Shown here: positions 1 to 64,000 of the stretch, piece after piece | Position numbering within the stretch: position 1 is the first letter of the stretch | How the letters are laid out: each line of letters starts with the position of its first letter | Assembly: GCA_963668625.2 (NCBI GenBank) | Contig: CAXXKA010000008.1 | Span: forward strand, 864,001-928,000 | Length of the DNA stretch: 64,000 nt | From: an uncultured candidate division Zixibacteria bacterium | GTDB lineage: Bacteria > Zixibacteria > MSB-5A5 > UBA10806 > 4484-95 | Reading direction: 5' to 3' | The notes under the pieces: generated by a model | Seen by the model: only the letters and a program-made list of their open reading frames with translations | What the model was told of the DNA's origin: nothing | Databases searched by the model: none | Made by a program: the position numbers and the translations under genes

Positions 1-738
1 GTTTTGGGACGAATCGGTATCGGTATTATTACCGGCGTGATCCGCAAGTTGATGCGTAAAACGAAAGCCGATGAGACCCTGGCGAAATTCGTCGTCAGCC
101 TGACAAAGATCGCCTTGATGACGTTTATCGTGATTGCCGCGCTGGGTACCGTTGGTGTACAAACCGCCTCTTTCGTGGCCGTGATAGGCGCGGCCGGCCT
201 GGCTATCGGTTTTGCGCTTCAGGGTTCGCTTTCCAATTTCGCCTCGGGTGTTATGATTATTATTTTCAAACCTTTTCAAGCAGGTGATTATGTAGAAGCC
301 GGCGGTACAGGGGGCTCTATCGATGCCGTGCATATTTTTAACACGATCATGAGAACCCCGGATAACAAGAAAGTCATTATCCCCAACAGCCAGGTTACGG
401 GCAGCAGTATCACCAATTATTCGGCAATGGAAACCCGTCGAGTTGACATGGTTTTCGGTATCGGTTACGGGGATGATATCAAGAAGGCCAAGCAAACACT
501 GGAGAAAATACTGACCGGTGATGACAGGATATTGAAGGATCCGTCGCCGACAGTCGCCGTTTCCGAACTGGCCGACAGCTCGGTTAATTTCGTGGTTCGC
601 CCGTGGGTGAAAACCGCCGATTACTGGGGCGTGTATTTCGATATTACCGAGAAAGTCAAAATCACTTTCGATGAGCTCGGTATCTCCATACCATTCCCAC
701 AGACGGATGTTCATTTGCATAAAGTTGATGTTGCTTAG
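1..738 (+). CDS. mscS: Small-conductance mechanosensitive channel (5' partial)
   Basis: AAGLAIGFALQGSLSNFASG, KPFQAGD, IPNS and ISIPFPQ motifs; frame is open from base 1. Confidence 0.95.
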   Translation, partial: VLGRIGIGIITGVIRKLMRKTKADETLAKFVVSLTKIALMTFIVIAALGTVGVQTASFVAVIGAAGLAIGFALQGSLSNFASGVMIIIFKPFQAGDYVEAGGTGGSIDAVHIFNTIMRTPDNKKVIIPNSQVTGSSITNYSAMETRRVDMVFGIGYGDDIKKAKQTLEKILTGDDRILKDPSPTVAVSELADSSVNFVVRPWVKTADYWGVYFDITEKVKITFDELGISIPFPQTDVHLHKVDVA

Positions 739-772
739 GTTCAGTACTATAGATTCATTAAGGAGTTTCGCG

Positions 773-1675
773 ATGAAAAAAATAACCACATTCATGATTC
801 TGACAATGTTCGTCCTGACCGGATCGGTATTATATGCCGATGATGAGGCCCCGGTCAAGGGCTGGAAGAAATCGTTCGACACCGATTTCACCATGACACA
901 GAACTCGTATTCCGATAGCTGGTCGGGTGGCGAGGCCGGCAATATTAGCTGGGTTTGGAACGCCAATGGTGTTTTCGAAAATCAGTTTTCGCCCAAATTC
1001 AATTTCAAGAACACCTCCCGTTTCTCATTCGGACAAACTCACGTACAGGATAAAGAAACCAAAGAGTGGGCCAGACCCGAGAAATCCACCGACTTGATAG
1101 ATATCGAGAATCTCGGTCGTTTTACCATGGGTTGGGTGGTCGATCCTTACGCGGCATTCAGGATTGAATCGCAGTTTCTGGACGCCTCCGATCCTATCAA
1201 AAAACTTTATCTTAACCCGATCAAGTTCACCGAATCGGCAGGCGCCTCGCGCAAGTTTATCGGCACCGAACAGAACGAACTGCTCTCCCGCCTGGGTTTT
1301 GCCTTACGCCAGATCATGACCAAATCCGTCATAGATACGGCAGGCAACACCGAATCTACAACCACCAATGACGGCGGTTTGGAGTCGGTTACCGATTTGA
1401 AGATGACCCTGTCCGAAACCCTGTTATTTACGTCCAAGCTCAGTTTATATAAAGCGCTGTTCTATTCCGAATCGGATGCCCCTGAACTCGTTGGTACTCC
1501 CCAGGAGGATTACTGGAAATCGGTGGATATTAACTGGGAAAACAAGGTATCTGCCTCAGTTGCCAAGTATGTCACCGTCTCGTTATATATGCAGCTTCTG
1601 TACGATAAGCAAATTAACGTAAAGGGACGATTCAAAGAGACACTGGCTCTGGGGTTGACTTACAAGTTATTCTAA
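773..1675 (+). CDS. DUF3078-like outer-membrane beta-barrel protein
   Basis: AAGGAG RBS before ATG 773; signal peptide; TQNSYSDSWSGG motif; C-terminal LALGLTYKLF beta signal. Confidence 0.75.
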   Translation: MKKITTFMILTMFVLTGSVLYADDEAPVKGWKKSFDTDFTMTQNSYSDSWSGGEAGNISWVWNANGVFENQFSPKFNFKNTSRFSFGQTHVQDKETKEWARPEKSTDLIDIENLGRFTMGWVVDPYAAFRIESQFLDASDPIKKLYLNPIKFTESAGASRKFIGTEQNELLSRLGFALRQIMTKSVIDTAGNTESTTTNDGGLESVTDLKMTLSETLLFTSKLSLYKALFYSESDAPELVGTPQEDYWKSVDINWENKVSASVAKYVTVSLYMQLLYDKQINVKGRFKETLALGLTYKLF

Positions 1676-1690
1676 TATTAAATTGTAGAT

Positions 1691-1732
1691 TATCTCGTGG
1701 GGTATCGTTATTAACGATTCCCACGGGTGATA
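1691..1732 (+). terminator. Long hairpin downstream of DUF3078 gene
   Basis: CGTGGG/CCCACG and ATCGTTA/TAACGAT arms; no clear U-tract. Confidence 0.4.
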
Positions 1733-1859
1733 AAGCGAGTAGTTAATACCAGGATATCGTTCGTGACCTCGTATACGGTTGCGACCGTCAGTTACGATTA
1801 ATACAGGGAGATGCGATTTTAGGCATTCGGGAATAATTTAACGAAAATGAGGAGTATAC

Positions 1860-3380
1860 ATGAAAATTAGAGTTGTTGCGATCGCTATAATTTTGGTTTT
1901 GTCGATGAGTACGGTTAATGCCGCCGACTGGAACGGTTTAGTGGGGATAGGATTGCGCGGTCAGTTCGTTTCGCCGTTAAGCGAGGGAGGCAGTTATAAC
2001 AAGTTCAGCGGCAATGAACCTTTCATGATGGGCTGGTCGACCGAATTCGATTTGAAATACGGTCTTTCCCGAAGTTTCGTGATGGGCCTGGCGGCCGGTT
2101 ATAGCAAAACATATGACCATCCTTTTAACGATAAAGACCAATCGTATAATGAGATCTGGAATAAGGCCGAAACATCACCAACAAAAATGACCGGAATGCT
2201 TGTCGATCTGGAGGGGCAGTATTTTCTTTTCCCGGAATCGAATATACAGCCATATTTTCTGGGTGGAGCGGGTATCGATCTGTGGAAATTGACAACCCAG
2301 GATTCCAGCCTGTCATTCAGCGCCTGGCCATCGGGCAATGAATATAGTTTCATGGATGTTAGCGCGAAATTCGGTGTTGGCATTAATTTCTGGCTTAACA
2401 AATATTGGACATTCGATATTCAGGCGAAATATTCATACGGTATAACGAATGTTTCGGCGGATGATGATACTATTTATTACGGTGATATGAGCGAGTGGGA
2501 TAAGCGCGCCTTCCAGTCGTTCATCCAGCCCTCGATAGCCCTGACATATTATTTCGGCCGCAAGATAGATACCGACAAGGACGGCGTGGGGGACGAGGAG
2601 GATAGCTGCCCCGGAACGCCCTCCGGCGCAATGGTGGATATGGATGGTTGCCCGCTCGATACCGATAATGACGGCGTATACGACGGCCTCGACAGATGTG
2701 AAAATACGCCTGCCGGAGCAGTGGTAGATATTCAAGGCTGTCCGAAAGATACCGACGGGGATGGTGTTTACGATGGCCTCGATCAATGTCCCAACACGCC
2801 TAAAACAGCTAAAACGGATATGCGCGGTTGTCCGCTCGATACCGATCAGGACGGAGTAGCGGATTATCTCGATCGGGAGATCAATACCCCGTTTAAAGCC
2901 GAGGTGGATGCCAACGGTGTCGGGCTGGATTCTGATTTCGACGGTGTTTATGATGGCCTGGACAGATGCCCCACTACCGCTGCAGGAGCGCAGGTGGATG
3001 AGTTCGGTTGCCCGGTGGAGGTAGAGAAACCGGTTGAGAAGATAACTCTGAATATCGAATACGCCACCGGTTCGTACGAGCCGGATGACGAGGCCAAGAA
3101 AGTGCTGGATAGGCTGGCCGAAACGATGTACGCCTATGTAGACTATAGTATAGAGATAGATGGTTTCACCGATAATGTCGGTTCGGAGAAAGCCAATCGC
3201 GACCTTTCGCAAAAACGCGCTGATGCCGTAATGAAATACCTTCTGGATAAAGGCGTTGCCTCGTACAGAATGTCCTCCAAAGGATTCGGCGAGGATTCAC
3301 GTTATGCGATAGGTGATAACTCCACCCCGGAGGGCCGTCAGAAAAACAGGCGAGTCGAAATTATTTCGCTTCAAGAATAA
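1860..3380 (+). CDS. OmpA-family protein: N-terminal beta-barrel, thrombospondin type-3 repeats, C-terminal peptidoglycan-binding domain
   Basis: GAGGAG RBS; signal peptide; DxDxDGVxDxxDxCP repeats; GFTDNVG..N..LS..RA..V and NRRVEI OmpA motifs. Confidence 0.93.
   Translation: MKIRVVAIAIILVLSMSTVNAADWNGLVGIGLRGQFVSPLSEGGSYNKFSGNEPFMMGWSTEFDLKYGLSRSFVMGLAAGYSKTYDHPFNDKDQSYNEIWNKAETSPTKMTGMLVDLEGQYFLFPESNIQPYFLGGAGIDLWKLTTQDSSLSFSAWPSGNEYSFMDVSAKFGVGINFWLNKYWTFDIQAKYSYGITNVSADDDTIYYGDMSEWDKRAFQSFIQPSIALTYYFGRKIDTDKDGVGDEEDSCPGTPSGAMVDMDGCPLDTDNDGVYDGLDRCENTPAGAVVDIQGCPKDTDGDGVYDGLDQCPNTPKTAKTDMRGCPLDTDQDGVADYLDREINTPFKAEVDANGVGLDSDFDGVYDGLDRCPTTAAGAQVDEFGCPVEVEKPVEKITLNIEYATGSYEPDDEAKKVLDRLAETMYAYVDYSIEIDGFTDNVGSEKANRDLSQKRADAVMKYLLDKGVASYRMSSKGFGEDSRYAIGDNSTPEGRQKNRRVEIISLQE
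2568..3014 (+). repeat. Five 90-nt (30-aa) TSP3-like Ca-binding repeats inside the OmpA gene
   Basis: Units start at 2568, 2658, 2748, 2838 and 2928. Confidence 0.9.
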
Positions 3381-3404
3381 CACTTGGCTAAATAGAATAT
3401 CGAG

Positions 3405-3439
3405 TATCGCCGGGAAATCTTTTCCGGCGATATTTTTTT
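3405..3439 (+). terminator. Rho-independent terminator
   Basis: TATCGCCGG...CCGGCGATA stem followed by T7. Confidence 0.85.
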
Positions 3440-3496
3440 ATGATCAATTAATCGGTAGCCGAGCTTAGACTTGAGGTGTAGCTATAAATCCGCCGG

Positions 3497-4048
3497 TTAC
3501 TTGAATCGCATTAAATCATTTTTGAAAAATACGATGCCCTCCGGTATGATAAATTCACCTTTATGATTCAGGCGATACCAGGGACTGATATTTTTATCTG
3601 ATAGATTTTTGATTATATGAATACTTTGCGCCGGAATAAAACTTTGAGCCATCATGAAAAGCTTATCTTTACTTTCAGTACTTTCTATCATATCGACGAT
3701 TATCAGAGCATGTCCGGGAAAACCGCCCTGTATGAAAATATCGCCCGTTCTTATCGGATCGATATCGATATTAGCGGCATGAAGGTTTTGCCAGGGTTTG
3801 ATCGTACTATCGTACTAGGCTATCAAAGCCGTATCCGGTTTCAGGGGGAGATGGCGCAGTCAGTCGGCAAAGCCCCCGGGCACAGTAGTGATTCTCTCAT
3901 AACCTGCGGGCAGCTTGAATCTGGCAGCTATGCATCGAGTTGAATCAATTTCGGAAACTAACCAGGGATAATCATTATGTCGGGCGTTGGATATCCCGAA
4001 TGGCGTGAAAATTATCGAAAATATAAGAATAAGTGTTTTCAAAATCAC
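3497..4048 (-). pseudogene. DUF4846-family pseudogene
   Basis: One frame reads FAD*LRHLPLKPDTALIA*YDSTIKPWQNLHAANIDID/PIRTGDIFIQGGFPGHA..MAQSFIPAQSIHI; in-frame TGA (3860-62) and TAG (3815-17); central block apparently deleted. Confidence 0.8.
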
Positions 4049-4054
4049 AGAGTA

Positions 4055-4705
4055 CTAAAAATCAGCAACCAATTGCTCTATCCGATAAGTAATAAACTCA
4101 CCGGTTTTAAAATCGTATAGCTCTATTTCAGTGTTATCATCGGATAAAGCTTTGACGTGTTCGTATGCCTCATCACGGCACAATGATTTTAAGGCTACGA
4201 TAGAACTACCGCGTATATTCGCGTTGGGATCGTTTAAGGTTTGAATTAATTTTTTATTAACGGTTTTATTAAAATGAGAGCTGTCTATCCCGGCTATTCT
4301 GGCGATTGCTATACGAGTACCTTTCTCGAATGGCTCCTCGACTAAAAACGCAGGCAGCATGCCGGCGTATTCGGCGATCAGCTCCGGCACGTTGCGCAAT
4401 GTCTCACCGATAGCCTCGGCGGAGTACCAGCCGACATTACCCGACTCATCGTTCAGATTCCAGAAAAAGCGACGAATCATCTTTCGCAGTGTCTCTAATT
4501 TATTTTTGTACAGGCTGGAGATGACTCCCAACGCCTCGACCGCTCTCATACAGATTAGAGGATCGGGGTCGAACTGGAGCGAGGTAAGTATGCGGATAGG
4601 ATTACGTGTCGAATTCGCCCAGCTTAAAAGTGAATCGAAATCTCGTTTTCTCAGAATTTCCAGCGCCTCGCCTTTGCGAGAACTTAAACCAGCGGTGTCT
4701 GTCAT
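4055..4705 (-). CDS. DVU0298-like HEAT/PBS-lyase repeat protein
   Basis: WNLNDESGNVGWYSAEAIGE motif; HEAT-like helices; GAGG RBS before ATG 4705. Confidence 0.7.
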   Translation of the reverse strand: MTDTAGLSSRKGEALEILRKRDFDSLLSWANSTRNPIRILTSLQFDPDPLICMRAVEALGVISSLYKNKLETLRKMIRRFFWNLNDESGNVGWYSAEAIGETLRNVPELIAEYAGMLPAFLVEEPFEKGTRIAIARIAGIDSSHFNKTVNKKLIQTLNDPNANIRGSSIVALKSLCRDEAYEHVKALSDDNTEIELYDFKTGEFITYRIEQLVADF

Positions 4706-4722
4706 CGTTCTTTCCTCGTATG

Positions 4723-4747
4723 AAAAAGGGCGCAATTAATACGCCCT
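4723..4747 (-). terminator. Terminator after the ferritin-like pair
   Basis: Minus strand AGGGCGTATTAATTGCGCCCT followed by a T-run. Confidence 0.7.
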
Positions 4748-4806
4748 GGTGTTTTATCGTGTATCAATGTAGTTTCTCGTCACCGAGTTTTCAAGAGAAT
4801 ACCGGT

Positions 4807-5316
4807 TTAAAAAGGCGAGAAATTGCCATCCTGCCAGTAATCCTCTTTAAGCTCCTGCTGCTGTTTCAACAGCCTCCTGTGATGAGTGGCTTCCCAATCG
4901 GCCAATTCGGTGAAAAACTTTTTCATTTCATCATCGGCTGCTTGCTTTGCCTGATCCTGGTAAAACTTTACGGCCGATATTTCGAGCTGTACGCCTACCG
5001 AAAGGGCGGTCATCTCGTAATGCGCCTCCTTGATACGGCTCTTGAAACTATCGCTGAACATCGGGCTTTCACCGCTTTCGGAGGGTTTGCCGACTTTCAC
5101 GCTCGAATCGGGCTTACCGTCTTTCTCATAAGCGGCGTATTGGGCTTTCAGGAACGTGAAATGTTCAACCTCATCTTTAGCCAAAGCTTTGAATGTTTCC
5201 TTGCCCATTTCATCCCGGGTGCTATCAGCGGCCATGCGGTAGAAATTGTGACCATCCACCTCGGCTTGCATCGCTTCTTTCAGCGCCGAGAGTACGCGAT
5301 CTTTTTCGCTCATCAT
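4807..5316 (-). CDS. Ferritin-like/rubrerythrin-domain protein
   Basis: Two E..FY / ExxH di-iron half sites (DEVEH, WEATH); no rubredoxin domain. Confidence 0.9.
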   Translation of the reverse strand: MMSEKDRVLSALKEAMQAEVDGHNFYRMAADSTRDEMGKETFKALAKDEVEHFTFLKAQYAAYEKDGKPDSSVKVGKPSESGESPMFSDSFKSRIKEAHYEMTALSVGVQLEISAVKFYQDQAKQAADDEMKKFFTELADWEATHHRRLLKQQQELKEDYWQDGNFSPF

Positions 5317-5375
5317 TACTCCTTGATATCGGTAATATATTTTTTATTTCCTGTGATGCGTAGTGAATATGTCGG

Positions 5376-5882
5376 TTAATGCTCTACGCTGAACTCTTTA
5401 AAATCGAACCAGAAACCGTTTCCCTGAAGCGAGTCGAGCTCGGCCTGCACCAATGCCAGGTGCCCTTCCTCGATTTCGAGGAAACGCTGGAACATCTTCT
5501 GCGGCTCGGCTTTCAACTCGTTCACCATTTTCTCGTAAAACTTGCTGGTCTCGATTTCGACATCCAGAGCCTTGGTAAGCATCTGGGCCTCACCGTGCTC
5601 ATCGGCCTCTTTCATTTTATCATCGAGCTTTTTCACGCCCTCCTCGATAGCCTCGCGGGCGGGGATGGCCGTGCCCAGTTTCTCGGGGGTGAGGCTGCCG
5701 GTTTTTTGCCATTCGGTGAGACGGCTTTCCAGGTAGTCTACATGTCCCTGTTCCTCATCGGCGAGCCTTTTAAATACGCGTCGGGCGGTTTCGTTCTGTG
5801 TGTTATTGACAGCGGTGGCGTAAGTATCGCGGACTTTTATCTCGTACTCGATGGCTGTTTTGATTGCTTTTTCGACTTCCAT
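5376..5882 (-). CDS. Ferritin-like/rubrerythrin-domain protein
   Basis: EEQGH and EEGH ExxH motifs; tandem paralog-like neighbour of 4807-5316. Confidence 0.9.
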   Translation of the reverse strand: MEVEKAIKTAIEYEIKVRDTYATAVNNTQNETARRVFKRLADEEQGHVDYLESRLTEWQKTGSLTPEKLGTAIPAREAIEEGVKKLDDKMKEADEHGEAQMLTKALDVEIETSKFYEKMVNELKAEPQKMFQRFLEIEEGHLALVQAELDSLQGNGFWFDFKEFSVEH

Positions 5883-6052
5883 GACTGCTCCATCTTTTTA
5901 CAATTTCCTCGTGGTGTTTAATTATAGACAGTACAACCCGGTTTGTTGTCTGAATGTTCCCATATCCTGTCTAATCTCTTAATTATTTTAAGATAAAAAG
6001 ATGACGGCTGAATGCAAATAATATTCGATAAAAATATAAACTTATATGAAAC

Positions 6053-6081
6053 TTGACACCGAGCAATACTATAAGTAGTTT
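6053..6081 (+). promoter_or_regulatory. Sigma70-type promoter, probably giving a leaderless mRNA
   Basis: TTGACA-N17-TAGTTT ending 7 nt before ATG 6089; no SD. Confidence 0.55.
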
Positions 6082-6088
6082 AATCTAT

Positions 6089-7021
6089 ATGGCCGGTAAT
6101 ATTCATGAAATCGAGAAACTATCCTATCCGCAGATAGATAAGTTAGACCGTCATAAAACTGTGATGATAGTCTCGATCTCGCCTTTGGAGGAGCACGGAC
6201 CTCATCTCCCCATAGGTGTCGATAGCTTGAATGCCCGCTATTTTGCCGAATACACCGCCCGCATGTTAATTAAGGAATTCCCCGAATACGATGTTCTTCT
6301 GTTTCCGGTTATTCCTCTGGGCACCCAGGTGTATAAGCATATCGGTTCGTTTTTTATCAAGCAAAGCACGTTATTCGATATCGTCTACCAGACCGGCAAG
6401 AGCCTGGCGTTGTACGGATTCGAAAATATTTTCGTGGTTTCGGGGCACGGGCCGCCGAAACAGATTGTCGCCATCGAGGCAGCCTGCAAGCGGGTATCTC
6501 GTCACACCGAGACCCGGATGATTTGCCTGAGTGGAGGATTGACTGTAAAATTCTTAAACGGCGAGATGGTCGAAACTATCAGCAAGAAACTTGGACGAGA
6601 ATTTACCGATGAAGAGAAGCATCTGTTGAAACACGATTACCATGCAGGCTGGTGGGAGACCTCAATGATGCTCTGGTTGTATCCCGAGTTGGTGGATGAT
6701 TCGTATAAACGGATGACGCCCCACCTGAAAGATCCGATTACCGGCAAGACGCTGACTCCCGAGAACGAATGGCTGGGGTATTTCGGCGCGCCTGCCAATG
6801 CCGGCCGCGATTTCGCCGAGGCCTCGATGGAGGCGTTTAACGATTTCATATCGAGTTATGTCGGGCGAAGTTTAAGCGGCGAGGATATATCTAAGGAGAT
6901 TAATTCACCGTTCGGAAAGTATCCTCATTTCCATCCGTTTTTTAGAAAGTACACCGCTATTGGGATTATCAGCCTTTTTATTATAGCATTCATTATTTTG
7001 ATGTTAATCACTAATCCTTAA
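6089..7021 (+). CDS. Creatininase-family amidohydrolase with C-terminal TM helix
   Basis: EEHGPHLPIGVD, SGHG and HAGWWETS metal motifs; hydrophobic C-terminus. Confidence 0.88.
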   Translation: MAGNIHEIEKLSYPQIDKLDRHKTVMIVSISPLEEHGPHLPIGVDSLNARYFAEYTARMLIKEFPEYDVLLFPVIPLGTQVYKHIGSFFIKQSTLFDIVYQTGKSLALYGFENIFVVSGHGPPKQIVAIEAACKRVSRHTETRMICLSGGLTVKFLNGEMVETISKKLGREFTDEEKHLLKHDYHAGWWETSMMLWLYPELVDDSYKRMTPHLKDPITGKTLTPENEWLGYFGAPANAGRDFAEASMEAFNDFISSYVGRSLSGEDISKEINSPFGKYPHFHPFFRKYTAIGIISLFIIAFIILMLITNP

Positions 7022-8628
7022 AGCTTGGTTGCCAGCCACGACTCGATCAAACCGCATAAAGCCAATATCAGAATGAAATAAACCAGCAGCGTGGTGTAGA
7101 GATATTTGTTGCCCGAGTTACGTAACAGGTCTTTGAGCGGGAAATGGCTTTCCATGATGCCCACCGTCACCCGGTGCGGCATTAGCATACTGATGAAATA
7201 TCCCACGATCATCGAGAAGAGAAAGCCGAATACGTTCCACCACATCCAGGAGATATTTTCAAAAAATAACCATAAAATAATATTGAGAGCGACACCGCTA
7301 ATCAGCCCGATTATGGCTCCGGGCTGAGAGGCTTTTTTCGTCAGTATGCCCAGCCAGAAAATTGCCAGTATCGGGCCGTAGAAAGCTGAACCTATTTTAT
7401 TGACGAGTTCGATCACTGTTTCCGGGCCGCCAATCATAGCCAGTGCGAACACGGTTGCCAGCGCGCCCCAGAACACGGTCAGCAGTCGTGATATCCGCAC
7501 CATCTGGCGCGGCGACATACGCCTGGCCCATCTGAAATTACGTTCGATGAAATCTTTCCACGTAGCGGCGGAAAGCGAGTTTAAGGCGCTATCGATACTC
7601 GACATCGAGGCTGCGAATATACCGGCTATAACCAGGCCCAGAAGCCCCGGTGGAAAATATTCCACCAGGAAATACGGTACCAGAAAATCCGGCTGAGAAT
7701 TTTGCACACGGGCGGCGAACCCGGCATGCTTGTTGAGAAACGGAATGAGGAAAAGCCCGAACGAGCAATAAGTGAGAACCAGTGGAAAGCGCAATAGCCC
7801 GTTTCCCATCATGGCCCAACGTGCGCCGGAGATGGTATTGGTAGTCAAAAGCCGCTGCGCCTGGCTTTGATCGCAACCGTAATAGGACAGGTAGAGGAAA
7901 AAGCCGCCTATGACCATCGGCCAGAAAGCGAATGTTTGGCCATCACCAAGACCCGTTGCTCTGAAATCGATAACGCGAAGGCGTGCGGAATCTTTTGGAA
8001 AGAATGCGAATAAATCACCTCCGAGAAGGTTTAAAATAATAATAATACTGAGTATAGCACCTCCCCAGAGTACGATTAGCTGTATGATATCGGAGTAGAT
8101 ATCGGCCTTGATGCCGCCAATGGTGGTATACAGTAGTGAAACCAACCCGATCAGTATGACAGTGTTGGCCAGTGAAATCTCCAGGCAGACACTGGTGACT
8201 ATCGCTGTTGCCAGAAGAGCCAGGCCCGCGCCTAATCCCCGGCTGATCAAAAATACCAGGCTCAGTATGGAACGTGTTGGTTTGCCGAATCGATTTTCGA
8301 GATACTCATAGATCGTGATGCCTCGGCTGTGATGGTATACCGGGATTAGGATCAGCATGATAAGCATCATGGCGAGAGGGATGGCGAATTCGTACTGAAG
8401 CCATACCAGTCCGCCGCCATACCTGAGCGCGATAAATGCCGGTGCACTTATCAGGCTGATTGCCGATACCTGTGTCGCCATGACCGATAACGCCACCTGC
8501 CAGGGTCGAATCAAACGCCCGCCGAGATAGTAGTCCTCCTGGTTTCGCTGCTTGCGCCCGATTGCGATACTCATGCCGATTATACCGGCTATGTATATTA
8601 TCAGAACCGCCCAGTCGAGATTGGTCAT
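7018..8628 (-). CDS. Sodium:solute symporter (SSS family)
   Basis: DYYLGGR, YEYLENRFG, GGIKADIYSD, DQSQAQR and AASMSSIDS motifs; about 14 TM segments. Confidence 0.95.
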   Translation of the reverse strand: MTNLDWAVLIIYIAGIIGMSIAIGRKQRNQEDYYLGGRLIRPWQVALSVMATQVSAISLISAPAFIALRYGGGLVWLQYEFAIPLAMMLIMLILIPVYHHSRGITIYEYLENRFGKPTRSILSLVFLISRGLGAGLALLATAIVTSVCLEISLANTVILIGLVSLLYTTIGGIKADIYSDIIQLIVLWGGAILSIIIILNLLGGDLFAFFPKDSARLRVIDFRATGLGDGQTFAFWPMVIGGFFLYLSYYGCDQSQAQRLLTTNTISGARWAMMGNGLLRFPLVLTYCSFGLFLIPFLNKHAGFAARVQNSQPDFLVPYFLVEYFPPGLLGLVIAGIFAASMSSIDSALNSLSAATWKDFIERNFRWARRMSPRQMVRISRLLTVFWGALATVFALAMIGGPETVIELVNKIGSAFYGPILAIFWLGILTKKASQPGAIIGLISGVALNIILWLFFENISWMWWNVFGFLFSMIVGYFISMLMPHRVTVGIMESHFPLKDLLRNSGNKYLYTTLLVYFILILALCGLIESWLATKL

Positions 8629-8870
8629 GATGATTTCCCCTTGATGATTATTGGATTCGTTTAAGCAATTTTAAGAGATGTCAGGCTGGATTTCAATTAA
8701 AATATAGCGATGATTGACTAATACGTCAATCACCGGTCGCTCAAAAAATAACCGAAGCTATTGCCCCCGAGGAGTATCTATTTTCGATGAAAACGGATGA
8801 GACCTTTATCGTTTTGAACTTCTCGATATTTATTGTATATTACTATTAAAGAGAATCGAAAATACACCAG

Positions 8871-9839
8871 ATGAATCGTAACGAGATAGCTGATAGAATT
8901 AAAGAGCTTACCGGATGGCTTTCGGTAGATAAGTTCGCCATTCATACCGATACCTCCGACTGGATGAGGATAATCCGCGGGGATGTTCTTCTCCTGCGAG
9001 ACAAATTATACCTGATAAAGGGCAATCAGTATGAGACACGTTTCGGTATCGCCGAGCAGCCGAAATACTGGGTGTTCAACGCGGTCGATTTGGAAACCGG
9101 CGGGCAAAAGATTATCAAGATGGTTTTTCACGAGGATTTCCATGTCAGGATCGGCGTGTTTCGTATCAGGTGTACGCGTAGCCCGGAGAAAGAGGCGCGT
9201 GTGCTCGAGCTGACACTAGGCGATAAACGTTTCATGCAGGGTTATACGCTCGAGGATGATAAAGGTAACCTGGTGAGAATCGTGGATTACATAAAAGGCG
9301 ATACTTTGCTGGCCGACATTCACGAAAATCCGAAATCTCATGAGCAATATTTTTACGAGGATTTGCCGGGGATTTTGCATAAAATAACGGATTCGATGCA
9401 GGCGATCTATCTTCTGCATTCGAATCATATGTGCCATGGTGATATCAGGAACGATCATATCATAATAGAACGGAAAACCGGGATCTATCGCTGGATCGAT
9501 TTCGATTTGAATCAGCATGTCTCCGATTTCGACACCTGGAGTATGGGGAATATTATCAATTACGCCGTTGGTAAGGGAATTGTCTCGTTCTCCGGCGTGA
9601 TGAAATCGAGCAAGTTTTCCGATAGCGTTAAAAGCAGCCTGGTTCCCGAGGACGGCGGCGCTTTTTACGAGTATCGGGTGATGAATTTGAAAAAGCTGTT
9701 CCCGTATATTCCGGATAGTTTAAACGATATACTTCTTCATTTTACGATAAAGCCGAAAGTATATTATACCAACATGACTAAACTGATCAGGGATTACAAA
9801 GAGATGCTAAGATCCGAATTTCCACTGGAGAAAAAATAA
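8871..9839 (+). CDS. Atypical protein kinase-like protein
   Basis: KIIK Lys, EKE helix-C Glu, CHGDIRNDH catalytic loop, IDFD. Confidence 0.75.
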   Translation: MNRNEIADRIKELTGWLSVDKFAIHTDTSDWMRIIRGDVLLLRDKLYLIKGNQYETRFGIAEQPKYWVFNAVDLETGGQKIIKMVFHEDFHVRIGVFRIRCTRSPEKEARVLELTLGDKRFMQGYTLEDDKGNLVRIVDYIKGDTLLADIHENPKSHEQYFYEDLPGILHKITDSMQAIYLLHSNHMCHGDIRNDHIIIERKTGIYRWIDFDLNQHVSDFDTWSMGNIINYAVGKGIVSFSGVMKSSKFSDSVKSSLVPEDGGAFYEYRVMNLKKLFPYIPDSLNDILLHFTIKPKVYYTNMTKLIRDYKEMLRSEFPLEKK

Positions 9840-9840
9840 A

Positions 9841-11673
9841 ATGTCGCCGGCTATTCATATGAAAGCGGTGATTGTCGGCGGGGGAAAAGGCTGCCGGGCG
9901 ATTATCGAGCTGGCCTTGAGCGGCTTTTTGCGGGAGCTGTCGCTGGAGATTCTCAGTGTGGTCGATCCCGATGATAGCGCGCCGGGGATGATTTATGCTC
10001 GCGAGCACGGTATCAAAACCTCGCTCGATATGAAAGAGGCGCTTTCCATCCCGGGTATCAAGCTCATCATGGAACTTACCGGTAAGGATGAAGTGCTGGA
10101 AAATATCTACAAGATGATTCCCCGCGGTATCAAGGTGTTCGATCATGTTTTCTCGCGCATATTCTGGGATCTGGCAAATGCCCAGCGGGAACAGAGCCGC
10201 CAGTTGAACGAGATTACCGAACTGGAGCAGAAAATCGAAAGAGAGCGTCAATTCCTCCAGGGATTATTCGATAGAATCCCCGATCTGGTACTGGTACTCG
10301 ATAGGGAAAAGCACATTGTGAAGACCAACGATAGCTTGAGTATGTTTGCCGATATCTCGCCCGATGAGGCCATCGGTAAAACATGTCAGGAGATATTTGC
10401 CGATACCCAGTTGAAAGAAAATTGCGCCCAAACGGTAGGTCTTCTGGATGAGGTTTTAGGCAGCGGTGAGGCTCGCTCGTTGATATGGCAGTCGCCATCG
10501 CCACATGAAACTTTCTGGGAGCTGACTCTCACGCCGATAAAAGCGGCCTCGGGCCAATCCGAGGGCATTCTCGGCACCTGGCACAGAATAACCGAAAGAG
10601 TGATGCTTCAAAGAAAGATAGAAAGCGCCGAGCTTCAATTCAAAAGCTTTATCGATTCCGCTCATGATTGGATATCGGTAAAGGATCTCGAGGGGCGTTA
10701 CGTCATCGTAAATAAAATTATCGCCGAATCATTTCATCTTCAACCCGAGGATTTCATCGGCAAAAAGCCAAGCGAGATAGTCGGTGAGGATATTGCCGGC
10801 CTTATAACAATTCATGATGAGCAAGTTATCCGCGATGATCGGTACCATCAGTACGAGGAGATAATTCCCATAGACGGTCGTGATCATTATTTCCAAACCG
10901 TACGATTTCCGTTGAAAGATTACAAGGGGAGCATTCACGGCACATGTACTATCATGCGGGATGTTACCGGTGAGAAAGATCTCGAGGATCAATTGATACA
11001 GGCCGGGAAACTGGCCGCTGTCGGCAAGCTGGCAGCCGGCGTGGCGCACGAGATAAATAATCCGCTTACGGGAATACTGGCTTATGCCGAGGACATGCTG
11101 GATGAGATACCCGGGGACGATGAGCATCGCGATGATTTGAAAGTGATAATACGCGAAACATTGAGGTGCCGGGATATCGTGAAGAACCTGCTTAATTTCG
11201 CCCGCCAGGAAACGCCGAGGCTGGAGAATCTCGATTTGAATTCGATTATCGATCACTCGCTGGCGCTGGTTCATAAACTTCCACAGTTTCAAGATATCGA
11301 TCTGAAAGTCGAAAAAAGCAAGAAAAGTCCTTTGATAAAAGGAGATCCCAGGCAGCTTCAACAAGTGGTATTAAATTTCCTGATGAATTCCGCCGAGGCA
11401 ATGAAAGGCAAAGGCATTATCAAAATTACCTCCGATTACAGGCATAAAAAAGATAAATGCCTGTTGATAGTAGAGGACACCGGCCCGGGAATTCCCGAGA
11501 ATCTGAAAGATAAGATATTCGAACCGTTTTTCTCCACCAAAGGCACTAACGGATTGGGACTGGCGGTCAGCTGGGGGATTATCGAAAGGCATAAGGGAGT
11601 GATAGAGGTGGAGATGTCTAAAAGCGGCGGGGCATTGTTCAAAATAGTGCTACCGGCTTTGCATGAAAAGTAA
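9841..11673 (+). CDS. PAS-PAS sensor histidine kinase with N-terminal Rossmann-like domain
   Basis: VIVGGGKG; two PAS domains; AHEINNPL H-box; N, G1, F and G2 boxes. Confidence 0.95.
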   Translation: MSPAIHMKAVIVGGGKGCRAIIELALSGFLRELSLEILSVVDPDDSAPGMIYAREHGIKTSLDMKEALSIPGIKLIMELTGKDEVLENIYKMIPRGIKVFDHVFSRIFWDLANAQREQSRQLNEITELEQKIERERQFLQGLFDRIPDLVLVLDREKHIVKTNDSLSMFADISPDEAIGKTCQEIFADTQLKENCAQTVGLLDEVLGSGEARSLIWQSPSPHETFWELTLTPIKAASGQSEGILGTWHRITERVMLQRKIESAELQFKSFIDSAHDWISVKDLEGRYVIVNKIIAESFHLQPEDFIGKKPSEIVGEDIAGLITIHDEQVIRDDRYHQYEEIIPIDGRDHYFQTVRFPLKDYKGSIHGTCTIMRDVTGEKDLEDQLIQAGKLAAVGKLAAGVAHEINNPLTGILAYAEDMLDEIPGDDEHRDDLKVIIRETLRCRDIVKNLLNFARQETPRLENLDLNSIIDHSLALVHKLPQFQDIDLKVEKSKKSPLIKGDPRQLQQVVLNFLMNSAEAMKGKGIIKITSDYRHKKDKCLLIVEDTGPGIPENLKDKIFEPFFSTKGTNGLGLAVSWGIIERHKGVIEVEMSKSGGALFKIVLPALHEK

Positions 11674-11694
11674 AAAACTACCGGGGGATAGCCC

Positions 11695-12474
11695 ATGGAA
11701 AAAAGATTAAATATTCTGGTCGTGGATGATGAGCAAATCGTTTTGGATAGTATCAAGAAGTTGCTCAGGAAAGATAATTTCGAGGTCATAGGTGTTTTGA
11801 ATGCCCAGGCGGGACTCGATAGAATCGATGAGGGGGATATCGATATCGTACTGACTGATTTGATGATGCCGGGTATCGATGGGCTGGAGTTCATGAAACT
11901 CACCAAGGAGAGAACTCCGAACCTGCCGATTATCATGATTACCGGTTATGCCACTATTAACACCGCTTTACAGGCTACCCAGCTTGGCGCATTCGACTAC
12001 GTGGCTAAACCGTTTTCCAAGGCGGAGTTCATGGGCGTGATCAAACGGGCGGCCGAGCTTGTTACCTCGGATAAGCTTTCGGGTGAAAAAGCTCCGGAGA
12101 AAACCGGGAGTAAGGCCAACGGCGAGAAAGCATTCAAGACTATCGGCGATAAATCGTGGATTATGCTATTGGAGGATGGTAATGTCATGATGGGCGTGGA
12201 ACGCTCGTTCCTTCACGCTGTCGGTAAGATACAAAATATTTTCCTGCCCTCGAAAGGCGAGAAACTCCGGCAGGGCAGCGTTTGTATACAGGTATTCTCG
12301 ACCGATATGCAGTCGCATACCTGTGTTTCACCGCTTTCGGGCACCGTGGTCGATACGAATCAAAACGTAATCGATAATCCGGAACTTCTGAACGAAGACC
12401 CATACGATGAGGGCTGGCTGGTGAAATTGAAGCCCTCGAATTTCGATTATGAAGTGAAAACGCTGGGGTTGTAG
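11695..12474 (+). CDS. Response regulator: receiver fused to GcvH-like domain
   Basis: VVDDE, LTDLMMP, ITGY, KPF; C-terminal SPLSGTVVDTN..NPELLNEDPYDEGWL. Confidence 0.9.
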   Translation: MEKRLNILVVDDEQIVLDSIKKLLRKDNFEVIGVLNAQAGLDRIDEGDIDIVLTDLMMPGIDGLEFMKLTKERTPNLPIIMITGYATINTALQATQLGAFDYVAKPFSKAEFMGVIKRAAELVTSDKLSGEKAPEKTGSKANGEKAFKTIGDKSWIMLLEDGNVMMGVERSFLHAVGKIQNIFLPSKGEKLRQGSVCIQVFSTDMQSHTCVSPLSGTVVDTNQNVIDNPELLNEDPYDEGWLVKLKPSNFDYEVKTLGL

Positions 12475-12605
12475 ATTTATCGATTATTAACATCATTGTT
12501 AATGATACATATTTTCCGCACGGTTATTGAACGGTTCGGCAGGATCGTTTTTATTTAATTAAAGACAGGGGCCATAACACTCGAAAATGATTCTAAGGTA
12601 TCACA

Positions 12606-13202
12606 ATGTATAAAACCGTTCTAATCGTTTTAGCCGAGGGGTTCGAGGATATCGAGGCGGTAACTGCCATCGACGCCCTGACTCGCGCCGGTATCAAAAT
12701 CACTATCAGCGGCATGAGTACGCGCCCCGTGCGTGGGGCTTACGGTTGTACTATTATCGGCGATACCACGGTTGATAAAATCGACGGCCAATTCGACGGG
12801 CTGGTTTTTACCGGTGGGTTGCAATGCGCCGATGCATTAGCCTCCAATGAGAAAGTAGTCGAGTTGGTGAAAAGGCATAATGAGGATAACAAACTGGTAG
12901 CGGCTATATGCGCGGCCTCCAACGTTCTTCTGGCCAAACAATGCGGTATACTGGAGGGGCGAATCGCTACCGGCGACCCGTCGATGGTCGGTTATCTCAG
13001 GGATGCAGGCGCTATATTGAGCAATAAGATATACGCGGTCGATCGCAATATTATTACCGCCAACGGCCCGGGGAGCGCCATGCAATTCGCGTTGGCGATT
13101 GTCGATTACCTGGTTGGCAAAGTTAAAGCCGATGAGTTGGCCGAGAAGTGGCAGGTAAGTCGGAAAGCTTTCGTGCATGATTCGGTAGCCTCGGCGTATT
13201 AG
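12606..13202 (+). CDS. DJ-1/PfpI/YajL family protein
   Basis: GFEDIEAV, AAICAA, ITANGPG. Confidence 0.92.
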   Translation: MYKTVLIVLAEGFEDIEAVTAIDALTRAGIKITISGMSTRPVRGAYGCTIIGDTTVDKIDGQFDGLVFTGGLQCADALASNEKVVELVKRHNEDNKLVAAICAASNVLLAKQCGILEGRIATGDPSMVGYLRDAGAILSNKIYAVDRNIITANGPGSAMQFALAIVDYLVGKVKADELAEKWQVSRKAFVHDSVASAY

Positions 13203-13374
13203 TTGTTTCATTTCAATTAAAGTTCCGTTTTCCTAATGATTTACTCTTTTCGAAAGCCAGGCAAGCATCCGCGTATACTTGCTATCCCCCTGAGGTAAAC
13301 CTGAAAAATCTTGACAGGAGCAGGGATTTATACTAATAGGCTTCAGGATTCCACACCAGTAAAAGGAGCTGACG

Positions 13375-13947
13375 ATGGTTAAAACCGCATTAGTGATTAT
13401 CTCGGATGGCGTTGAGGATGTCGAGGCGGTGGCGCCGGTAGATATCATGTTTCGTGCCGGTGTGAAAGTCACGGTTGCCGGGCTTTCCGGTGAGCCTGTC
13501 AAATGTGCTTACGGTAATACGCTTATTCCGAATACGACAATCGATGATATCGATTCTTTATATGATGCCATAGTATTGCCCGGCGGTTCGCAAAACGCTG
13601 ATAATCTGGCTGCCAATAAAAAAGTGATCGATCTGGTGAAACTTCATTTTAACGAGGGCAAACTCGTTGCCGCGATCTGCGCCTCTCCCGGCCGGGTGCT
13701 GGCTGAAACCGCTAATATCGTCGATGGCAAAATGATGACCGGCTTTCCCGAATACCAGGACAAAATCGAAAACGCCGGCGGATTTTATACCGATGACATG
13801 GTAACCGTGGACGGCAATCTGATTACCGGAATCGGCCCCGGTGCAGCGTTTCTATTCGGGCTGGAGATAGTCGAGTACCTGGTAAACAAGCAGGTCACCA
13901 TTGATTTTGCTCGGAAGTGGCGTATCCGTCGGGAGATGTTTGATTAG
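13375..13947 (+). CDS. DJ-1/PfpI/YajL family protein (tandem paralog)
   Basis: GVEDVEAV, LPGG, AAICASP, ITGIGPG; AAGGAG RBS. Confidence 0.92.
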   Translation: MVKTALVIISDGVEDVEAVAPVDIMFRAGVKVTVAGLSGEPVKCAYGNTLIPNTTIDDIDSLYDAIVLPGGSQNADNLAANKKVIDLVKLHFNEGKLVAAICASPGRVLAETANIVDGKMMTGFPEYQDKIENAGGFYTDDMVTVDGNLITGIGPGAAFLFGLEIVEYLVNKQVTIDFARKWRIRREMFD

Positions 13948-14040
13948 AATAGTAAATCTAATTCACATATTCGATTATTACCTGACAATGATAAAACCAA
14001 CCGAAAACAAGATCGTTTTTACTTCCTAATTTTAAAACAG

Positions 14041-14270
14041 AGCCTTTTCGACAATCCCTGCTATTGGTAACGAGGAGCACATGTTGTAGTATGATAAGAT
14101 ACTGCAAGCGTAGAGCTTGGAGTCTGTCGTAAAAGTATTACTGAATGGGTACTTAATGGACAGTCACACCGATGTTATCCGAGGGTAGGGGCGAATGGCT
14201 GACGATTTATATACGTAAGTTCGGGCAGGTATCAGGATGAAAGCGAAGCGACATCCCAACACGGAAACTC
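14041..14270. repeat. Degenerate MITE/REP-like remnants
   Basis: Imperfect inverted pair CTTTTCGACA / TGTCGTAAAAG; GTAGGGGCGAAT REP-like half; end resembles the repeats at 18835 and 49597. Confidence 0.4.
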
Positions 14271-14471
14271 CCTAATCATATTTGGAATTAATTCTTTCGA
14301 ATAACGACCGGTTAAATAGTTAGATCGATATAAAAATCCCGGATAGCAGTAACAATTTTATTATTCATGGATAAATCTTGCTTATCTGTATACTTTGAGT
14401 TTAATTATCCCGGTGAGCACGAAAATAATTACTCGGGCGCTTACGCCTTTGATCTTAACAGGAGATATCCC

Positions 14472-16475
14472 ATGAAATTAATTAGCTGTCTGGTTGTGCT
14501 AGTATTTTCCGCCGCCTGCGCTTTAGCTCAGGATGAGCCATCGACCAAGCTACCACCGGGCGATTCACCACCGCCAACTGCTACACAGATGCTCATCGAT
14601 ACCGGTGCAGCAGACGATTTCGATAATGCCGCCTATGTGGTTGTCGCCGACTCGTCGCGTTCGGTTATTAGCGAGGAGGGCGTGGCCAAAACCCATATCT
14701 ACATGTTGTATAAGATACTCACCGAGGACGGCTGTCAGGAGATGTCGGTGCTTCGCTGGCATTATGAGCCGCTCTCGAGCTATATAGAGGTACGCGAGGT
14801 AAACCTGATCAGGGGGGATTCTACGATCTCGCTGGCATTGGATGGTCTTCGCGACTTACCCGCCCCTCAGCATGGCATATACTGGAGCGACAGGATAATT
14901 ATCATGCAACTGCCGCGCCTTCATGTTGGGGATGGCATAGAGGTTAAAGTATACCGTAAAGGTTACTCCTACGCCCTGTTAGACGGCAATGAGCCACCGG
15001 ATGATAAATACATCCCGCCGATGGCCGGGGAGTATTTCGATATAGTACTATTTCAGTCGGATGTGCCGATTATCAGCAAGCATTACTCCTTGAGTATGCC
15101 CTCCGGCAAGCGAATTCAATCACAGGTGTTTAACGGCCCGATGTATTCTAAAACCAGCTTTTTGGGCGATACCACGACATATACGTGGTGGAGCGAGAAC
15201 ATGGCCGCCTGGGAGGATCAACGATACCATCCCGACCCGCCAGATATGCTGCCGAAGGTAGTGATCACTACAGCCGAGAGCTGGGAGGCCAAGAGCAGGT
15301 GGTTTTTCGATGTTAACAGGAATCAGTTCGAGTTTACACCCGCAATCAAAGCCAAGGTGGATGAGATTTTCAAGGAGGCCGGTGTCACGAAGGGTACCGA
15401 GGAGCAGAAAGCATTCGAGTTGGTTCACTGGGTAGCTCAGAATATCCGCTATAGCGGCCAGACAATGGGCGAGGGCGAGGGTTTTACGCTTCACCCGGGA
15501 GCAATGATATTCGAGCAACGCAGCGGTGTCTGTAAGGATATCGCGGGCATGCTTATTACTATGATGAGGGCCGCCGGGATGGATTCCTACGGCGCAATGA
15601 CCATGGCAGGCAGCCGTATCGAGGATTTACCGGCCGACCAGTTCAATCACTGCGTGGTGGCTCTTCGCAAGGATGACGGCCGGTTCGTGATGTACGACCC
15701 AACCTGGGTACCGTTCGTACGGAATATCTGGAGCAAGTACGAAACCGAGCAGCATTATCTGATCGGTTCACCGGAAGGGGAGGATTTGACTCATATAGCT
15801 TACAGCCCGCCCGAGGAGTCAAGACTTCAGGTAAACAACAAGTGCAAAATCCTCGAGGATGGTTCGCTCGAGGGGACGCTCATCCTGGAGGGCACCGGCT
15901 CGATGGACGGTCGTTTGCGCGGTTATGGTCATTGGTTCAGGCTCGACCAGATCGAAAACTATATTGCCAGAACTATAGGGCGCGCCTGCGAAAGAGTTAA
16001 TATCATTGATATCAAGCATGGTGACATTCTAGATTTTCATATTAACATGAATTGGGAGATAAAATATAGCATACCCGATTACGCTATGATAATCGATAAC
16101 GCCTACGAGTTCAAAAGCCCGCTGCTTATTATGAACGCTAACTCGCTTTACTATTACCTGGGGTACAACTACCCCGAGGAGCGAAACGGTGATCTGTTTT
16201 TCTACACAACCTCGCATTTAGATAGCGAGGAGGAGATCAAGCTACCCGGAGGCTATAAGGTAATTGATCCACCGGAGTTATCCGAGGATGATGAGACATA
16301 TATATATACCTCGTATGAGGGCGGTATGAAAGGCAGCACGTTTAATCTCAAACAGGATATTAAAATCAAACGTCGCCAGGTACCCGAGGATAGTTATAAA
16401 GCTTTCGCTAAGGTGATGAAAGATGCAAATGAATTTACCGACACTGTATTCCGTGCCACGAAAGGGGGCAAATGA
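14472..16475 (+). CDS. Secreted DUF3857 + transglutaminase-like protein (intact Cys-His-Asp)
   Basis: AGGAG RBS; signal peptide; SGVCKD, FNHC, YDPT. Confidence 0.88.
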   Translation: MKLISCLVVLVFSAACALAQDEPSTKLPPGDSPPPTATQMLIDTGAADDFDNAAYVVVADSSRSVISEEGVAKTHIYMLYKILTEDGCQEMSVLRWHYEPLSSYIEVREVNLIRGDSTISLALDGLRDLPAPQHGIYWSDRIIIMQLPRLHVGDGIEVKVYRKGYSYALLDGNEPPDDKYIPPMAGEYFDIVLFQSDVPIISKHYSLSMPSGKRIQSQVFNGPMYSKTSFLGDTTTYTWWSENMAAWEDQRYHPDPPDMLPKVVITTAESWEAKSRWFFDVNRNQFEFTPAIKAKVDEIFKEAGVTKGTEEQKAFELVHWVAQNIRYSGQTMGEGEGFTLHPGAMIFEQRSGVCKDIAGMLITMMRAAGMDSYGAMTMAGSRIEDLPADQFNHCVVALRKDDGRFVMYDPTWVPFVRNIWSKYETEQHYLIGSPEGEDLTHIAYSPPEESRLQVNNKCKILEDGSLEGTLILEGTGSMDGRLRGYGHWFRLDQIENYIARTIGRACERVNIIDIKHGDILDFHINMNWEIKYSIPDYAMIIDNAYEFKSPLLIMNANSLYYYLGYNYPEERNGDLFFYTTSHLDSEEEIKLPGGYKVIDPPELSEDDETYIYTSYEGGMKGSTFNLKQDIKIKRRQVPEDSYKAFAKVMKDANEFTDTVFRATKGGK

Positions 16476-18418
16476 TGAAAGCTCTAACCGTATTTACAGC
16501 AGCATTGATTTGTCTTAGCTTTTTCGTTCCGGCACAGTCGCAAACATCCTTTTCAGGTAAGCAGGATATCGCCGAGCTCATGAGTCTGGCCGAGCAAAAT
16601 TTCGATATGGCCAACGAGGATGCTGTCATATTATTCGAGGGTAAAAAGATTTACTGGACCAATGATGGCAGGCAGATCGATTTCGTGCATCGCATTATAT
16701 GGATTAACACCGACTACGCCATCGAGGACTACGGCGACCATCGCATAGCCTACGACAGCGAGCATTGCGATTTCAACGTGGTAACCGTACGCACCTGGAT
16801 GGATAACCAGTGGTGGGAAACCGGTGAGACCGGCATAGTGCCTACTACCCCCGATGAGCTGGAACACGCTTACGATTACGCCAATGTGCAGGAGATGATG
16901 CTTCTGCATAACGGCATAGAGCTGCCCTGCATTCTCGAGGTGGCCTATTATATCGAGGATAAAGAGCCGTTCCGCGGCGGCATTGATGGTATCTGGACAT
17001 TTGCCAAGTCCGAGCCGGTTGTCTGGTCGTGGTTTGGTTATGGCGTGCCTGAGGGTACCGAGCCGAATGTCGAGGCGGGCCGGGGCGCGGGTTCAGCTGA
17101 GAAAGAGAAAGACAGCGAGTACGATCTTGATGTTTACTGGTGGAAAGCTGAGATGCTGGATAAGACACCTGTAAGCCATATACAGGATCCGACACTTGAC
17201 CGTCCTTACATAATATATTCTACGTGGAAGGATTGGGTTGAGCTTGGAGTAAAAATAATGGTCGACTTAGATTATGCATCGACATTTCCTAATAATTTAT
17301 CCAGTGAACTTGACTCTATTCTATTTGATGCGATTTCCCTTGTTGATAGCGTTAATTCAATAACAAAATATGTCGATTCTAAAGTACGACTGATAGATTA
17401 TACAAATTCATTTTGGAAATATTCACCTCGATCGGCATATAGAACATACGAAACTGCTTATGGTCACTATCTCGACAGAACGATTTTAATATCTGCATTT
17501 CTACGACAAGCTGGTTTAGAAGCAAAACCTATGTATTTAACCAATTTTGTCGGTGAATACTTTGTTACTATTCCTACTATTTCCTTCATGCAGGAAATGG
17601 GATTGTATATTATAAATGATAACCATTTATTATATTACAATCCATACAGCAACAGTTTCATTTCTGGCTCAAGTACATTTATAAACAACTTGGCATGGGC
17701 ACCAGATACTCCAGGGAAACCAGCGATTCTCGCTTATATTGATATTCTTATTCCGAAAAGCGGTTTCGACCTAAATTTGAATAGTGAATTTAACAAAGAA
17801 AATGGAAAAATAACCGGCGCTGGAATTGTCCACTCTACAGAAGCAATGAGTTTATACTCTAAAACGTGTGGTGCTGGTAATAAAGCTAAATCATTTTTAG
17901 ATAAAATGATTTCAAGTACACTAGCAGATGCTAAAATTATTAATTATAACCCAATAGATTATTATCATTCTAATGTTCAGTTTTCTTTAAATTACGAAAT
18001 AGAAAAACCTGAGCAAGACGACAATGGCCGTATCTCCTTCACTATCGGCAATCCTACCGGCGGTATTTTTGATCAATTGCCGGGTAACATTCGTCTAACC
18101 GATCAAACAAGTGAAGTGAATATACTTCTTAAAAACCCTGTTACTGAAACTGTATCAATCAATCTTAAACTTGATGACATCGATCTGGTCTACAAACCTG
18201 AAAGTAAGTCTTTCACCAATGATTGCGGTTCGTTCGAGCTTACAGTTGCCGAGGATAACAATCGGTTAACTATCAAAAGAAAAATAAGCTTGGCTAAGGA
18301 TCGCTATACGCCTGAGGATTGGGATGACCTTCGCCAGTTATTGTTAGCGCATGGTAACAAAAAATACAACACGGTGATATTCAAAACCGGCTCTGATGAG
18401 GCGGATAAGGAGGAGTAG
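16472..18418 (+). CDS. Secreted DUF3857/transglutaminase-like paralog, catalytically degenerate
   Basis: ATGA overlap with upstream gene; PRSAYRTYETAYGHYLDRT in place of the GxCxD motif. Confidence 0.75.
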   Translation: MMKALTVFTAALICLSFFVPAQSQTSFSGKQDIAELMSLAEQNFDMANEDAVILFEGKKIYWTNDGRQIDFVHRIIWINTDYAIEDYGDHRIAYDSEHCDFNVVTVRTWMDNQWWETGETGIVPTTPDELEHAYDYANVQEMMLLHNGIELPCILEVAYYIEDKEPFRGGIDGIWTFAKSEPVVWSWFGYGVPEGTEPNVEAGRGAGSAEKEKDSEYDLDVYWWKAEMLDKTPVSHIQDPTLDRPYIIYSTWKDWVELGVKIMVDLDYASTFPNNLSSELDSILFDAISLVDSVNSITKYVDSKVRLIDYTNSFWKYSPRSAYRTYETAYGHYLDRTILISAFLRQAGLEAKPMYLTNFVGEYFVTIPTISFMQEMGLYIINDNHLLYYNPYSNSFISGSSTFINNLAWAPDTPGKPAILAYIDILIPKSGFDLNLNSEFNKENGKITGAGIVHSTEAMSLYSKTCGAGNKAKSFLDKMISSTLADAKIINYNPIDYYHSNVQFSLNYEIEKPEQDDNGRISFTIGNPTGGIFDQLPGNIRLTDQTSEVNILLKNPVTETVSINLKLDDIDLVYKPESKSFTNDCGSFELTVAEDNNRLTIKRKISLAKDRYTPEDWDDLRQLLLAHGNKKYNTVIFKTGSDEADKEE

Positions 18419-18781
18419 CTACTGTAATATCTCCTCATCCTCCGCACTCCAGGAGGGCTCTACGATACAGAGGAATTTCAAATCGGTCTCGCCCGTGTTC
18501 GTGATATATTGAACCGAGCCGGGGGGGATATAGATAGCACAGCCGGGCTTCACGGTCCGGCTTTCTTTATCTATGAACATCTCGCCGGTACCCTCGAGAA
18601 TATAGTATATCTCGGTACTGCTCAGTTTATGCTTATAGGTAGTCTGCCCCGGCCTGACTACGGCATGCGCCAGGCTGTGGTTAATCTGAATATCATCTTT
18701 TAGCGAGTTGTACAATTCGCTAAGGGTGGTGTTATCACCGGCGGTTATCTGATCGCACTTATCCAATTCTCTGATGAACAT
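18419..18781 (-). CDS. Cupin domain protein
   Basis: HKLSSTEIYYILEGTG and IPPGSVQYITN. Confidence 0.92.
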   Translation of the reverse strand: MFIRELDKCDQITAGDNTTLSELYNSLKDDIQINHSLAHAVVRPGQTTYKHKLSSTEIYYILEGTGEMFIDKESRTVKPGCAIYIPPGSVQYITNTGETDLKFLCIVEPSWSAEDEEILQ

Positions 18782-18834
18782 ATTTATTTCCTTTTTCTTT
18801 ACTGCATCTTTTAACCAGGTTCCAAAGCAGCCGT

Positions 18835-19185
18835 AGGATTATCGAAAAAGTCTATTTCACGCGTCGCTGGTCGGACGAAGTCCTTTATTCATTCTTTCCC
18901 GGCGACATACTGCATGTAATCAGGTGTCAGGAAAGAATTCCTTCCGCCGCAACTCAAGTTTCAACCGGAGGGACGAAGAAATCTGTCTGATTTTTGTATT
19001 ACCAAGAATCAACAGAGCTATGATGAGGGATTCTTAGTCCGTTTCACTACCTCGCACTGACGGTACTTTCAAACAGGGTTACCAATCTCATGGCGAAGCC
19101 TGAGGTTGGGGCGTCCGATTGCGCAACAGACCTAAATTCTACAGCTCAAGCTCACTGCCAGAGGCGTATGTCGATACGCCCCTAA
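18835..19185. repeat. Cluster of degenerate REP/MITE-like palindromes
   Basis: 18835-18948 aligns by eye with 49597-49692; also GACGAAGAAATCT...GATTCTTAGTC and GAGGCGTATGTCGATACGCCCC palindromes. Confidence 0.6.
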
Positions 19186-19357
19186 GCAAACATCATCCAG
19201 ATATCGCAATAACAGATTTATTATAATGAATAGACAACGATTCACAATAGTAAAAAGGCTCCCAAGCAACGCTTAGGAGCCAGTAGTTTGCTTTTGAGTA
19301 GGGCCATCAGGATGTCGCATAGCTTCCATCCTGATGAATGCAATAAACTCTGATGTA

Positions 19358-21055
19358 TTATTGCACGCCGGTCCAACCCTCCAATACTGCCAGCATCACC
19401 CACCAGGCGCGGCCTTTTTGCCAGCAATTAAAACAATGCGAGTGAGCGCAGCTACAGTCATTCGAGCAGTCGTTCTCGGTTATTGCGCACCAGTCGGAAC
19501 ACCAATCGCAGCCGTCGCCATCATTAGCATAATAGTTTCCATCCGGGTCGTAACTTTCGATATCGGCGAAATCGAACAGTACCTTGTTATTATCGAGGCA
19601 GTATTGTCGAATCTGATTGTTATGACGTCTATGATTTAACTCGGGATCGCTGCTGGGGTAATACCGTCTGCCGGTTTGATATACGAACGTCACGTTGGGA
19701 TAAGCCTGCTCCAGTTCGTTCATCTTATCGAGATATATCTGGGTTTCCGCCTCGGTGTAGTACAGATGCTCCCAGCACCAGGAGATACTGGCGAGATTAC
19801 AGCCGGGATGCGAATCGAGATACGACCTGAAATAAGGCGCCCAGGTGGTATCGCCATGCTCGCCTACGTGGTCGCTGGTGGCATATATATTGTCATCGAA
19901 ATCCGGAAATCCCTCCTCTATAGCAATCTTATAAACTCCGGTTCTCACCTGGCTACCGTGCGAGGTGTGACGGTAGTACATGTCATATTTAGCCATAATC
20001 GTGTCGATTAAAGAGGCCGGAATATTCAACCAGTCCTGATCGGCGCCATCGCAGAACGTGTGATCAGCGATAATCGCGCCGGAGGAGCCGGTATCCTGCA
20101 CGGTGATAGTAACATATTCGGAGTCGGCCAGATCACTGTCGGAGGCGACGAACAGCGCGGTATGATTGCCGAGATCAGCCGGATCGGGAGTCCAGCTTAA
20201 CTGAGCGGTCCCATCTCCAAAATCAGAAAAAGACGCATCCCCCGGCAGATCGTATGCATGAAACGAGGGAATGTTGCCATCAGGATCATATCCCGAAATA
20301 CCGAACTCGAGCAAGCTGCCAACATGCACCATCCGCGTGCCGATCGGTTCGAGTATCGGCGGCCGGTTTGTGTTATATACGGTAATATCAGCCATCCCGG
20401 TATCAGCATATATAGTGGAGGTGGCTATGAAACGCACTTGATAGAACCCTACCTGAGTATAATCGGGATCGAAATAGAAGCGGCCATGGCCGTTTCCCGA
20501 ATCGTAGAACGCGGCGTTAGTCGGCAGCATCTCGGCAACTAATTCGATATCATCATCGTTGGGGTCCGTAGATAGTACGATAAACTCCAGATGTTGCCCC
20601 TCGCCAACGTACTTTTCGGGTATCGGACCAATATGAGGCGGTTCATCCTGCGCCTGATTACATACCGGCCAGCCGGTCGGCATGGTTGCCGGTAAGCTAC
20701 TATTATCGGTCCAGGTAGGCGGGTGAGTTCCGCAAAACCTCAAACTGTTCATAGCTCTGAAATAATTAACGAGATAGGTGACATCACTGCCAATTATAAT
20801 ACAATCACCGTTAACATCCGCAGAGGGCCAGTGATCATCGAAAATACAGGCCTCTATACCATCCATACCCCTGAAATAATTCACCAGGTAGGTAACGTCG
20901 TTCCCTATAACCGAGGGTGGCCAATCGCCATAATACATATTAACATCCCCGGGAAGATAATCGTATGTCTGGGCATAACATTTATTAGCGATAAATAGTG
21001 TGATAACAATCAATAAACAGAATAATATCCTCGATTTAACGCTTTTTAGTAGCAT
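19358..21055 (-). CDS. Secreted protein: dockerin-like domain, two Ig-like repeats, Cys-rich uncharacterised domain
   Basis: GDVN..DVTYLVNYFR twice; DPNDD/DPDGN Ig-like repeats; HTSHGSQ, LFDFADIESYDPDG, CSCAHSHCFNC. Confidence 0.75.
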   Translation of the reverse strand: MLLKSVKSRILFCLLIVITLFIANKCYAQTYDYLPGDVNMYYGDWPPSVIGNDVTYLVNYFRGMDGIEACIFDDHWPSADVNGDCIIIGSDVTYLVNYFRAMNSLRFCGTHPPTWTDNSSLPATMPTGWPVCNQAQDEPPHIGPIPEKYVGEGQHLEFIVLSTDPNDDDIELVAEMLPTNAAFYDSGNGHGRFYFDPDYTQVGFYQVRFIATSTIYADTGMADITVYNTNRPPILEPIGTRMVHVGSLLEFGISGYDPDGNIPSFHAYDLPGDASFSDFGDGTAQLSWTPDPADLGNHTALFVASDSDLADSEYVTITVQDTGSSGAIIADHTFCDGADQDWLNIPASLIDTIMAKYDMYYRHTSHGSQVRTGVYKIAIEEGFPDFDDNIYATSDHVGEHGDTTWAPYFRSYLDSHPGCNLASISWCWEHLYYTEAETQIYLDKMNELEQAYPNVTFVYQTGRRYYPSSDPELNHRRHNNQIRQYCLDNNKVLFDFADIESYDPDGNYYANDGDGCDWCSDWCAITENDCSNDCSCAHSHCFNCWQKGRAWWVMLAVLEGWTGVQ

Positions 21056-21327
21056 TTACTCCTCCGTTATCGCGATTGCGTGTAAACATATTTCCGTGAA
21101 GTTTAAACTGTGGTACTGCTAATGTATCGTGTTGTCTTAATTTAAAATACAAAGGATTATCAGACTGTCAAGGCTAAATTACAAACTTATCATAATTTAA
21201 TAGTAGATATTACAATCGCTATATCATAAAATAAATCCGTAATTGTATTAGCTTGTACTGACACTTTTTATTATCATAATATGTTTAAAAAGATTGGTGA
21301 TACTAATGCCATTCGAAAGGAATAGAT

Positions 21328-22071
21328 ATGGGTATCCTTGAGATAAAGAATTTAAAACTGACACTTGGCGATAAACCGATTATCAACGATTTATCGATAG
21401 ATTTCTGGGAGGGGCATATCCACGCCGTGGTTGGCCCGAACGGAGCAGGCAAATCCACCTTATCGGCAACCATAATGGGGTTGGCGGGTTACAGAGATTA
21501 CGAAGGCGAGATAAGCTTTCAGGATGAATCATTGAAAGAATTCGGCGTGGATGAACGCGCCAAACGCGGTATTACTCTTGCCTGGCAGGAGCCGGCGAGA
21601 TTCGAGGGGCTTTCGGTGCGAGATTTCATTCGTTCAGCGGCAAAAGATAAAAGCGACAAGACAGTTAACGATTGTTTGGCGGAGGTCGGGTTAGACCCTG
21701 ACGAGTATAAATATCGCGCTGTTGACAAGACATTATCCGGCGGCGAGCGCAAGAAAGTCGAGCTGGCCTCGATACTGGCAATGAAGCCGAAAATGGCTAT
21801 CCTGGATGAGCCGGATTCGGGTATCGATATTGAGTCTATCAATCGTATATTCGATGCTGTCAAGACTCTCAAATTCAACGGCACAACAGTCATTCTTATA
21901 ACTCATAGTTTAGCGGTATTGGAACAAGCCGAGCACGCGTTTCTGCTATGTCAGGGGCAGGTTGTGGATAAAGGCAAGGTCAGCAAAATCCGCCAGTATT
22001 TCGAGGGCAAATGTCTCTCCTGCGATCATAAGAATTATCCCAGCCTGGTTGAGATAGGAGAAAACAAATGA
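21328..22071 (+). CDS. sufC: SufC/SmsC-like ABC ATPase
   Basis: GPNGAGKS, LSGGERKK, LDEPDSG; C-terminal CxxC. Confidence 0.9.
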   Translation: MGILEIKNLKLTLGDKPIINDLSIDFWEGHIHAVVGPNGAGKSTLSATIMGLAGYRDYEGEISFQDESLKEFGVDERAKRGITLAWQEPARFEGLSVRDFIRSAAKDKSDKTVNDCLAEVGLDPDEYKYRAVDKTLSGGERKKVELASILAMKPKMAILDEPDSGIDIESINRIFDAVKTLKFNGTTVILITHSLAVLEQAEHAFLLCQGQVVDKGKVSKIRQYFEGKCLSCDHKNYPSLVEIGENK

Positions 22072-23015
22072 GTTCGCAAACTGAGCTTATCAACGATTTA
22101 TATAAAAGCATAGATTCAGATCCGCACTCGCTGAAAGATCCCGATACCGCTCATCTGGTGATAAATCACAATGAGGTATTGGGGATGAACGCCGTACCCG
22201 GTTTGCATGTCGATGTCGACAAAATCGAGGACGGCGTGGATATCAAATTCCGGCTGGATAACAACATCGTGGTCAAAAAACCGGTTCATCTGTGTTTCGG
22301 GATGTTTGCTGAGAGCGGTATACAGAAAATCATCATGGATGTTGACATTGGCAAGAACTCGAAAATCGCGTTGCAAGCGCATTGTACTTTTCCAATTGCC
22401 GTGGATGTCCAGCATATCATGGATGCCAGGATTAAAATCGGTGACGGCGCGGATTACACCTATTTCGAGAAACACGTACACAGCCCCGAAGGCGGGGTTA
22501 AAGTATATCCCAAAGCGATAGTCGAGATCGGCGAGGGCGCCTCATTCAAGACCGAGTTCGAATTGATAAAAGGGCGTGTCGGCCTCATCGATATCGATTA
22601 CGAGATGAATGCCGGAGCCGACAGCACTGTCGAGATGACATCCCGGGTTTCAGGACGAGGGGATGACCTGATAAAGATTCGCGAGATAGCCAACCTCAAC
22701 GGTGAACGTGCCCGGGGCGCGCTGACCTCGAAAATAGCAGTGCGCGGGAATGCCAGGGCTGAGGTTTATAATAAACTGGTAGCCTCGGGAGCTTATGCCC
22801 GTGGTCATGTAGACTGCAAGGAGATATTGCAGGATAACGGTATAGCTCAGGCTATCCCGATTGTCGAGGTTCGTCATCCCAAAGCGCATGTCACTCACGA
22901 GGCGGCCATCGGCAGTGTCGATAACAAGCAACTCGAGACCCTCATGTCGCGCGGCATGGATGAGGATGAAGCTGTCGAATTGATTATTAACGGGATGTTA
23001 AGCCGGAGAAAATAG
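22068..23015 (+). CDS. sufB: SufB/D (SmsB)-like Fe-S scaffold
   Basis: PVHLCFG, RGHVDCKEI, AHVTHEAAIGSVD..LMSRG. Confidence 0.9.
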   Translation: MSSQTELINDLYKSIDSDPHSLKDPDTAHLVINHNEVLGMNAVPGLHVDVDKIEDGVDIKFRLDNNIVVKKPVHLCFGMFAESGIQKIIMDVDIGKNSKIALQAHCTFPIAVDVQHIMDARIKIGDGADYTYFEKHVHSPEGGVKVYPKAIVEIGEGASFKTEFELIKGRVGLIDIDYEMNAGADSTVEMTSRVSGRGDDLIKIREIANLNGERARGALTSKIAVRGNARAEVYNKLVASGAYARGHVDCKEILQDNGIAQAIPIVEVRHPKAHVTHEAAIGSVDNKQLETLMSRGMDEDEAVELIINGMLSRRK

Positions 23016-23149
23016 TTACTTTCGGAAACCTGATTTCTATAGCATTCGTTGTTTATCATGTATTGGTTCGCGCGTGGGGTAGCCTGATTTTTACATATTT
23101 CCAAAGGATATTTAACTCTTTAATCTTAAAAGAAAAATCAACTAATGGC

Positions 23150-25432
23150 ATGCGTTATCTCAAATTACTCTCAATCATCATTCTAATACCGACGCTTTAT
23201 GCTGCGGGAATTACCGACGATAAAACCGGCACTATAACCGGCAGTGTAAGCAATGCCATAACCGGCGAACCGCTACCGGGTGTGGCCGTAATGGTCGTGG
23301 GCAGCAGACTTGGCGGTTCAACCGATATCGAGGGTAGCTACGAAATCCCCAATGTGCCGGCGGGCAAGTACACGCTCAGGGCTATCCTCATAGGCTTCGA
23401 GCCAAACGCCAAGAACGATATCGTTGTCGAACATATTCGCCCGTCAAAAGTCAATTTCCGCCTTCAAGAAAGCGCCATAGTTGGTGAGGATGTTATAATT
23501 ACGCCGGACTATTTCGCCAAAACTCCCGATTCGAAAATCAGTACGCAGGTACAATCGAGCGAGGAAATTCGTCGTTTACCGGGAGGTTTCGAGGATGTTG
23601 TCAGGGCTGTCTCGATACTGCCGGGAGTGGCCCAGGCGCAGGCGGGCAGGAACGATTTGATCATCCGCGGCGGGGCGCCCTCTGAAAACCTGTTCATAGT
23701 CGAAAATCTTGAGGTCAACAATATCAACCATTTCGGCACGCAGGGATCGGGCGGTGGGCCGCTATCGTATATCAATCTCGACTATGTAGATCAAACCGCT
23801 TTCTCCACCGGCGGTTTCGGCGCGCGTTACGGTGATAAACTATCCTCGGTATTGAATATCGAGCTTCGCGACGGACGTACCGACAGGCTGGGCGGCAAAG
23901 GCACCATCTCAGCCTCACAATTCGGATTCGATCTCGAGGGACCGGTAACGGGAAATGGCTCGTTTTTGCTTTCCGCTCGTAGAAGCTATCTCGATATTAT
24001 TTTCAAGGCGGCCGGGTTCAGTTTCGTGCCGGAATATTGGGATTTTCTGGCCAAAACCGATTATCAGCTTAACAGGAACAATCATCTCTCCATCCTCGCT
24101 ATCGGCGCAATTGATAACACCAGGTTCTTCAATGATGATCGGGATGATCGTTACGATAACTCGACTGTCTTGGGTAGCGATCAGACTCAAGCGATAACCG
24201 GAGCTACCTGGCGACACCTGCTGGGCAAGGGTTATTTCAATCTTACGCTGGGCACGAACTATGTCGATTTCAATTACGAGCAACGCGACTCTCTTCTTAG
24301 CCCGCTTCTGTCGAATAAATCGAATGAGCGTGAATCGTATATGAAACTGGAGTTGACTTATCAATTGACAAAATCGCTGGAATTCACTACGGGCTTTACC
24401 GGTAAAAATATCGGTTTCACGAATGATATATACCTTCCCGAACAGATAACCGATTTCGGCGATACCGTGGAGATTTCCGGTACCTATGAAAGCTATACCA
24501 CTAAAGGTGCGAGTTTCGCGCAGGTATCATATAACAATCCTTATTTCAGGACTACCCTGGGCGGCCGCTTGGATTATTTCGATTTGATCGAGGATAAGTT
24601 CGCGTTCTCGCCTCGTCTGGCTAATACGATTAAGATTTCCGAGAAGACTAATCTCAATTTCAGCATGGGACGGTATTATCAATCACCCTCGTATATCTGG
24701 CTGACTGCCAACCCTGTCAACCGCGAGTTGTCGTTTATAGGTGTCGATCAATACGTGGTTGGTATCGACAGGCTGATTCGTCCCGATACTAAAATCAGTA
24801 TAGAGGTGTATTACAAAAGATACTTCGACTACCCTGCCAGCTTAACGAGACAATACCTGGTGATGGCTAATACGGGAGCCGGTTTCGGCGGCTCCAATAG
24901 CGGATTCGCATCATTCGGGTTCGATCCGCTCGTAAGTGAGGGCGAAGGCGCCGCTCGGGGCATCGAAATGCTTCTGCAAAAGAAGCTCTCCGAGATACCC
25001 GTATACGGGCTTTTGAGCCTCAGTTATAGCCATGCTGATTTCACCGCTTTAGACGGTGTAAAGCGCCCCTCGAGTTTCGATCAACACTGGATACTGAATA
25101 TCGGAGGCGGCTACATTCCTAACGCAAACTGGGAATTCGCCGCTAAATTCAGGCTGGCTACCGGCAAACCATACACGCTGCTCAACCCTGACGGTACCCG
25201 GGATGAGACTAACTATAACTCTGAAAGACTCAGCGCTTCACACATTCTCGATATACGAATCGATAAACGCTGGATGTTTTCCAATTGGATGCTGGTAACA
25301 TATCTCGATATACAGAATGTTTACGATAACCCAACCGAATCGATCCCTGAATGGGACGAACGTACTCAGTCTATAGATGATGATGAAAGCATAGGATTGT
25401 TGCCCTCGATCGGCGTAAGTATCGTTTTCTAA
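23150..25432 (+). CDS. TonB-dependent receptor with carboxypeptidase-regulatory-like N-domain
   Basis: GTITGSV..TGEPLPG; LPGV..RGG..EN plug; GGFGARYGDKLSSV; C-terminal F. Confidence 0.92.
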   Translation: MRYLKLLSIIILIPTLYAAGITDDKTGTITGSVSNAITGEPLPGVAVMVVGSRLGGSTDIEGSYEIPNVPAGKYTLRAILIGFEPNAKNDIVVEHIRPSKVNFRLQESAIVGEDVIITPDYFAKTPDSKISTQVQSSEEIRRLPGGFEDVVRAVSILPGVAQAQAGRNDLIIRGGAPSENLFIVENLEVNNINHFGTQGSGGGPLSYINLDYVDQTAFSTGGFGARYGDKLSSVLNIELRDGRTDRLGGKGTISASQFGFDLEGPVTGNGSFLLSARRSYLDIIFKAAGFSFVPEYWDFLAKTDYQLNRNNHLSILAIGAIDNTRFFNDDRDDRYDNSTVLGSDQTQAITGATWRHLLGKGYFNLTLGTNYVDFNYEQRDSLLSPLLSNKSNERESYMKLELTYQLTKSLEFTTGFTGKNIGFTNDIYLPEQITDFGDTVEISGTYESYTTKGASFAQVSYNNPYFRTTLGGRLDYFDLIEDKFAFSPRLANTIKISEKTNLNFSMGRYYQSPSYIWLTANPVNRELSFIGVDQYVVGIDRLIRPDTKISIEVYYKRYFDYPASLTRQYLVMANTGAGFGGSNSGFASFGFDPLVSEGEGAARGIEMLLQKKLSEIPVYGLLSLSYSHADFTALDGVKRPSSFDQHWILNIGGGYIPNANWEFAAKFRLATGKPYTLLNPDGTRDETNYNSERLSASHILDIRIDKRWMFSNWMLVTYLDIQNVYDNPTESIPEWDERTQSIDDDESIGLLPSIGVSIVF

Positions 25433-26046
25433 TCTGAGCTTTTCATCTTCCCCTTCACTATTACCTCATCAAGCGGTTTTCTATCGTTGGGCGACTCGAT
25501 ACTCCTGAAATCATCCTCGAGTTTATCTTTATCACCGTACTTGCCTATTGCGAACGCCGCTATGGCAGTGTATTTATCTTTAGGAATCCCCAGCTTATCG
25601 TAAATACCCTCTCTATCGAAACCGGCTATACCGTGAGTGTATAACCCAAGCATCCTGGCCTGTAGCGTCATCGCCATCCAGGCTGCGCCGGTATCGAATT
25701 GCGCCCAGTGATTGAGTTTACCGTTTTTATCGAAATTGTTTTTTGCTAATATAAAGCCCAGCGCCGGCGCCGATTTCGCCCATCGCTGATTCCACTCGTT
25801 AAGAATACCAAGATATAGTTCCAGATCATGTCTCTCATAGGCATAAGCAAATAACCAGGGTTGTTCATTAAAGCAGGACATCGACCAGCGAGCCGCCTCG
25901 AATACGCTTTTTACCGTATTCTCCGGTATCGGCGAGGGATCAAACGCCCGGGGTGACCATCGATTTATAAATAGCGGATCGATAGTGTGTTCCGGTTGAC
26001 GACTGTTTTTTATTAACTTTCCTTTATCCTCGAACAGGCTATTCAT
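25429..26046 (-). CDS. Nitroreductase family protein
   Basis: RWSPRAF, EAARWSMSCFNEQPW, DTGAAW, HGIAGFD. Confidence 0.93.
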   Translation of the reverse strand: MNSLFEDKGKLIKNSRQPEHTIDPLFINRWSPRAFDPSPIPENTVKSVFEAARWSMSCFNEQPWLFAYAYERHDLELYLGILNEWNQRWAKSAPALGFILAKNNFDKNGKLNHWAQFDTGAAWMAMTLQARMLGLYTHGIAGFDREGIYDKLGIPKDKYTAIAAFAIGKYGDKDKLEDDFRSIESPNDRKPLDEVIVKGKMKSSD

Positions 26047-26051
26047 TTAAA

Positions 26052-26095
26052 AACCTCCTTTACTCTTTAGTTTTTAAACTCAAGTAAAGGAGGTT
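26052..26095 (-). promoter_or_regulatory. 13-bp perfect hairpin covering the nitroreductase RBS
   Basis: AACCTCCTTTACT (26052-64) and AGTAAAGGAGGTT (26083-95). Confidence 0.7.
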
Positions 26096-26110
26096 AAGTC
26101 TCGGTTTTAT

Positions 26111-28060
26111 TTAATCAGTATTAAAATTATCTTCCCGCGGATTAATTCGTCTCTCCGCCGCTTGAAGTATACTTAATAGCATATTTCCATAACTTTGCCC
26201 GGCTATACGAGCCATTTTCGCCAGATGGCCATCCCAGCACCAGCCCGGATTGGGATTAACCTCGAGCAACTTGGGAACGCCCTGTTGATCGAGCCGCCAA
26301 TCGAAACGAGCGTAGTCGCGGCACTCGAGACGTTCGGACAAGCGCAATGAGCTTTCTATGATGGTCTTCTCGATATCATCGGAGACTATCGCCGCTATGG
26401 ACTTGATCTGCCAATAGGGTGAATCAGGCAGCCACTTGGCCTCATAACCGCAAATTTTGGGAAGGTCCTCCGGCAAGGCCGAGTAGTCCTCCTCGATCAG
26501 TGGCAGCACCATGTACGATTCGGGAGGATTACCGATTATACCGAGGCTCAAATCCTTACCGGTTAAAAACTCCTCGACCAGAACCGGCTTATCATAGCCG
26601 AATTGAGTCCTGATATTGGAGATGGCATTAACCAGTTCCTCTAGAGTATAAGCTACGCTTCCCTGAGTGATACCGAAACTCGAATCACCGAAATTAGGTT
26701 TGACCAGCGCCGGGAAACCAAATGGCAGATCGAATGTTTTATCCTCGGGGTTTACAAAAAATGCCTCGGGTACGGTGATGGCCATCTCTTTAGCAATACC
26801 TCGCACCAGCGATTTATCGTAACAGAAAGCGAGACATTGCGCGCCGGAGCCGGTGAAAGGAATCTCCAGCATATCCAGAATAGCCGGAACATGCAATTCC
26901 TTACGTGCGTCATTTGAAAATCCCTCATCACAAAGGTTAAATACGTAATCGGTTTTGCCTTTCAGCTTCATCAAATCGGTGATCAACGTATCGTGATTAT
27001 CCAGATACTCGAACCGGTAATCCTCCTGCTCTTTTAATGCGCCTTTAAGCTGATCGATCGTGTAAAAATCGTCATCATCGAAATTTAGCGTGGGTTTGAT
27101 GGGATCGGGTTTGCGGGGATCGCCCATCACCACGACAACGCTTTTAACCGCCACCCTGGGTTTGCGAGGAACGGCGCTCCACTCTTTCTTGACCGTGCCG
27201 GAAACTATCAGCCGCTGCTGCATCATGCCCAGGTCCTGGTTCCTCCGGGAATCCGGGGTTACCTGGCCGTGGAACTCGATATCTTTGAATCCGATACTGT
27301 CGAAAAGCTGTTTGATTTTCTCCTCCGAGTACAGCCTCTCGGCGTAAAATTGATCGGCAATCACGCCTTTTTCCACATGGGTAATTACTTCACGAGATAT
27401 CAATCGCTGCTCATCCGAGGATAGCGAGCGTTCACGGCAGACGAAGTATTTTTTATTTATCCACTCCCACGAGCGAGGTTGAAAATTTTCGCGAAGAAAA
27501 TCCCCATCCGCAACATCGATGAGAACACGGCCGCGCGGTTTGAGCGCTTTGAATACTTGCTCGAGTACGAATTTATCCTCATTGGCGTTCTCGAAATAGC
27601 CGAAACTGTTTCCCATTATTATAATAAAATCGAAAGTATCGTTGGCAAATGGTATCTTACGGGCGTCTCCCTCGCGAAATTTGACATTCAATCCCTCGCG
27701 TTTGGCCCGGGTTTTAGCTTTGGCGATAAGGTAATGCGACCTGTCAAGACCCTCGATATTATTGAAACCGCGACGAGCCAGTTCCAGGCTATGCCGGCCC
27801 TGCCCGCAAGCCAGATCGAGAATCCGGGACTCGGTATGAGGCTTTAAAATCTCCCCGATCAAGTCAACCTCATCTCGCGTGATCTTCAAATCATCAACAA
27901 CATCGGCATCAGTTTTGAGATAAAGGCTGTTGAAAATATTACGCCACCAATCGGGACGGACATGCCTCTCCAGATCGGGGATAGGGCCTAATACCCTGTT
28001 TACCGGTTTTTTAATCTTAACCGATAAGCGGGACTTGCCGGTTACGGCATCCCTTTTCAT
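26111..28060 (-). CDS. Class I SAM methyltransferase fused to D-Ala-D-Ala-ligase-like ATP-grasp domain
   Basis: ILDLACGQGRH, GDAR, NSFGYF; FNLCDEG, VKPNFGDSSFGI, VEEFL, RFDWR, LEVNPNPG; AAGGAG RBS. Confidence 0.9.
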   Translation of the reverse strand: MKRDAVTGKSRLSVKIKKPVNRVLGPIPDLERHVRPDWWRNIFNSLYLKTDADVVDDLKITRDEVDLIGEILKPHTESRILDLACGQGRHSLELARRGFNNIEGLDRSHYLIAKAKTRAKREGLNVKFREGDARKIPFANDTFDFIIIMGNSFGYFENANEDKFVLEQVFKALKPRGRVLIDVADGDFLRENFQPRSWEWINKKYFVCRERSLSSDEQRLISREVITHVEKGVIADQFYAERLYSEEKIKQLFDSIGFKDIEFHGQVTPDSRRNQDLGMMQQRLIVSGTVKKEWSAVPRKPRVAVKSVVVVMGDPRKPDPIKPTLNFDDDDFYTIDQLKGALKEQEDYRFEYLDNHDTLITDLMKLKGKTDYVFNLCDEGFSNDARKELHVPAILDMLEIPFTGSGAQCLAFCYDKSLVRGIAKEMAITVPEAFFVNPEDKTFDLPFGFPALVKPNFGDSSFGITQGSVAYTLEELVNAISNIRTQFGYDKPVLVEEFLTGKDLSLGIIGNPPESYMVLPLIEEDYSALPEDLPKICGYEAKWLPDSPYWQIKSIAAIVSDDIEKTIIESSLRLSERLECRDYARFDWRLDQQGVPKLLEVNPNPGWCWDGHLAKMARIAGQSYGNMLLSILQAAERRINPREDNFNTD

Positions 28061-28310
28061 ATAATTTCTCCTTTCGGCGCAATTCATAGGCGCCAAAAAA
28101 TGGGGTTTTCAAGCGGCGGTAATTAAAGCTTATTTCGAAAAAAAGCAAGAAATAAATTAGGAGTATGGGAAAATAGTTTAGCGACACAAACACCCAGTGG
28201 CAGGAGAGGGCAATCCAAGATCGCTACGCTTAAATAGCTGACAATACTACTGATATATACTATCGCGGGCCGATAAAAAACGAGTCCAAAGGGGGCTTTT
28301 ATTCATCACG

Positions 28311-28341
28311 AAAAAGGCTCCCCGGGCAATACCCGGGAGCC
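28311..28341 (-). terminator. Rho-independent terminator
   Basis: Minus strand GGCTCCCGGG/CCCGGG(G)AGCC stem followed by T5. Confidence 0.85.
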
Positions 28342-28384
28342 GGTATAATCATCTTCTGATATAAACTTTCGTAAAAGACTATTC

Positions 28385-29185
28385 TTAATGCCCATCCCAG
28401 CCGGCTACACGGGCCATCAACCACCAGAACGCCTTGCCTTTCTGGTAGCAGTTGAAACAATGCGAATGGGCGCAACTGCATGATTCGCAATCGTGGGCGG
28501 CGCACCAGTCCTCGCACCATTCGCAGGCATCGCTGGCATCCGGGTAGTAGTTGCCTACTGGATCATAGCTTTCGATATCGGCGAAATCGAACAATACTTT
28601 GCCGTTAGCCTGGCAGTAATCGCGTATCTGGTTGTTGCGGGCATACAGGTTGCCATCCACACCGGTTCCATCCAGATGGCCGGTCATGTATATGAAAGTA
28701 ACATTAGGATATTCCTGCTCCAACTGGTTTACCTTGTTAAGGTAGATATTGATGCCCTCCTCGGTATTGCTGGAAACTCCACCACACCATGACCACATGG
28801 CGATATTGCAGGTGTTGCCTTCCTGATCCAGTCTTTGCCGGGTTATCGGCGCCCAGGTCGTATCTCCCTCATATCCCAAATCATCGCCATATTCCGAAAG
28901 AGAAAGAGTACCGTCGCCCATATTGTACTCATACAGGCTAAGCTCGTTTTCCAAAAGGTACATTCCTGAGATAATCTGCCCGCCGTGTGAGGTATGTATA
29001 TAGAATATATCGAAATTCGCTTGAATCGAATCTATATATTGCTGGGGAATGTTATCGAAAGCGGCCGAGGCCAGGTGATTCGCGATGAGGAAATCCTCGG
29101 GATCGCCGCTATCGGTTGTTTTTGATTCATTGCAGCTGCCGAAAAGGCAAAACGCAATACATACAAATGTGATGATGCGTATCAT
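28385..29185 (-). CDS. Lipoprotein made of the same Cys-rich domain as the C-terminus of 19358-21055
   Basis: Lipobox FGSC; HTSHGGQ, WSWC, NNQIRDYC, LFDFADIESYDP, CSCAHSHCFNC. Confidence 0.8.
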   Translation of the reverse strand: MIRIITFVCIAFCLFGSCNESKTTDSGDPEDFLIANHLASAAFDNIPQQYIDSIQANFDIFYIHTSHGGQIISGMYLLENELSLYEYNMGDGTLSLSEYGDDLGYEGDTTWAPITRQRLDQEGNTCNIAMWSWCGGVSSNTEEGINIYLNKVNQLEQEYPNVTFIYMTGHLDGTGVDGNLYARNNQIRDYCQANGKVLFDFADIESYDPVGNYYPDASDACEWCEDWCAAHDCESCSCAHSHCFNCYQKGKAFWWLMARVAGWDGH

Positions 29186-29429
29186 AATTTATTCCTCCAA
29201 AGAAAAATATTCGTTTATATTTTCAATTCGGCAACTAGATTATTTATATTATTATTATTCGGAATATAATTAAACATTGACTGTAATATGGGCGGGGATT
29301 ATATTAATATTGATAATGCAGGGACATACAATCACCTGACTAGTTTTAATTGAAATAACGAGTTTTTTTTGTCAAATATTTTATTTTTTATAACCTATCT
29401 TACAAACTCTGTCAACCAAGGATTATCAA

Positions 29430-29828
29430 ATGATTGATCAGCAGAACTGCGGATGGCAAAAAGTAATAGCTCTTATGATGAGTTGTATTATGCTTTCAGT
29501 GGCGTTGACTCCCGGCATAGCAACCGCGCAAACTTGCGAGGAAGGCAAATGGGCGGGCGAGGAGGATGGCAACGCCGCCGGTAGTCCGGCCTGGATATTG
29601 GCCGGTATTGGTTGTGGATGTCTCGGTGTCGCCGGAGCAGCTTTGATTGTCGGCCAGGCGCCGGTGGAGAATTTCATCGGCCAATCGCCTGAATTCATCG
29701 CGTGCTACATGGACTCTTACAAGAAAGCCCGCCGCGAACGCCAGATAACGTATTCGATTATCGGATGGGGGATCTGGATGGTGATCTATTTCGCCGCTAT
29801 TTATCCTGATACTAAAGACGACGATTAA
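29430..29828 (+). CDS. Small exported membrane protein with Gly-rich hydrophobic segment
   Basis: Signal peptide ending ATA; AGIGCGCLGVAGAALIV; C-terminal TM. Confidence 0.65.
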   Translation: MIDQQNCGWQKVIALMMSCIMLSVALTPGIATAQTCEEGKWAGEEDGNAAGSPAWILAGIGCGCLGVAGAALIVGQAPVENFIGQSPEFIACYMDSYKKARRERQITYSIIGWGIWMVIYFAAIYPDTKDDD

Positions 29829-29833
29829 TCGCG

Positions 29834-30562
29834 ATGAGGTTATCCAGCCTGTTTCTGATTAACCGCTATAAGCTCATTTTTTTACTATTTATGCTTATGT
29901 TATCCGGGGTGGCTTATTCCTACTCACTGAAATCCCTGCAAGTTGATTTCTCCAGGTCGGTGCGCACGACCACCGGTGATAATACCTCCTTCGGGACGAT
30001 ATACTATTCCGAAAGCGGACTTTTTAAACTCAAGATTACCGAGCCGTTGAACCAGTGGCTCTTTTTTAACGGTGATAACTATGAAATATATTATCCTGAT
30101 GATAAAAAGGCGTTTCGTTTTTTCAGTAAACTACCTACGGGCCTGCCTTTTTTCGAGACCTTTATAGGAGTTATCAAGGAGGATTACGGCCTTTCCGATA
30201 TCGGCTATACTATCGAGAAACATGAGGTCCGGGCCGATACACTTTTCATGTACTGGAAACCGCCGGACTATCTGAAAGAGAATTTCGGTCGGTATTTGAT
30301 CTGCTACCTCGAGAATAAAATCATCCTCGCCAGTAGCAAAAACGCCGAGCATGAGGTCACTGTCAGATCATACTATTCGGATCATGTCGAATTCAATTCA
30401 GTGTACTTTCCGATGACCATCAAGACCGTAAAATATACCAGGAGCGATTCGACGGTGGAGACAGTAAATTACTCGGGGGAGATATTCAATCAGGACCTGC
30501 CGGAGAATATCCTCGATATGAAAATACCGTCCGATATCGCAGTCAAGGAAATCGAATGGTAG
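29834..30562 (+). CDS. LolA-like periplasmic carrier-fold protein
   Basis: SLQVDFS..GTIYY..FKLKITEP..FNGDNYEIYYPDDKKA pattern resembles LolA; signal peptide. Confidence 0.6.
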   Translation: MRLSSLFLINRYKLIFLLFMLMLSGVAYSYSLKSLQVDFSRSVRTTTGDNTSFGTIYYSESGLFKLKITEPLNQWLFFNGDNYEIYYPDDKKAFRFFSKLPTGLPFFETFIGVIKEDYGLSDIGYTIEKHEVRADTLFMYWKPPDYLKENFGRYLICYLENKIILASSKNAEHEVTVRSYYSDHVEFNSVYFPMTIKTVKYTRSDSTVETVNYSGEIFNQDLPENILDMKIPSDIAVKEIEW

Positions 30563-31017
30563 ATTTGAAGAGCGTGATTCGATTCACATTTTCGGTTTTG
30601 CTATTGTCATTTTCGCATCTTTATGCCGGTAATTATATCGATGACATGAATTTCATCCTCGGCTACGAGCAGGCAACGGAAGTATCGCCACGGCTTGAAA
30701 ATCCCGAAAGTACCCCTCAAGCCAATGAGTTTAAAATGGCGATGACCGGCGCTATCAGGTTTTACCAGGCCGCCATATCCTCGCAGGATTTATCGGTATG
30801 CGTATTCCAGCCGAGTTGCTCGCATTTCGGTATGGATGCTATCAGACATTATGGCCCGATTCATGGCTTGTTGATGACCTCCGATAGGCTGCTTAGATGT
30901 CACAGTTACGGCAAGGTTTATTACCCATACGATTTCAAGCATGATAAAGCGCTGGACTTGCCGCTCGAGAATTTCTACCTGTTTTACGATCCTCGGGATC
31001 ATGGCAGCTATCGATAA
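30556..31017 (+). CDS. yidD: YidD-like protein with N-terminal signal peptide
   Basis: IRFYQAAIS..CVFQPSCSHFG..G..GLLMTSDRLLRCH. Confidence 0.82.
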   Translation: MVDLKSVIRFTFSVLLLSFSHLYAGNYIDDMNFILGYEQATEVSPRLENPESTPQANEFKMAMTGAIRFYQAAISSQDLSVCVFQPSCSHFGMDAIRHYGPIHGLLMTSDRLLRCHSYGKVYYPYDFKHDKALDLPLENFYLFYDPRDHGSYR

Positions 31018-31046
31018 TCGGTTAACGAGAAAAAAGTAGTGGTGTT

Positions 31047-31940
31047 TTGAAATCGATTTTCCTGATATGCTCGTTATTGTTTTGGCTCATCGGTGTGGCG
31101 CTTTCGTATGGTGATGATTCACTCGAGGTGAATTATTACACGCCGGAAAATATCTACAAATTCGCGAACGCGCTTTATGCCGAGGGCGACTACGCCCGGG
31201 CGGCGGCGGAATACCGGAGATATCTTCATTTCTCGGAAATCACCACTAATGAAAAATCAGCGATTGAGTACGAAATAGGCTTGTGCTATAAGAAAGCTGA
31301 GCAGTACACTAAAGCTATAGATCATTTTCGACTTTCGATAGACTGCTCCGGCAATATCGCCCGCTCCGATACCGCTCATTACCAGATCGGTTTAGCTTAT
31401 TTTGGCAACGAGCAATACGATAATTCCTCGAAATACATAAATACTTTCATAACCGAGGTTAAAAGCGACAGTGTCAAAAATCGGATGAGCGTTATTAGAG
31501 GTATAAATTGTTTGTACCGTAGAAACTGGCAAGATGCCCGAAAAACGATCTCATCTTTCCCGGAGGGATATTGGGATGTTCCCGTGATGAACTGGTTCGA
31601 TAATATCTCGGATCAGGCCTCGCGGATAAATCATAAAAGCCCGCTGGCCGCCGGCGTGATGTCTACACTCATTCCCGGATCGGGTAAAATATATGCCTCG
31701 CGTTTCCGGGATGGTGTTTACTCGATGGTGATAATCGGCCTGACCGCCTGGCAGGCTTATGATGGTTTCGATGAACACGGGACAAACTCTACAAAAGGAT
31801 GGATTTATTCGACCATCGGTGGCGTATTTTATCTGGGCAATATTTACGGCTCGGCGGTAGCCGCTAAAATATATAATAATCAGCAGGAGGATAAATTCCT
31901 AACCCGGCTGGGGGCCGAATTCATTTTATATTTTGATTAA
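31047..31940 (+). CDS. TPR protein with C-terminal TM2/DUF5683-like membrane module
   Basis: TPR helices; KSPLAAGVMSTLIPGSGKIY; YLGNIYGS; TTG start. Confidence 0.75.
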   Translation: MKSIFLICSLLFWLIGVALSYGDDSLEVNYYTPENIYKFANALYAEGDYARAAAEYRRYLHFSEITTNEKSAIEYEIGLCYKKAEQYTKAIDHFRLSIDCSGNIARSDTAHYQIGLAYFGNEQYDNSSKYINTFITEVKSDSVKNRMSVIRGINCLYRRNWQDARKTISSFPEGYWDVPVMNWFDNISDQASRINHKSPLAAGVMSTLIPGSGKIYASRFRDGVYSMVIIGLTAWQAYDGFDEHGTNSTKGWIYSTIGGVFYLGNIYGSAVAAKIYNNQQEDKFLTRLGAEFILYFD

Positions 31941-32802
31941 TTCGAGATACGTGTTCATAATATCGATCTTGATAAGTTTCATAACTTATCCCCTCGCCGC
32001 CTATGGGGACGCAGCCTTGGAGCTTGCCGATGACCTTTATAAAGGCCAATACTACGAGGAATCGATTACGGAATATAAGCGGTATATGTTTTTTAACCCC
32101 GGTAGTGATCGACTGGATTACGCTTTCAGGCAGATCGGTTACGCTTATCGGCAAAACCATGAATTGGAAAAATCCATTCGGGCTTTCGGAAATGCCATTG
32201 CAGCGGCAAAAAACGACAGCCTGGCTGATGAGATAAAGATCGATTTAGGTGTCACAGCCATAGCCTCCGGCAACTACGAAAAGGCGGAGGCGATATTGCT
32301 GAAACTGGCATATTTCGACAAACACTATAATATAAAAGCCAAAGCCTCCCTGTACCTCTGTATCAATATGATCTATAAATATGAATGGTCGGAGGCTCGG
32401 GCCGCTTATGCCAACTATCTAAAATATATCGTGGATGAAGCTAACGGAGTCTATCTCAGCGACTCGCTGTTTCTGGCAACAGCCGATATCCATCTCAAAT
32501 CACCCCGGTTGGCTAAAACCTTATCGACATTCCTGCCCGGCAGCGGCCAGATATACGCTGGGAACTGGTTTAACGGCCTTAACGCGCTGATTATCAACGG
32601 CGGGCTGGGGTACCTGGCGGGCGATTCGATAATCGAGGGCAATTACGCGGATGGTATATTGAATTATTTCATGTTGTTTTTACGGTACTATCGGGGGAAT
32701 CGTCATAACGCGGAAACACTGACCTTGCTGTATAACGAGAAGTATAATAAAAGAACAGCCGATTCGATTCTCGAGACCATACGATTCATAAAACACGAGT
32801 AA
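31933..32802 (+). CDS. TPR protein with C-terminal TM2-like module (paralog)
   Basis: EYKRY TPR; KSPRLAKTLSTFLPGSGQIYAG; overlaps previous gene. Confidence 0.75.
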   Translation: MINSRYVFIISILISFITYPLAAYGDAALELADDLYKGQYYEESITEYKRYMFFNPGSDRLDYAFRQIGYAYRQNHELEKSIRAFGNAIAAAKNDSLADEIKIDLGVTAIASGNYEKAEAILLKLAYFDKHYNIKAKASLYLCINMIYKYEWSEARAAYANYLKYIVDEANGVYLSDSLFLATADIHLKSPRLAKTLSTFLPGSGQIYAGNWFNGLNALIINGGLGYLAGDSIIEGNYADGILNYFMLFLRYYRGNRHNAETLTLLYNEKYNKRTADSILETIRFIKHE

Positions 32803-32846
32803 CTGATCTACATTCCGGGCTGGCCTATAATTACAGGATCTGATTC

Positions 32847-33677
32847 CTACTGTGGCGTATTTTCCATCCGGGTATAATCTATTTCAGAACCAAGGGTACT
32901 GTGCGGTATAAGGTAAACCAGAAGCGTAACGACCGCGGCGATTATCGCCCAGGTATGCCTCCCGTAGCCTCGTGATTTGGCTTTCCAGAACGATACGACC
33001 CAGAATATTACGGCGAAAAGAGTTTTATTATCGGTTAAATCACTGCCGGCAGGCCAGCCTGTCCAAAACGCGCCGAAAGCGAATTTCTGCACGATCGGGC
33101 CGAGTATCAGGCCGCCCAGAGCCAATCCAACCAGGGTGATGAGGTTCAACCGGTATAAGTTGTTGCCGCCGATGATTCCCTCGAGGCCGGTACGGGTGGC
33201 TAAAAGCATCCCGGTGAACATGAAAAATATATGCGGGAAAAGCACGTATGACGGCACCGCTCCTTTGAATCGGATCACGACAGTCTCCTCGGTCAGGGGA
33301 TATTTCGTGCCTTCGCTGTCTGATAGGGTCACCTCGTACATTACCTTGCCTGCCGAGGGCTGTTTGGGGATCGTGACTACCAGGTTATCGCCTTTACGCG
33401 GTAGAGTTTCGGTAGTCCATTCATCATAGCTCTTATAACGCTTGAATGTCATCTCGCCGGTGATCGATTTATCGGGCGCGTATAGCTCCATCACGGCATC
33501 ATCGGTGGTATCGTGCGAGCGTAGTAGTCGATAACTGATCTTCTGGTCATCTATAGTGACACTACCGCGCACGGGGTATGTCGGCCCGGTTGCTCGTTGA
33601 TAGGCAACGGATGCCAGAGTAAGCAGAACCGTAATTATCCAGAGCAGAGCTGTTTTCCAGGGTTTTGTCGCGCCCAT
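32847..33677 (-). CDS. Uncharacterised membrane protein
   Basis: N-terminal TM, periplasmic domain, four C-terminal TMs; PHS and WTGWP motifs. Confidence 0.7.
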   Translation of the reverse strand: MGATKPWKTALLWIITVLLTLASVAYQRATGPTYPVRGSVTIDDQKISYRLLRSHDTTDDAVMELYAPDKSITGEMTFKRYKSYDEWTTETLPRKGDNLVVTIPKQPSAGKVMYEVTLSDSEGTKYPLTEETVVIRFKGAVPSYVLFPHIFFMFTGMLLATRTGLEGIIGGNNLYRLNLITLVGLALGGLILGPIVQKFAFGAFWTGWPAGSDLTDNKTLFAVIFWVVSFWKAKSRGYGRHTWAIIAAVVTLLVYLIPHSTLGSEIDYTRMENTPQ

Positions 33678-33845
33678 TTAGTCATCCTATCTTTGAAAAA
33701 TTAATCATCATAACCAAGTAACCCCTACTCGGGTTTCTATTTTCTCATAGGATAATAATAATATATTCGTTTTTGAATCAAGTAAACCATTATCGTAGCT
33801 GGAGAATGTGCGGGTCACTATTAGAATCATATATATCAGGAATAC

Positions 33846-34649
33846 TTAGAACTTGTGGATATCTTTGCCACAATGGGGACATTTATTTACTTGTGTTTTA
33901 TTTTGTAGATATTCAATAAAACCTGATCCTAATATGCCCGCGGGAAGCGCGAATAAGCCAATTCCCAAAATCGAAATTATTGCACCAAATATTTTACCCA
34001 GTGCGGTTACAGGAAAAACATCGCCATAGCCTACTGTAGTAAGAGTCGCGACCCCCCACCACATCGCTGTTGGGATATTAGGAAAAGCATCCGGTTGAAT
34101 ATCTTTTTCAAGAAAATACATGATGCTTGAAGACATGATTAATAAAACCATTACGCCCAACAAAGTCATTCCGATTTGGGTACTCTTTGTTTTAAAAACA
34201 AATGCTAAAGCTCTCATTGATTCAAAATACCTTGATAGCTTTAATATACGAATAATTCGAAACACCCTGATCGTTCTCAGAATACGTAGATCTATCCCCA
34301 AAAATAAAGGGATGAAAAAAGGTAGAATCGCAAAGAGATCAATTAATAGCATTGGTTTAATAGCATATTTTAAACGTCCTGAGATTACTCCTTGATATTT
34401 ACTTTCGGATGTACATGAATAAACTCGAAGTAAATATTCTATACTGAAAATAGTAACAGATACTATTTCGAAATAATAAAAAAATATATGATAGTGAGTG
34501 GCAAGGTTGTTATATGATTCTAAAATAACAGCAATAACATTTAAAAGTATTAGTAAAATTATAAATATGTTAACTGTTTTACTAAATCCATCTTTTCCTC
34601 GAGGGATTTCAATAATTTCATAGATTCTTTGCTTTAATAGTTTACTCAT
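33846..34649 (-). CDS. 6-TM voltage-gated potassium channel (Ion_trans)
   Basis: S4 LRILRTIRVFRIIRILKLSR; TTVGYGD selectivity filter; CPHCG tail; AT-rich. Confidence 0.93.
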   Translation of the reverse strand: MSKLLKQRIYEIIEIPRGKDGFSKTVNIFIILLILLNVIAVILESYNNLATHYHIFFYYFEIVSVTIFSIEYLLRVYSCTSESKYQGVISGRLKYAIKPMLLIDLFAILPFFIPLFLGIDLRILRTIRVFRIIRILKLSRYFESMRALAFVFKTKSTQIGMTLLGVMVLLIMSSSIMYFLEKDIQPDAFPNIPTAMWWGVATLTTVGYGDVFPVTALGKIFGAIISILGIGLFALPAGILGSGFIEYLQNKTQVNKCPHCGKDIHKF

Positions 34650-34658
34650 ATCATAGTA

Positions 34659-35489
34659 TTATTGATTTCTATCTCGTAGTAATCTTTCGGACACACTTAA
34701 ATTCTTAATACTAGTATTATCTTTTTTCTTGTTCGCTGATATATTCTTTTTGAGGCTTTTTTTATTAATTTTAACGATTTTCTGTTTAGCCTTTAATGCT
34801 TCATCACCTTCTATAACATCCCTTTTCAATACTTCATTCTTTAATATTTTCTCGATTTCATCTGATTCAACCTTTATTCCCGTTGCTAGCTTTCTAATAT
34901 CTCTTTTTATGATGTTAATTACAGGCTCACTAACAACCAATGAACCGATCACGAATCTGTTTACGCTTTGAACTCTCTCATAAAAATCTTCACGTACAGA
35001 TTTACCAACGCCTTCCTTGGTTAATAAATACAACTTATTTTGATCTTCAAGCTTTCTGTAATTGATATCCAAAAAGCTAAACGAAGTTACAAGATCATGC
35101 TCAACCGGTCTCTCGAATCTAATTTTATAAAGCTCCCAATTTATACCATTAGTTAATACGACCCATTGAACGCCCTTATTAACACCATATTCTATTACTT
35201 GGCGCAGGTGTTGTTCTTTTAATGTCAAACCAACAGCTTTGACCTCTATCAGGAATTGTATTTTGTCATTCATTTTAATTGCTAAATCGCAAAACATATT
35301 ACGAATAGCATATTCACTCGTTATTTCAATATATTTCTGATATCCAAACACTTCCGCGAGTATGTCTTGAATGATCGAGACTGTATCAGCCTCATTAATA
35401 TCCCTATCCTGAGCAATTTTCAATACTTTCTGAAATTTACTCATCGAATTCTTATAACGTTCAATGACTTTTTTAGGTAGATTTGCCAT
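34659..35489 (-). CDS. Stand-alone HsdR_N-like PD-(D/E)xK nuclease
   Basis: NEADT, SEY..FCDLAI..LIEVKA, QVIEY, VVLTNG; GGAGG RBS; AT-rich. Confidence 0.82.
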   Translation of the reverse strand: MANLPKKVIERYKNSMSKFQKVLKIAQDRDINEADTVSIIQDILAEVFGYQKYIEITSEYAIRNMFCDLAIKMNDKIQFLIEVKAVGLTLKEQHLRQVIEYGVNKGVQWVVLTNGINWELYKIRFERPVEHDLVTSFSFLDINYRKLEDQNKLYLLTKEGVGKSVREDFYERVQSVNRFVIGSLVVSEPVINIIKRDIRKLATGIKVESDEIEKILKNEVLKRDVIEGDEALKAKQKIVKINKKSLKKNISANKKKDNTSIKNLSVSERLLRDRNQ

Positions 35490-35539
35490 AGTATCCTCCG
35501 TAAAGGTTAGAATCAACATGTACCCCTAATTACAGATAT

Positions 35540-35568
35540 AATTTATATAATAGTATTACCCGTGTCAA
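35540..35568 (-). promoter_or_regulatory. Sigma70-type promoter of the AT-rich islet
   Basis: Minus strand TTGACA-N17-TAAATT. Confidence 0.6.
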
Positions 35569-35681
35569 TAAAGAATTAATCTTAAATTGTTACATACTCC
35601 ACTATTGACTTCTCAGATACCAGCCAATATATTGAACCGGTTTTGAAATCAGGCATTGAGTCTGAACTAAGGAGATTAGCG

Positions 35682-36221
35682 ATGATTAAGAAAAGTGCCC
35701 ACGATATCATGATCCCAATCAACAAATATCCCAATATATTCAGCGGCGCAACCGTTAAAGAGGCTATCGCCGAATTCGAGCACGCGTTTCTTCATGTTGA
35801 CGGGCAGATGTCATTACCCAGGGCGCTTCTGGTTATCGACAAGAATCATACCCTGTTGGGTATGATCCGCCGCCGCGATATTTTAAAAGCTCTCGAACCT
35901 AAATATATGCAGCCAATGGCGCATCACCACCAGAAAGAGCTCATCGATATCGAGGGTTCGCCCGAACTGGCCGCATTATCGGCTGGCAAACTGATTAATT
36001 CGATAAAAGCTCAGGCTACACAGAAAATCGATGATATAATGCTGCCGGCGGAGCTGATGTTCACAGCCGGTTATGATGATCATATAGCTAAAATCATATA
36101 TGTAATGGCTATCAAAGATTTGAATTTGATGCCGGTTATGCGTGATGGTCAAGTCGTTGGAGTGGTTAGAAGCGTTGATGTTTTTCACGAGATTGCCCAT
36201 CTATTTACAGAGGAAGAATGA
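35682..36221 (+). CDS. CBS domain pair protein
   Basis: AHDIMIP, LLVID..LGMI..RDIL, MPVMRDGQVVGVVRSVDVF; AAGGAG RBS. Confidence 0.85.
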   Translation: MIKKSAHDIMIPINKYPNIFSGATVKEAIAEFEHAFLHVDGQMSLPRALLVIDKNHTLLGMIRRRDILKALEPKYMQPMAHHHQKELIDIEGSPELAALSAGKLINSIKAQATQKIDDIMLPAELMFTAGYDDHIAKIIYVMAIKDLNLMPVMRDGQVVGVVRSVDVFHEIAHLFTEEE

Positions 36222-36283
36222 ATCCGTTTTTTCCTCTAATCATTAGAAATAAATAATTTAACTAATAGACGGAGGATAGCAGC

Positions 36284-38134
36284 CTGAACCCCGCAGCTCA
36301 CGAAATTCATCTGGCACGGGGCCCCCGCCGAATCGACTGGAAACGTCTGGCCTTTATCTTTCTCGGCCTTTCCCTTTTTACAATCGTATTTTTCTCACCG
36401 GACTGGCCGGAGGCAATCGACCCTATGGGGAAGGTGTTTCAACTCTCGTACGAGGGTAAAGCAGCCCTGGGATTGTTTCTACTGGCCGCCACCTGGTGGG
36501 TATTCGAGGTCGTTCCCATCGGTGTGACATCCATAACGATCGGCGTGATTCAAGCCCTGTTTTTAATTCGTCCCGCGAAAATCGCATTCAGCGATTTCAT
36601 GGACCCATCCGTGTGGTTCATTATCGGCTCACTGGTTATCGGTATGTCGTTTTCCAAAACGGGCCTGACCAAACGCATGGCCTACAAGATGCTCCAACTG
36701 GTGGGCGAGAAAACGAGCATGATCTATCTGGGGGTTTTCGTTATGACAGCCGGATTGACGTTGATCATGGCGCATACCGCTGTAGCCGCCGCGCTTTATC
36801 CTCTGCTTATAGCCATTTATTCTCTATACGAGGAGGATAACAAGCCCACCAAATTCGGCAAGGGCCTGTTCATGGGGATGGCTTTCGTGGCCGGAGCAGG
36901 TTCGATTATCACCCTGCTGGGCGCCGCCAGAGGAGCGGTGGCCATCGGCTTTTTCAAGGATATCATCGGCCGCGAGGTTTCGTTTTTCGAATTATCGTAC
37001 TACATGGCCCCGGTCGGCATAAGCATGACTATTATTCTCTGGCTGTTTTTCATGGTATTTTTCAAGCCCGAACGTAAAACCATACCCGGTTTGCGAGAGC
37101 GCGCCGCCGACTTGAACAAACAACTCGGCCCGATGACCAGAATCGAGATTCTTACGCTTATCATAGTATTCGCCGCGATTATCACTATGAGTTTGAGATC
37201 GTTTGTTCCGGCGTTGGGTCCTATCAACAAAAGCGCGATTATTCTCGTTTCCACGATATTATTCTTTCTACTGGGTATATTAAAAATCGATGACCTGGAG
37301 AAGATACCCTGGAATATAGTGCTGCTTTTCGGCGGAGCCATGAGTATCGGTTTTTGCCTGTGGCAAACCGGCGCGGCAAGCTGGCTGGCTATCAAGTGGC
37401 TGGGAATTCTTCAAGACGCTCACTGGTTCATATTCGTAATCGGCGTCTCCTGCTTCGTTCTGATAATGACTAATTTCATCATGAACGTCGCGGCTATCGC
37501 CATAAGCTTACCGGTCGCACTGGTGATCGCGCCTTACCTGGGAGTCGCTCCCGAGGTGATATTCTATTCGGCCCTGGTCGTGGCAGGTATGCCGTTTTTA
37601 CTCCTGGTTGGAGCGGCGCCGAATGCAATCGCTTACGAATCGAAACAGTTTACCTCGGGGGAATTTTTCGGCTATGGTATACCCGCCAGTATAATCCTGG
37701 TAATACTCCTGGGTGTATTCGTTTGGATCGTTTGGCCCATGATGGGAATGCCCACACAGGCCGAGAAGGTAACCGGTGATCGGGTCATGCATGTCATGGT
37801 GACATCAATGGATGGCGATTACTCATCTTCGCTTTCCGAGTCGGTGGAGGGTTCGGGAATGAAGGCCTCGCTTTGCAGTGATGCTGAAAAAGCGGTAGAG
37901 TTAGTCGGCAAAACCATGCCTGATATCATCGTGCTGGATTTCGAGTCGCACGATTACGGCAGTTTATATTATCGATTGAAACTAGAATATCCCGAGATTA
38001 AAGTGATTATTCTGTCCCGACAGGGTTCATCGATCAATTCCGAATTCGGTATTTCGGAACATTTGAACAAACCGATATCTCCAGATTCGTTGATGGGCTA
38101 TGTTAACCGTGCCTTGTTTCAAGTAGAAAACTGA
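36284..38134 (+). CDS. SLC13/DASS-family permease with C-terminal receiver-like domain; probable CTG start
   Basis: WWVFEVVP, GAARGAVA, IPWNIVLLFGG, GAAPNAIAY; GGAGG-N8-CTG in frame with ATG 36425. Confidence 0.85.
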   Translation: MNPAAHEIHLARGPRRIDWKRLAFIFLGLSLFTIVFFSPDWPEAIDPMGKVFQLSYEGKAALGLFLLAATWWVFEVVPIGVTSITIGVIQALFLIRPAKIAFSDFMDPSVWFIIGSLVIGMSFSKTGLTKRMAYKMLQLVGEKTSMIYLGVFVMTAGLTLIMAHTAVAAALYPLLIAIYSLYEEDNKPTKFGKGLFMGMAFVAGAGSIITLLGAARGAVAIGFFKDIIGREVSFFELSYYMAPVGISMTIILWLFFMVFFKPERKTIPGLRERAADLNKQLGPMTRIEILTLIIVFAAIITMSLRSFVPALGPINKSAIILVSTILFFLLGILKIDDLEKIPWNIVLLFGGAMSIGFCLWQTGAASWLAIKWLGILQDAHWFIFVIGVSCFVLIMTNFIMNVAAIAISLPVALVIAPYLGVAPEVIFYSALVVAGMPFLLLVGAAPNAIAYESKQFTSGEFFGYGIPASIILVILLGVFVWIVWPMMGMPTQAEKVTGDRVMHVMVTSMDGDYSSSLSESVEGSGMKASLCSDAEKAVELVGKTMPDIIVLDFESHDYGSLYYRLKLEYPEIKVIILSRQGSSINSEFGISEHLNKPISPDSLMGYVNRALFQVEN

Positions 38135-38187
38135 CAGGTCGCCCGGAAGTAAATGAGAATCGCTATATTAGACTGGGAATCAATCCA

Positions 38188-39363
38188 ATGCGTTTACATT
38201 TATTTGTTATTGTTGTCGCGATGTTGATTATGGGCAATTGTAACGGAATCGATACTGATTACATGAGCTTGCATAATAATGCTCTGGTGGCCGATATGCA
38301 CTGCGACACGGTCATGGATTTAATCGCCGGCGAGGATATAGCGAAGAGGGATTCGACCGGCCATATCGATCTGCAGCGACTAAAAGCCGGCGGGATCGAT
38401 CTTCAGGTCTTCGCTTGCTTCGTTTGGACACATACCCCACCGGCTGAGGCTTATGCTATGGCAAATAGGATGATCGATACTCTGGAAACGCAGTTTGCGC
38501 GTAACAGTGATCGGATAGAGATTTGCAGGACAGCCGACCGGGCGGAAAGCATTATCAATCAGGAAAAGATGGCCGCCTTCCTGGGAATAGAAAACGGCGT
38601 CGCTATCAGAAATAATCTAAGCGATCTCGAGCATTTCTATAATCGCGGCGTACGCTATCTCACGCTTACGCATACATCATCCAACGACTGGTGCACCTCC
38701 TCATCCGATTCGACTCGTCCCGGCGAGGGCTTGACCGAGTTCGGTAAGGATGTCGTACGCAAAATGAACGAACTTGGGATGATAATCGATGTCTCGCATG
38801 CTCGTATCGAGGCGGTCGAGGATGTGTTAGAGATAACCACCGCCCCGATCATAGCCTCGCATTCATGTGTTCGGGGGATACAAAATCACGACCGTAATTT
38901 GAACGATAACCAGATTCGTGCAATCGCTAAAAACGGCGGTGTGATCGGCATTAATTATTTTCAGTACTATCTCTCTCATCGCGCCTCGGAGATAGCCGAT
39001 TCCATTCAACTGGTCTACAAAGAGGAAATCGACGCGGCCAAGAAATCATATCCCGATGATTACAAGACTCGTCGCGAGATACTAAAGCATGTTTATGCCG
39101 ATTTGACGGTCGCGCTCGAGGGCGTGGTTGATATCGGTACCGTGGTTGATCATATCGACTACATAGTCAAACTGGTCGGCCCCGATCATGTCGGTTTGGG
39201 CTCGGATTTCGACGGCGTATCGCGCTTACCGGAGGGATTAACGGATTGCTCGATGACGCCGAATATTACTCGTGAGCTGGTTAAGCGAGGCTATTCCGAG
39301 GTAGATATCAAAAAGATTTTAGGCGGTAATTTCATGAGGGTATTCAGGCGAGTTTGCGGCTAA
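38188..39363 (+). CDS. Membrane dipeptidase (peptidase M19), exported
   Basis: DMHCDT, GIENG, DVSH, ASHS, GLGSDFDG, GGNFMRV. Confidence 0.95.
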   Translation: MRLHLFVIVVAMLIMGNCNGIDTDYMSLHNNALVADMHCDTVMDLIAGEDIAKRDSTGHIDLQRLKAGGIDLQVFACFVWTHTPPAEAYAMANRMIDTLETQFARNSDRIEICRTADRAESIINQEKMAAFLGIENGVAIRNNLSDLEHFYNRGVRYLTLTHTSSNDWCTSSSDSTRPGEGLTEFGKDVVRKMNELGMIIDVSHARIEAVEDVLEITTAPIIASHSCVRGIQNHDRNLNDNQIRAIAKNGGVIGINYFQYYLSHRASEIADSIQLVYKEEIDAAKKSYPDDYKTRREILKHVYADLTVALEGVVDIGTVVDHIDYIVKLVGPDHVGLGSDFDGVSRLPEGLTDCSMTPNITRELVKRGYSEVDIKKILGGNFMRVFRRVCG

Positions 39364-39401
39364 TTTTAGAATAAGTAATCGGCAAAATTTACGATGTAAT
39401 C

Positions 39402-40601
39402 TCACGCCGCTTTCCGAACGCGTAAATTAACGGCCACGATCAGAATCATAATCGCGCCGACTGCCAGCAGCGAGTTGTTGAACCAGAACATCCAGAGTGT
39501 ATTGCCAACCATATCATGCATGAATCCTCCGAATAATATGAATCCGATCACAGCAGTCCATTTCATCCATCTATTCAAACTACCCCAGTTGAATATTATT
39601 AAAAATACGACAATCTCCAGAAAACCGAACGCGTTGCGACCGGTAGAGGCGATAAGCGGTATCAGGCCGGTCAGGAAAGCCATCTCAAAAACGTAAGCAT
39701 CATTGATATCGTGCCCTTTGAATATCAGGTATAAAACCAATAAACACAATAAAGCCAGTACGATTGCCTGGTAGACATGGGTAGTCAGCGGCGTAAACTC
39801 CACGAGCCGCATTGGGGTGTACTTAGCCAGCGCGGCGAAAATCGTGAGGTTGCCATCGCCCAGCATATCCTGTTTGTTGCCCAGATCGATAGCCAGTTCG
39901 TGAAACCAGAGCTGCTGCTGATCGATGGCCATATCGAATCCCATGAACACTGAAGGAGCGATGAATAGTACCGCGGCAAAAACTAAAAACATCGCCACTA
40001 TTTTGAATTTCTTTTTCACTAAAAAATATGGCAGGAAAATCAGGCAGTGCGGTTTCAAGAACAACGCCATGGCCCACAAGAGCGATATGAACAACTCCCG
40101 CTTGTTACGCCACAGATATATCATACCAATATACATCAATAAAAGCAGATGGTTTACCTGTCCCAGGTGTAACTCGCGCTGAAGTTTCACGCCGATTATG
40201 CAGGTTACGATTAAGACGACGTTGTTTATAGTTTTAGGAGGCAGCTCTTTATACCACGGCCGCACGAGGGAGATACACATATAACATCCCAGAAGAAAAA
40301 TAAGCGTTAGAAATATCCAGTAGATGGCTCGCGCGTAAACATACGGTATTGCAGTATACGGCAGAAAATAAATCGCCGCCGTCGGAGAATATTTATAGTA
40401 GTAATGGCCATCCTGCTCGGGACGGTATAGATTTTCTCCGCTTAACAACCTTTCCGCGGCGGTTACATATACTCTGAAATCGGAGGCCTTGAATCGATCA
40501 TTGGCGATCTCGGGTATCATCATGAGCAATATTACTAAAAGCAGTAAAGCTAAAGCAAAATTACGTTGCGACAGGTAGGCGTTTTTCAGAAAATCTTTCA
40601 A
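39402..40601 (-). CDS. Glycosyltransferase family 87 (GT-C, DUF2029)
   Basis: DFRVY..A..GENLY, YKYSP, LGQVN, FLKP; multi-TM. Confidence 0.85.
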   Translation of the reverse strand: MKDFLKNAYLSQRNFALALLLLVILLMMIPEIANDRFKASDFRVYVTAAERLLSGENLYRPEQDGHYYYKYSPTAAIYFLPYTAIPYVYARAIYWIFLTLIFLLGCYMCISLVRPWYKELPPKTINNVVLIVTCIIGVKLQRELHLGQVNHLLLLMYIGMIYLWRNKRELFISLLWAMALFLKPHCLIFLPYFLVKKKFKIVAMFLVFAAVLFIAPSVFMGFDMAIDQQQLWFHELAIDLGNKQDMLGDGNLTIFAALAKYTPMRLVEFTPLTTHVYQAIVLALLCLLVLYLIFKGHDINDAYVFEMAFLTGLIPLIASTGRNAFGFLEIVVFLIIFNWGSLNRWMKWTAVIGFILFGGFMHDMVGNTLWMFWFNNSLLAVGAIMILIVAVNLRVRKAA

Positions 40602-40789
40602 GCCCTGCTCCGGATTCTCATCAAGCGATTAATCTTAAATAAAAGTTACCCGCAATTATAATTCAATATCGTGGTTATGCCAAATATTTAAATAGACTCG
40701 GATAACAAAGAAAAGCTCGATAAACCTCTAGATAAGCAAAAACGGGCATGATATTGCTCCGCTTGGATTACACGTATAAAGCGGTAATC

Positions 40790-41482
40790 CTATTTATCTT
40801 CGATTTGAGTGGCTTTCAGAGAGAAATCGACGTTACCATGACGGGTTATTATACCCTCTATCATGTAGATAACATCCTCGGCTATATTCGTCGCGTGATC
40901 GGCAATACGCTCCAGGTGACGGGAGATACCCAGGATATGAATCAGACTGTCGAGTTTATCGGGATGTATTTTGATAAACTCCTTTACTTTGATATATGTT
41001 TGACGGTTCATTTCATCCACTTCGTCATCCATCAAGCAAACATCCCGGGCCATATCGGAGTTTAACTGCACCAGCGAATCGAGGCTTTTTTTCAGCATGA
41101 ACTGAACTTTTTCCACCATCTCGGCAAAATTAAAATCATTACTCAAATCGCTCTTGGTTGCTAAAAACGCCGAGCGTTTCGCGATATTCACGGCCTCATC
41201 ACCGATACGTTCGAGCTCGTTGTTTATTTTCAGCACGGCGATTATGAATCGCAAATCGATAGCTACGGGTTGGTGAAGCGCCAGGATTTTCAGGCATTCC
41301 TCCTCCATTTCGACCTCGAGCTTATCGATTTCGATATCTTTGCTGATAACTTCCTGGGTCAGATCATAATCGCGGCGTGATATCGAATTGGCCGATTTCT
41401 GGACATTTTCCTCAACCACCGCGCTTAACGATAGAATATTCTTTTTTAATATCTCAATAGCGTTTTGCAAATGTATCGGCAT
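40790..41482 (-). CDS. phoU: Phosphate signalling protein PhoU
   Basis: QPVAIDLR, LERIGD, LERIADHATNIAE. Confidence 0.97.
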   Translation of the reverse strand: MPIHLQNAIEILKKNILSLSAVVEENVQKSANSISRRDYDLTQEVISKDIEIDKLEVEMEEECLKILALHQPVAIDLRFIIAVLKINNELERIGDEAVNIAKRSAFLATKSDLSNDFNFAEMVEKVQFMLKKSLDSLVQLNSDMARDVCLMDDEVDEMNRQTYIKVKEFIKIHPDKLDSLIHILGISRHLERIADHATNIAEDVIYMIEGIITRHGNVDFSLKATQIEDK

Positions 41483-41507
41483 TTAATATTCCTTGCCAGT
41501 TTTTCCA

Positions 41508-42335
41508 TCAACCGAATCTTCCGGTAATATAATCTTCGGTAATCTTTTTATCCGGCTTAGTGAAAATCTTTTTTGTCGGCCCGAATTCTTTCAAGTACCC
41601 CTGGAAAAAGAATGCGGTATAATCAGAAATTCGCGCCGCTTGTTGCATATTATGTGTTACGATAACTATCGTGTAAAGTTGTTTTAGCTCGCCAATCAAA
41701 TCCTCGATCTTGGCTGTCGAAATCGGGTCGAGCGCCGAGGCAGGTTCATCCATCAGGAGCACCTCGGGCTTAATAGCCAGGGCTCGGGCTATACAAAGAC
41801 GTTGCTGCTGTCCTCCCGAAAGCGACAGAGCGCTTTTATCCAGAAGGTCCTTGACCTCATCCCAGAGATAAGCTTTTTTCAGCGAGGTTTCCACGGCGTT
41901 GCGGAGGATAGTTTTGTCTTTTATACCGTTTACGATCAAGCCATAGGCCACGTTATCGTAGATCGATTTCGGGAACGGATTCGGCCTCTGGAAAACCATG
42001 CCGACCCGGGTTCGTACGCTGGCAACATCCTTGATATCTTTGTAGATATCGATGCCGTCGAGCGTGATCCTGCCCTCCCTGCGAGTTTTAGGTATAGTCT
42101 CGTTCATTCGATTAAGCGAGCGCAGGAAGGTTGACTTGCCGCATCCCGAGGGACCGATTAAGGCGGTCACCATCTTCTCCTCGACATCCAGGGAAACATC
42201 GAAAAGAACTTGATTGTCACCATAAAAGAAATCAAGATTACTAATTCTCATCTTGTTGTTCTTTTCCCCGGCAGGTTCATCGATAATACTATTCACCATC
42301 TGGTCAGCCTTGGTTTTTGCCTTATCATCCGACAT
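41508..42335 (-). CDS. pstB: Phosphate ABC transporter ATPase
   Basis: [39 protein letters not shown]. Confidence 0.98.
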
Positions 42336-43290
42336 TGGCGCGCCTTTTCCTCATATTCGACCTGATTACGATAGCAGTCAGGTTAAGTAAAAAAGTCAGG
42401 ATCAACAACACTACTACCGTGCCGTACAAAATCGGCAGGGTCGCCTCGACATCCGGAGACTGTGTAGCCATTACATATATATGATATCCGAGTTCCATGA
42501 ACTGGTCGTTGAGCTTAGCGGGCAAGTAAGGCAGATAATACGCCGCTCCGGTAAACATTATCGGGGCTACCTCGCCCGCGCCTCGGCTTATCGAGAGAAT
42601 CGCGCCGGTCAGGATACCGGGCATGGCCTGCGGTATAATTATCCGTCTTATGGTTTGAAGCTTGGTAGCTCCCAGAGCGTAACTGGCTTCTTTCAGCTCT
42701 CTCGGGATAGTATTCAGAGCTTCCTCGGTAGATATAATCACTACTGGTAGTGTCAGCAACGCCAACGTAGCCGCCGCCCAGATAATCGCCGGTTGCCCCC
42801 AAACCGGGGCTGTTTGACTGAAAAACATAGAGTCCAGCCCGGAGCCGATAAAGCCTATGAAAAATCCCATACCGAATAAACCGAACACGATCGACGGCAC
42901 ACCGGCTAAATTACTTATCGCCACCCGTATGAGCTTGGTGATCTTCGAGGCCGGATTAGTGTATTCATGAAGATATATCGCGGTAAGAACTCCTATCGGA
43001 ATCGCTATAATAGTCATCAGCAACACCAGGAATATCGTGCCGATTATAGCGGGGAAAATACCGCCTTTCTCCATTCCCTGCTCAGGCGGACTGGATAAAA
43101 ACTCCCAGCTGACCATGCCAATACCGCCATATATGATATTGAACATGATAATAACCAGCATCGAGATTATTATTATCACTGCCATCGAGGTCAGAGCTTT
43201 CGGTATATAGCCTTTGCTTTTGGGTTTGAAATCGCGGGAGGGAATGAAATCCTCTATGTAATCGCGAGAGATTTTAGCATCGATAGCCAT
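42325..43290 (-). CDS. pstA: Phosphate ABC transporter permease
   Basis: [30 protein letters not shown]. Confidence 0.96.
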
Positions 43291-44219
43291 TACTGTTGAC
43301 CCTGTATTTTCTCTTTGAGTTTATTCAAAATAATTTCTCCGCCCAAATTGGTCAGGAACGTGAACGCGAACAGCAGCGAGCCTATGAAAAACAGAACGCT
43401 GTAATGAGTGCCGCCGAATACGACCTCGGCCAACTCCGCCGCAATCGTCGCCGAAAATGTCCTGATCGAGTCGGCGAAGTTCCACGAGGATATTGCGGCG
43501 TTGCCGGAGGCCATCAACACTATCATCGTCTCGCCGATAGCCCTGCCGAAACCAAGCACTATACCGGCCCCGATACCGGGAATGGCCGCCGGGATAACCA
43601 TCGTGAAAGACACCTGCCACGGACTGGCGCCTAAGGCCAGCGCGGCCTCGCGAAGAGACCCGGGCACCGAGTTCAGCGCGTCCTCCGAAATAGTGAAGAT
43701 AATCGGGATAACCGCCAACCCTAAAGCGATACCGGCGTTAATCGCGTTTAAGCGAAACGTGAGTCCGAATAGATTCTGAATCATGGTTGCCATCACTATT
43801 AGCGCAAAAAAGCCCAGTACCACCGATGGTATACCGGCCAATAGCTCTATAGCCGGTTTAATCAACTCGCGGATACGTTTGGAGGCGAATTCCGCCGAGT
43901 ATACAGCCGCGCCTACTCCCAGCGGAACAGCTATAAGCATAGCGATCAGGGTAGCTTTCAGGGTGCCGATGAATAACGGCATCATGGAGAATTTAGCGGG
44001 ATCGGAGGTCGGACGCCACCTCGAGTGGTCAACGAACATTTTCTGCAAACTGACCTCGGCAGCGATATCGGGATCGGTAAAGATAGGAATTGCCTCTTTG
44101 AAAATGAATATGAATATAAGGAAAATAATGACGATAGCTGAAAGAGCACTCAGCATTATTATCTTCTCACCGAGGAACTCCAGCACCCTCGACTTGCTTT
44201 TAAACTCGTATCTCTCCAA
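43290..44219 (-). CDS. pstC: Phosphate ABC transporter permease
   Basis: ELLAGIPSVV, EAALALGA, GRAIGETM. Confidence 0.96.
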   Translation of the reverse strand: MERYEFKSKSRVLEFLGEKIIMLSALSAIVIIFLIFIFIFKEAIPIFTDPDIAAEVSLQKMFVDHSRWRPTSDPAKFSMMPLFIGTLKATLIAMLIAVPLGVGAAVYSAEFASKRIRELIKPAIELLAGIPSVVLGFFALIVMATMIQNLFGLTFRLNAINAGIALGLAVIPIIFTISEDALNSVPGSLREAALALGASPWQVSFTMVIPAAIPGIGAGIVLGFGRAIGETMIVLMASGNAAISSWNFADSIRTFSATIAAELAEVVFGGTHYSVLFFIGSLLFAFTFLTNLGGEIILNKLKEKIQGQQ

Positions 44220-44249
44220 AAAATTACTCCGACATCCTCGTGAATTTAC

Positions 44250-45104
44250 TCAGTCTATCATGTTAGCTTTGGCCATCTTGGATGATAATGGCACGTAGTC
44301 TATCTCCTCGGAGATTTTCTGGCCTTTAGCCGACAATGCCCAGTTAACCAGAGCTTTTACCTCGCCGGTAGGTTGACCGTTGAAAAACCAGTACAGCTCG
44401 CGCGATATCGGATAACTGCCGTTTGAAACTGTCTCCACGGAGGGTTCGACCGCCGTATCCGTTTCGGTCTTTTTAATCGCGGCAAACTTGACACCCTTAG
44501 CCCAGGCAATGCCACCGTAACCAATACCATTGACATCCTTTGAAACCGCGTTAACCACTGCTGCTGTACCCGGTAATGTCTGGGTATATTCAGAATACTC
44601 GCCTTTCGAGAGAACATGCTCTTTAAAGAAAGCGTAAGTACCGGAGTTATTTTCGCGCCCGTATAAAATAATTCGCTTGTCCCGGCCGCCAACCTCGCTC
44701 CAATTGGATATATTGCCGGTGTAAATTCCCTGAAGCTGTGCGAATGACAGCTCTTTCACCGGATTCTTCTCGTGGAGGAATACGGCTATACCGTCCAAAG
44801 CAACCGATATCCTTTGAATATCTATGCCTTTTTTCTCGGCCAACTTGTATTCTTTGGCTTTCATGTCTCTGGAGGCTTCGCAGATATCCGTAGTACCGTT
44901 TAAGAGCGCGGCAATACCGGTACCGGAACCGCCGCCGGATACCTGAATGATAACCTCGGGTTTTTCTTTCATGTATTCCTCTGCCCAGCGTTGGCCCAAC
45001 CTGACCAACGTGTCAGAACCTTTAATCGTTATCGTGTTTCCTGCGAACAGTATCGCCGATATCACCATCACAGCCAGCATCGCGATCATTACTTTTTTCA
45101 TCAT
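44250..45104 (-). CDS. pstS: Phosphate-binding periplasmic protein
   Basis: KGSDT, GGGSGTG, RENNSGT, YPISR. Confidence 0.97.
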   Translation of the reverse strand: MMKKVMIAMLAVMVISAILFAGNTITIKGSDTLVRLGQRWAEEYMKEKPEVIIQVSGGGSGTGIAALLNGTTDICEASRDMKAKEYKLAEKKGIDIQRISVALDGIAVFLHEKNPVKELSFAQLQGIYTGNISNWSEVGGRDKRIILYGRENNSGTYAFFKEHVLSKGEYSEYTQTLPGTAAVVNAVSKDVNGIGYGGIAWAKGVKFAAIKKTETDTAVEPSVETVSNGSYPISRELYWFFNGQPTGEVKALVNWALSAKGQKISEEIDYVPLSSKMAKANMID

Positions 45105-45189
45105 TCCTCCGTTGCCGGTTGGTTCACCCTCCTCGAGTACCGGCGAATTTTAAATTACACTCTTCTCTGTGAGAATAGTACGTATCAAT

Positions 45190-45207
45190 TGTTAAGTATT
45201 CGTTAGC
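45190..45207 (-). promoter_or_regulatory. Pho box upstream of pstS
   Basis: Minus strand GCTAACG-N4-CTTAACA, then TACTAT (-10-like) 9 nt downstream. Confidence 0.7.
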
Positions 45208-45279
45208 TTTTCATAAAAACAACGAAAACATTTATCCTTATCTTAATGTAACTCTTAATCATAGAAAAAATGTTCATCA

Positions 45280-46536
45280 TTAGTACTTAATTTGATACAC
45301 CATCTGGACTTTATAATCATCACCGAGGCTGTTACCGGCTACCGGCAACTTACCTCTGCCGCCTGAATCAGAGTCATAAGAGGTTGTTTCGAAATCGAGT
45401 ATGACCATATTTCCCCCCGATAAACCATACGATAAACCGCCAACAATCATCGTATAAGCAGTCTTATCGGCTATCAGATTATCTTTATCGGTATCAAACC
45501 GGTCGAATCTACCGAACAATGATAGTTTTACAGACTTAAAAGGTGAGATATTACCGAAAACCGATACCCCCTGAGTTTTCAACTCTGCGCCTGTCGAGTC
45601 GATCCAGGTACCTTTGGCGTTACCGGTAGTGGCGAATAACTGACCGGATAGAGTATATCTGGGATTTTCGATACTCAGCATACCGATATTAACTTTATAA
45701 TCAGGTTCATCCATTGTGTTACCTTTACCGAATATACCGAAATAGCTGAGTTGAAGTCCGGGCATGATATCGGGTATGGGGCGGAATGTTAATCGTCCCT
45801 GAAATGTCTTGTTCTCGTTGTTCTCATCTGCATGATAACCGCCGCCGTTGTATACGCCGATATGCCATGAGCCAAAACGGCCGTCATAATGGCTGTTGCC
45901 GGTGAGCTTTTCGGCCTCGTTTAATTTGCCTCCGAAATTGCCACCCAAGCTTATCCCTAAATCGGCAGAGTTGAGTACGCCGGCGCGCTCGATAGCCATA
46001 GTTCCCTGGCATCTGTAGATATTTATATGCTCCTCGAAATCCAGCCAGGGGATGTGTCCCAGGCCGATTTCGGAACGCCAATCGGTAAAGAAACCGTAGC
46101 CGGTATGGCGAAGTTCGGCGAAGAGATATTTCTCCCTTACCTTATAGTCACCGGTGTTATCTCGATGAATATCCATCGTAACGCGCATTCCGATCCATTC
46201 TGGATCTGACTTTTTGAATGTGAAATATCCGCGATTTAAGGAGAACTCGTTGTATTCCTCGTAAGTATCTCCGGCTAGAGGCGAGCGACCATATGAATAA
46301 TCGATATACCCGAGAACCTCCATTTTCACGCCTTTAAACGGATTCTTGTCTGCCCCTCCGGCTATCACCGGATTTGCCACAAAATAAGCTAGATACATAA
46401 ACAATACACATCCAAGAATTACTGTTTTTGTGCTTAATAAGTTTGAAATTCCCTCTCGGATCATAAAAAGCATACCTTTCCCTATTGGTAACGAATTATT
46501 CTTCCCTGATTGTATTTCCACGGCGTCAATCATCAC
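45280..46536 (-). CDS. Putative phosphate-regulated porin (true start probably downstream of 46536)
   Basis: Beta-strand pattern; C-terminal VYQIKY; lies between phoR and pstS behind a Pho box. Confidence 0.7.
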   Translation of the reverse strand: MMIDAVEIQSGKNNSLPIGKGMLFMIREGISNLLSTKTVILGCVLFMYLAYFVANPVIAGGADKNPFKGVKMEVLGYIDYSYGRSPLAGDTYEEYNEFSLNRGYFTFKKSDPEWIGMRVTMDIHRDNTGDYKVREKYLFAELRHTGYGFFTDWRSEIGLGHIPWLDFEEHINIYRCQGTMAIERAGVLNSADLGISLGGNFGGKLNEAEKLTGNSHYDGRFGSWHIGVYNGGGYHADENNENKTFQGRLTFRPIPDIMPGLQLSYFGIFGKGNTMDEPDYKVNIGMLSIENPRYTLSGQLFATTGNAKGTWIDSTGAELKTQGVSVFGNISPFKSVKLSLFGRFDRFDTDKDNLIADKTAYTMIVGGLSYGLSGGNMVILDFETTSYDSDSGGRGKLPVAGNSLGDDYKVQMVYQIKY

Positions 46537-46557
46537 ATTGCGATTAAATTAATTTAA

Positions 46558-46586
46558 TGTTATGATTGTGTTAGCGTACTATTAGC
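46558..46586 (-). promoter_or_regulatory. Pho box upstream of porin
   Basis: Minus strand GCTAATA-N4-GCTAACA-N4-CATAACA. Confidence 0.75.
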
Positions 46587-46714
46587 AAACGATAATATTA
46601 TTAAAGAAAATTAAGATATTGTTCAACTTTAGTATTGTTCGGGATTTCGATTTTATGATAATGTTGTAAATCTCTCTATGTTTGGAATATATAAGATAAA
46701 GTTGATTTTTTCAA

Positions 46715-48487
46715 CTATGCATGTGGAATCGATATCGTGAAAATACTACCTTTGCCCAGGTTGCTTTCCACAGAGACTTTACCCTTGTGAACGATAACGA
46801 TATGCTTAACTATTGATAACCCCAGCCCGGTTCCACCCAACTGGCGGCTTCTTTCTTTGTCCACCCTGTAAAACCTCTCGAATATGCGTTGCTGATCTTC
46901 CTTTGGTATACCAATGCCATCATCTTTGACACTGATATTAACGAAATCATTATCCCGCTCAACCATGACACTTATCGTTCCACCTTCGGGGCTGTACTTT
47001 ATGGCATTATTCAGAAGGTTAACCATTGCTTGATGAATGAGATCCTCGTTTATTTTCGCGCTCAGGTTCTCAGCGCATTCCAGTTCCAGCCTGATACTGC
47101 TTTCTTTTGCCTGTGGATCGCAGGTTTGCAGGCTGGTTTTAAGCACACCATGAAGTTCTTGCATCTCGAACGCGATACCGGCTTTCTCTTCATTCTCCTC
47201 GATACGGGATAGGTTTAGAAGATCCTCGATAATACCGTTGAGTCTTTCGGTCTGTTTTATGATGATAGATAAAAACCGGCGAGCATCATCGGGGCTGTTT
47301 ATAGCGCCGTCCTGAAGGGTTTCCACGAATCCTTTTATCGAAGTGATCGGGGTTTTAAGCTCATGCGATACGTTGGCCACGAAATCGCGGCGCATATTTT
47401 CCAACTCACGTATCTTGGTGATATCGTTCAGCACGATAACCGTTCCGATATGCTTGCCCGCGCCATCCCGGAGCGCTGCTCCGTGCGCCTGTATATAGTA
47501 TTCTTTGCCCCGGTCCAATACTATCTCGCCCTCAATAGCTTTTTGTTCGGCTAATGATCTTTTCACGAAATCTTGAATCTGGGTATTTCGCAGTACCTCG
47601 TAAATATAACGACCATGAGCCAAATCATCGCTGACATTGAGCATACTCTCGGCGGCGGCATTGATATTTATCACCCGCTCGTTCAGATCGATAGCCAGTA
47701 CGCCCTCGACCATACTCGATAATACAGCCTGCTGCTCGTTTTTCTGGCGAATTATCGTATTGATCCTGTCGTTCAACTGGATGGCCATCTGGTTCATCGA
47801 ATCGACGAGCCCGCCAATTTCGTGCGAATCGTGATCCGGCATTCGATGGCTTAACTTGCCCCTGGCATACTCGTTGGAAATACTCCGCATCGTTTCCAGC
47901 GGATCGCTGACTCGTTTCGAGGTATACAGGCTCGCCAGCAATATCAGAATCATCACCGCCAAACCTCCGAGCGCCACCCTGAAATATACGCTCATCAAAG
48001 CCTCATGGACTATTTGCACCGAGCGGGAGGCCCGGATAGCCCCGATCACCCGGCGGTTTTCGATGATTGGTACTGCCACATATACGAAATCGGACTTGAT
48101 GGTATTGCTATATCGAACCGCCACGCCGATATCACCCGAAAGCGCCCGGCTGATTTCGGGACGTTGTGAGTGATCCTCCATCAGGACTGATTCCTCCTCC
48201 GAGTCACATCGTACCATGCCATCCGCATCGACTATAGTCAAACGAGTTTCGGTATCATTAAAGAGGCTGGAGCAATAATCATCATTAACGAGCGCCATTA
48301 CATCATCATCGCATTGGGTGAAATGATTATTCACTATAGTAGCTTTGTTTTGTAGTTCGACGACGACTTGCTCGAGATAGAATTGTTCGAAAGTCTGGGA
48401 GATGTAAAACGTAACCGCTATCATGGCGATAAACGTTATCAACCAGAGCGATGGAAATAATTGCCAGACTAGACGCTTTCGATTCAC
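46715..48487 (-). CDS. phoR: Sensor histidine kinase PhoR (HAMP-PAS-HisKA-HATPase)
   Basis: FVANVSHELKTPITSI, NAIKY, FERFYRVDK, GGTGLGL. Confidence 0.95.
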   Translation of the reverse strand: MNRKRLVWQLFPSLWLITFIAMIAVTFYISQTFEQFYLEQVVVELQNKATIVNNHFTQCDDDVMALVNDDYCSSLFNDTETRLTIVDADGMVRCDSEEESVLMEDHSQRPEISRALSGDIGVAVRYSNTIKSDFVYVAVPIIENRRVIGAIRASRSVQIVHEALMSVYFRVALGGLAVMILILLASLYTSKRVSDPLETMRSISNEYARGKLSHRMPDHDSHEIGGLVDSMNQMAIQLNDRINTIIRQKNEQQAVLSSMVEGVLAIDLNERVININAAAESMLNVSDDLAHGRYIYEVLRNTQIQDFVKRSLAEQKAIEGEIVLDRGKEYYIQAHGAALRDGAGKHIGTVIVLNDITKIRELENMRRDFVANVSHELKTPITSIKGFVETLQDGAINSPDDARRFLSIIIKQTERLNGIIEDLLNLSRIEENEEKAGIAFEMQELHGVLKTSLQTCDPQAKESSIRLELECAENLSAKINEDLIHQAMVNLLNNAIKYSPEGGTISVMVERDNDFVNISVKDDGIGIPKEDQQRIFERFYRVDKERSRQLGGTGLGLSIVKHIVIVHKGKVSVESNLGKGSIFTISIPHA

Positions 48488-49182
48488 ATTTGTTCCCTGA
48501 ACCGGTAACCGACACCGCGTACTGTTTCGATATACTTGCCGTAACTGCGGAGCTTCTTGCGCAACCCGACAACCTGAACATCAACGGTTCTATCGGTTAC
48601 GACATAGTCTTCACCCCTGACAGCATCGACGATTTGATAGCGAGTGAAAACCCATCCCGGACGGCTTGCCAGGAAGTGCAGCAATTTGAATTCCGTAAGC
48701 GTGAACTTTACCGATTCGCCGGAAATCAGAACCTCATGTCGACCCGGATGAATCACCAGGTCGTTAATCTTGATAACCGAGTTCTGATCCGCCGGATGCT
48801 GGGTATTACGTCTAAAACAGGCACGAATTCGAGCGATAAGGACTTTAGGGCTAAAGGGTTTGGTTACGTAATCATCCGCGCCTAATTCCAATCCGGTTAC
48901 TATATCCGATTCCTCCCCCTTGGCGGTTACCATGACGACCGGAATAACAGCCGTGGCTGAATCCGACTTGAGAAGTTTGCAAACCTCAAGACCGTCAATG
49001 CCGGGAAGCATAAGATCAAGTACGATCAAATCTGGTTTCTCCGCCCGGGCTTTATCCAAACCGATTTCACCCGAGTTGGCGCTTATAACCTGGTATCCCT
49101 CTTTATCAAGGTTATATCTTATTAACTCCTGAATGTCCTCGTCATCCTCGACAACAAGTATTTTTGCTTTTCCCATAATCAT
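48484..49182 (-). CDS. phoB: OmpR-family response regulator PhoB/PhoP
   Basis: VEDD, LDLMLP, KPFSP, RTVDV, ETVRGVGY; adjacent to phoR and pst. Confidence 0.93.
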   Translation of the reverse strand: MIMGKAKILVVEDDEDIQELIRYNLDKEGYQVISANSGEIGLDKARAEKPDLIVLDLMLPGIDGLEVCKLLKSDSATAVIPVVMVTAKGEESDIVTGLELGADDYVTKPFSPKVLIARIRACFRRNTQHPADQNSVIKINDLVIHPGRHEVLISGESVKFTLTEFKLLHFLASRPGWVFTRYQIVDAVRGEDYVVTDRTVDVQVVGLRKKLRSYGKYIETVRGVGYRFREQM

Positions 49183-49205
49183 AATGCCTGTAATAAACCC
49201 CGAAA

Positions 49206-49234
49206 CATTAGCCTAATGTTAGCAATCGGTTAAA
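49206..49234 (-). promoter_or_regulatory. Pho box upstream of phoB (autoregulation)
   Basis: Minus strand TTTAACC-N4-GCTAACA-N4-GCTAATG. Confidence 0.75.
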
Positions 49235-49596
49235 TTTACACTTGCGATTTCGACTACCATTTGTTTAACTCGTTTAAAACCATCCATTTATTGAATATGA
49301 ATATATTAGCGATAAATTAAAATCAAAGCAAATCATATATTTCAACTATTGACTTTTGGAGCAGTTTAAATTTTACAACCTGAATTATCCGATATGCGAT
49401 TGAAACCCGCAGTAAGTGACCTGCCAGTCTATCTTTTAGAGTTATACTCCCGGTACTTCTTCAAGCCGCCGGCATGTCATCGGTGTAAGATATTGTTTTC
49501 TTGTCGCCACGATTTAGCAAATCAGTCAATTAATCGGTTGAAATAAAGCAATTTTTGGAAACAATTCTAAAAACTCCAATGTTACCTATAATTTGA

Positions 49597-49692
49597 AGGG
49601 TTGTTGAAAAATTCAGCTTCACGAGTCGACAGGAATCATTTCCTGGCGAATTACCGTATGAATATAGGTGGCAGGAAAGAATTTCTACCACC
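49597..49692. repeat. Dispersed REP/MITE-like repeat copy
   Basis: Similar to 18835-18948; contains GGTGGCAGGAAAGAATTTCTACCACC. Confidence 0.6.
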
Positions 49693-49895
49693 TCAGGTAG
49701 ATTTACATCAATCCTTTGAATAGATGTTCGTTCAATTTGCATCCATTATTGCAAATTGACTTTTTAAACCCGGACTGCTATACTTTTAAGATGAAAAGTG
49801 ATTGAATGACCAAACTAATCAAACTGGGAAAATTCGTTTTAAACTCATGAATAATATCAAAATTTAGCATATAATTGAGATTTGTAGGAGGATAA

Positions 49896-50933
49896 ATGCC
49901 CGCCCAAAAATCATCGACAAAGAAGGCTACCGGAAAGCGCAAATCGGAGATTCCCGATGACGTGTTGATGGGGCTATATACTAACCTGCTAAAAACCCGC
50001 CTCCTGGATGAGAAACTGCGCAAGTTGTTCCGTCAGGGACGATATGCCGGCACTTATTTTTCGGCGGTCGGGCAAGAGGCAACCACGGTCTGTCCCACAT
50101 ATGGGCTCCGTGATGAGGACATCATAGCACCATCACACCGCGAGATTGGCTCTGCCGTAGCTAAAGGCATCCCACTGGTGGAGATTATAGCCCAGGTGTA
50201 CGCCCGCAAGAACTCGCCCGACAAAGGCAAAACTCACCCCTGCCATTACGGCTCGCGCGCGAAAGGATTTATTTCGCCCTCCTCGACCCTTGCCAGTCAA
50301 GCCATCATAGGCACGGGCTGCGCGATGGGTTATAAAATTCAGAAAAAGGATAATGTCGTAATCGCCTTTTTCGGTGAGGGCTCGACGGCTAGAGGCGGTT
50401 GGCATGAGGCCGTGAACTATGCCGGCATTCACAAGCTGCCTATCGTATATATCTGCCAGAACAATCTCTGGGCCGAATCGGTACCGGCCAGTAGCTCGGC
50501 GGCCATTCAGTTTTTCTCCGATAGAGCCAAGGCTTACGGTTTCCCGGGTGTTACCGTGGATGGTAACGATTTTGTCGAGATGTATAAAGCCTCGCAAGAT
50601 GCCATAAAGCGCGCTCGTGAGGGCAAAGGTCCGACCCTGATCGAGGCGATGACCTACCGCTGGTACGGCCATTCCGAGATTGACCCGGCTGACTACCGAA
50701 CTCAGGAGGAGTTGAACTACTGGAAAGAGAAAGACCCGCTGGCACGCGCCGAGAATTATCTCCGCGAAAGAGATATTCTAACGGATGCCAGGCGTGAATC
50801 TATCATAGAGGAATGCACGCTTGAAATCGAGGAAGCGATCAAGGCTAACGAAAACGAGAAATACGCCGAGCCCGAGGAGGCTTACGAGGACGTGTATTCG
50901 AAGAATTTCCCGGTGAGGCGTGATGAGTACTGA
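49896..50933 (+). CDS. 2-oxoacid dehydrogenase E1 alpha (probably branched-chain type)
   Basis: GQEA, GEGSTARG..QNN TPP motif, VDGND, TYRWYGHS. Confidence 0.93.
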   Translation: MPAQKSSTKKATGKRKSEIPDDVLMGLYTNLLKTRLLDEKLRKLFRQGRYAGTYFSAVGQEATTVCPTYGLRDEDIIAPSHREIGSAVAKGIPLVEIIAQVYARKNSPDKGKTHPCHYGSRAKGFISPSSTLASQAIIGTGCAMGYKIQKKDNVVIAFFGEGSTARGGWHEAVNYAGIHKLPIVYICQNNLWAESVPASSSAAIQFFSDRAKAYGFPGVTVDGNDFVEMYKASQDAIKRAREGKGPTLIEAMTYRWYGHSEIDPADYRTQEELNYWKEKDPLARAENYLRERDILTDARRESIIEECTLEIEEAIKANENEKYAEPEEAYEDVYSKNFPVRRDEY

Positions 50934-51411
50934 TATACAGGGTAAGAAATCATCCGAATCCAGAATCGAGATGACCGAGCTGGTATTACCCAATGATGCC
51001 AACGTACTGGGCAACGCTTTAGGTGGCCGCGTAATGCATTGGATCGACCTGGCGGCGGCGACCGCGGCACACAAGCATTGCAATTCTATATGTGTAACCG
51101 CCTCGTTGGAACGTTTATCGTTTTTGAATCCTATAAAGGTAGGTCAATTGGCTCATCTGAAAGGCCGAGTTGTTTGTACGGGGAACACCTCGCTTATTAC
51201 CAAAGTGGATGTTTACTCGGAGGACATGGACACGGGCGAGGTCAAGATGACCTCCGAGGCGTATTTGATTTTTGTCTGCCTGGATAAAGACGGCAACAAG
51301 AAAAAAGTGCCCCCGGTGATTTTAGAAACGGAGGCGGAGAAAGCCGAATGCGCCCGGGCACAGGAGTTCAGGAAAAAAATACAACAAAATAAGAAGCAGG
51401 AGCGGAGATGA
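50923..51411 (+). CDS. Hotdog-fold acyl-CoA thioesterase (YciA-like)
   Basis: VLPNDAN..G..GGRVMHWIDLAA, VTAS, F..PIKVG. Confidence 0.93.
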   Translation: MSTDIQGKKSSESRIEMTELVLPNDANVLGNALGGRVMHWIDLAAATAAHKHCNSICVTASLERLSFLNPIKVGQLAHLKGRVVCTGNTSLITKVDVYSEDMDTGEVKMTSEAYLIFVCLDKDGNKKKVPPVILETEAEKAECARAQEFRKKIQQNKKQERR

Positions 51412-52391
51412 AGAAAACATCATACATCGATGCTATAAACCAGGCGATGCATGAGGAGATGGAGCGCGACGAAAAAGTCTTCATCATCGGCGAGGATGTC
51501 GGAGTCTACGGCGGCGTATTCAAGGCCACTAAAGGGCTTCTGGATAAATTCGGCCCGGAGCGCGTGATCGATTCGCCGATCTCCGAGGTATATATCGCCG
51601 GGGGAAGTGTTGGCGCGGCCATGGTCGGCATGAGACCTATCGCCGAAATTCAGTTCGCCGATTTCATAACCCCCTCCATGGATCAGCTTATTCAGCAGGC
51701 GGCCAAACTTCGCTACCGCACCGGCGGCCAGTGGACATGCCCGATGGTGGTACGTGTCTGCTGCGGCGGTGATGTCGGCGGCGGGCTTTATCATTCGCAA
51801 ATTAATGAGCAGTGGTTTTTCTCTCAACCCGGCCTGCAGGTAGTGCTGCCATCAACGGCCTATGATGCCAAAGGATTACTGAAATCCGCTATCCGAGGCG
51901 AGGATCCGGTGATATATTACGAGCACAAACGCCTCTATCGTTGGGTTAAAGAGGATTTACCCGAGGATGATTTCATGGTGCCTATAGGTAAAGCAGCGAT
52001 TCGTAAAGAGGGTAAGGACGTTACGCTCGTTTCCTACGGATTTATGGCCCATCGCTCTCTTCAAGCGATGGAGGAACTGGAAAAGGACGGAATATCGGTG
52101 GAGATGATCGATATGCGGACGATATCTCCATGGGATAGAGAGATGATACTGGGGTCAGTGAGGAAAACATCGAGAGTGGTGCTGGTACAGGAAAGCTCGA
52201 AAACAGGCGGCGTGATGGGTGAGATCGCCGCGACTATAGCCGAGGAGGTTTTCGACTACCTCGACGCTCCGGTGGCGCGCGTGTGTGGTTTGGATGTCCC
52301 GGCTATACCGTTTGCTCCCCCGATGGAGCATTTTTTCCTGCCCAACCCGGAGAAAATAGCCAGAGCCGTTAGGAAAGTAATGGAATACTAA
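51408..52391 (+). CDS. 2-oxoacid dehydrogenase E1 beta
   Basis: GEDVG..GGVF, DSPISE, AEIQFADF, YHSQ, EHKRLYR. Confidence 0.96.
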   Translation: MKKTSYIDAINQAMHEEMERDEKVFIIGEDVGVYGGVFKATKGLLDKFGPERVIDSPISEVYIAGGSVGAAMVGMRPIAEIQFADFITPSMDQLIQQAAKLRYRTGGQWTCPMVVRVCCGGDVGGGLYHSQINEQWFFSQPGLQVVLPSTAYDAKGLLKSAIRGEDPVIYYEHKRLYRWVKEDLPEDDFMVPIGKAAIRKEGKDVTLVSYGFMAHRSLQAMEELEKDGISVEMIDMRTISPWDREMILGSVRKTSRVVLVQESSKTGGVMGEIAATIAEEVFDYLDAPVARVCGLDVPAIPFAPPMEHFFLPNPEKIARAVRKVMEY

Positions 52392-52401
52392 GGAGATTGC
52401 T

Positions 52402-53682
52402 ATGGAATATAAAGTTGTAGTACCCCCGCTCGGGGAATCGGTAGTTGAAGGAACAATCGTAAAGTGGCTGAAAAACGAAGGTGAAAAAGTAAAAGTAGAT
52501 GAGCCTCTGGTTGAGATAATGACCGACAAGATCAATGTCGAGATACCCTCCGGACACGATGGCGTAATGCAAAAACACCTGGTCGCGCCCGATACGGTAG
52601 TCGAGATCGGCCAGGAGATAGCCATAATGGATGTCGAGGGCGAAGCCACCGAGGCCAAGACATTCCAGAAAGAGGCTGATGACGGCAAAGAGCATATCCC
52701 GCAGGAGCAGGAGGTTACTCCCCCGGCAGAGGATTTCGTCAAAGCCGCAGAACATCACCGCCACGAGGGCATTCACGCCGATGAGGACGCTATCGAATCC
52801 GGTATCAAGGCTGTCAAGTCCTCTCCGCTAGTGCGACGATTAGCCCGAGAGCATTTCATAGACCTGCGTAAAGTAACCGGCACCGGCAAAGATGGTCGCG
52901 TTTCCAAAGATGATGTTATCAAGTATATAGATATGCGTCACCGCGCCGATGTCGTGGTGCCCGATTTCACCTGGCCCGGCGAGGAGAAAGAGGAGGTCAT
53001 CAAGATTTCCGGCGTACGCAAGGTAATCTCCGAGCATATGACCAAATCGGCTTTCTCCATCCCGCATGTTACTACATTCGATGAGTGCGATATGAGCGAG
53101 CTTATTGCCTGGCGCAAAAAATACGTTAACGGTATCGAGGAGAAACACGGCGTACGTGTCACGTTCCTGCCGTTTATCGCCAAAGCCATTATTTTCGCCG
53201 CCAAGGATTTTCCCTGGATCAACGCCCATTTCAATGGTACCGAGATGCGGGTTAAACATTATTTCAATATAGGCATGGCGGTAGCCCGCGACAATTCGCT
53301 TATCGTGCCGGTGGTAAAACACTGCGAGCAGAAATCCATATTGGAAATCGCCAAGTCGATGAAGGATTTAGCCGATAAAGCCAATGCCGATACGCTCTCC
53401 ATGGATGAGATATCAGGCGGGACTATCACGATTACCAACGCCGGAGTGTACGGCGCGACAGGTTCCACCCCGATTATCGCTCATCCGCAAGTTGCGATTT
53501 TAGGCGTGCATACGATCAAGGAGAAACCGGTCGTAGTCGATGGCGAAATCGTAGCCCGGCCGATACTGAATTTCGGTATGAGCTTCGACCATCGAGTCGT
53601 AGATGGCGGCTACGCCGTGCAATTCCTGCGCAAGATGATCGAGTACCTGGAGGATCCGTCCAGTTGGCTTATTGATGTTTAA
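52402..53682 (+). CDS. Dihydrolipoamide acyltransferase E2
   Basis: Single lipoyl domain TDK; SPLVRRLA E3-binding domain; FDHRVVDG. Confidence 0.96.
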   Translation: MEYKVVVPPLGESVVEGTIVKWLKNEGEKVKVDEPLVEIMTDKINVEIPSGHDGVMQKHLVAPDTVVEIGQEIAIMDVEGEATEAKTFQKEADDGKEHIPQEQEVTPPAEDFVKAAEHHRHEGIHADEDAIESGIKAVKSSPLVRRLAREHFIDLRKVTGTGKDGRVSKDDVIKYIDMRHRADVVVPDFTWPGEEKEEVIKISGVRKVISEHMTKSAFSIPHVTTFDECDMSELIAWRKKYVNGIEEKHGVRVTFLPFIAKAIIFAAKDFPWINAHFNGTEMRVKHYFNIGMAVARDNSLIVPVVKHCEQKSILEIAKSMKDLADKANADTLSMDEISGGTITITNAGVYGATGSTPIIAHPQVAILGVHTIKEKPVVVDGEIVARPILNFGMSFDHRVVDGGYAVQFLRKMIEYLEDPSSWLIDV

Positions 53683-53701
53683 ATACGTTTGCATACTAAT
53701 C

Positions 53702-53725
53702 AGGGCGTTTTAAGACGCCCTTTTT
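53702..53725 (+). terminator. Terminator-like hairpin between E2 and E3
   Basis: AGGGCGT/ACGCCCT stem followed by a T-run. Confidence 0.65.
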
Positions 53726-53746
53726 CCATACTGAAAGGATTTTACG

Positions 53747-55144
53747 ATGGCTGATAAATATCAACTGGTGGTGATCGGAGCCGGCCCTGGCGGTTATGTC
53801 TCCGCTATCAGGGCGGCACAGCTTGGCCTGAAAACGGCGATTGTCGAGAAAGAATATCTCGGCGGTGTATGTCTCAACTGGGGATGTATTCCCTCTAAAG
53901 CTCTTTTATATGTCACCGAGCTAAAACGCACAATCGAACACGCCGAACGTCTGGGCATAAAGGCCGAGGGCGTAGAGATCGAGATCGATAAACTTAAAAA
54001 GCACAAAGATGACACGGTCAAACGCTTGACCGGCGGCGTTAAGGTACTTTTACAAAAAGCCGGCGTGGATATCATAAACGGCGAGGCCTCATTCGTCTCA
54101 AAAAACGAGATACAAGTTAATGACGGAGGTCAGAAAACCCCGGTGCAGTCGGAGAATTTCATTATCGCCACCGGCGCATCCCCGATGCAGATTCCGACTA
54201 TCAAAACCGATGGCGAGCTTATCTTAGGCGCGCGGGAGGCTATCGATATACCGTTCGTGCCTAAAAAGATGGGCGTTGTCGGGGCCGGCCCAATCGGCAC
54301 CGAGATGGCAACCGTGTACAGCAGCCTCGGCGCCGAGGTGACCATAATCGAGCTTATGGATGCCGTGTTACCGATGCTGGATAAAGACCTGTCTTCGGCC
54401 TCCGAACGAGCGCTTAAAAAACAGAAGATGGAGATACTGACCTCCTCGAAAGTTACCGGCTCGAAACGTACCCCCAAGAAAGTCGAGGTAACCGTAGAGA
54501 CACCTAAAGGCGAGCAACAGTACAAGTTCGATATGGTACTGGTCGCCGCCGGCATGGTGCCCAACACCGGTACGCTGGGACTGGATAAAGCCGGTATTAA
54601 AACCGATAAGCGAGGTTTCATCGAGGTGAACAACAAGATGCAGACCAGCCTACCGAATATCTATGCTATAGGTGATGTGGTCGGTGGTATACTACTGGCG
54701 CACAAAGCCTCGCACGAGGGTATCATCGCAGCCGAGAACGTTTCCGGTGCGGCTCATATCACCGATTGGAAATCGGTACCGTACGCGGTGTTTACCGATC
54801 CGGAGATCGCCGGTGTGGGTATGACCGAGAAAGAAGCTGTCGAAAAAGGCCACAAGGTGAAAGTCGGCAAATTCCCCTACCGTGCTATCGGCAAGGCAAT
54901 CGCCACGCTGGCCTCGGATGGTTTCACTAAAGTCATCGCCGATGCCGACACTGATGCCATACTGGGTATTCACATGTTCGGCCCGCATTCGGGAGATATC
55001 GTTTTCGCCGGTACGACACTGCTCGAGTTCGACGGAACAACCGAGGATTTAGGTCATCTGATGGCCATACATCCGACACTATCGGAGGCCATGATGGAGG
55101 CCGGTTTGGCCGCCAACAAGAAAGCGATACATATAGTTAATTAG
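53747..55144 (+). CDS. lpdA: Dihydrolipoamide dehydrogenase E3
   Basis: GAGPGGY, GGVCLNWGCIPSK, HPTLSE. Confidence 0.98.
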   Translation: MADKYQLVVIGAGPGGYVSAIRAAQLGLKTAIVEKEYLGGVCLNWGCIPSKALLYVTELKRTIEHAERLGIKAEGVEIEIDKLKKHKDDTVKRLTGGVKVLLQKAGVDIINGEASFVSKNEIQVNDGGQKTPVQSENFIIATGASPMQIPTIKTDGELILGAREAIDIPFVPKKMGVVGAGPIGTEMATVYSSLGAEVTIIELMDAVLPMLDKDLSSASERALKKQKMEILTSSKVTGSKRTPKKVEVTVETPKGEQQYKFDMVLVAAGMVPNTGTLGLDKAGIKTDKRGFIEVNNKMQTSLPNIYAIGDVVGGILLAHKASHEGIIAAENVSGAAHITDWKSVPYAVFTDPEIAGVGMTEKEAVEKGHKVKVGKFPYRAIGKAIATLASDGFTKVIADADTDAILGIHMFGPHSGDIVFAGTTLLEFDGTTEDLGHLMAIHPTLSEAMMEAGLAANKKAIHIVN

Positions 55145-55170
55145 AATCATTATTTGGCTTATAAATATTC

Positions 55171-55238
55171 GTAGAGGCGTTCGATCGAGCGCCTCTTTTC
55201 AGAATTTTTAATAAGCTGGCGGGAATTCTTTCCCGCCA
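55171..55238 (+). terminator. Two hairpins after lpdA (terminator and/or REP-like)
   Basis: GTAGAGGCGTTCGATCGAGCGCCTCTTTT and TGGCGGGAATTCTTTCCCGCCA. Confidence 0.7.
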
Positions 55239-55391
55239 AGTTTAATCCGGTAGTATTTCATCAGGAAAGTATAAACGGAAAACACCGCATATCATACGAT
55301 ACGGATAGTGGCCCTCATCAATAAACCCAACACTTTACAACTTGAAAACAAGATTTGCCGGATATGTCTGCACGATATTGATGATTAATCG

Positions 55392-56384
55392 TTATTTGAA
55401 AAAGTAACAGATACCGGCTTTGATATCGAAAATATATGAATATTGATGGCTACGCTCGCCATACGAATTATAGCCATAACCAACACTTACTATATCCAAA
55501 CTGACTCCCCCCTCGATACCCAGGTATTCCGATACCTTTTTCACGACTCCGAAACTTCCGGTAAGAAGAAACTTTGATTGCTTATCCGTGACTTTTTCGC
55601 TCCAGGTCTCATTGGTGCTAGTATTCTCAAAAAAAACCTCGAGTGAGGTAAGATGCTGTATAGCTCCAAATCCACCATAAAGGTACCACATGCTAAAGTC
55701 TTTGATGTTTTTATCGGTATGGCTGTAATACTCAACCGCGCATATATAACGAATCCCATGAAATTTAAGTTTGTGATCGGTAATTTCGTTATCGGGGAAG
55801 TTGGAATAAAGCTGAAGGTTGTCGTCGATACTCATTCCGGAGCGCGAGACGATAAACCGTAATGCCAAATGATGGTCGACTGCTAATCGGAAGTCACCCT
55901 CGAATCCTATTCCTGAGTTTATCCCCTCGTAGTAGTCACCTATCGGTATGCTATGAATCCCGGAAAACCTTATTGCGAAATTCCATATTTTCCATGGAGA
56001 TACCAGGTAACGATGAGGAATATCAGAATCGGGCACCGGAGTATTACTGCTGGTTAAATCAAAAAAAGGAATATCTTCCTCGCTTTTATCATCAATCTCC
56101 CCTGATCCGGATGAAACATCCCTTTTTTTCAAAACCTTATCAGTAATATCTTTATTATCGAGATCCAACACTTTCTCGATATGATCAAATCCTAGCTCAA
56201 TGATCCTGTCCTCGAGAGATATACGAATATTTTTATAGTAATTATTTGTATCATATTTAACATTTTCGAATTGCTCGCCATTCTTTAATATTATAGTACC
56301 CTGACTGGCCGCCAACGGGCTTAGTGATACAATAAATATAGCTAAGGTTAATACCAATTTTCCTATAGATTTAGAAATAGTCAT
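55392..56384 (-). CDS. Exported protein with probable outer-membrane beta-barrel C-domain
   Basis: Signal peptide; alternating beta strands; ends AGICYFFK. Confidence 0.6.
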   Translation of the reverse strand: MTISKSIGKLVLTLAIFIVSLSPLAASQGTIILKNGEQFENVKYDTNNYYKNIRISLEDRIIELGFDHIEKVLDLDNKDITDKVLKKRDVSSGSGEIDDKSEEDIPFFDLTSSNTPVPDSDIPHRYLVSPWKIWNFAIRFSGIHSIPIGDYYEGINSGIGFEGDFRLAVDHHLALRFIVSRSGMSIDDNLQLYSNFPDNEITDHKLKFHGIRYICAVEYYSHTDKNIKDFSMWYLYGGFGAIQHLTSLEVFFENTSTNETWSEKVTDKQSKFLLTGSFGVVKKVSEYLGIEGGVSLDIVSVGYGYNSYGERSHQYSYIFDIKAGICYFFK

Positions 56385-56422
56385 TAAAAACTCCTATGAT
56401 AAAAGTCTACTCCAAATTTCAG

Positions 56423-57436
56423 TTATCTGTTTGCTAACACAAAGTTAGGGAAATCTTCAAACACCCAATTATTTTTCAAGGTGTCATAGATTATTCCCAG
56501 TAATTTTCTGGCTGTGGCAATGATAGCCTTACCGCTGCCACGACGGTTTTTTATACGATTGTAATATTTACTCAAGTAATGGTTATATCGTATGGCAACA
56601 AGCGTACACTGCACCAGTGTAGTCCGACCAATCTTAGAACCACGCTTGGTAATCCGACCATGATGCTGAATCTCGTTTGAATTGGAAACTCGCGGCACTA
56701 CGCCAAAATATGAGGCCAATTTATCTTTGTCCGAAAAATCAGCAACATCACCAATTACCGAAAGCAACACTGTAGCTGATTTGCTGCCGATTCCTTTGAT
56801 GCTGGTCAGGTTCTTATGCCCGTTCAACTTGCGACCCTGATCCTCTATCTGTTTGTCCAGCTTTTTTATCCCCTCATTCAAACTGCGAATCTGATCAACC
56901 AATACCTCAAGCTCAACAGAAACAACCTCATCAAAATTCATCTTTAGAACCCGCTCCAAACTCTTGTTGCTGGAGTAGGCCTCCTTTTTACTCTTGATAC
57001 CATGATGATTGAGTATGTTGTGTATTTTATTCTTCAAAGCTGTACGTAACTTGACCAGCTTGTCCCGTGTCCCAACAAGTGAACTGATCTGCGCTTTATC
57101 TTTCGTCTTTAATCGGGCTTTCGGCAACATGTCTTTGCTCATAAAATAGGCTAAGTTCCTGGCATCGTTTTCATCCGTCTTACTGACTGATGATTTGATT
57201 ATCTCAAATTTGTTCGGATCGACGACAACAACTCGCTTGACCAAATGCGATATCTCATCAACGAAATAACGAGTGTTGCCAGTGGCCTCAACCGCTACAC
57301 AATCCGTCTTTTTTAATCCTCGTTTAAATTCCTTTAGATCCTTTAGCCGATACTCCTTGATCCTCTCCCGACCACCGGCTGTCAGGTAACACACGGTCAA
57401 ACTGTTTGTGTGAAGGTCTACTCCTAAGTACCTCAT
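56423..57436 (-). CDS. IS110 DEDD recombinase/transposase
   Basis: GVDLH, AVEATG, KTDENDA; IKGIG, YFGVVPRVSNS, AIIATARKL. Confidence 0.97.
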   Translation of the reverse strand: MRYLGVDLHTNSLTVCYLTAGGRERIKEYRLKDLKEFKRGLKKTDCVAVEATGNTRYFVDEISHLVKRVVVVDPNKFEIIKSSVSKTDENDARNLAYFMSKDMLPKARLKTKDKAQISSLVGTRDKLVKLRTALKNKIHNILNHHGIKSKKEAYSSNKSLERVLKMNFDEVVSVELEVLVDQIRSLNEGIKKLDKQIEDQGRKLNGHKNLTSIKGIGSKSATVLLSVIGDVADFSDKDKLASYFGVVPRVSNSNEIQHHGRITKRGSKIGRTTLVQCTLVAIRYNHYLSKYYNRIKNRRGSGKAIIATARKLLGIIYDTLKNNWVFEDFPNFVLANR

Positions 57437-57449
57437 CTTCTTGCTCCAT

Positions 57450-57658
57450 TCTATGGTTATCACTGGAGCAGACTCTCTGTCGGCGCCTACCAAACTCCTA
57501 TTCAAGGTCTTTGCCTTATGGTGGCAATTCGGTTACAGGTCTGATTAATCTCCTTTACGAGGTCTGGCCTCAAGCATTCAGTTCAGCCTATAACCTATCC
57601 GCTCCAGTTAGAAATTCATTACCGAAGCTCTAACACCAACAGAATAGATTAGCAAGAT
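57450..57658 (-). ncRNA. Putative bridge RNA in the IS110 left end
   Basis: Nested stems 57598-607/57463-72 and 57583-95/57531-44; two AGGAG-centred segments matching the junctions; ends approximate. Confidence 0.7.
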
Positions 57659-57688
57659 GCTTTTATCGTACCATCTCCTTTTTTTTAC

Positions 57689-57717
57689 ATAATATATTGC
57701 TATAAATGTTAAGGCAA
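57689..57717 (-). promoter_or_regulatory. Host sigma70-type promoter now reading into the IS110
   Basis: Minus strand TTGCCT-N17-TATTAT just upstream of the AAGGAG insertion site. Confidence 0.65.
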
Positions 57718-58063
57718 GGTGTTTTGCCGGTATTACACCGATACTGAAACCGGAGCTGAAACAAATATAATTCGATTACATTATCCTAATATAATGGAAA
57801 TAGTTAGCATATAGTATCAGATTAATATGCTAATGCGTTGATATAGTTTACTTAAGCAGGTGCTGAGAGAATATTAGATTGGGTGCAATGAGGTGTAACC
57901 GATAGTAAAGCTTATCGTATAGAGCAAGAAAACTTTACTCTTTTTTCTTTTTTAAGTGAAAAGTACTAATTTTTCGCCGATTAATTAAATGATCAATAAA
58001 TTTTAGAAACAAAATACCGTTAGCAATCGTTATGGCAAATTAACTTGTTAAGGAGGTTTGAAT

Positions 58064-58321
58064 ATGCCGAGCAAAACTGCTACAACCAAGAAGGCAGCTA
58101 CTAGAAAAAAAGCTACCTCTACTCGGAAAAAAACAACAACCTCAGCTAAAAAGAATACCAAAGACCAGAGGATGGTTTTAGGTAATCCCGGCGAATTAAA
58201 TACCAAAATCCGCCAGAAGGCTTACGAGATGTACCAGCAGCGCGGTGGATGGCATGGCGCTGATATGGAAGATTGGTTGAAAGCCGAGCGAGAGGTTAAA
58301 AGAACGCTGACTACAGCATAA
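58064..58321 (+). CDS. DUF2934 protein with Lys/Thr/Ala-rich basic N-tail
   Basis: IRQKAYEMYQQRG..HGADMEDWLKAERE; AAGGAGGT RBS. Confidence 0.88.
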   Translation: MPSKTATTKKAATRKKATSTRKKTTTSAKKNTKDQRMVLGNPGELNTKIRQKAYEMYQQRGGWHGADMEDWLKAEREVKRTLTTA

Positions 58322-58341
58322 AGTTGACAGGGTCGGGATAC

Positions 58342-59241
58342 TTACCGGCCCTTTTTTATTGTCAGTGAAACGAGCGCGTTTACAGCCTCGATCAAGGTTG
58401 ATATGATTCTCTGCACCAGAGCTATGACCAGTGCGATCTCGGCGGACATATAAGCCGAAAGCAGGGCTACCAACAAGGCTTCGCGCACACCGATACCACC
58501 GGGAATGAATACCGCCAGGTAGCCAATAGTCCAGGCCAGGGGCAGAAACGATATAACTGCGGCCGCATTCACCGCGTTAATCGGATGAACCGCCTGTATA
58601 AGCATATAAAGGCTCAATCCGTAAATCCCCCAGAATACCAGGTATATCACGAAATAGATAATAATCGAACTATAGCTGATATTTAACTCGATCGTATCTT
58701 TTTTTAATAACCTTGAGCCGTAATCAAGCACTTTCCGGAGTATTGACGGGTGTATGGCAATAAAAGCAAGAATCATTACCGATACCACCGGGATATGGAA
58801 TTCGGTATATTTTCGGCTGATCAGGAAATAAGCCAGCCCCCAGAACAAACCCGAGCCCTTGAAACAGACCTCATTTATTATCACAGCAGTCATCGAAAGG
58901 CGCTTGCCGATACCGTACTCGCCGGTATAATATACCATCCCCAGCACGCTCCATACCTTGCCGGGCAGGTATCTTCCGATAAACGATAGGTTGAATATCC
59001 TGAAAATTTCAGGCAGGTTGAATCGATATCCGGCAATTTTCGTAAAAAGCAGGCGAAATACTACAACCGGGCCGAACAACGCCAGCCAGGTAAGGATAAT
59101 AGAAATAATGAGATACCATATATTAATATGCCAGTCGAATCCGTTTAGTTTTGACCAGTTGACTGTCAAGTAGTAGGCCATGAAACCGAAAGCTAGGAGT
59201 ATATAGACATATTTCAGGATTGCCGAAAATTTCTTATTCAT
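58342..59241 (-). CDS. Lysylphosphatidylglycerol-synthase TM / flippase-like protein
   Basis: GRYLPGKVW, PGGIGVRE, ALVQR. Confidence 0.85.
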   Translation of the reverse strand: MNKKFSAILKYVYILLAFGFMAYYLTVNWSKLNGFDWHINIWYLIISIILTWLALFGPVVVFRLLFTKIAGYRFNLPEIFRIFNLSFIGRYLPGKVWSVLGMVYYTGEYGIGKRLSMTAVIINEVCFKGSGLFWGLAYFLISRKYTEFHIPVVSVMILAFIAIHPSILRKVLDYGSRLLKKDTIELNISYSSIIIYFVIYLVFWGIYGLSLYMLIQAVHPINAVNAAAVISFLPLAWTIGYLAVFIPGGIGVREALLVALLSAYMSAEIALVIALVQRIISTLIEAVNALVSLTIKKGR

Positions 59242-59320
59242 TAATCGTTCCTTAATGATATCCGGTATTGATTATAATCGATAGGATGCTTACATTCAAT
59301 AAAACAATGAGGGGATCGTA

Positions 59321-59884
59321 ATGAGTATGTTCGAAAAATATAAGCCTGGAAAATCCGATAATGGTGAGCCTCTCGAGGATTTACTTTTCAGATCCGCCGT
59401 TATAGATGATGCCCCGTTGCTGGCAACTATAATGTTTAACCGCGAGGGCGGTGATATCACGGATATGATAGCCCGATTCGAGAAAGAGATCGAAACGAGC
59501 GATCCGGGCAGCCATCTACTTCTAATAGCCGAACATGAAGGTAAGATAGCAGGTTACGCCCGAGCCAGGTATTTCAGCCATCCCGAAAATCCGCCTCGTA
59601 ATATCTGTCCCGAGGGTTGGTACTTAGCGGGTGTAATAGTTCGTTCGAGATATCGTCGCCGGGGTGTTGCCCTGGCACTAACCAAAAAGCGCCTGGAGTG
59701 GATCGCCGAACGAGCCGGATCGGCTTACTATTTCGCCAATGCCCGTAATAAGGTATCATTCGAACTTCACGAAAAATTAGGATTCGAGGAGGTCACTCGC
59801 GATTTCACATACCCGGGTGTGGAATTCGAGGGCGGCGAGGGTGTTCTTTTCAAAGTGGAATTGATTCACCTGGAGCAGGTTTAA
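59321..59884 (+). CDS. GNAT family acetyltransferase
   Basis: V..RYRRRGVALAL; N..S..LHEKLGF. Confidence 0.9.
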   Translation: MSMFEKYKPGKSDNGEPLEDLLFRSAVIDDAPLLATIMFNREGGDITDMIARFEKEIETSDPGSHLLLIAEHEGKIAGYARARYFSHPENPPRNICPEGWYLAGVIVRSRYRRRGVALALTKKRLEWIAERAGSAYYFANARNKVSFELHEKLGFEEVTRDFTYPGVEFEGGEGVLFKVELIHLEQV

Positions 59885-60303
59885 TCCCAATCGATATCTT
59901 TACGCCGCAAATCTTTTTTAGCGCTATGCTTTTTCTTTTCTTCCAATCGTCTTTTTTTTGCCGCTTTCGATATTCCGGTTTTAATACGTTTCGGCTTCTT
60001 GATCAGGGCCCGTTTCAATATTTCGATAAAACGACTCAGTACATCCTCACGATTGGCAAGCTGGGTACGATACTTATGCGAGCTTAACTGAAGAATACCC
60101 TCTCCCGAAAGTCGCGTTTTAAGCTTACTCCGAAGTATTGCTTTTTGATTATCATCCAGAGAGCGCGAATTTTCCAGATCGAAATACAGGATAACTTTCG
60201 TCTCCAGTTTATTCACGTTCTGTCCGCCGGGTCCGCCTCCACGGGCGAAAGTGAACCTGATCTCGCCCTCATCTATGGTTAAATGTTTATTAATCTCTAT
60301 CAT
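59881..60303 (-). CDS. arfB: Alternative ribosome rescue peptidyl-tRNA hydrolase
   Basis: RGGGPGGQNVNK, RTQLANR, basic C-terminal tail. Confidence 0.96.
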   Translation of the reverse strand: MIEINKHLTIDEGEIRFTFARGGGPGGQNVNKLETKVILYFDLENSRSLDDNQKAILRSKLKTRLSGEGILQLSSHKYRTQLANREDVLSRFIEILKRALIKKPKRIKTGISKAAKKRRLEEKKKHSAKKDLRRKDIDWD

Positions 60304-60361
60304 TACGATAATCCTCAAGTTAACGATTGCCTTTCCTACGAAAATATCATTAATTCGTTTC

Positions 60362-60790
60362 ATGCGCTACCCTAAAAGGCTCAAGAAAACAGGTAAACCC
60401 GGCGGAATTCGAGGCGTTCGATTGAAACGTAAACTCAAGTTCAACCCAATACTCGATACCTCGTCCGGTATTCCCGTTCGCTCGAAACTCGAACGGGCAT
60501 GTGTGGATTGGCTTATGGCACACGGTTTCGAATTCCGGTACGAGCCTCTTATACTACTGGGCGGCAGGCAGTTCCGGCCTGATTTTTTCTTAAAAGAGCA
60601 TAATATATTTTTAGAGATTTGCGGTTACAATCATATGCCGCATTACCGCGATAGGGTGGCCGAGAAGAAGAATCTTTACCATAAATTCGGCATGGATGCT
60701 ATATTTATCGAATGTCAGAGAAAAAGTGATATGGTAAAAGCTCTGGATACCGAATTCATAAAAAGGGGGTTGGTGGATGACAGACAATAA
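60362..60790 (+). CDS. Small PD-(D/E)xK nuclease-like protein
   Basis: RSKLE..WL..FRYEP..RPDFFL..LEICG. Confidence 0.65.
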   Translation: MRYPKRLKKTGKPGGIRGVRLKRKLKFNPILDTSSGIPVRSKLERACVDWLMAHGFEFRYEPLILLGGRQFRPDFFLKEHNIFLEICGYNHMPHYRDRVAEKKNLYHKFGMDAIFIECQRKSDMVKALDTEFIKRGLVDDRQ

Positions 60791-61547
60791 GGAGAATCTT
60801 TTGAAAAGTATTATTTGCGATATAGATGGTGTAATTGCTCATGATAATAAAATACTTCCGGGTGCAGCCGAGTTTTTGAATTCCCTGATAAACAGCGATA
60901 AAGAATTTCGTATGCTGACCAATTACCCCTCGCAGACTCCGGCCGATCTACGCAATCGTATCGCCGCCTCCGGTGTGGATATCCCCGAGGATCATTTCTA
61001 TACCTCGGCCATGGCCACTGCCGCTTTTTTAAAAAATCAGGAGGGTGATAAAGCTTACGTTATCGGCGAGGGCGCGCTTACCCATGAGCTATACAATATC
61101 GGTTTCAAGATTACCGATATCAATCCCGATTTCGTGATCGTGGGCGAAACTCGAGCTTATAACTGGGATATGATTCAAAAAGCCTCATATTTCGTTATGC
61201 GAGGGGCGCGTTTTATTGCAACCAACCCGGATGTTGCCGGGCCGAAAGGGCATCCCGCCTGCGGAGCCCTGTGTGCCCCTATAGAGAGAATAACCGGCAA
61301 GAGGCCATTTTATATCGGCAAGCCGAACGCCTGGATTTTGCGGGCCGCTCTAAATAGTATAAATGCCCACTCGGAGGAAAGTGTTATCATAGGCGATAAC
61401 ATGAACACCGATATACTGGCGGGTATTCAGGCCGGCATAACCACCGTGCTGGTGTTAAGCGGTTTAAGCCAGATGAGTGATCTGGAGAAACTCCCGTTCA
61501 GGCCGAATTACATTTTCCCCAGTGTAAAAGAGATAGATATAATTTAG
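60777..61547 (+). CDS. nagD: HAD-IIA phosphatase (NagD/UMP phosphatase)
   Basis: DIDGV, LTNYP, TNPD, GKPN, GDNMNTDI. Confidence 0.9.
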   Translation: MTDNKENLLKSIICDIDGVIAHDNKILPGAAEFLNSLINSDKEFRMLTNYPSQTPADLRNRIAASGVDIPEDHFYTSAMATAAFLKNQEGDKAYVIGEGALTHELYNIGFKITDINPDFVIVGETRAYNWDMIQKASYFVMRGARFIATNPDVAGPKGHPACGALCAPIERITGKRPFYIGKPNAWILRAALNSINAHSEESVIIGDNMNTDILAGIQAGITTVLVLSGLSQMSDLEKLPFRPNYIFPSVKEIDII

Positions 61548-61579
61548 TTACTGATGGATTCTCGAGGAATTCTCGTTCT

Positions 61580-62677
61580 CTACTCCATGCATTTCAATGT
61601 TCGAGGATACCTGGCGATGTATCTGATATCCTCTTCGGGAAAATCCCCGAGAAACCCGGTGTTTTTAATAGCCTGTTCCAGGAAATTATAGTTCAACTCG
61701 TAACTGTAGTCTTGCATATACCCGGCGATATCGCCCGAATGTATGTTGTTAATATCGATGACGAACACAGGAGAGTTGCAATCGAATTCCAGAGAACTGA
61801 ATTCGAGGTATTTATGATTTGGTCTCTCTATGGATTTGAAATGAATCGTCCGGTTCGGAATATCATATACTATATTCCAGACAGTGCGTTTGCCGGATTT
61901 CACGAGCGCCAGAACATCGAAAGCGTATTTTATATCTTTATTAGCGTTTTCCGGTTTGAATTTATCGGCTTTTACTCCGGCATGCACGAATCGATCCAGC
62001 GAGGCTTCGCGGCTAAATACTTCTATCTCTGTTTTGCGTTCACCGAGCTTTTTATCTCCGCCGAAACAATCATATTTCCCGGCAAATTCGTATGATTCGG
62101 CATATGTGTTATTGGTTATCACCTCTATGGGCATATCCATCCCGGAATGAGCCACCATCTTGCCATTTAAAATTTCTATCACCGCCGTATTCCCGGTGGC
62201 ATCCACAACGAAATAATGAACCAGCGCGTTGTTATCGCCGTTAATACGAATCTCTTTGTCGGTCGCGATGACTTCCTCGACAGTCCTGCATCTATCGAGC
62301 TGATACTGCACCCACTGTGTATTGCCGATACTCGGACGGTTATCAGGCCGTGGATATTCAGTGGCGCGTAACCACAGAATCTCCACCACCAGGCCGGCCT
62401 CGTTCATCCCACCATTAGGATTTTCCCGACCATACTGGTTGAAAGTGACGCTGCCATATTTTGACACCCAATTCGCGGGATTGCCGGAGATCAACGCGGT
62501 TTTCGCCACGCTTGCTTTGTTAACTATCAGTAATCCCGAACTAACGCTCCAATCGTAATTTTTTGCTACATATATATGGCCATCGCCTTGCAAGCATAAG
62601 GCCGTGCATGGGATAATTGTCTCATTGATAAATAGTAAGCTTACCAAAGCCGCGATCGATATGATAGACTTATTCAT
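61580..62677 (-). CDS. Linear amide C-N hydrolase (choloylglycine hydrolase / penicillin V acylase family), exported
   Basis: Signal peptide then N-terminal nucleophile CTAL; KNYDW, GMNEAGL, ITNN. Confidence 0.9.
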   Translation of the reverse strand: MNKSIISIAALVSLLFINETIIPCTALCLQGDGHIYVAKNYDWSVSSGLLIVNKASVAKTALISGNPANWVSKYGSVTFNQYGRENPNGGMNEAGLVVEILWLRATEYPRPDNRPSIGNTQWVQYQLDRCRTVEEVIATDKEIRINGDNNALVHYFVVDATGNTAVIEILNGKMVAHSGMDMPIEVITNNTYAESYEFAGKYDCFGGDKKLGERKTEIEVFSREASLDRFVHAGVKADKFKPENANKDIKYAFDVLALVKSGKRTVWNIVYDIPNRTIHFKSIERPNHKYLEFSSLEFDCNSPVFVIDINNIHSGDIAGYMQDYSYELNYNFLEQAIKNTGFLGDFPEEDIRYIARYPRTLKCME

Positions 62678-62794
62678 TTTCACTCCTCGATACCATCGAC
62701 GGTTCATCTAGTTTTTTCTAGCCTGCACGTAATGTTCGGTTTGATACCGGCAATGTACGATTCAAAATTTCTATGTATACTGTAGGAAAATAAT

Positions 62795-64000
62795 TCATTG
62801 GCGCGTGTAATGCAAACTCTTTGATTTGGGCTTTGCCGATCTGGACATTTTATCGAGTTCCGCTCGCACTGCTATTGCGATCGTTTTCATGGTAAGAGGT
62901 TTTCTGATATAAGAACCTGCTCCGAGTTCGAGCGCCGCCTTCACACGATCAGTTTCAGCGTATCCCGAAACTATGATAGCTCGCTGCTTGGGATTGATAT
63001 TAAGAGCCTGTTTGTAGGTCTCGGCGCCGTCGATACTCTCGGGCATTATCATATCCAGTATTAAAAGGTCGAACGAGCGGGTATTCAAAATCGATAAAGC
63101 CATCTCACCGGAATCGGCGGCCACAACCTCGTAACCGAGTTGTGCAAGTAAAGCAATGGCTATCTCGCGTTGAGTCTGATCATCATCCACGACCAGTATG
63201 CTTTCATCGCCACCTTCGATTTTGTCGGATGCCTCCTCTCTTACCTGTTCACGCGTAATCGGGAAATACAAAAAGAATCTTGTGCCTTCGTTCGGTTTGC
63301 TCTCAATATCCACGAAACCGTTATGATCCTCCATTACGGCATGCACTACACTTAAGCCGAGGCCTGATCCTCGCGAAACATCCGCGCGTTTGGTAGTAAA
63401 GAACGGATCGAATATTTTGGGTCTGACATTCTCTGGAATACCACAGCCGTTATCGCTGATAGTAAGTTTCACGTATTCGCCCCTGGGTATCATTCCATAG
63501 CGGGCGACCGAGTCATCGATATAATAATTTTCGGTTCGTATCTCAACCTTGCCATCCCTACCGAGAGCATCCCAGGCATTCGTTAGAAGGTTGGCGATAA
63601 CGCGGCTTATTTGAGATTTTCCACCATTTATATTCATAAGATTGGACGAGTAATGTTTCAGTAACGGTTTATCCCCTTTTTCAGAGAGCATGCTACTGAC
63701 GACGCTGTCTATAACAGCATTCAGGTTCAGCGGTTCGAGATTATAATGCCCCCGTCTGCCCAGGACTAAAAGCTCCTGGTTGATTTCCGCCATATATAAG
63801 GCGGCCTGTTCCATTTTTTGGATATATTTCATGGCGGGATGATTGATATCCAGTATCCCTCTGATAATATCAGGATAGGCGGTAAGCGGCCCCAGAAGGT
63901 TGTTGAAATCATGGGCGATTTGCCCCGATATTCGGCCGGCCGTCTCTAACCTCTGGGTGCGGTTGACAAGCTCCTCTAGGTTTTTCTTTTCGGTAACATC
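62795..64000 (-). CDS. Hybrid sensor histidine kinase-receiver (5' partial)
   Basis: Frame extends to window end with AGQIAHDFNNLL H-box; DPFFTTK, GSGLGL; VVDDD/LDMIMP receiver. Confidence 0.93.
   Translation of the reverse strand, partial: DVTEKKNLEELVNRTQRLETAGRISGQIAHDFNNLLGPLTAYPDIIRGILDINHPAMKYIQKMEQAALYMAEINQELLVLGRRGHYNLEPLNLNAVIDSVVSSMLSEKGDKPLLKHYSSNLMNINGGKSQISRVIANLLTNAWDALGRDGKVEIRTENYYIDDSVARYGMIPRGEYVKLTISDNGCGIPENVRPKIFDPFFTTKRADVSRGSGLGLSVVHAVMEDHNGFVDIESKPNEGTRFFLYFPITREQVREEASDKIEGGDESILVVDDDQTQREIAIALLAQLGYEVVAADSGEMALSILNTRSFDLLILDMIMPESIDGAETYKQALNINPKQRAIIVSGYAETDRVKAALELGAGSYIRKPLTMKTIAIAVRAELDKMSRSAKPKSKSLHYTRQ

Follow-up and report, generated by a model that had tools for sequence, protein, structure and literature searches.

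Organization of the element and its insertion site

The window analysed here, 64,000 nucleotides of DNA from an uncultured bacterium of the candidate division Zixibacteria, harbours at positions 56391-57680 of the minus strand an insertion sequence of the IS110 family of ~1.29 kb (all features below lie on the minus strand). Its transposase/recombinase gene (57436-56423, 337 aa) is preceded by a GGAG of its own at 57447-57444. The product matches PF01548 (5.7e-13) and PF02371 (5.4e-22) and scores 242.7 bits against the NCBIfam model NF033542, 'IS110 family RNA-guided transposase', for which the cut-off is 140. The motifs GVDLH, VEATG and KTDENDAR of the enzyme are aligned with the D, E, D and D residues of the IS621 and ISCro4 chains. 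The region around Ser241 of IS621 (..RRYESGSS..) aligns with ..PRVSNSNE.., which by our own count places Asn opposite Ser241, with serines on both sides. The longest open reading frame (ORF) on the plus strand within the element spans 75 aa.

At the left junction, ...GTAAAAAAAAGGAG|ATGGTACGAT, the element is preceded by the Shine-Dalgarno (SD) hexamer AAGGAG of the host (57680-57675). The right junction reads ...TTTTATCATAGGAG, ending in AGGAG (56395-56391), and is followed by the host spacer TTTTTA (56390-56385) and the ATG (56384-56382) of a host gene of 330 aa (56384-55392), which has no match in Pfam and an N terminus resembling a signal peptide. The tetramer GGAG is common to the host SD, where it occupies 57678-57675, and to the right end of the element. 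With one copy of it counted in, the element extends from ATGGTACGAT... to ...TTATCATAGGAG over 1284 bp (56391-57674), and the assembly of the source sample contains a 1290-bp record, collapsed by the assembler, that spans exactly 56391-57680. The transposase stop codon lies 32 nt short of the element end; the terminal AGGAG of this 32-nt right end (56391-56422) now occupies the SD position of the host gene. The sequence-only reading of the locus had claimed that an IS110 element is inserted in an SD and that its end supplies a second SD at the original spacing, 32 nt past the transposase stop; the junction sequences agree with the latter statement, and the former is borne out by the junctions and by all 11 copies in the genome.

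The element ends in ATGGTACG.. and ..CATAGGAG, and its sole inverted repeat is subterminal and 11 nt long: the left repeat TACGATAAAAG (57660-57670) is complementary at 10 of 11 positions to the right repeat CTTTTATCATA (56405-56395). TACGAT within TACGATAAAAG may represent the -10 box of a circle-junction promoter, for which TAGACT in the right end (56409-56404) is a candidate -35 box. Long terminal inverted repeats and a true target duplication are thus missing and insertion is site-specific round a short common core, as is characteristic of the IS110 family. Among the contigs of four sequencing runs none joined the flanks without the element and none contained a circle junction, which, for contigs as distinct from reads, says nothing on the absence of either form.

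Upstream of the insertion, a candidate host promoter, TTGCCT-N17-TATTAT (57689-57717), matches the consensus at 9 of 12 positions. The promoter proposed in the sequence-only reading is hence present as a sequence, but the region as a whole shows no excess over shuffled controls (8 promoter-like hits compared with 7.9), so that this consensus match constitutes weak evidence. Between the transposase stop codon and the host ATG we found no terminator-like hairpin, and no outward-facing promoter was identified near the right end.

Insertion sites of the copies and of related elements

The genome carries 11 near-identical copies of the element, eight of which are identical across 1290 bp, with one base changed in each of the other three. 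All 11 are preceded by the identical hexamer AAGGAG and followed by TAGGAG, a spacer of 5-7 nt and an ATG, and in all 11 the transposase and the host gene share the same orientation. Further copies therefore fit the pattern AGGAG-spacer-ATG throughout. The ORFs downstream comprise at least 116 aa in nine cases, and 34 and 39 aa in the other two. A Pfam domain starts near residue 1 in 7 of the 10 ORFs tested (Peptidase_M32, for example, from residue 12), and the genes are functionally unrelated to one another.

With the copies removed, the genome contains 870 AAGGAG[AT] sites, 175 of which have an ATG at 5-7 nt; if sites were chosen uniformly among the 870, 11 hits out of 11 would be expected with a chance of ~2e-8. 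Of the 870 AAGGAG[AT] sites 190, and of the 477 AAAGGAG sites 124, resemble a ribosome-binding site (RBS). When only non-genic AAGGAG[AT] sites are considered, at most about half are RBS-like, a figure that rests on a crude gene call.

The same arrangement recurs in 80 related loci from many phyla, with 48-65% protein identity. Right flanks were usable in 71 of them, and a start codon lies 3-12 nt beyond the element end ..CAT[A/G]GGAG in 67, which extends the pattern from copies to homologues. The ORF after the element end has at least 60 codons or runs off the locus in 56 of the 71, and transposase and host gene run in the same direction at all loci. Many of these loci are copies within one genome, and the counts consequently overstate their independence. 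For the left side, 13 of the 80 loci were left out, seven being short of upstream sequence and six lacking a left end that could be recognised; one more, L044, was omitted as a false pattern match.

The flanking 5-nt direct repeat could be taken at face value, AGGAG being an ordinary 5-bp target-site duplication left by near-random insertion, of which only events in RBSs survive. Selection against genic insertions must indeed exist. However, the enzyme is a DEDD/IS110-type recombinase and not a DDE transposase, and the flanking pentamer does not change between the 11 copies or from phylum to phylum. Where a lineage has CATGGGAG as its right end, moreover, the repeat is reduced to GGAG, which suits a common core and not a duplication; an identical GGAG stands beside every copy. 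As the internal guides described below additionally covary with the target and with the element ends, we regard insertion without sequence targeting as extremely improbable.

A DNA search of 30 relatives for an empty allele yielded just short fragments of a related element in one genome, the relatives being too divergent. For this reason, empty sites were located by protein anchoring of orthologous genes in five relatives. In all five, the gene orthologous to that lying behind one of the copies is preceded by an unbroken purine-rich SD-like motif, a spacer and an ATG; the motif is AAGGAG in three of them, and GGGAG and TAGGAG in the other two. Empty sites, one of the checks named in the sequence-only reading, thus came out as predicted there.

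These empty sites also bear on the possibility that the element is retained mainly for the promoter or SD that it gives to the downstream gene, as a mobile expression module and not as a near-neutral parasite. The SD at native spacing on the element end, so near the transposase stop and not separated from it by a terminator, would be in keeping with such a role. Yet the empty orthologous sites already possess their own SD and upstream region, so nothing is gained by the insertion; an outward-facing promoter near the right end was not identified, and the downstream genes have no function in common. A cassette of benefit to the host is therefore improbable, albeit less so than insertion without targeting.

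A predicted guide RNA in the left end

The left non-coding end of 238 nt (57437-57674) is predicted from folding and covariation to encode a structured RNA resembling a bridge RNA. Its minimum free energy is -80.5 kcal/mol (z -5.15). Across 32 homologues, 41 pairs are predicted, 94.3% of the cells are paired (compared with 84.4% in shuffles and 31-45% with slid partners) and compensatory changes occur in 23 pairs. A scan of positions 55000-59000 against Rfam at E <= 1 returned no family. The RNAalifold consensus, which paired the guide GGAG with a downstream CUCC and omitted the long stem GGAGUAGA/UCUACUCC, was replaced, since compensatory changes back that stem. The resulting model has two internal loops, one of which matches the target and the other the element ends.

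The first loop bears, on its 3' side, AAAGGAG followed by AU (57548-57556), which corresponds in the same sense to the left flank of the target plus GGAG, and then to the two initial bases of the element. Guide and target agree across loci at position -1 in 61 of 61 cases, at -2 in 59 and at -3 in 51, while agreement at -4 is at chance (15/61). In a permutation test, 96 of 132 comparisons matched, compared with 78.3 +/- 3.2 after permutation, and none of 10,000 permutations reached the observed value. One lineage is naturally retargeted, with a CACGGAG guide coinciding with a CACGGAG target in four loci; its insertion sites have no start codon nearby.

The second loop carries the counterparts for the element ends. 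AUAGGAG on its 3' side (57495-57501) has the same sense as the right end CATAGGAG, and this putative donor guide agrees with the right end of its element at 50 of the 51 loci compared (37 with CATAGGAG and AUAGGAG, 13 with CATGGGAG and AUGGGAG; the exception is L049), a covariation that reflects one or two lineages only. GCCA (57522-57525) is antisense to bases 2-5 of the left end (TGGT), and the left end covaries with GCCA/GUCA: alignment columns 4 and 182 combine as AU 12, GC 12, GU 6, CG 1 and UA 1, with no unpaired case. GGAGAC likewise coincides with left ends starting AC in 4 of 4 loci, and GGAGAU with left ends starting AT in all remaining rows. Covariation with target or donor is thus seen for the left-target, left-donor and right-donor guides; those of the same sense occupy the 3' sides of the loops, and the antisense one, for the donor, a 5' side. 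Two other segments were considered and set aside. For ACCAU, in a hairpin loop, as left-end guide, covariation prefers GCCA, a register one step upstream; UGGUA after AUAGGAG, a possible copy of the left end, forms the closing stem of the loop in relatives.

Taken together, these data make it quite likely that the locus contains an active IS110-family insertion sequence whose site is chosen by a bridge-RNA-type guide from the 238-nt left end.

In the first loop, the 5' side (ACUGAAUGCUU, 57572-57582) may possibly act as a guide for the spacer and start-codon side of the target. Under such a bipartite reading of the site, in which the first loop's 5' side or the protein recognises the second half, the restriction to RBSs would be mechanistic and not the outcome of selection. 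The 11 of 11 own sites with an ATG at 5-7 nt, set against an RBS-like fraction of no more than roughly one half among non-genic AAGGAG[AT] sites, speak for it, and the matching 5' position in the second loop does carry an antisense guide. Complementarity between the 5' side of the loop and the right flank averages 4.08 nt over 58 sites of 32 guide families, compared with 3.52 +/- 0.14 after permutation (0 of 2000 as high as observed), and in single cases reaches 7 nt, as with AAATCAT in L024 and, in the GATCGGTTTAGT family, the CTAACCGATGCT site. This permutation result may, however, be inflated by host base composition. The present element is complementary to its 11 right flanks over just 2-4 nt, and the position-wise matrix shows only a faint anti-diagonal (z ~2-2.6 among 120 cells). 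In addition, spacers measure anything between 3 and 12 nt, a variation incompatible with a fixed register, and the CACGGAG lineage inserts where start codons are not close by. We therefore consider recognition of the start-codon side doubtful, though a good deal more plausible than either the duplication or the cassette model.

Proposed mechanism

In the model that we favour, the RNA would be made and then bound by the recombinase. The AAAGGAG loop, having the same sense as the top strand of the target, would pair with the bottom strand, and the guide specifies ~7 nt, namely three bases plus GGAG. Strand exchange would take place at the GGAG common to target and element, and because GGAG is common to both at the point of exchange, both junctions retain it after insertion. 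The left junction keeps the AAGGAG of the host, and the right junction reads TAGGAG, with exactly the spacing to the host ATG that existed before. The rebuilding of the SD claimed in the sequence-only reading stands in so far as GGAG is found at both junctions; as a separate adaptation it does not, since it follows from the common GGAG. The transposase always points in the direction of the host gene because the guide is strand-specific.

Transcription from the host would then enter the genes for guide RNA and transposase and continue into the host gene, which would still be translated from the regenerated SD. Capture of a host promoter, with the host gene as the last translated cistron, is what we infer from this arrangement. 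A 7-nt guide alone falls short of explaining the exclusive use of RBSs, as most AAAGGAG and AAGGAG[AT] sites are not RBS-like. The limitation to true RBSs may instead arise from the 7-nt guide in combination with the loss of gene-disrupting insertions, and transcribed copies perhaps proliferate better.

More tentatively, the related loci may form a bridge-RNA clade spread over many phyla, with a guide of ~7 nt fixed on the SD and a layout mirrored with respect to IS621. Such elements might recognise two halves of their site separately, with the SD read from one strand and the spacer or start codon from the other, and would always lie in sense within a host operon, so that host promoters drive guide RNA and recombinase. 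We rate this wider proposal as possible, but well short of probable.

Relation to known elements

Targeting of the SD/start-codon region by IS110-family elements has already been published; new here is a widespread, sense-oriented variant. IS900 and IS901 of Mycobacterium avium are described as inserting upstream of genes, between SD and start codon (PMC2942039, citing Doran 1997 and Inglis 2003), and the target motif given for IS900, CATGNNNNNNTCTCCTT (PMC8141618), reads AAGGAGA-N6-CATG in reverse complement, which contains the same SD hexamer as the target of the Zixibacteria element. Insertion of this type at AAGGAG..ATG is what we observe in 11 of 11 copies and 67 of 71 related loci. According to the same description (PMC8141618), IS900 and IS901 also have no typical inverted repeats and no target duplication, in common with the Zixibacteria element. 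IS900 carries hed, an ORF aligned with host signals, on the strand complementary to its transposase, from which it follows that the IS900 transposase, as the description reads, is antisense to the host gene. The Zixibacteria transposase, in contrast, is sense to the host gene, and a long opposite-strand ORF comparable to the element-spanning hed is absent. The end of the Zixibacteria element furthermore regenerates the SD of the host gene, unlike the ends of IS900 and IS901; the likeness to these elements is drawn from descriptions of their sites and ends.

With IS621 and ISCro4 the element shares the two-domain recombinase with aligned DEDD residues, a long non-coding left end, a short right end, short subterminal repeats and an RNA with two internal loops, for target and donor, each holding the common core. 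In sequence it is distant from them (E ~1e-12, ~50 bits), and no Rfam match links the RNAs. IS621 has its same-sense guides (LTG, LDG) on the 5' side and its antisense guides 3' of them, whereas the order in the Zixibacteria element is the reverse; therefore, the IS621 mechanism cannot simply be transferred. Donor and target have GGAG in common (AGGAG in this genome), as opposed to the 2-nt CT core of IS621, and the target guide is demonstrable over ~7 nt, IS621 itself targeting REP elements.

Similarities also exist to the seekRNA elements ISEc21 (IS110 type) and ISEc11/ISPa11 (IS1111 type), for which a circle-junction promoter, comparable to the candidate here, and natural reprogramming among relatives, as in the clade of the Zixibacteria element, are described (PMC11187229). 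In that account, IS1111-type elements place the top-strand complement first and have a downstream non-coding region, while ISEc21 shows the reverse order and an upstream one. The Zixibacteria element combines the upstream non-coding region of the IS110 type with a guide order that, as far as it is readable, corresponds to the IS1111 type.

The terms 'Shine', 'RBS', 'IS900' and 'start codon' are absent from the main text of Durrant 2024; the motif could be listed among the natural targets tabulated in its supplement. Literature combining 'bridge RNA' and 'Shine-Dalgarno', judged mostly by titles and the beginnings of abstracts, includes a noncoding-RNA preprint on IS110 bridge RNAs, in which the SD mentioned belongs to a riboswitch.

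The choice of RBSs by an IS110-family element can thus be explained in sequence terms, by an SD within the guide RNA and a second copy on the element end, the latter leaving the host gene its translation signal. The SD is a short regulatory sequence common to most bacteria, and a guide fixed on it would, if true, explain the host breadth of the clade; it may account for the presence of one clade in Omnitrophota, Acidobacteriota, Spirochaetota, Proteobacteria and others. If correct, the model would also describe a recombinase from nature for which a very short guide (~7 nt) suffices. The design rules of bridge recombinases could be studied in this clade, which naturally combines a reversed guide order and a short guide and includes a case of retargeting from AAAGGAG to CACGGAG. 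In genome annotation, elements of this kind within 5' untranslated regions make the downstream gene seem to be the last gene of a transposase operon.

Insertion into a Shine-Dalgarno motif

On the minus strand, a candidate host promoter read from the sequence (TTGCCT-N17-TATTAT, 57717-57689) is followed by a host AAGGAG (57680-57675), from which the IS110 element continues as ATGGTACGAT... The right end of the element, ...TTTTATCATAGGAG, stops at 56391 and is followed by TTTTTA and the host ATG at 56384, the start of a 330-aa ORF. Between these junctions lie, on the same strand, a non-coding left end of 238 nt, the transposase gene (57436-56423, 337 aa, both IS110 domains, PF01548 and PF02371) and a right end of 32 nt; the sequence also reveals an 11-nt subterminal inverted repeat (TACGATAAAAG at 57670-57660 and CTTTTATCATA at 56405-56395, minus strand). 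NCBIfam model NF033542 ('IS110 family RNA-guided transposase', cut-off 140) matches the protein at 242.7 bits. In alignments with the IS621 and ISCro4 enzymes of solved structure, to which the protein is only distantly related (E about 1e-12), the DEDD residues correspond.

A search of the genome (4.30 Mb, 10 contigs) identified 11 copies, eight of them identical over 1290 bp and three with a one-base difference. All 11 are preceded by AAGGAG and followed by their own TAGGAG, a spacer of 5 nt (five copies), 6 nt (five) or 7 nt (one), and ATG. The junctions and the 11 copies thus bear out the sequence-only reading, which had placed the element in a Shine-Dalgarno (SD) motif with AGGAG on both sides and expected AGGAG, spacer and ATG behind further copies. 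Outside the copies the genome contains 870 AAGGAG[AT] sites, with ATG at 5-7 nt in only 175. Downstream ORFs comprise at least 116 aa in nine of the 11 cases, and 7 of 10 tested have a Pfam domain starting at the N-terminus (Peptidase_M32, Peptidase_M14, SnoaL and Glyoxalase among them); those behind copies L002 and L008 (contigs C10 and C6) have only 34 and 39 codons and lack a Pfam match. Inverted repeats (CCTCAGGATG / CATCCTGAGG) occur in the left flank of L002. As judged by eye, the N-termini downstream of L001, L004, L006, L007, L010 and L011 resemble signal peptides or lipoproteins.

In contigs of the source sample, the repeat is collapsed to a single 1290-bp record spanning exactly 56391-57680. 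Pieces of the element with at least 99% identity and different flanks are present in wetland and rhizosphere metagenome contigs (sequencing runs X4, X5 and X6); in X5 the right flank, on the strand of the element, again reads AGGAG, a few bases and ATG.

A DNA-level search for an empty site in 30 relatives yielded nothing useful. Copy L003 is followed by an M32 peptidase gene with orthologues in five related genomes (64-76% identity). In 5/5 the orthologue has an SD-like motif and a spacer ahead of its ATG with no interruption, as expected for empty sites; these are orthologous sites of other species and not same-population empty alleles. One such site reads ..AAAAAGGAGAAAAATATG, compared with AAAAAAGGAG[element]TAAAATAATG in this genome.

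Relatives in other genomes

Scanning species-representative genomes with the transposase gave 164 relatives. The best 80 of these, retained here, share 48-65% identity with it and are assigned by their records to Omnitrophota, Acidobacteriota, Spirochaetota, Alpha- and Gammaproteobacteria, Planctomycetota, Ratteibacteria and others. The right flank was unusable in nine loci: in four the contig stops beyond a recognisable right end, and in five no right end was found by pattern (two contig ends, two variant ends, one none). A start codon (ATG, GTG or TTG) lies 3-12 nt past ..CAT[A/G]GGAG (TAGGAG in one Robiginitomaculum genome) in 67 of the remaining 71 loci, as had been anticipated for homologues, and at least 60 codons are open, or the ORF leaves the locus, in 56/71; since loci are often copies within one genome, these counts do not represent independent events. 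The start codon is absent there in L045, L055, L059 and L067. In L045 the final 16 nt of the element (ACAAACATCATAGGAG) are tandemly doubled before the host spacer and ATG, which may reflect a remnant of an older copy or insertion beside a solo end.

The left side could not be evaluated in 13 loci (seven with too little upstream sequence, six without a recognisable left end), and L044 was excluded as a false pattern match. In all others, host sequence ends in GGAG (mostly ..AAGGAG), followed by A[T/C]G..A[T/C]G.

The short right end is not universal across the clade: about 75-340 nt follow the transposase stop in L013, L020, L032-L037, L039-L041, L047, L050 and L091, several with G+C-rich palindromes ahead of the usual ..CATAGGAG. 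In copies on the Robiginitomaculum chromosome (L069, L071-L073, L075, L087-L089), the terminal TAGGAG begins with the transposase stop codon TAG itself, leaving nothing of the right non-coding end. L071 and L087 adjoin near-identical small ORFs starting MAKK/QHTKEFQQEAV.

A predicted guide RNA in the left end

The left end folds with -80.5 kcal/mol (z -5.15). On 32 aligned left ends we tested a structure of five parts and 41 pairs: a 5' hairpin; a long closing stem (GGAGUAGA/UCUACUCC); an arm with a hairpin of its own and the first internal loop; a second hairpin; and, counted together with the stems, a four-pair interaction between the element end and a GCCA guide. In this structure 94.3% of cells are paired; shuffled controls reach 84.4%, and registers with slid partners 31-45%. 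Compensatory changes are seen in 23/41 pairs.

The target guide GUAAAGGAGAU, with AAAGGAG at 57556-57550 (minus strand), is located on the 3' side of the first loop. Compared with the left-flank bases before GGAG in 61 loci, the guide is equal at -1 in 61, at -2 in 59 and at -3 in 51 (A-A 36, T-T 7, G-G 4, C-C 4), with chance level reached at -4 (15/61). Among 33 unique guide-target pairs, 96 of 132 positions match, compared with 78.3 +/- 3.2 on permutation (0/10000 reach the observed value). In four loci from MAG contigs of two Acidobacteriaceae genomes (L055, L059, L067 and L070) the guide reads CACGGAG; these elements sit without a nearby start codon in short tandem TTCACCACGGAG|[A/G]CACGGAG.. 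repeats that are not ribosome-binding sites. Judged from sequence, this sub-lineage represents a natural retargeting. The two guide bases past GGAG track the first two of the element, as in a handshake (AC with ACG.. in 4/4, AU with ATG.. elsewhere).

The donor guide AUAGGAG (57501-57495, minus strand; 3' side of the second loop) occurs in 37 loci with the right end CATAGGAG, and AUGGGAG in 13 loci (one or two lineages) with CATGGGAG; right end and guide disagree in one locus. The GCCA donor guide (57525-57522, minus strand), just 5' of the second hairpin, is complementary to element bases 2-5, and its fourth-base pair is formed by five pair types and unpaired in 0/32 sequences.

Probable mechanism and transcription

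If it works like a bridge RNA (PMC11208160 and PMC11208158), the RNA would hold the target in its first loop and the joined element ends in its second, and strand exchange would take place within the GGAG that target and element share. Both products would then carry GGAG, and the SD 'rebuilt' at its native distance from the ATG would follow directly from the mechanism. The identical spacing noted in the sequence-only reading holds and is accounted for in this manner; the structural reading of SD-targeting insertion is supported.

When the ends are joined, TAGACT (TTGACA/TTGACT in some relatives) would lie 17 nt from TACGAT (TATGAT in some), a candidate junction promoter. No terminator-like hairpin was found between the transposase stop and the host ATG, which makes co-transcription of transposase and host gene plausible, as proposed earlier with the host gene as last cistron behind a captured promoter.

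Choice of true ribosome-binding sites

The part of the guide that can be demonstrated spans about 7 nt. Sorted with a crude gene call based on ORFs, the AAAGGAG sites of the genome (477) comprise 124 RBS-like, 265 genic and 88 other sites, and the AAGGAG[AT] sites (870) comprise 190, 488 and 192 in the same order. Counter-selection of genic insertions alone would leave a roughly 50-65% chance per site, which is too little for 11/11 and marginal for 9/11. Cognate right flanks show greater complementarity to the 5' side of the first loop than permuted ones do (4.08 versus 3.52 +/- 0.14; 0/2000 permutations reach the observed value); for the window's own element, however, the complementarity extends over only 2-4 nt, and the position matrix is faint. 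The target-guide DNA (57548-57557, TAAAGGAG then AT) perfectly matches the target motif. With a reading of only about 7 nt, the element should be capable of inserting into its own copies; all 11 copies are uninterrupted.

Comparison with known systems

The element belongs to a widespread variant, itself new, of known site-specific IS110 elements. Insertion of IS900 and IS901 between SD and start codon is already in print (PMC2942039), and the IS900 target motif CATGNNNNNNTCTCCTT (PMC8141618) reads AAGGAGA-N6-CATG on the opposite strand. In IS900 the ORF behind the host signals is reported to sit on the strand opposite the transposase; here, in contrast, it is the transposase that runs in the direction of the host gene, a long antisense ORF is lacking and the host gene retains an SD. 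Across the searchable literature, with the bridge-RNA papers covered by their main text, no publication was found to tie the SD to a bridge-RNA guide. The order of guide segments is reversed relative to IS621, in which the same-sense guides are 5' (PMC11208160 and PMC11208158). It appears to resemble that of the IS1111-type seekRNAs of Siddiquee et al. (PMC11187229), whereas the non-coding region is upstream, as in the IS110-type seekRNA elements of the same source.

What the first reader, a model, noticed from the sequence alone, without database searches (positions are those of the whole stretch)
57450..57658. Bridge-RNA-like leader with two guide segments matching the two junctions
Seen: an outer stem CTGGAGCGGA/TCTGCTCCAG encloses the stem GGTTATAGGCTGA/TCAGACCTGTAACC, which has a large internal loop and a GAGG/CCTC cap. 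The loop segment AAAGGAGAT (57548-56) is identical to the left junction (57673-81), and ATAGGAGTTT (57492-501) is identical to the right junction (56388-97). Established: IS110 bridge RNAs carry target- and donor-binding loops. Inference: these are the guides, and their match to post-recombination hybrid junctions suggests extended handshake-type pairing or an architecture different from IS621. GTAAAGGAG also matches the nitroreductase SD near 26055-63, a predicted further target.
Basis: partly seen in the sequence, partly recalled or inferred. Interest (0 to 1): 0.76.

Follow-up and report, generated by a model that had tools for sequence, protein, structure and literature searches.

The report
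Bridge RNA of an RBS-targeting insertion sequence
The leader is the guide ("bridge") RNA of an IS110-family insertion sequence that aims itself at ribosome-binding sites and rebuilds them, a known kind of system with its guides arranged differently from the textbook IS621 case.

Summary
Window 56391-57678 (minus strand) is a 1,284-bp IS110-family element present in 11 identical copies in this genome. Every copy sits inside a Shine-Dalgarno sequence (..AAGGAG) 4-7 nt before an ATG.

Its 5' leader folds into a covariation-supported RNA: an outer stem enclosing two similar modules. The 3' loop strand of module 1 (AAAGGAGAU) equals 3 nt of left flank + GGAG core + the first 2 nt of the element. 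That of module 2 (AUAGGAG+UU) equals the last 3 nt of the element + core + up to 2 nt of right flank.

Across 80 homologous loci, 52-64% identical in the best tblastn segment, exactly these positions track the flanks. Neighbouring positions do not.

The match to "hybrid" junctions is the known 2-nt handshake guide of bridge RNAs, not an extended one.

The architecture does differ from IS621, which I checked directly in E. coli W. Here the 3'-side guides read the opposite strand (the order reported for IS1111-type seekRNAs). Subterminal inverted repeats are present, the RNA lies upstream of the transposase, and I found no 5'-side guide.

RBS targeting is already reported for IS900. The nitroreductase site is one of about 490 free AAAGGAG sites.

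Verdict: real, a new variant of a known kind, moderate interest. No RNA or biochemical data exist.

The parts
56391..57678 (-). IS110-family insertion sequence with both GGAG core copies. The body is 56395-57674 (1,280 bp); with one core copy it is 1,284 bp.
   Evidence: There are 11 copies at 100% identity in the genome. Their shared block runs from AAGGAG to ..TCATAGGAG. A repeat contig 56391-57680 has depth 51.1 against 2.8-4.6 in the flanks.
56423..57436 (-). Transposase/recombinase gene, 337 aa.
   Evidence: Pfam Transposase_20 at 5.4e-22 and DEDD_Tnp_IS110 at 5.7e-13. It is 26% identical to the IS621 transposase at E 3e-16, with D7, E50, D88 and D91 aligned to the IS621 DEDD residues. 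S253 sits in a G-x-x-P-x-x-x-x-S register, read from the sequence.
57463..57607 (-). Structured core of the bridge RNA. The outer stem is 57598-57607 with 57463-57472 and encloses two modules.
   Evidence: Fold with z = -5.1. The consensus structure has 37 pairs, with 96.7% of cells paired against 30-46% when partners are slid. Sixteen pairs show compensatory changes and 0 of 500 shuffles reach the observed values. G-U pairs fit only the minus strand.
57531..57595 (-). Module 1, the target-binding loop. It comprises the stem 57583-57595 with 57531-57544, a 5' loop at 57572-57582, a cap hairpin at 57559-57571 and a 3' loop at 57545-57558.
   Evidence: Helices 2-4 of the consensus structure.
57548..57556 (-). 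Guide 1, AAAGGAGAU: 3 nt of left target, the 4-nt core and a 2-nt handshake that matches the first two bases of the element.
   Evidence: Identical to the left junction at 57673-57681. It tracks the flank at exactly these 9 positions and at no neighbouring position. The Tardibacter plasmid copy adds a further case, GAAGGAGCT in both places.
57485..57525 (-). Module 2, the donor-binding loop. It comprises the stem 57519-57525 with 57485-57492, a hairpin at 57504-57517 and a 3' strand carrying guide 2. The 5' loop is almost absent (2 nt).
   Evidence: Helices 5-6 of the consensus structure.
57493..57501 (-). Guide 2, AUAGGAG (57495-57501), plus the handshake dinucleotide UU (57493-57494).
   Evidence: Identical to the right junction. 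Position -1 changes A/G together with the element's last base in 75 of 75 pairs. The handshake matches the right flank weakly family-wide, but the base after GGAG is T in 9 of 11 copies here against 86 of 447 free sites.
57675..57681 (-). Left junction on the target side: AAA (57679-57681) plus the GGAG core copy (57675-57678). This is the host gene's original Shine-Dalgarno sequence.
56389..56394 (-). Right core copy GGAG (56391-56394) plus the first two right-flank bases. Together with the element's last bases it restores an AGGAG Shine-Dalgarno sequence 6 nt before the ATG of ORF 55392-56384.
   Evidence: An ATG lies 4-9 nt after GGAG at 68 of 76 unique right junctions in the family.
57660..57667 (-). 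Left subterminal inverted repeat, GATAAAAG, at element positions 8-15.
   Evidence: It pairs with 56398-56405. The longest own-end inverted repeat averages 8.6 nt against 5.7 nt for mismatched end pairs, over 44 distinct end pairs. The window's own copies were dropped from that count by a length filter. The near-identical ends of L017 give 9 nt.
56398..56405 (-). Right subterminal inverted repeat, CTTTTATC.
   Evidence: sequence read.
56405..56413 (-). Right-end motif GGAGTAGAC. It equals the family consensus of the 5' arm of the RNA's outer stem. It overlaps a -35-like TAGACT at 56404-56409.
   Evidence: Its function is not established.
57665..57670 (-). -10-like TACGAT in the left end. It would lie 17 nt from the right-end TAGACT once the element is circular.
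   Evidence: In 40 of 51 distinct end pairs the best promoter-like match of the in-silico circle junction sits in this register. Scores were 7-11 of 12 over all 51 pairs. Scores alone are not above shuffles, where 436 of 1020 reach 8 or more. This is an inference by analogy with IS621 and ISEc21.
57689..57717 (-). Host promoter-like site (TTGCCT, 17 nt, TATTAT) just upstream of the left junction. It could read into the element.
   Evidence: A consensus scan found 4 sites in the region against 3.3 expected. This is weak evidence.

Best explanation
The leader encodes the bridge RNA (also called seekRNA) of an IS110-family insertion sequence.

Shown by sequence and comparison:
- The RNA has an outer stem enclosing two similar modules.
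- Each module presents, on the 3' strand of its loop, one guide of 3 nt + GGAG + 2 nt.
- Guide 1 (AAAGGAG) has the sequence of the RNA-sense strand of the target, so it would pair with the opposite strand of a Shine-Dalgarno site.
- Guide 2 (AUAGGAG) does the same for the element's right end.
- The two bases after each core are handshake positions. Those of guide 1 (AU) equal the first two bases of the element. Those of guide 2 (UU) can equal the first two bases of the right flank.

Inferred by analogy with IS621:
- The element excises as a circle.
- A promoter is formed across the joined ends and drives the RNA.
- Recombinase dimers on the two modules bring the circle junction and the target together.
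- Strands are exchanged within or next to GGAG.
- The handshake bases then pair with the newly joined non-cognate DNA and pull the reaction forward.

Because the element carries its own ..AGGAG at its right end, the downstream gene keeps a ribosome-binding site at the same spacing. The element always faces the same way as that gene.

Relative to IS621, the guides read the other strand with respect to the RNA and transposase genes, as reported for IS1111-type elements. Only about 7 target bases are specified.
For: Family membership: the two Pfam domains of IS110 transposases are present.

Copies and target:
- There are 11 identical copies, each in ..AAGGAG, 4-7 nt before an ATG and in the gene's orientation.
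- 11 of 11 occupied sites are Shine-Dalgarno-like against 458 of 1563 candidate AAGGAG sites (P 1.3e-6).
- 68 of 76 unique right junctions of homologues have an ATG 4-9 nt after GGAG.

RNA structure:
- The fold has z = -5.1.
- The 37-pair consensus has 96.7% of cells paired. Sixteen pairs show compensatory change and 0 of 500 shuffles reach the observed values.

Guide-to-junction tracking:
- Guide 1 matches at -3 (56 of 68), -2 (66 of 68), -1 (68 of 68) and +2 (68 of 68). At each of these, 0 of 2000 shuffles reach the observed count.
- Guide 1 does not match at -4 (15 of 68) or +3 (0 of 68).
- Guide 2 matches at -1 in 75 of 75.
- The cross-wise controls, each guide against the wrong junction, show no core-adjacent run of matches. 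Two isolated positions gave 6 and 8 of 2000 shuffles.
- A plasmid copy in a cultured Tardibacter carries GAAGGAGCT in both the guide and the junction.

Literature:
- A 2-nt handshake and its forward-driving role are described for IS621 (section read).
- The reversed order of strand matches in IS1111-type seekRNAs is described in Siddiquee 2024 (sections read).
- Donor-binding bases in a multiloop are noted for many IS1111 elements (passage read).

Subterminal inverted repeats are 8-9 nt here, with an own-pair mean of 8.6 nt against 5.7 nt for mismatched pairs.
Against: - There are no RNA data. No listed public run holding this DNA is on record as RNA, so expression, ends and protein binding of the RNA are untested.
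- No empty site or circle junction was recovered. The crossover point within GGAG and the excised form are therefore inferred.
- The module-2 handshake is weak family-wide: 32 of 75 against 25.6 expected (109 of 2000 shuffles as high), and 27 of 75 against 22.1 (179 of 2000).
- The absence of 5'-side guides is negative evidence from 69 rows, against a GC-driven background mutual information of about 0.35-0.46.
- Donor-side covariation is confounded by shared descent.
- The junction-promoter scores are not above shuffles.
- Placement of the transposase in the IS1111 or the IS110 group was not tested by phylogeny. It is about 26% identical to both IS4321 and IS621.
Confidence: 0.88

Rival explanations
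1. It is a canonical IS621-style bridge RNA in which each loop reads both DNA strands. The 5'-side guides exist, but I missed them because they are short, degenerate or lie outside the aligned region.
For: Module 1 has an 11-12-nt 5' loop (57572-57582) of variable sequence, in the place where IS1111 seekRNAs and IS621 carry a second guide. IS4321 shows both kinds of match around a hairpin (my reading of the sequence). The 3' arm of the outer stem contains CUCC, the complement of the core. It is also complementary to a right-end motif: 16 of 45 elements pair 9 of 9 with their own end against 415 of 3000 mismatched pairings.
Against: The 11 copies share one RNA, yet their right flanks differ at every position beyond the first, and their left flanks differ beyond -3. 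No further target base is therefore required. No RNA column tracks any right-flank position above background. The 5' loop matches its own flanks no better than those of other elements: means 4.09 against 3.79 and 3.91. CUCC occurs in the leader only inside the outer stem. Module 2 has only a 2-nt 5' loop.
Confidence: 0.15
2. The internal copies of the junction sequences act as DNA, not RNA. They would be subterminal repeats bound by the transposase, and the fold would be incidental.
For: IS1111-type elements do have subterminal repeats, and this family has them. A right-end motif repeats a leader sequence.
Against: The segments sit in loop strands of a structure with 16 compensatory pairs and strand-specific G-U pairs. 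Guide-1 positions -3 to -1 follow the host flank, which is not part of the element. A protein site inside the element has no reason to follow the host flank.
Confidence: 0.04
3. The GGAG-containing segments are ordinary ribosome-binding or translational-control elements of the transposase leader. The junction matches would arise because Shine-Dalgarno-like strings are common.
For: Both segments contain AGGAG. The target is itself a Shine-Dalgarno sequence. AAAGGAG occurs 499 times in the genome.
Against: No start codon follows either segment at a usable distance. The transposase has its own GGAG 8 nt before its ATG. The exact 9- and 10-mers are rare. Non-core positions track the flanks.
Confidence: 0.03

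Closest known systems
IS621 bridge RNA (IS110 group; Durrant 2024, Hiraizumi 2024)
   Same: - A DEDD plus Ser recombinase with the same two Pfam domains.
- The guide RNA lies in the left end, upstream of the gene.
- Two pseudo-symmetric modules, the first for the target and the second for the donor.
- The core is included in the guides.
- A 2-nt handshake lies directly 3' of the core-pairing part of each 3'-side guide.
- A promoter is expected across the joined ends.
   Different: In E. coli W I read the IS621 arrangement directly:
- The 5'-side guides ATCGGGCCT and ACAGTATC have the sense of left target + core and left donor + core.
- The 3'-side guide GCGTAGAT is the reverse complement of donor AT + CT + target ACGC.

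Here the 3'-side guides have the sense sequence, so they read the other strand, and their handshake partners are the bases 3' of the core. No 5'-side guide was found. The core is up to 4 nt (GGAG) rather than CT. An outer stem encloses both modules. About 7 target bases are specified against 11 or more.
IS1111-group seekRNAs / bridge RNAs (ISEc11, ISPa11, ISKpn4, IS4321; Siddiquee 2024)
   Same: - The segment that pairs with the bottom strand is the 3' one.
- Subterminal inverted repeats of 7-17 bp.
- Donor-binding bases inside a multiloop.
- Transposase size of 330-350 aa.
- The IS4321 ends ATGGTCAC.. and ..GTGACCAT resemble the ends here.
   Different: - The RNA is upstream of the transposase gene, whereas almost all IS1111 members have it downstream. 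ISMtsp17 is a named exception.
- No top-strand match 5' of the hairpin was found here.
- Transposase identity to IS4321 is only about 26%.
- No phylogeny was run.
IS900 of Mycobacterium avium subsp. paratuberculosis (IS110 family)
   Same: It is site-specific for a ribosome-binding site next to a start codon. The reported target motif is CATGNNNNNNTCTCCTT, whose reverse complement reads AAGGAGA, six bases, then CATG (passage read). Few of its insertions disrupt genes.
   Different: Its transposase gene is 1,200 bp (about 400 aa) against 337 aa here. A host-dependent ORF (hed) lies on the strand opposite the transposase, so, from recall, it faces the other way relative to the target gene. I did not examine its RNA guides.
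Survey of 32,190 predicted bridge RNAs (bioRxiv 10.64898/2026.10.21.760802)
   Same: It reports 86 covariance models, many unlike IS621, and total programmable nucleotides from 12 to 40 (median 25) (section read). A system with 14-18 guide bases falls inside that range.
   Different: The section I read describes the long-guide end of the range. It names no Shine-Dalgarno-targeting or short-guide family. Its supplementary material could not be seen and may list this family.

Membership tests
IS110 family (DEDD transposases) | N-terminal DEDD_Tnp_IS110 (PF01548) plus C-terminal Transposase_20 (PF02371) | tested here: met
   49.4 bits against a cut-off of 29, and 78.4 bits against a cut-off of 21.3.
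IS110 family (DEDD transposases) | Catalytic D, E, D, D and the Ser of the G--P----S motif | tested here: met
   D7, E50, D88 and D91 align with the IS621 DEDD residues. G245-P248-S253 fits the motif quoted without a gap. In the BLAST alignment a 1-residue gap shifts the Ser, so this part is read by eye.
IS110 family (DEDD transposases) | Site-specific insertion without terminal inverted repeats or a target duplication beyond the shared core | tested here: met
   All 11 copies lie between ..AAGGAG and AGGAG.., with nothing else duplicated.
Bridge RNA / seekRNA | A structured non-coding RNA in the long non-coding end next to the transposase gene | tested here: met
   Transcription itself was not testable.
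Bridge RNA / seekRNA | Separate loop segments that track the target flank and the element's own ends, both including the core | tested here: met
   at 68 and 75 unique guide/junction pairs.
Bridge RNA / seekRNA | A handshake dinucleotide that pairs with the non-cognate DNA after exchange | tested here: met
   Module 1: 67 of 68 and 68 of 68, with T/C changing together. Module 2: 32 of 75 and 27 of 75, only weakly above expectation.
Bridge RNA / seekRNA | The RNA binds the recombinase and is needed for recombination | not testable with these tools
   No RNA run was listed.
IS621-type architecture (IS110 group) | The 5' loop strand pairs with the bottom strand (8-9 nt) and the 3' loop strand with the top strand (4-7 nt) of each DNA | tested here: not met
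   Here the 3' strands are identical to the RNA-sense strand. No 5'-side guide was found. The IS621 arrangement was verified and is stated.
IS621-type architecture (IS110 group) | A match to a curated RNA family model | tested here: inconclusive
   There was no Rfam 15 hit at E up to 1. The IS621 leader itself also hits no bridge-RNA family, only naRNA4 and sroD in its flank. The library therefore cannot decide this.
IS1111 group | Subterminal inverted repeats of 7-17 bp | tested here: met
   GATAAAAG and CTTTTATC in the window. Across 44 distinct end pairs the repeat is 5-14 nt, with an own-pair mean of 8.6 against 5.7 for mismatched pairs.
IS1111 group | The long non-coding region and guide RNA lie downstream of the transposase gene | tested here: not met
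   The leader is 238 nt upstream of the ATG. Only 28 nt lie between the stop codon and the right core.
IS1111 group | The top-strand match lies 5' of the bottom-strand match in the RNA | tested here: inconclusive
   The bottom-strand-pairing guide is on the 3' side as required. No top-strand match was detected 5' of it.
IS1111 group | The transposase clusters with IS1111 members in a phylogeny | not tested
   Only pairwise figures are available: about 26% to IS4321, 26% to IS621 and 31% to an ISHvo10-family gene.

The most novel reading that the evidence does not exclude
This may be a naturally minimal bridge system. Each loop would carry a single guide (3 nt + 4-nt core + 2-nt handshake), and both guides would read the same DNA strand. 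The missing donor contact would be supplied by a third RNA-DNA match, between the outer-stem arm and the right-end motif GGAGTAGAC. The element would live in 5' untranslated regions by hitting ribosome-binding sites, rebuilding them, and borrowing the host promoter to express its RNA and recombinase.
Probability: 0.25. Interest if true: 0.6.

Novelty: new variant of a known kind. Interest (0 to 1): 0.42.

Why it matters
Bridge RNAs are under active development as programmable recombination tools. Almost all mechanistic knowledge comes from IS621 and a few IS1111 members.

This family is widespread. Relatives appeared in metagenome-assembled genomes labelled Acidobacteriota, Omnitrophota, Spirochaetota, Planctomycetota, Nitrospira and Alphaproteobacteria, and on one conjugative plasmid.

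It combines features of both subgroups:
- The RNA lies upstream, as in IS110-type elements.
- Strand polarity and subterminal repeats are as in IS1111-type elements.
- Guides are very short.

It therefore offers a natural test of three questions. Which features of the IS621 model are essential? Does a loop need two guides? How does the handshake set direction?

Biologically, it shows how a site-specific element can reach 11 copies in front of genes with little damage. It targets the ribosome-binding site and puts one back.

If the short-guide reading is wrong, this is simply one more predicted bridge RNA.

Tried and rejected
Tried without a useful result:
- Rfam search of 55800-58300: no hit at E up to 1. 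This is uninformative, because the IS621 leader hits no bridge-RNA family either.
- Public runs: no RNA holder was listed.
- Contigs of 4 runs laid on 56100-58000 show the repeat contig and the many flanks. They show no contig joining the two flanks and no end-to-end joint. Contigs cannot show RNA ends.
- Empty site: the right-flank gene was found in 1 of the 30 related genomes searched besides G000 itself, at 69% identity over 134 nt. That is too distant to show the uninterrupted site.
- Mutual information between 263 RNA alignment columns and 28 target-flank positions, over 69 rows. Only guide-1 positions -3 and -1 stood out. Everything else lay in a background of about 0.35-0.46, which I attribute to host base composition.
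- Test of the module-1 5' loop as a guide, in sense and antisense, against target and donor: no excess over mismatched pairs. One 9-nt sense match in L083 turned out to lie mostly in the conserved stem arm, because my pattern mis-registered that row.
- The idea that ACCAU in module 2 guides the left-end terminus ATGGT was rejected. It pairs within a stem and does not follow the ATGAT and ATGAG variants (reading).
- The idea of a conserved three-codon mini-ORF at the left end was rejected, because several members begin ACG...
- Junction-promoter scores are not above shuffles. Only the register is constant.
- Subgroup assignment by BLAST identity is undecided. I built no tree, because I held only one named IS110-group reference.
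- Rows dropped. L084 was removed because its guide 1 was mis-located by my pattern. Loci without both a recognisable guide and a junction were skipped: 84 of 91 loci entered, and 69 rows entered. The window's own 11 copies were dropped by a length filter.
- Paper searches for prior description. 'bridge RNA' + IS110 + Shine-Dalgarno gave 1 paper. IS1111 + Shine-Dalgarno gave 4 papers, none on this.
Full report
WHAT IS THERE

The finding lies in the 5' leader of a gene on the minus strand (57436-56423, 337 aa). That gene carries both Pfam domains of IS110-family transposases.

The genome (4.30 Mb, 10 contigs) holds 11 copies at 100% identity. Aligning their ends shows that the shared block runs from ..AAGGAG through the element to ..TTTTATCATAGGAG. 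The element is therefore 1,280 bp (56395-57674) plus one copy of a GGAG core that appears at both junctions.

Assembly-graph contigs of public runs show the same unit, 56391-57680, at depth 51.1 against 2.8-4.6 in the flanks.

CHECK OF THE OBSERVATION

- AAAGGAGAT occurs 3 times in the window (0.79 expected).
- ATAGGAGTTT occurs twice (0.14 expected; 0 of 100 shuffles reach 2).

I aligned 35 leaders: the window plus 34 of the 80 homologous loci found in genome contigs. The 34 were chosen for typical length out of 60 distinct sequences. The consensus has 37 pairs in 6 helices:
- 96.7% of cells are paired, against 30-46% when the partners are slid by 1-3 columns.
- 16 pairs show changes on both sides.
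- 0 of 500 shuffles reach any of the five measures.

The G-U pairs fit only the minus strand, so the RNA has the sense of the transposase gene.

One correction to the anatomy. The second segment is not in the multiloop as free sequence. It is the 3' strand of a second, smaller module: a stem CACCA/UGGUG-like, a hairpin AAGG..CCUU, and almost no 5' loop. This module resembles the first.

ARE THE SEGMENTS GUIDES?

The 80 homologous loci are 52-64% identical in the best tblastn segment and come from many phyla. Nearly all end ..CAT(A/G)GGAG and begin GGAGA(T/C)G...

I compared each guide with its own junction over unique guide/junction pairs and shuffled the pairing 2000 times.

Guide 1 against the left junction, 68 pairs:

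| Position | Identical | Expected | Shuffles as high |
|---|---|---|---|
| -3 | 56 of 68 | 33.9 | 0 of 2000 |
| -2 | 66 of 68 | 60.4 | 0 of 2000 |
| -1 | 68 of 68 | 58.6 | 0 of 2000 |
| +1 | 67 of 68 | flank base invariant (A) | - |
| +2 | 68 of 68 (T/C change together) | 55.5 | 0 of 2000 |

There is no agreement at -4 (15 of 68), -5 (4 of 68) or +3 (0 of 68).

Guide 2 against the right junction, 75 pairs:
- Positions -3 and -2 are invariant.
- Position -1 is identical in 75 of 75, with A/G changing together (52.2 expected; 0 of 2000).
- Position +1 matches in 32 of 75 (25.6 expected; 109 of 2000 as high).
- Position +2 matches in 27 of 75 (22.1 expected; 179 of 2000 as high).
- Position +3 is an invariant U that pairs in the module-2 stem.

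The cross-wise controls, each guide against the wrong junction, show no core-adjacent run of matches. Two isolated positions gave 6 and 8 of 2000 shuffles.

A copy on a conjugative plasmid of a cultured Tardibacter has GAAGGAGCT in both the guide and the junction. This adds a change at +1.

TARGET

- All 11 copies sit in ..AAGGAG followed after 4-7 nt by ATG, in the orientation of that gene.
- Family-wide, 68 of 76 unique right junctions have an ATG 4-9 nt after GGAG.
- In this genome 458 of 1563 candidate AAGGAG sites look like ribosome-binding sites. The chance that all 11 occupied sites do is 1.3e-6. This could reflect selection after insertion as well as targeting.
- The flanks of the 11 copies vary at every position beyond -3 and beyond +1, although the RNA is identical. 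No further target base is therefore required.
- The base after GGAG is T in 9 of 11 copies against 86 of 447 free sites (P 1.4e-5). That fits the U at the first handshake position of guide 2. The family-wide signal is weak, so I treat it as possible only.
- Because the right end supplies ..AGGAG, the downstream gene keeps a ribosome-binding site at its old spacing.
- No terminator-like site lies on the minus strand inside the element. A weak host promoter-like site lies just upstream. Read-through in both directions of dependence is plausible but not shown.

COMPARISON WITH IS621

To avoid relying on memory, I fetched IS621 from E. coli W. The record annotates an 'IS110-like element IS621 family transposase'. 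There:
- The left junction reads ATCAGGC-CT-TGTATT.
- The right junction reads ACAGTAT-CT-ACG...
- The 5' strand of the first loop is ATCGGGCCT, the sense of left target + core.
- The 5' strand of the second loop is ACAGTATC.
- The 3' strand GCGTAGAT is the reverse complement of AT-CT-ACGC, that is donor handshake + core + right target.

This agrees with the papers. Passages state that the 5' side pairs with the bottom strand and the 3' side with the top strand. The section read states that positions 81-82 and 166-167 are handshake guides that pair with the non-cognate DNA after exchange and promote it.

In the present family the 3'-side guides plus handshake have the sense sequence of the junctions. 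They would therefore pair with the strand antisense to the RNA gene. Seen from the paired strand, the layout is the same as in IS621: flank, then core, then a 2-nt handshake partner from the other DNA. The body of the element is inverted relative to that geometry.

The 'hybrid junction' match is thus the ordinary handshake. It is exact for the target loop.

COMPARISON WITH IS1111-TYPE ELEMENTS

- Durrant et al. note donor-binding bases in a multiloop in many IS1111 members, and define the group by subterminal inverted repeats of 7-17 bp (passages).
- This family has the IS1111 polarity for the guide I can see. It also has an outer stem that makes a multiloop.
- It has subterminal repeats that change together between ends. 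The own-pair mean is 8.6 nt against 5.7 nt for mismatched pairs, over 44 distinct end pairs. The window has GATAAAAG and CTTTTATC.
- Its RNA nevertheless lies upstream. Those authors found that in only a few IS1111-like elements, with ISMtsp17 named.
- Pairwise identity does not decide the subgroup: about 26% to IS4321, 26% to IS621, 31% to an ISHvo10-family gene. I ran no phylogeny.

WHAT I COULD NOT FIND

I found no second guide per loop.
- The 11-12-nt 5' loop of module 1 is variable. It tracks no flank position and matches its own flanks no better than others'.
- Module 2 has a 2-nt 5' loop.
- The complement of the core, CUCC, occurs in the leader only in the 3' arm of the outer stem.

That arm is complementary to a right-end motif, GGAGTAGAC at 56405-56413, which equals the consensus 5' arm.
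- 16 of 45 distinct elements pair 9 of 9 with their own right end, against 415 of 3000 mismatched pairings. Related elements are not independent.
- Several lineage-specific changes appear in the arms and the motif together.

I cannot say whether this is a third RNA-DNA contact, a protein site or a relic.

PROMOTER ACROSS THE JOINED ENDS

In 40 of 51 distinct end pairs, the best sigma-70-like match of the in-silico circle junction places the -35 in the right end and the -10 at left-end positions 5-10, with a 16-18-nt spacer. In the window these are TAGACT, 17 nt, TACGAT.

The scores are no better than in shuffles. This rests on the analogy with IS621 and ISEc21.

PRIOR ART AND NOVELTY

- Bridge RNAs, handshake guides and the reversed IS1111 order are all published.
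- Targeting of ribosome-binding sites within the IS110 family is known for IS900, whose reported motif is CATGNNNNNNTCTCCTT (passage read).
- A 2026 preprint predicts 32,190 bridge RNAs with 86 models and 12-40 programmable bases (section read).
- My searches found no description of this particular family. Supplements are closed and may contain it.

I therefore file it as a new variant of a known kind. It combines IS1111-like polarity and repeats with an upstream RNA and the shortest kind of guides.

THE SIDE CLAIM

GTAAAGGAG is at 26055-26063 on the minus strand. It lies 8 nt before the ATG of a nitroreductase-family gene.
- G and T at -5 and -4 are not read by the guide.
- The genome has 490 free AAAGGAG sites. 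Of these, 154 look like ribosome-binding sites and 11 are the elements' own guide-1 copies.
- The base after GGAG at this site is G, seen at none of the 11 occupied sites.

It is a possible target, not a marked one.

LIMITS

Everything above is comparative sequence analysis. There are no RNA data, no empty site and no circle junction. The crossover position, the order of strand cleavage and the role of the handshake are inferred from IS621.

Noticed in passing
window 56405-56413 (-), and the right ends of L013-L091: A right-end motif, GGAGTAGAC, equals the consensus 5' arm of the RNA's outer stem and is complementary to its 3' arm. Several lineage-specific changes occur in the arms and the motif together. 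In six elements it sits 19-22 nt from the core with a separate TTGACT or TTGACA nearer the end, so it is not merely a -35 box.
   Followed up: partly
window 26047-26100: The nitroreductase gene's ribosome-binding site (26055-26063, minus strand) is one arm of a 13-bp perfect inverted repeat, with the other arm at about 26083-26095. A hairpin there could hide the site in the mRNA, or could serve as a terminator for the neighbouring gene.
   Followed up: no
L025, right end (about 50-75 nt after the stop codon): The last 12 bases of the element plus GGAG occur twice in tandem before the host ATG. This looks like a leftover right end from an earlier insertion or excision at the same site.
   Followed up: no
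L069, L075, L077, L079 (Acidobacteriaceae metagenome-assembled genomes): A sub-lineage has guide 1 ACACGGAGAU and inserts at CACGGAG followed by (A/G)CAC(G/C)GAG. No start codon follows within the 12 nt held in 4 of 4 cases. This suggests natural retargeting from ribosome-binding sites to a repeated non-coding sequence.
   Followed up: partly
L036-L058 (one Robiginitomaculum chromosome), L061-L074 (one Spirochaetota genome): Other genomes also carry many copies of their own family member: at least 10 and 7 loci were returned respectively. Each copy sits in front of a different gene's ATG.
   Followed up: partly
window 57437-57505 (-): the ORF listing extends the transposase frame to a TTG at 57505, giving 360 aa and running through guide 2. 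Homologues start at the MRY.. methionine (57436), so the extension is probably not translated.
   Followed up: partly
run X5 laid on window 56389-57680: A wetland-metagenome contig of 1,587 nt shares only the two ends and short inner pieces with this element. This suggests a diverged relative with the same termini in another organism.
   Followed up: no
L100 539-597 (E. coli W, left flank of IS621): The REP sequence targeted by IS621 scores as Rfam naRNA4 at 47.2 bits, below the gathering score of 59.5. The IS621 bridge RNA itself matches no Rfam 15 family.
   Followed up: no
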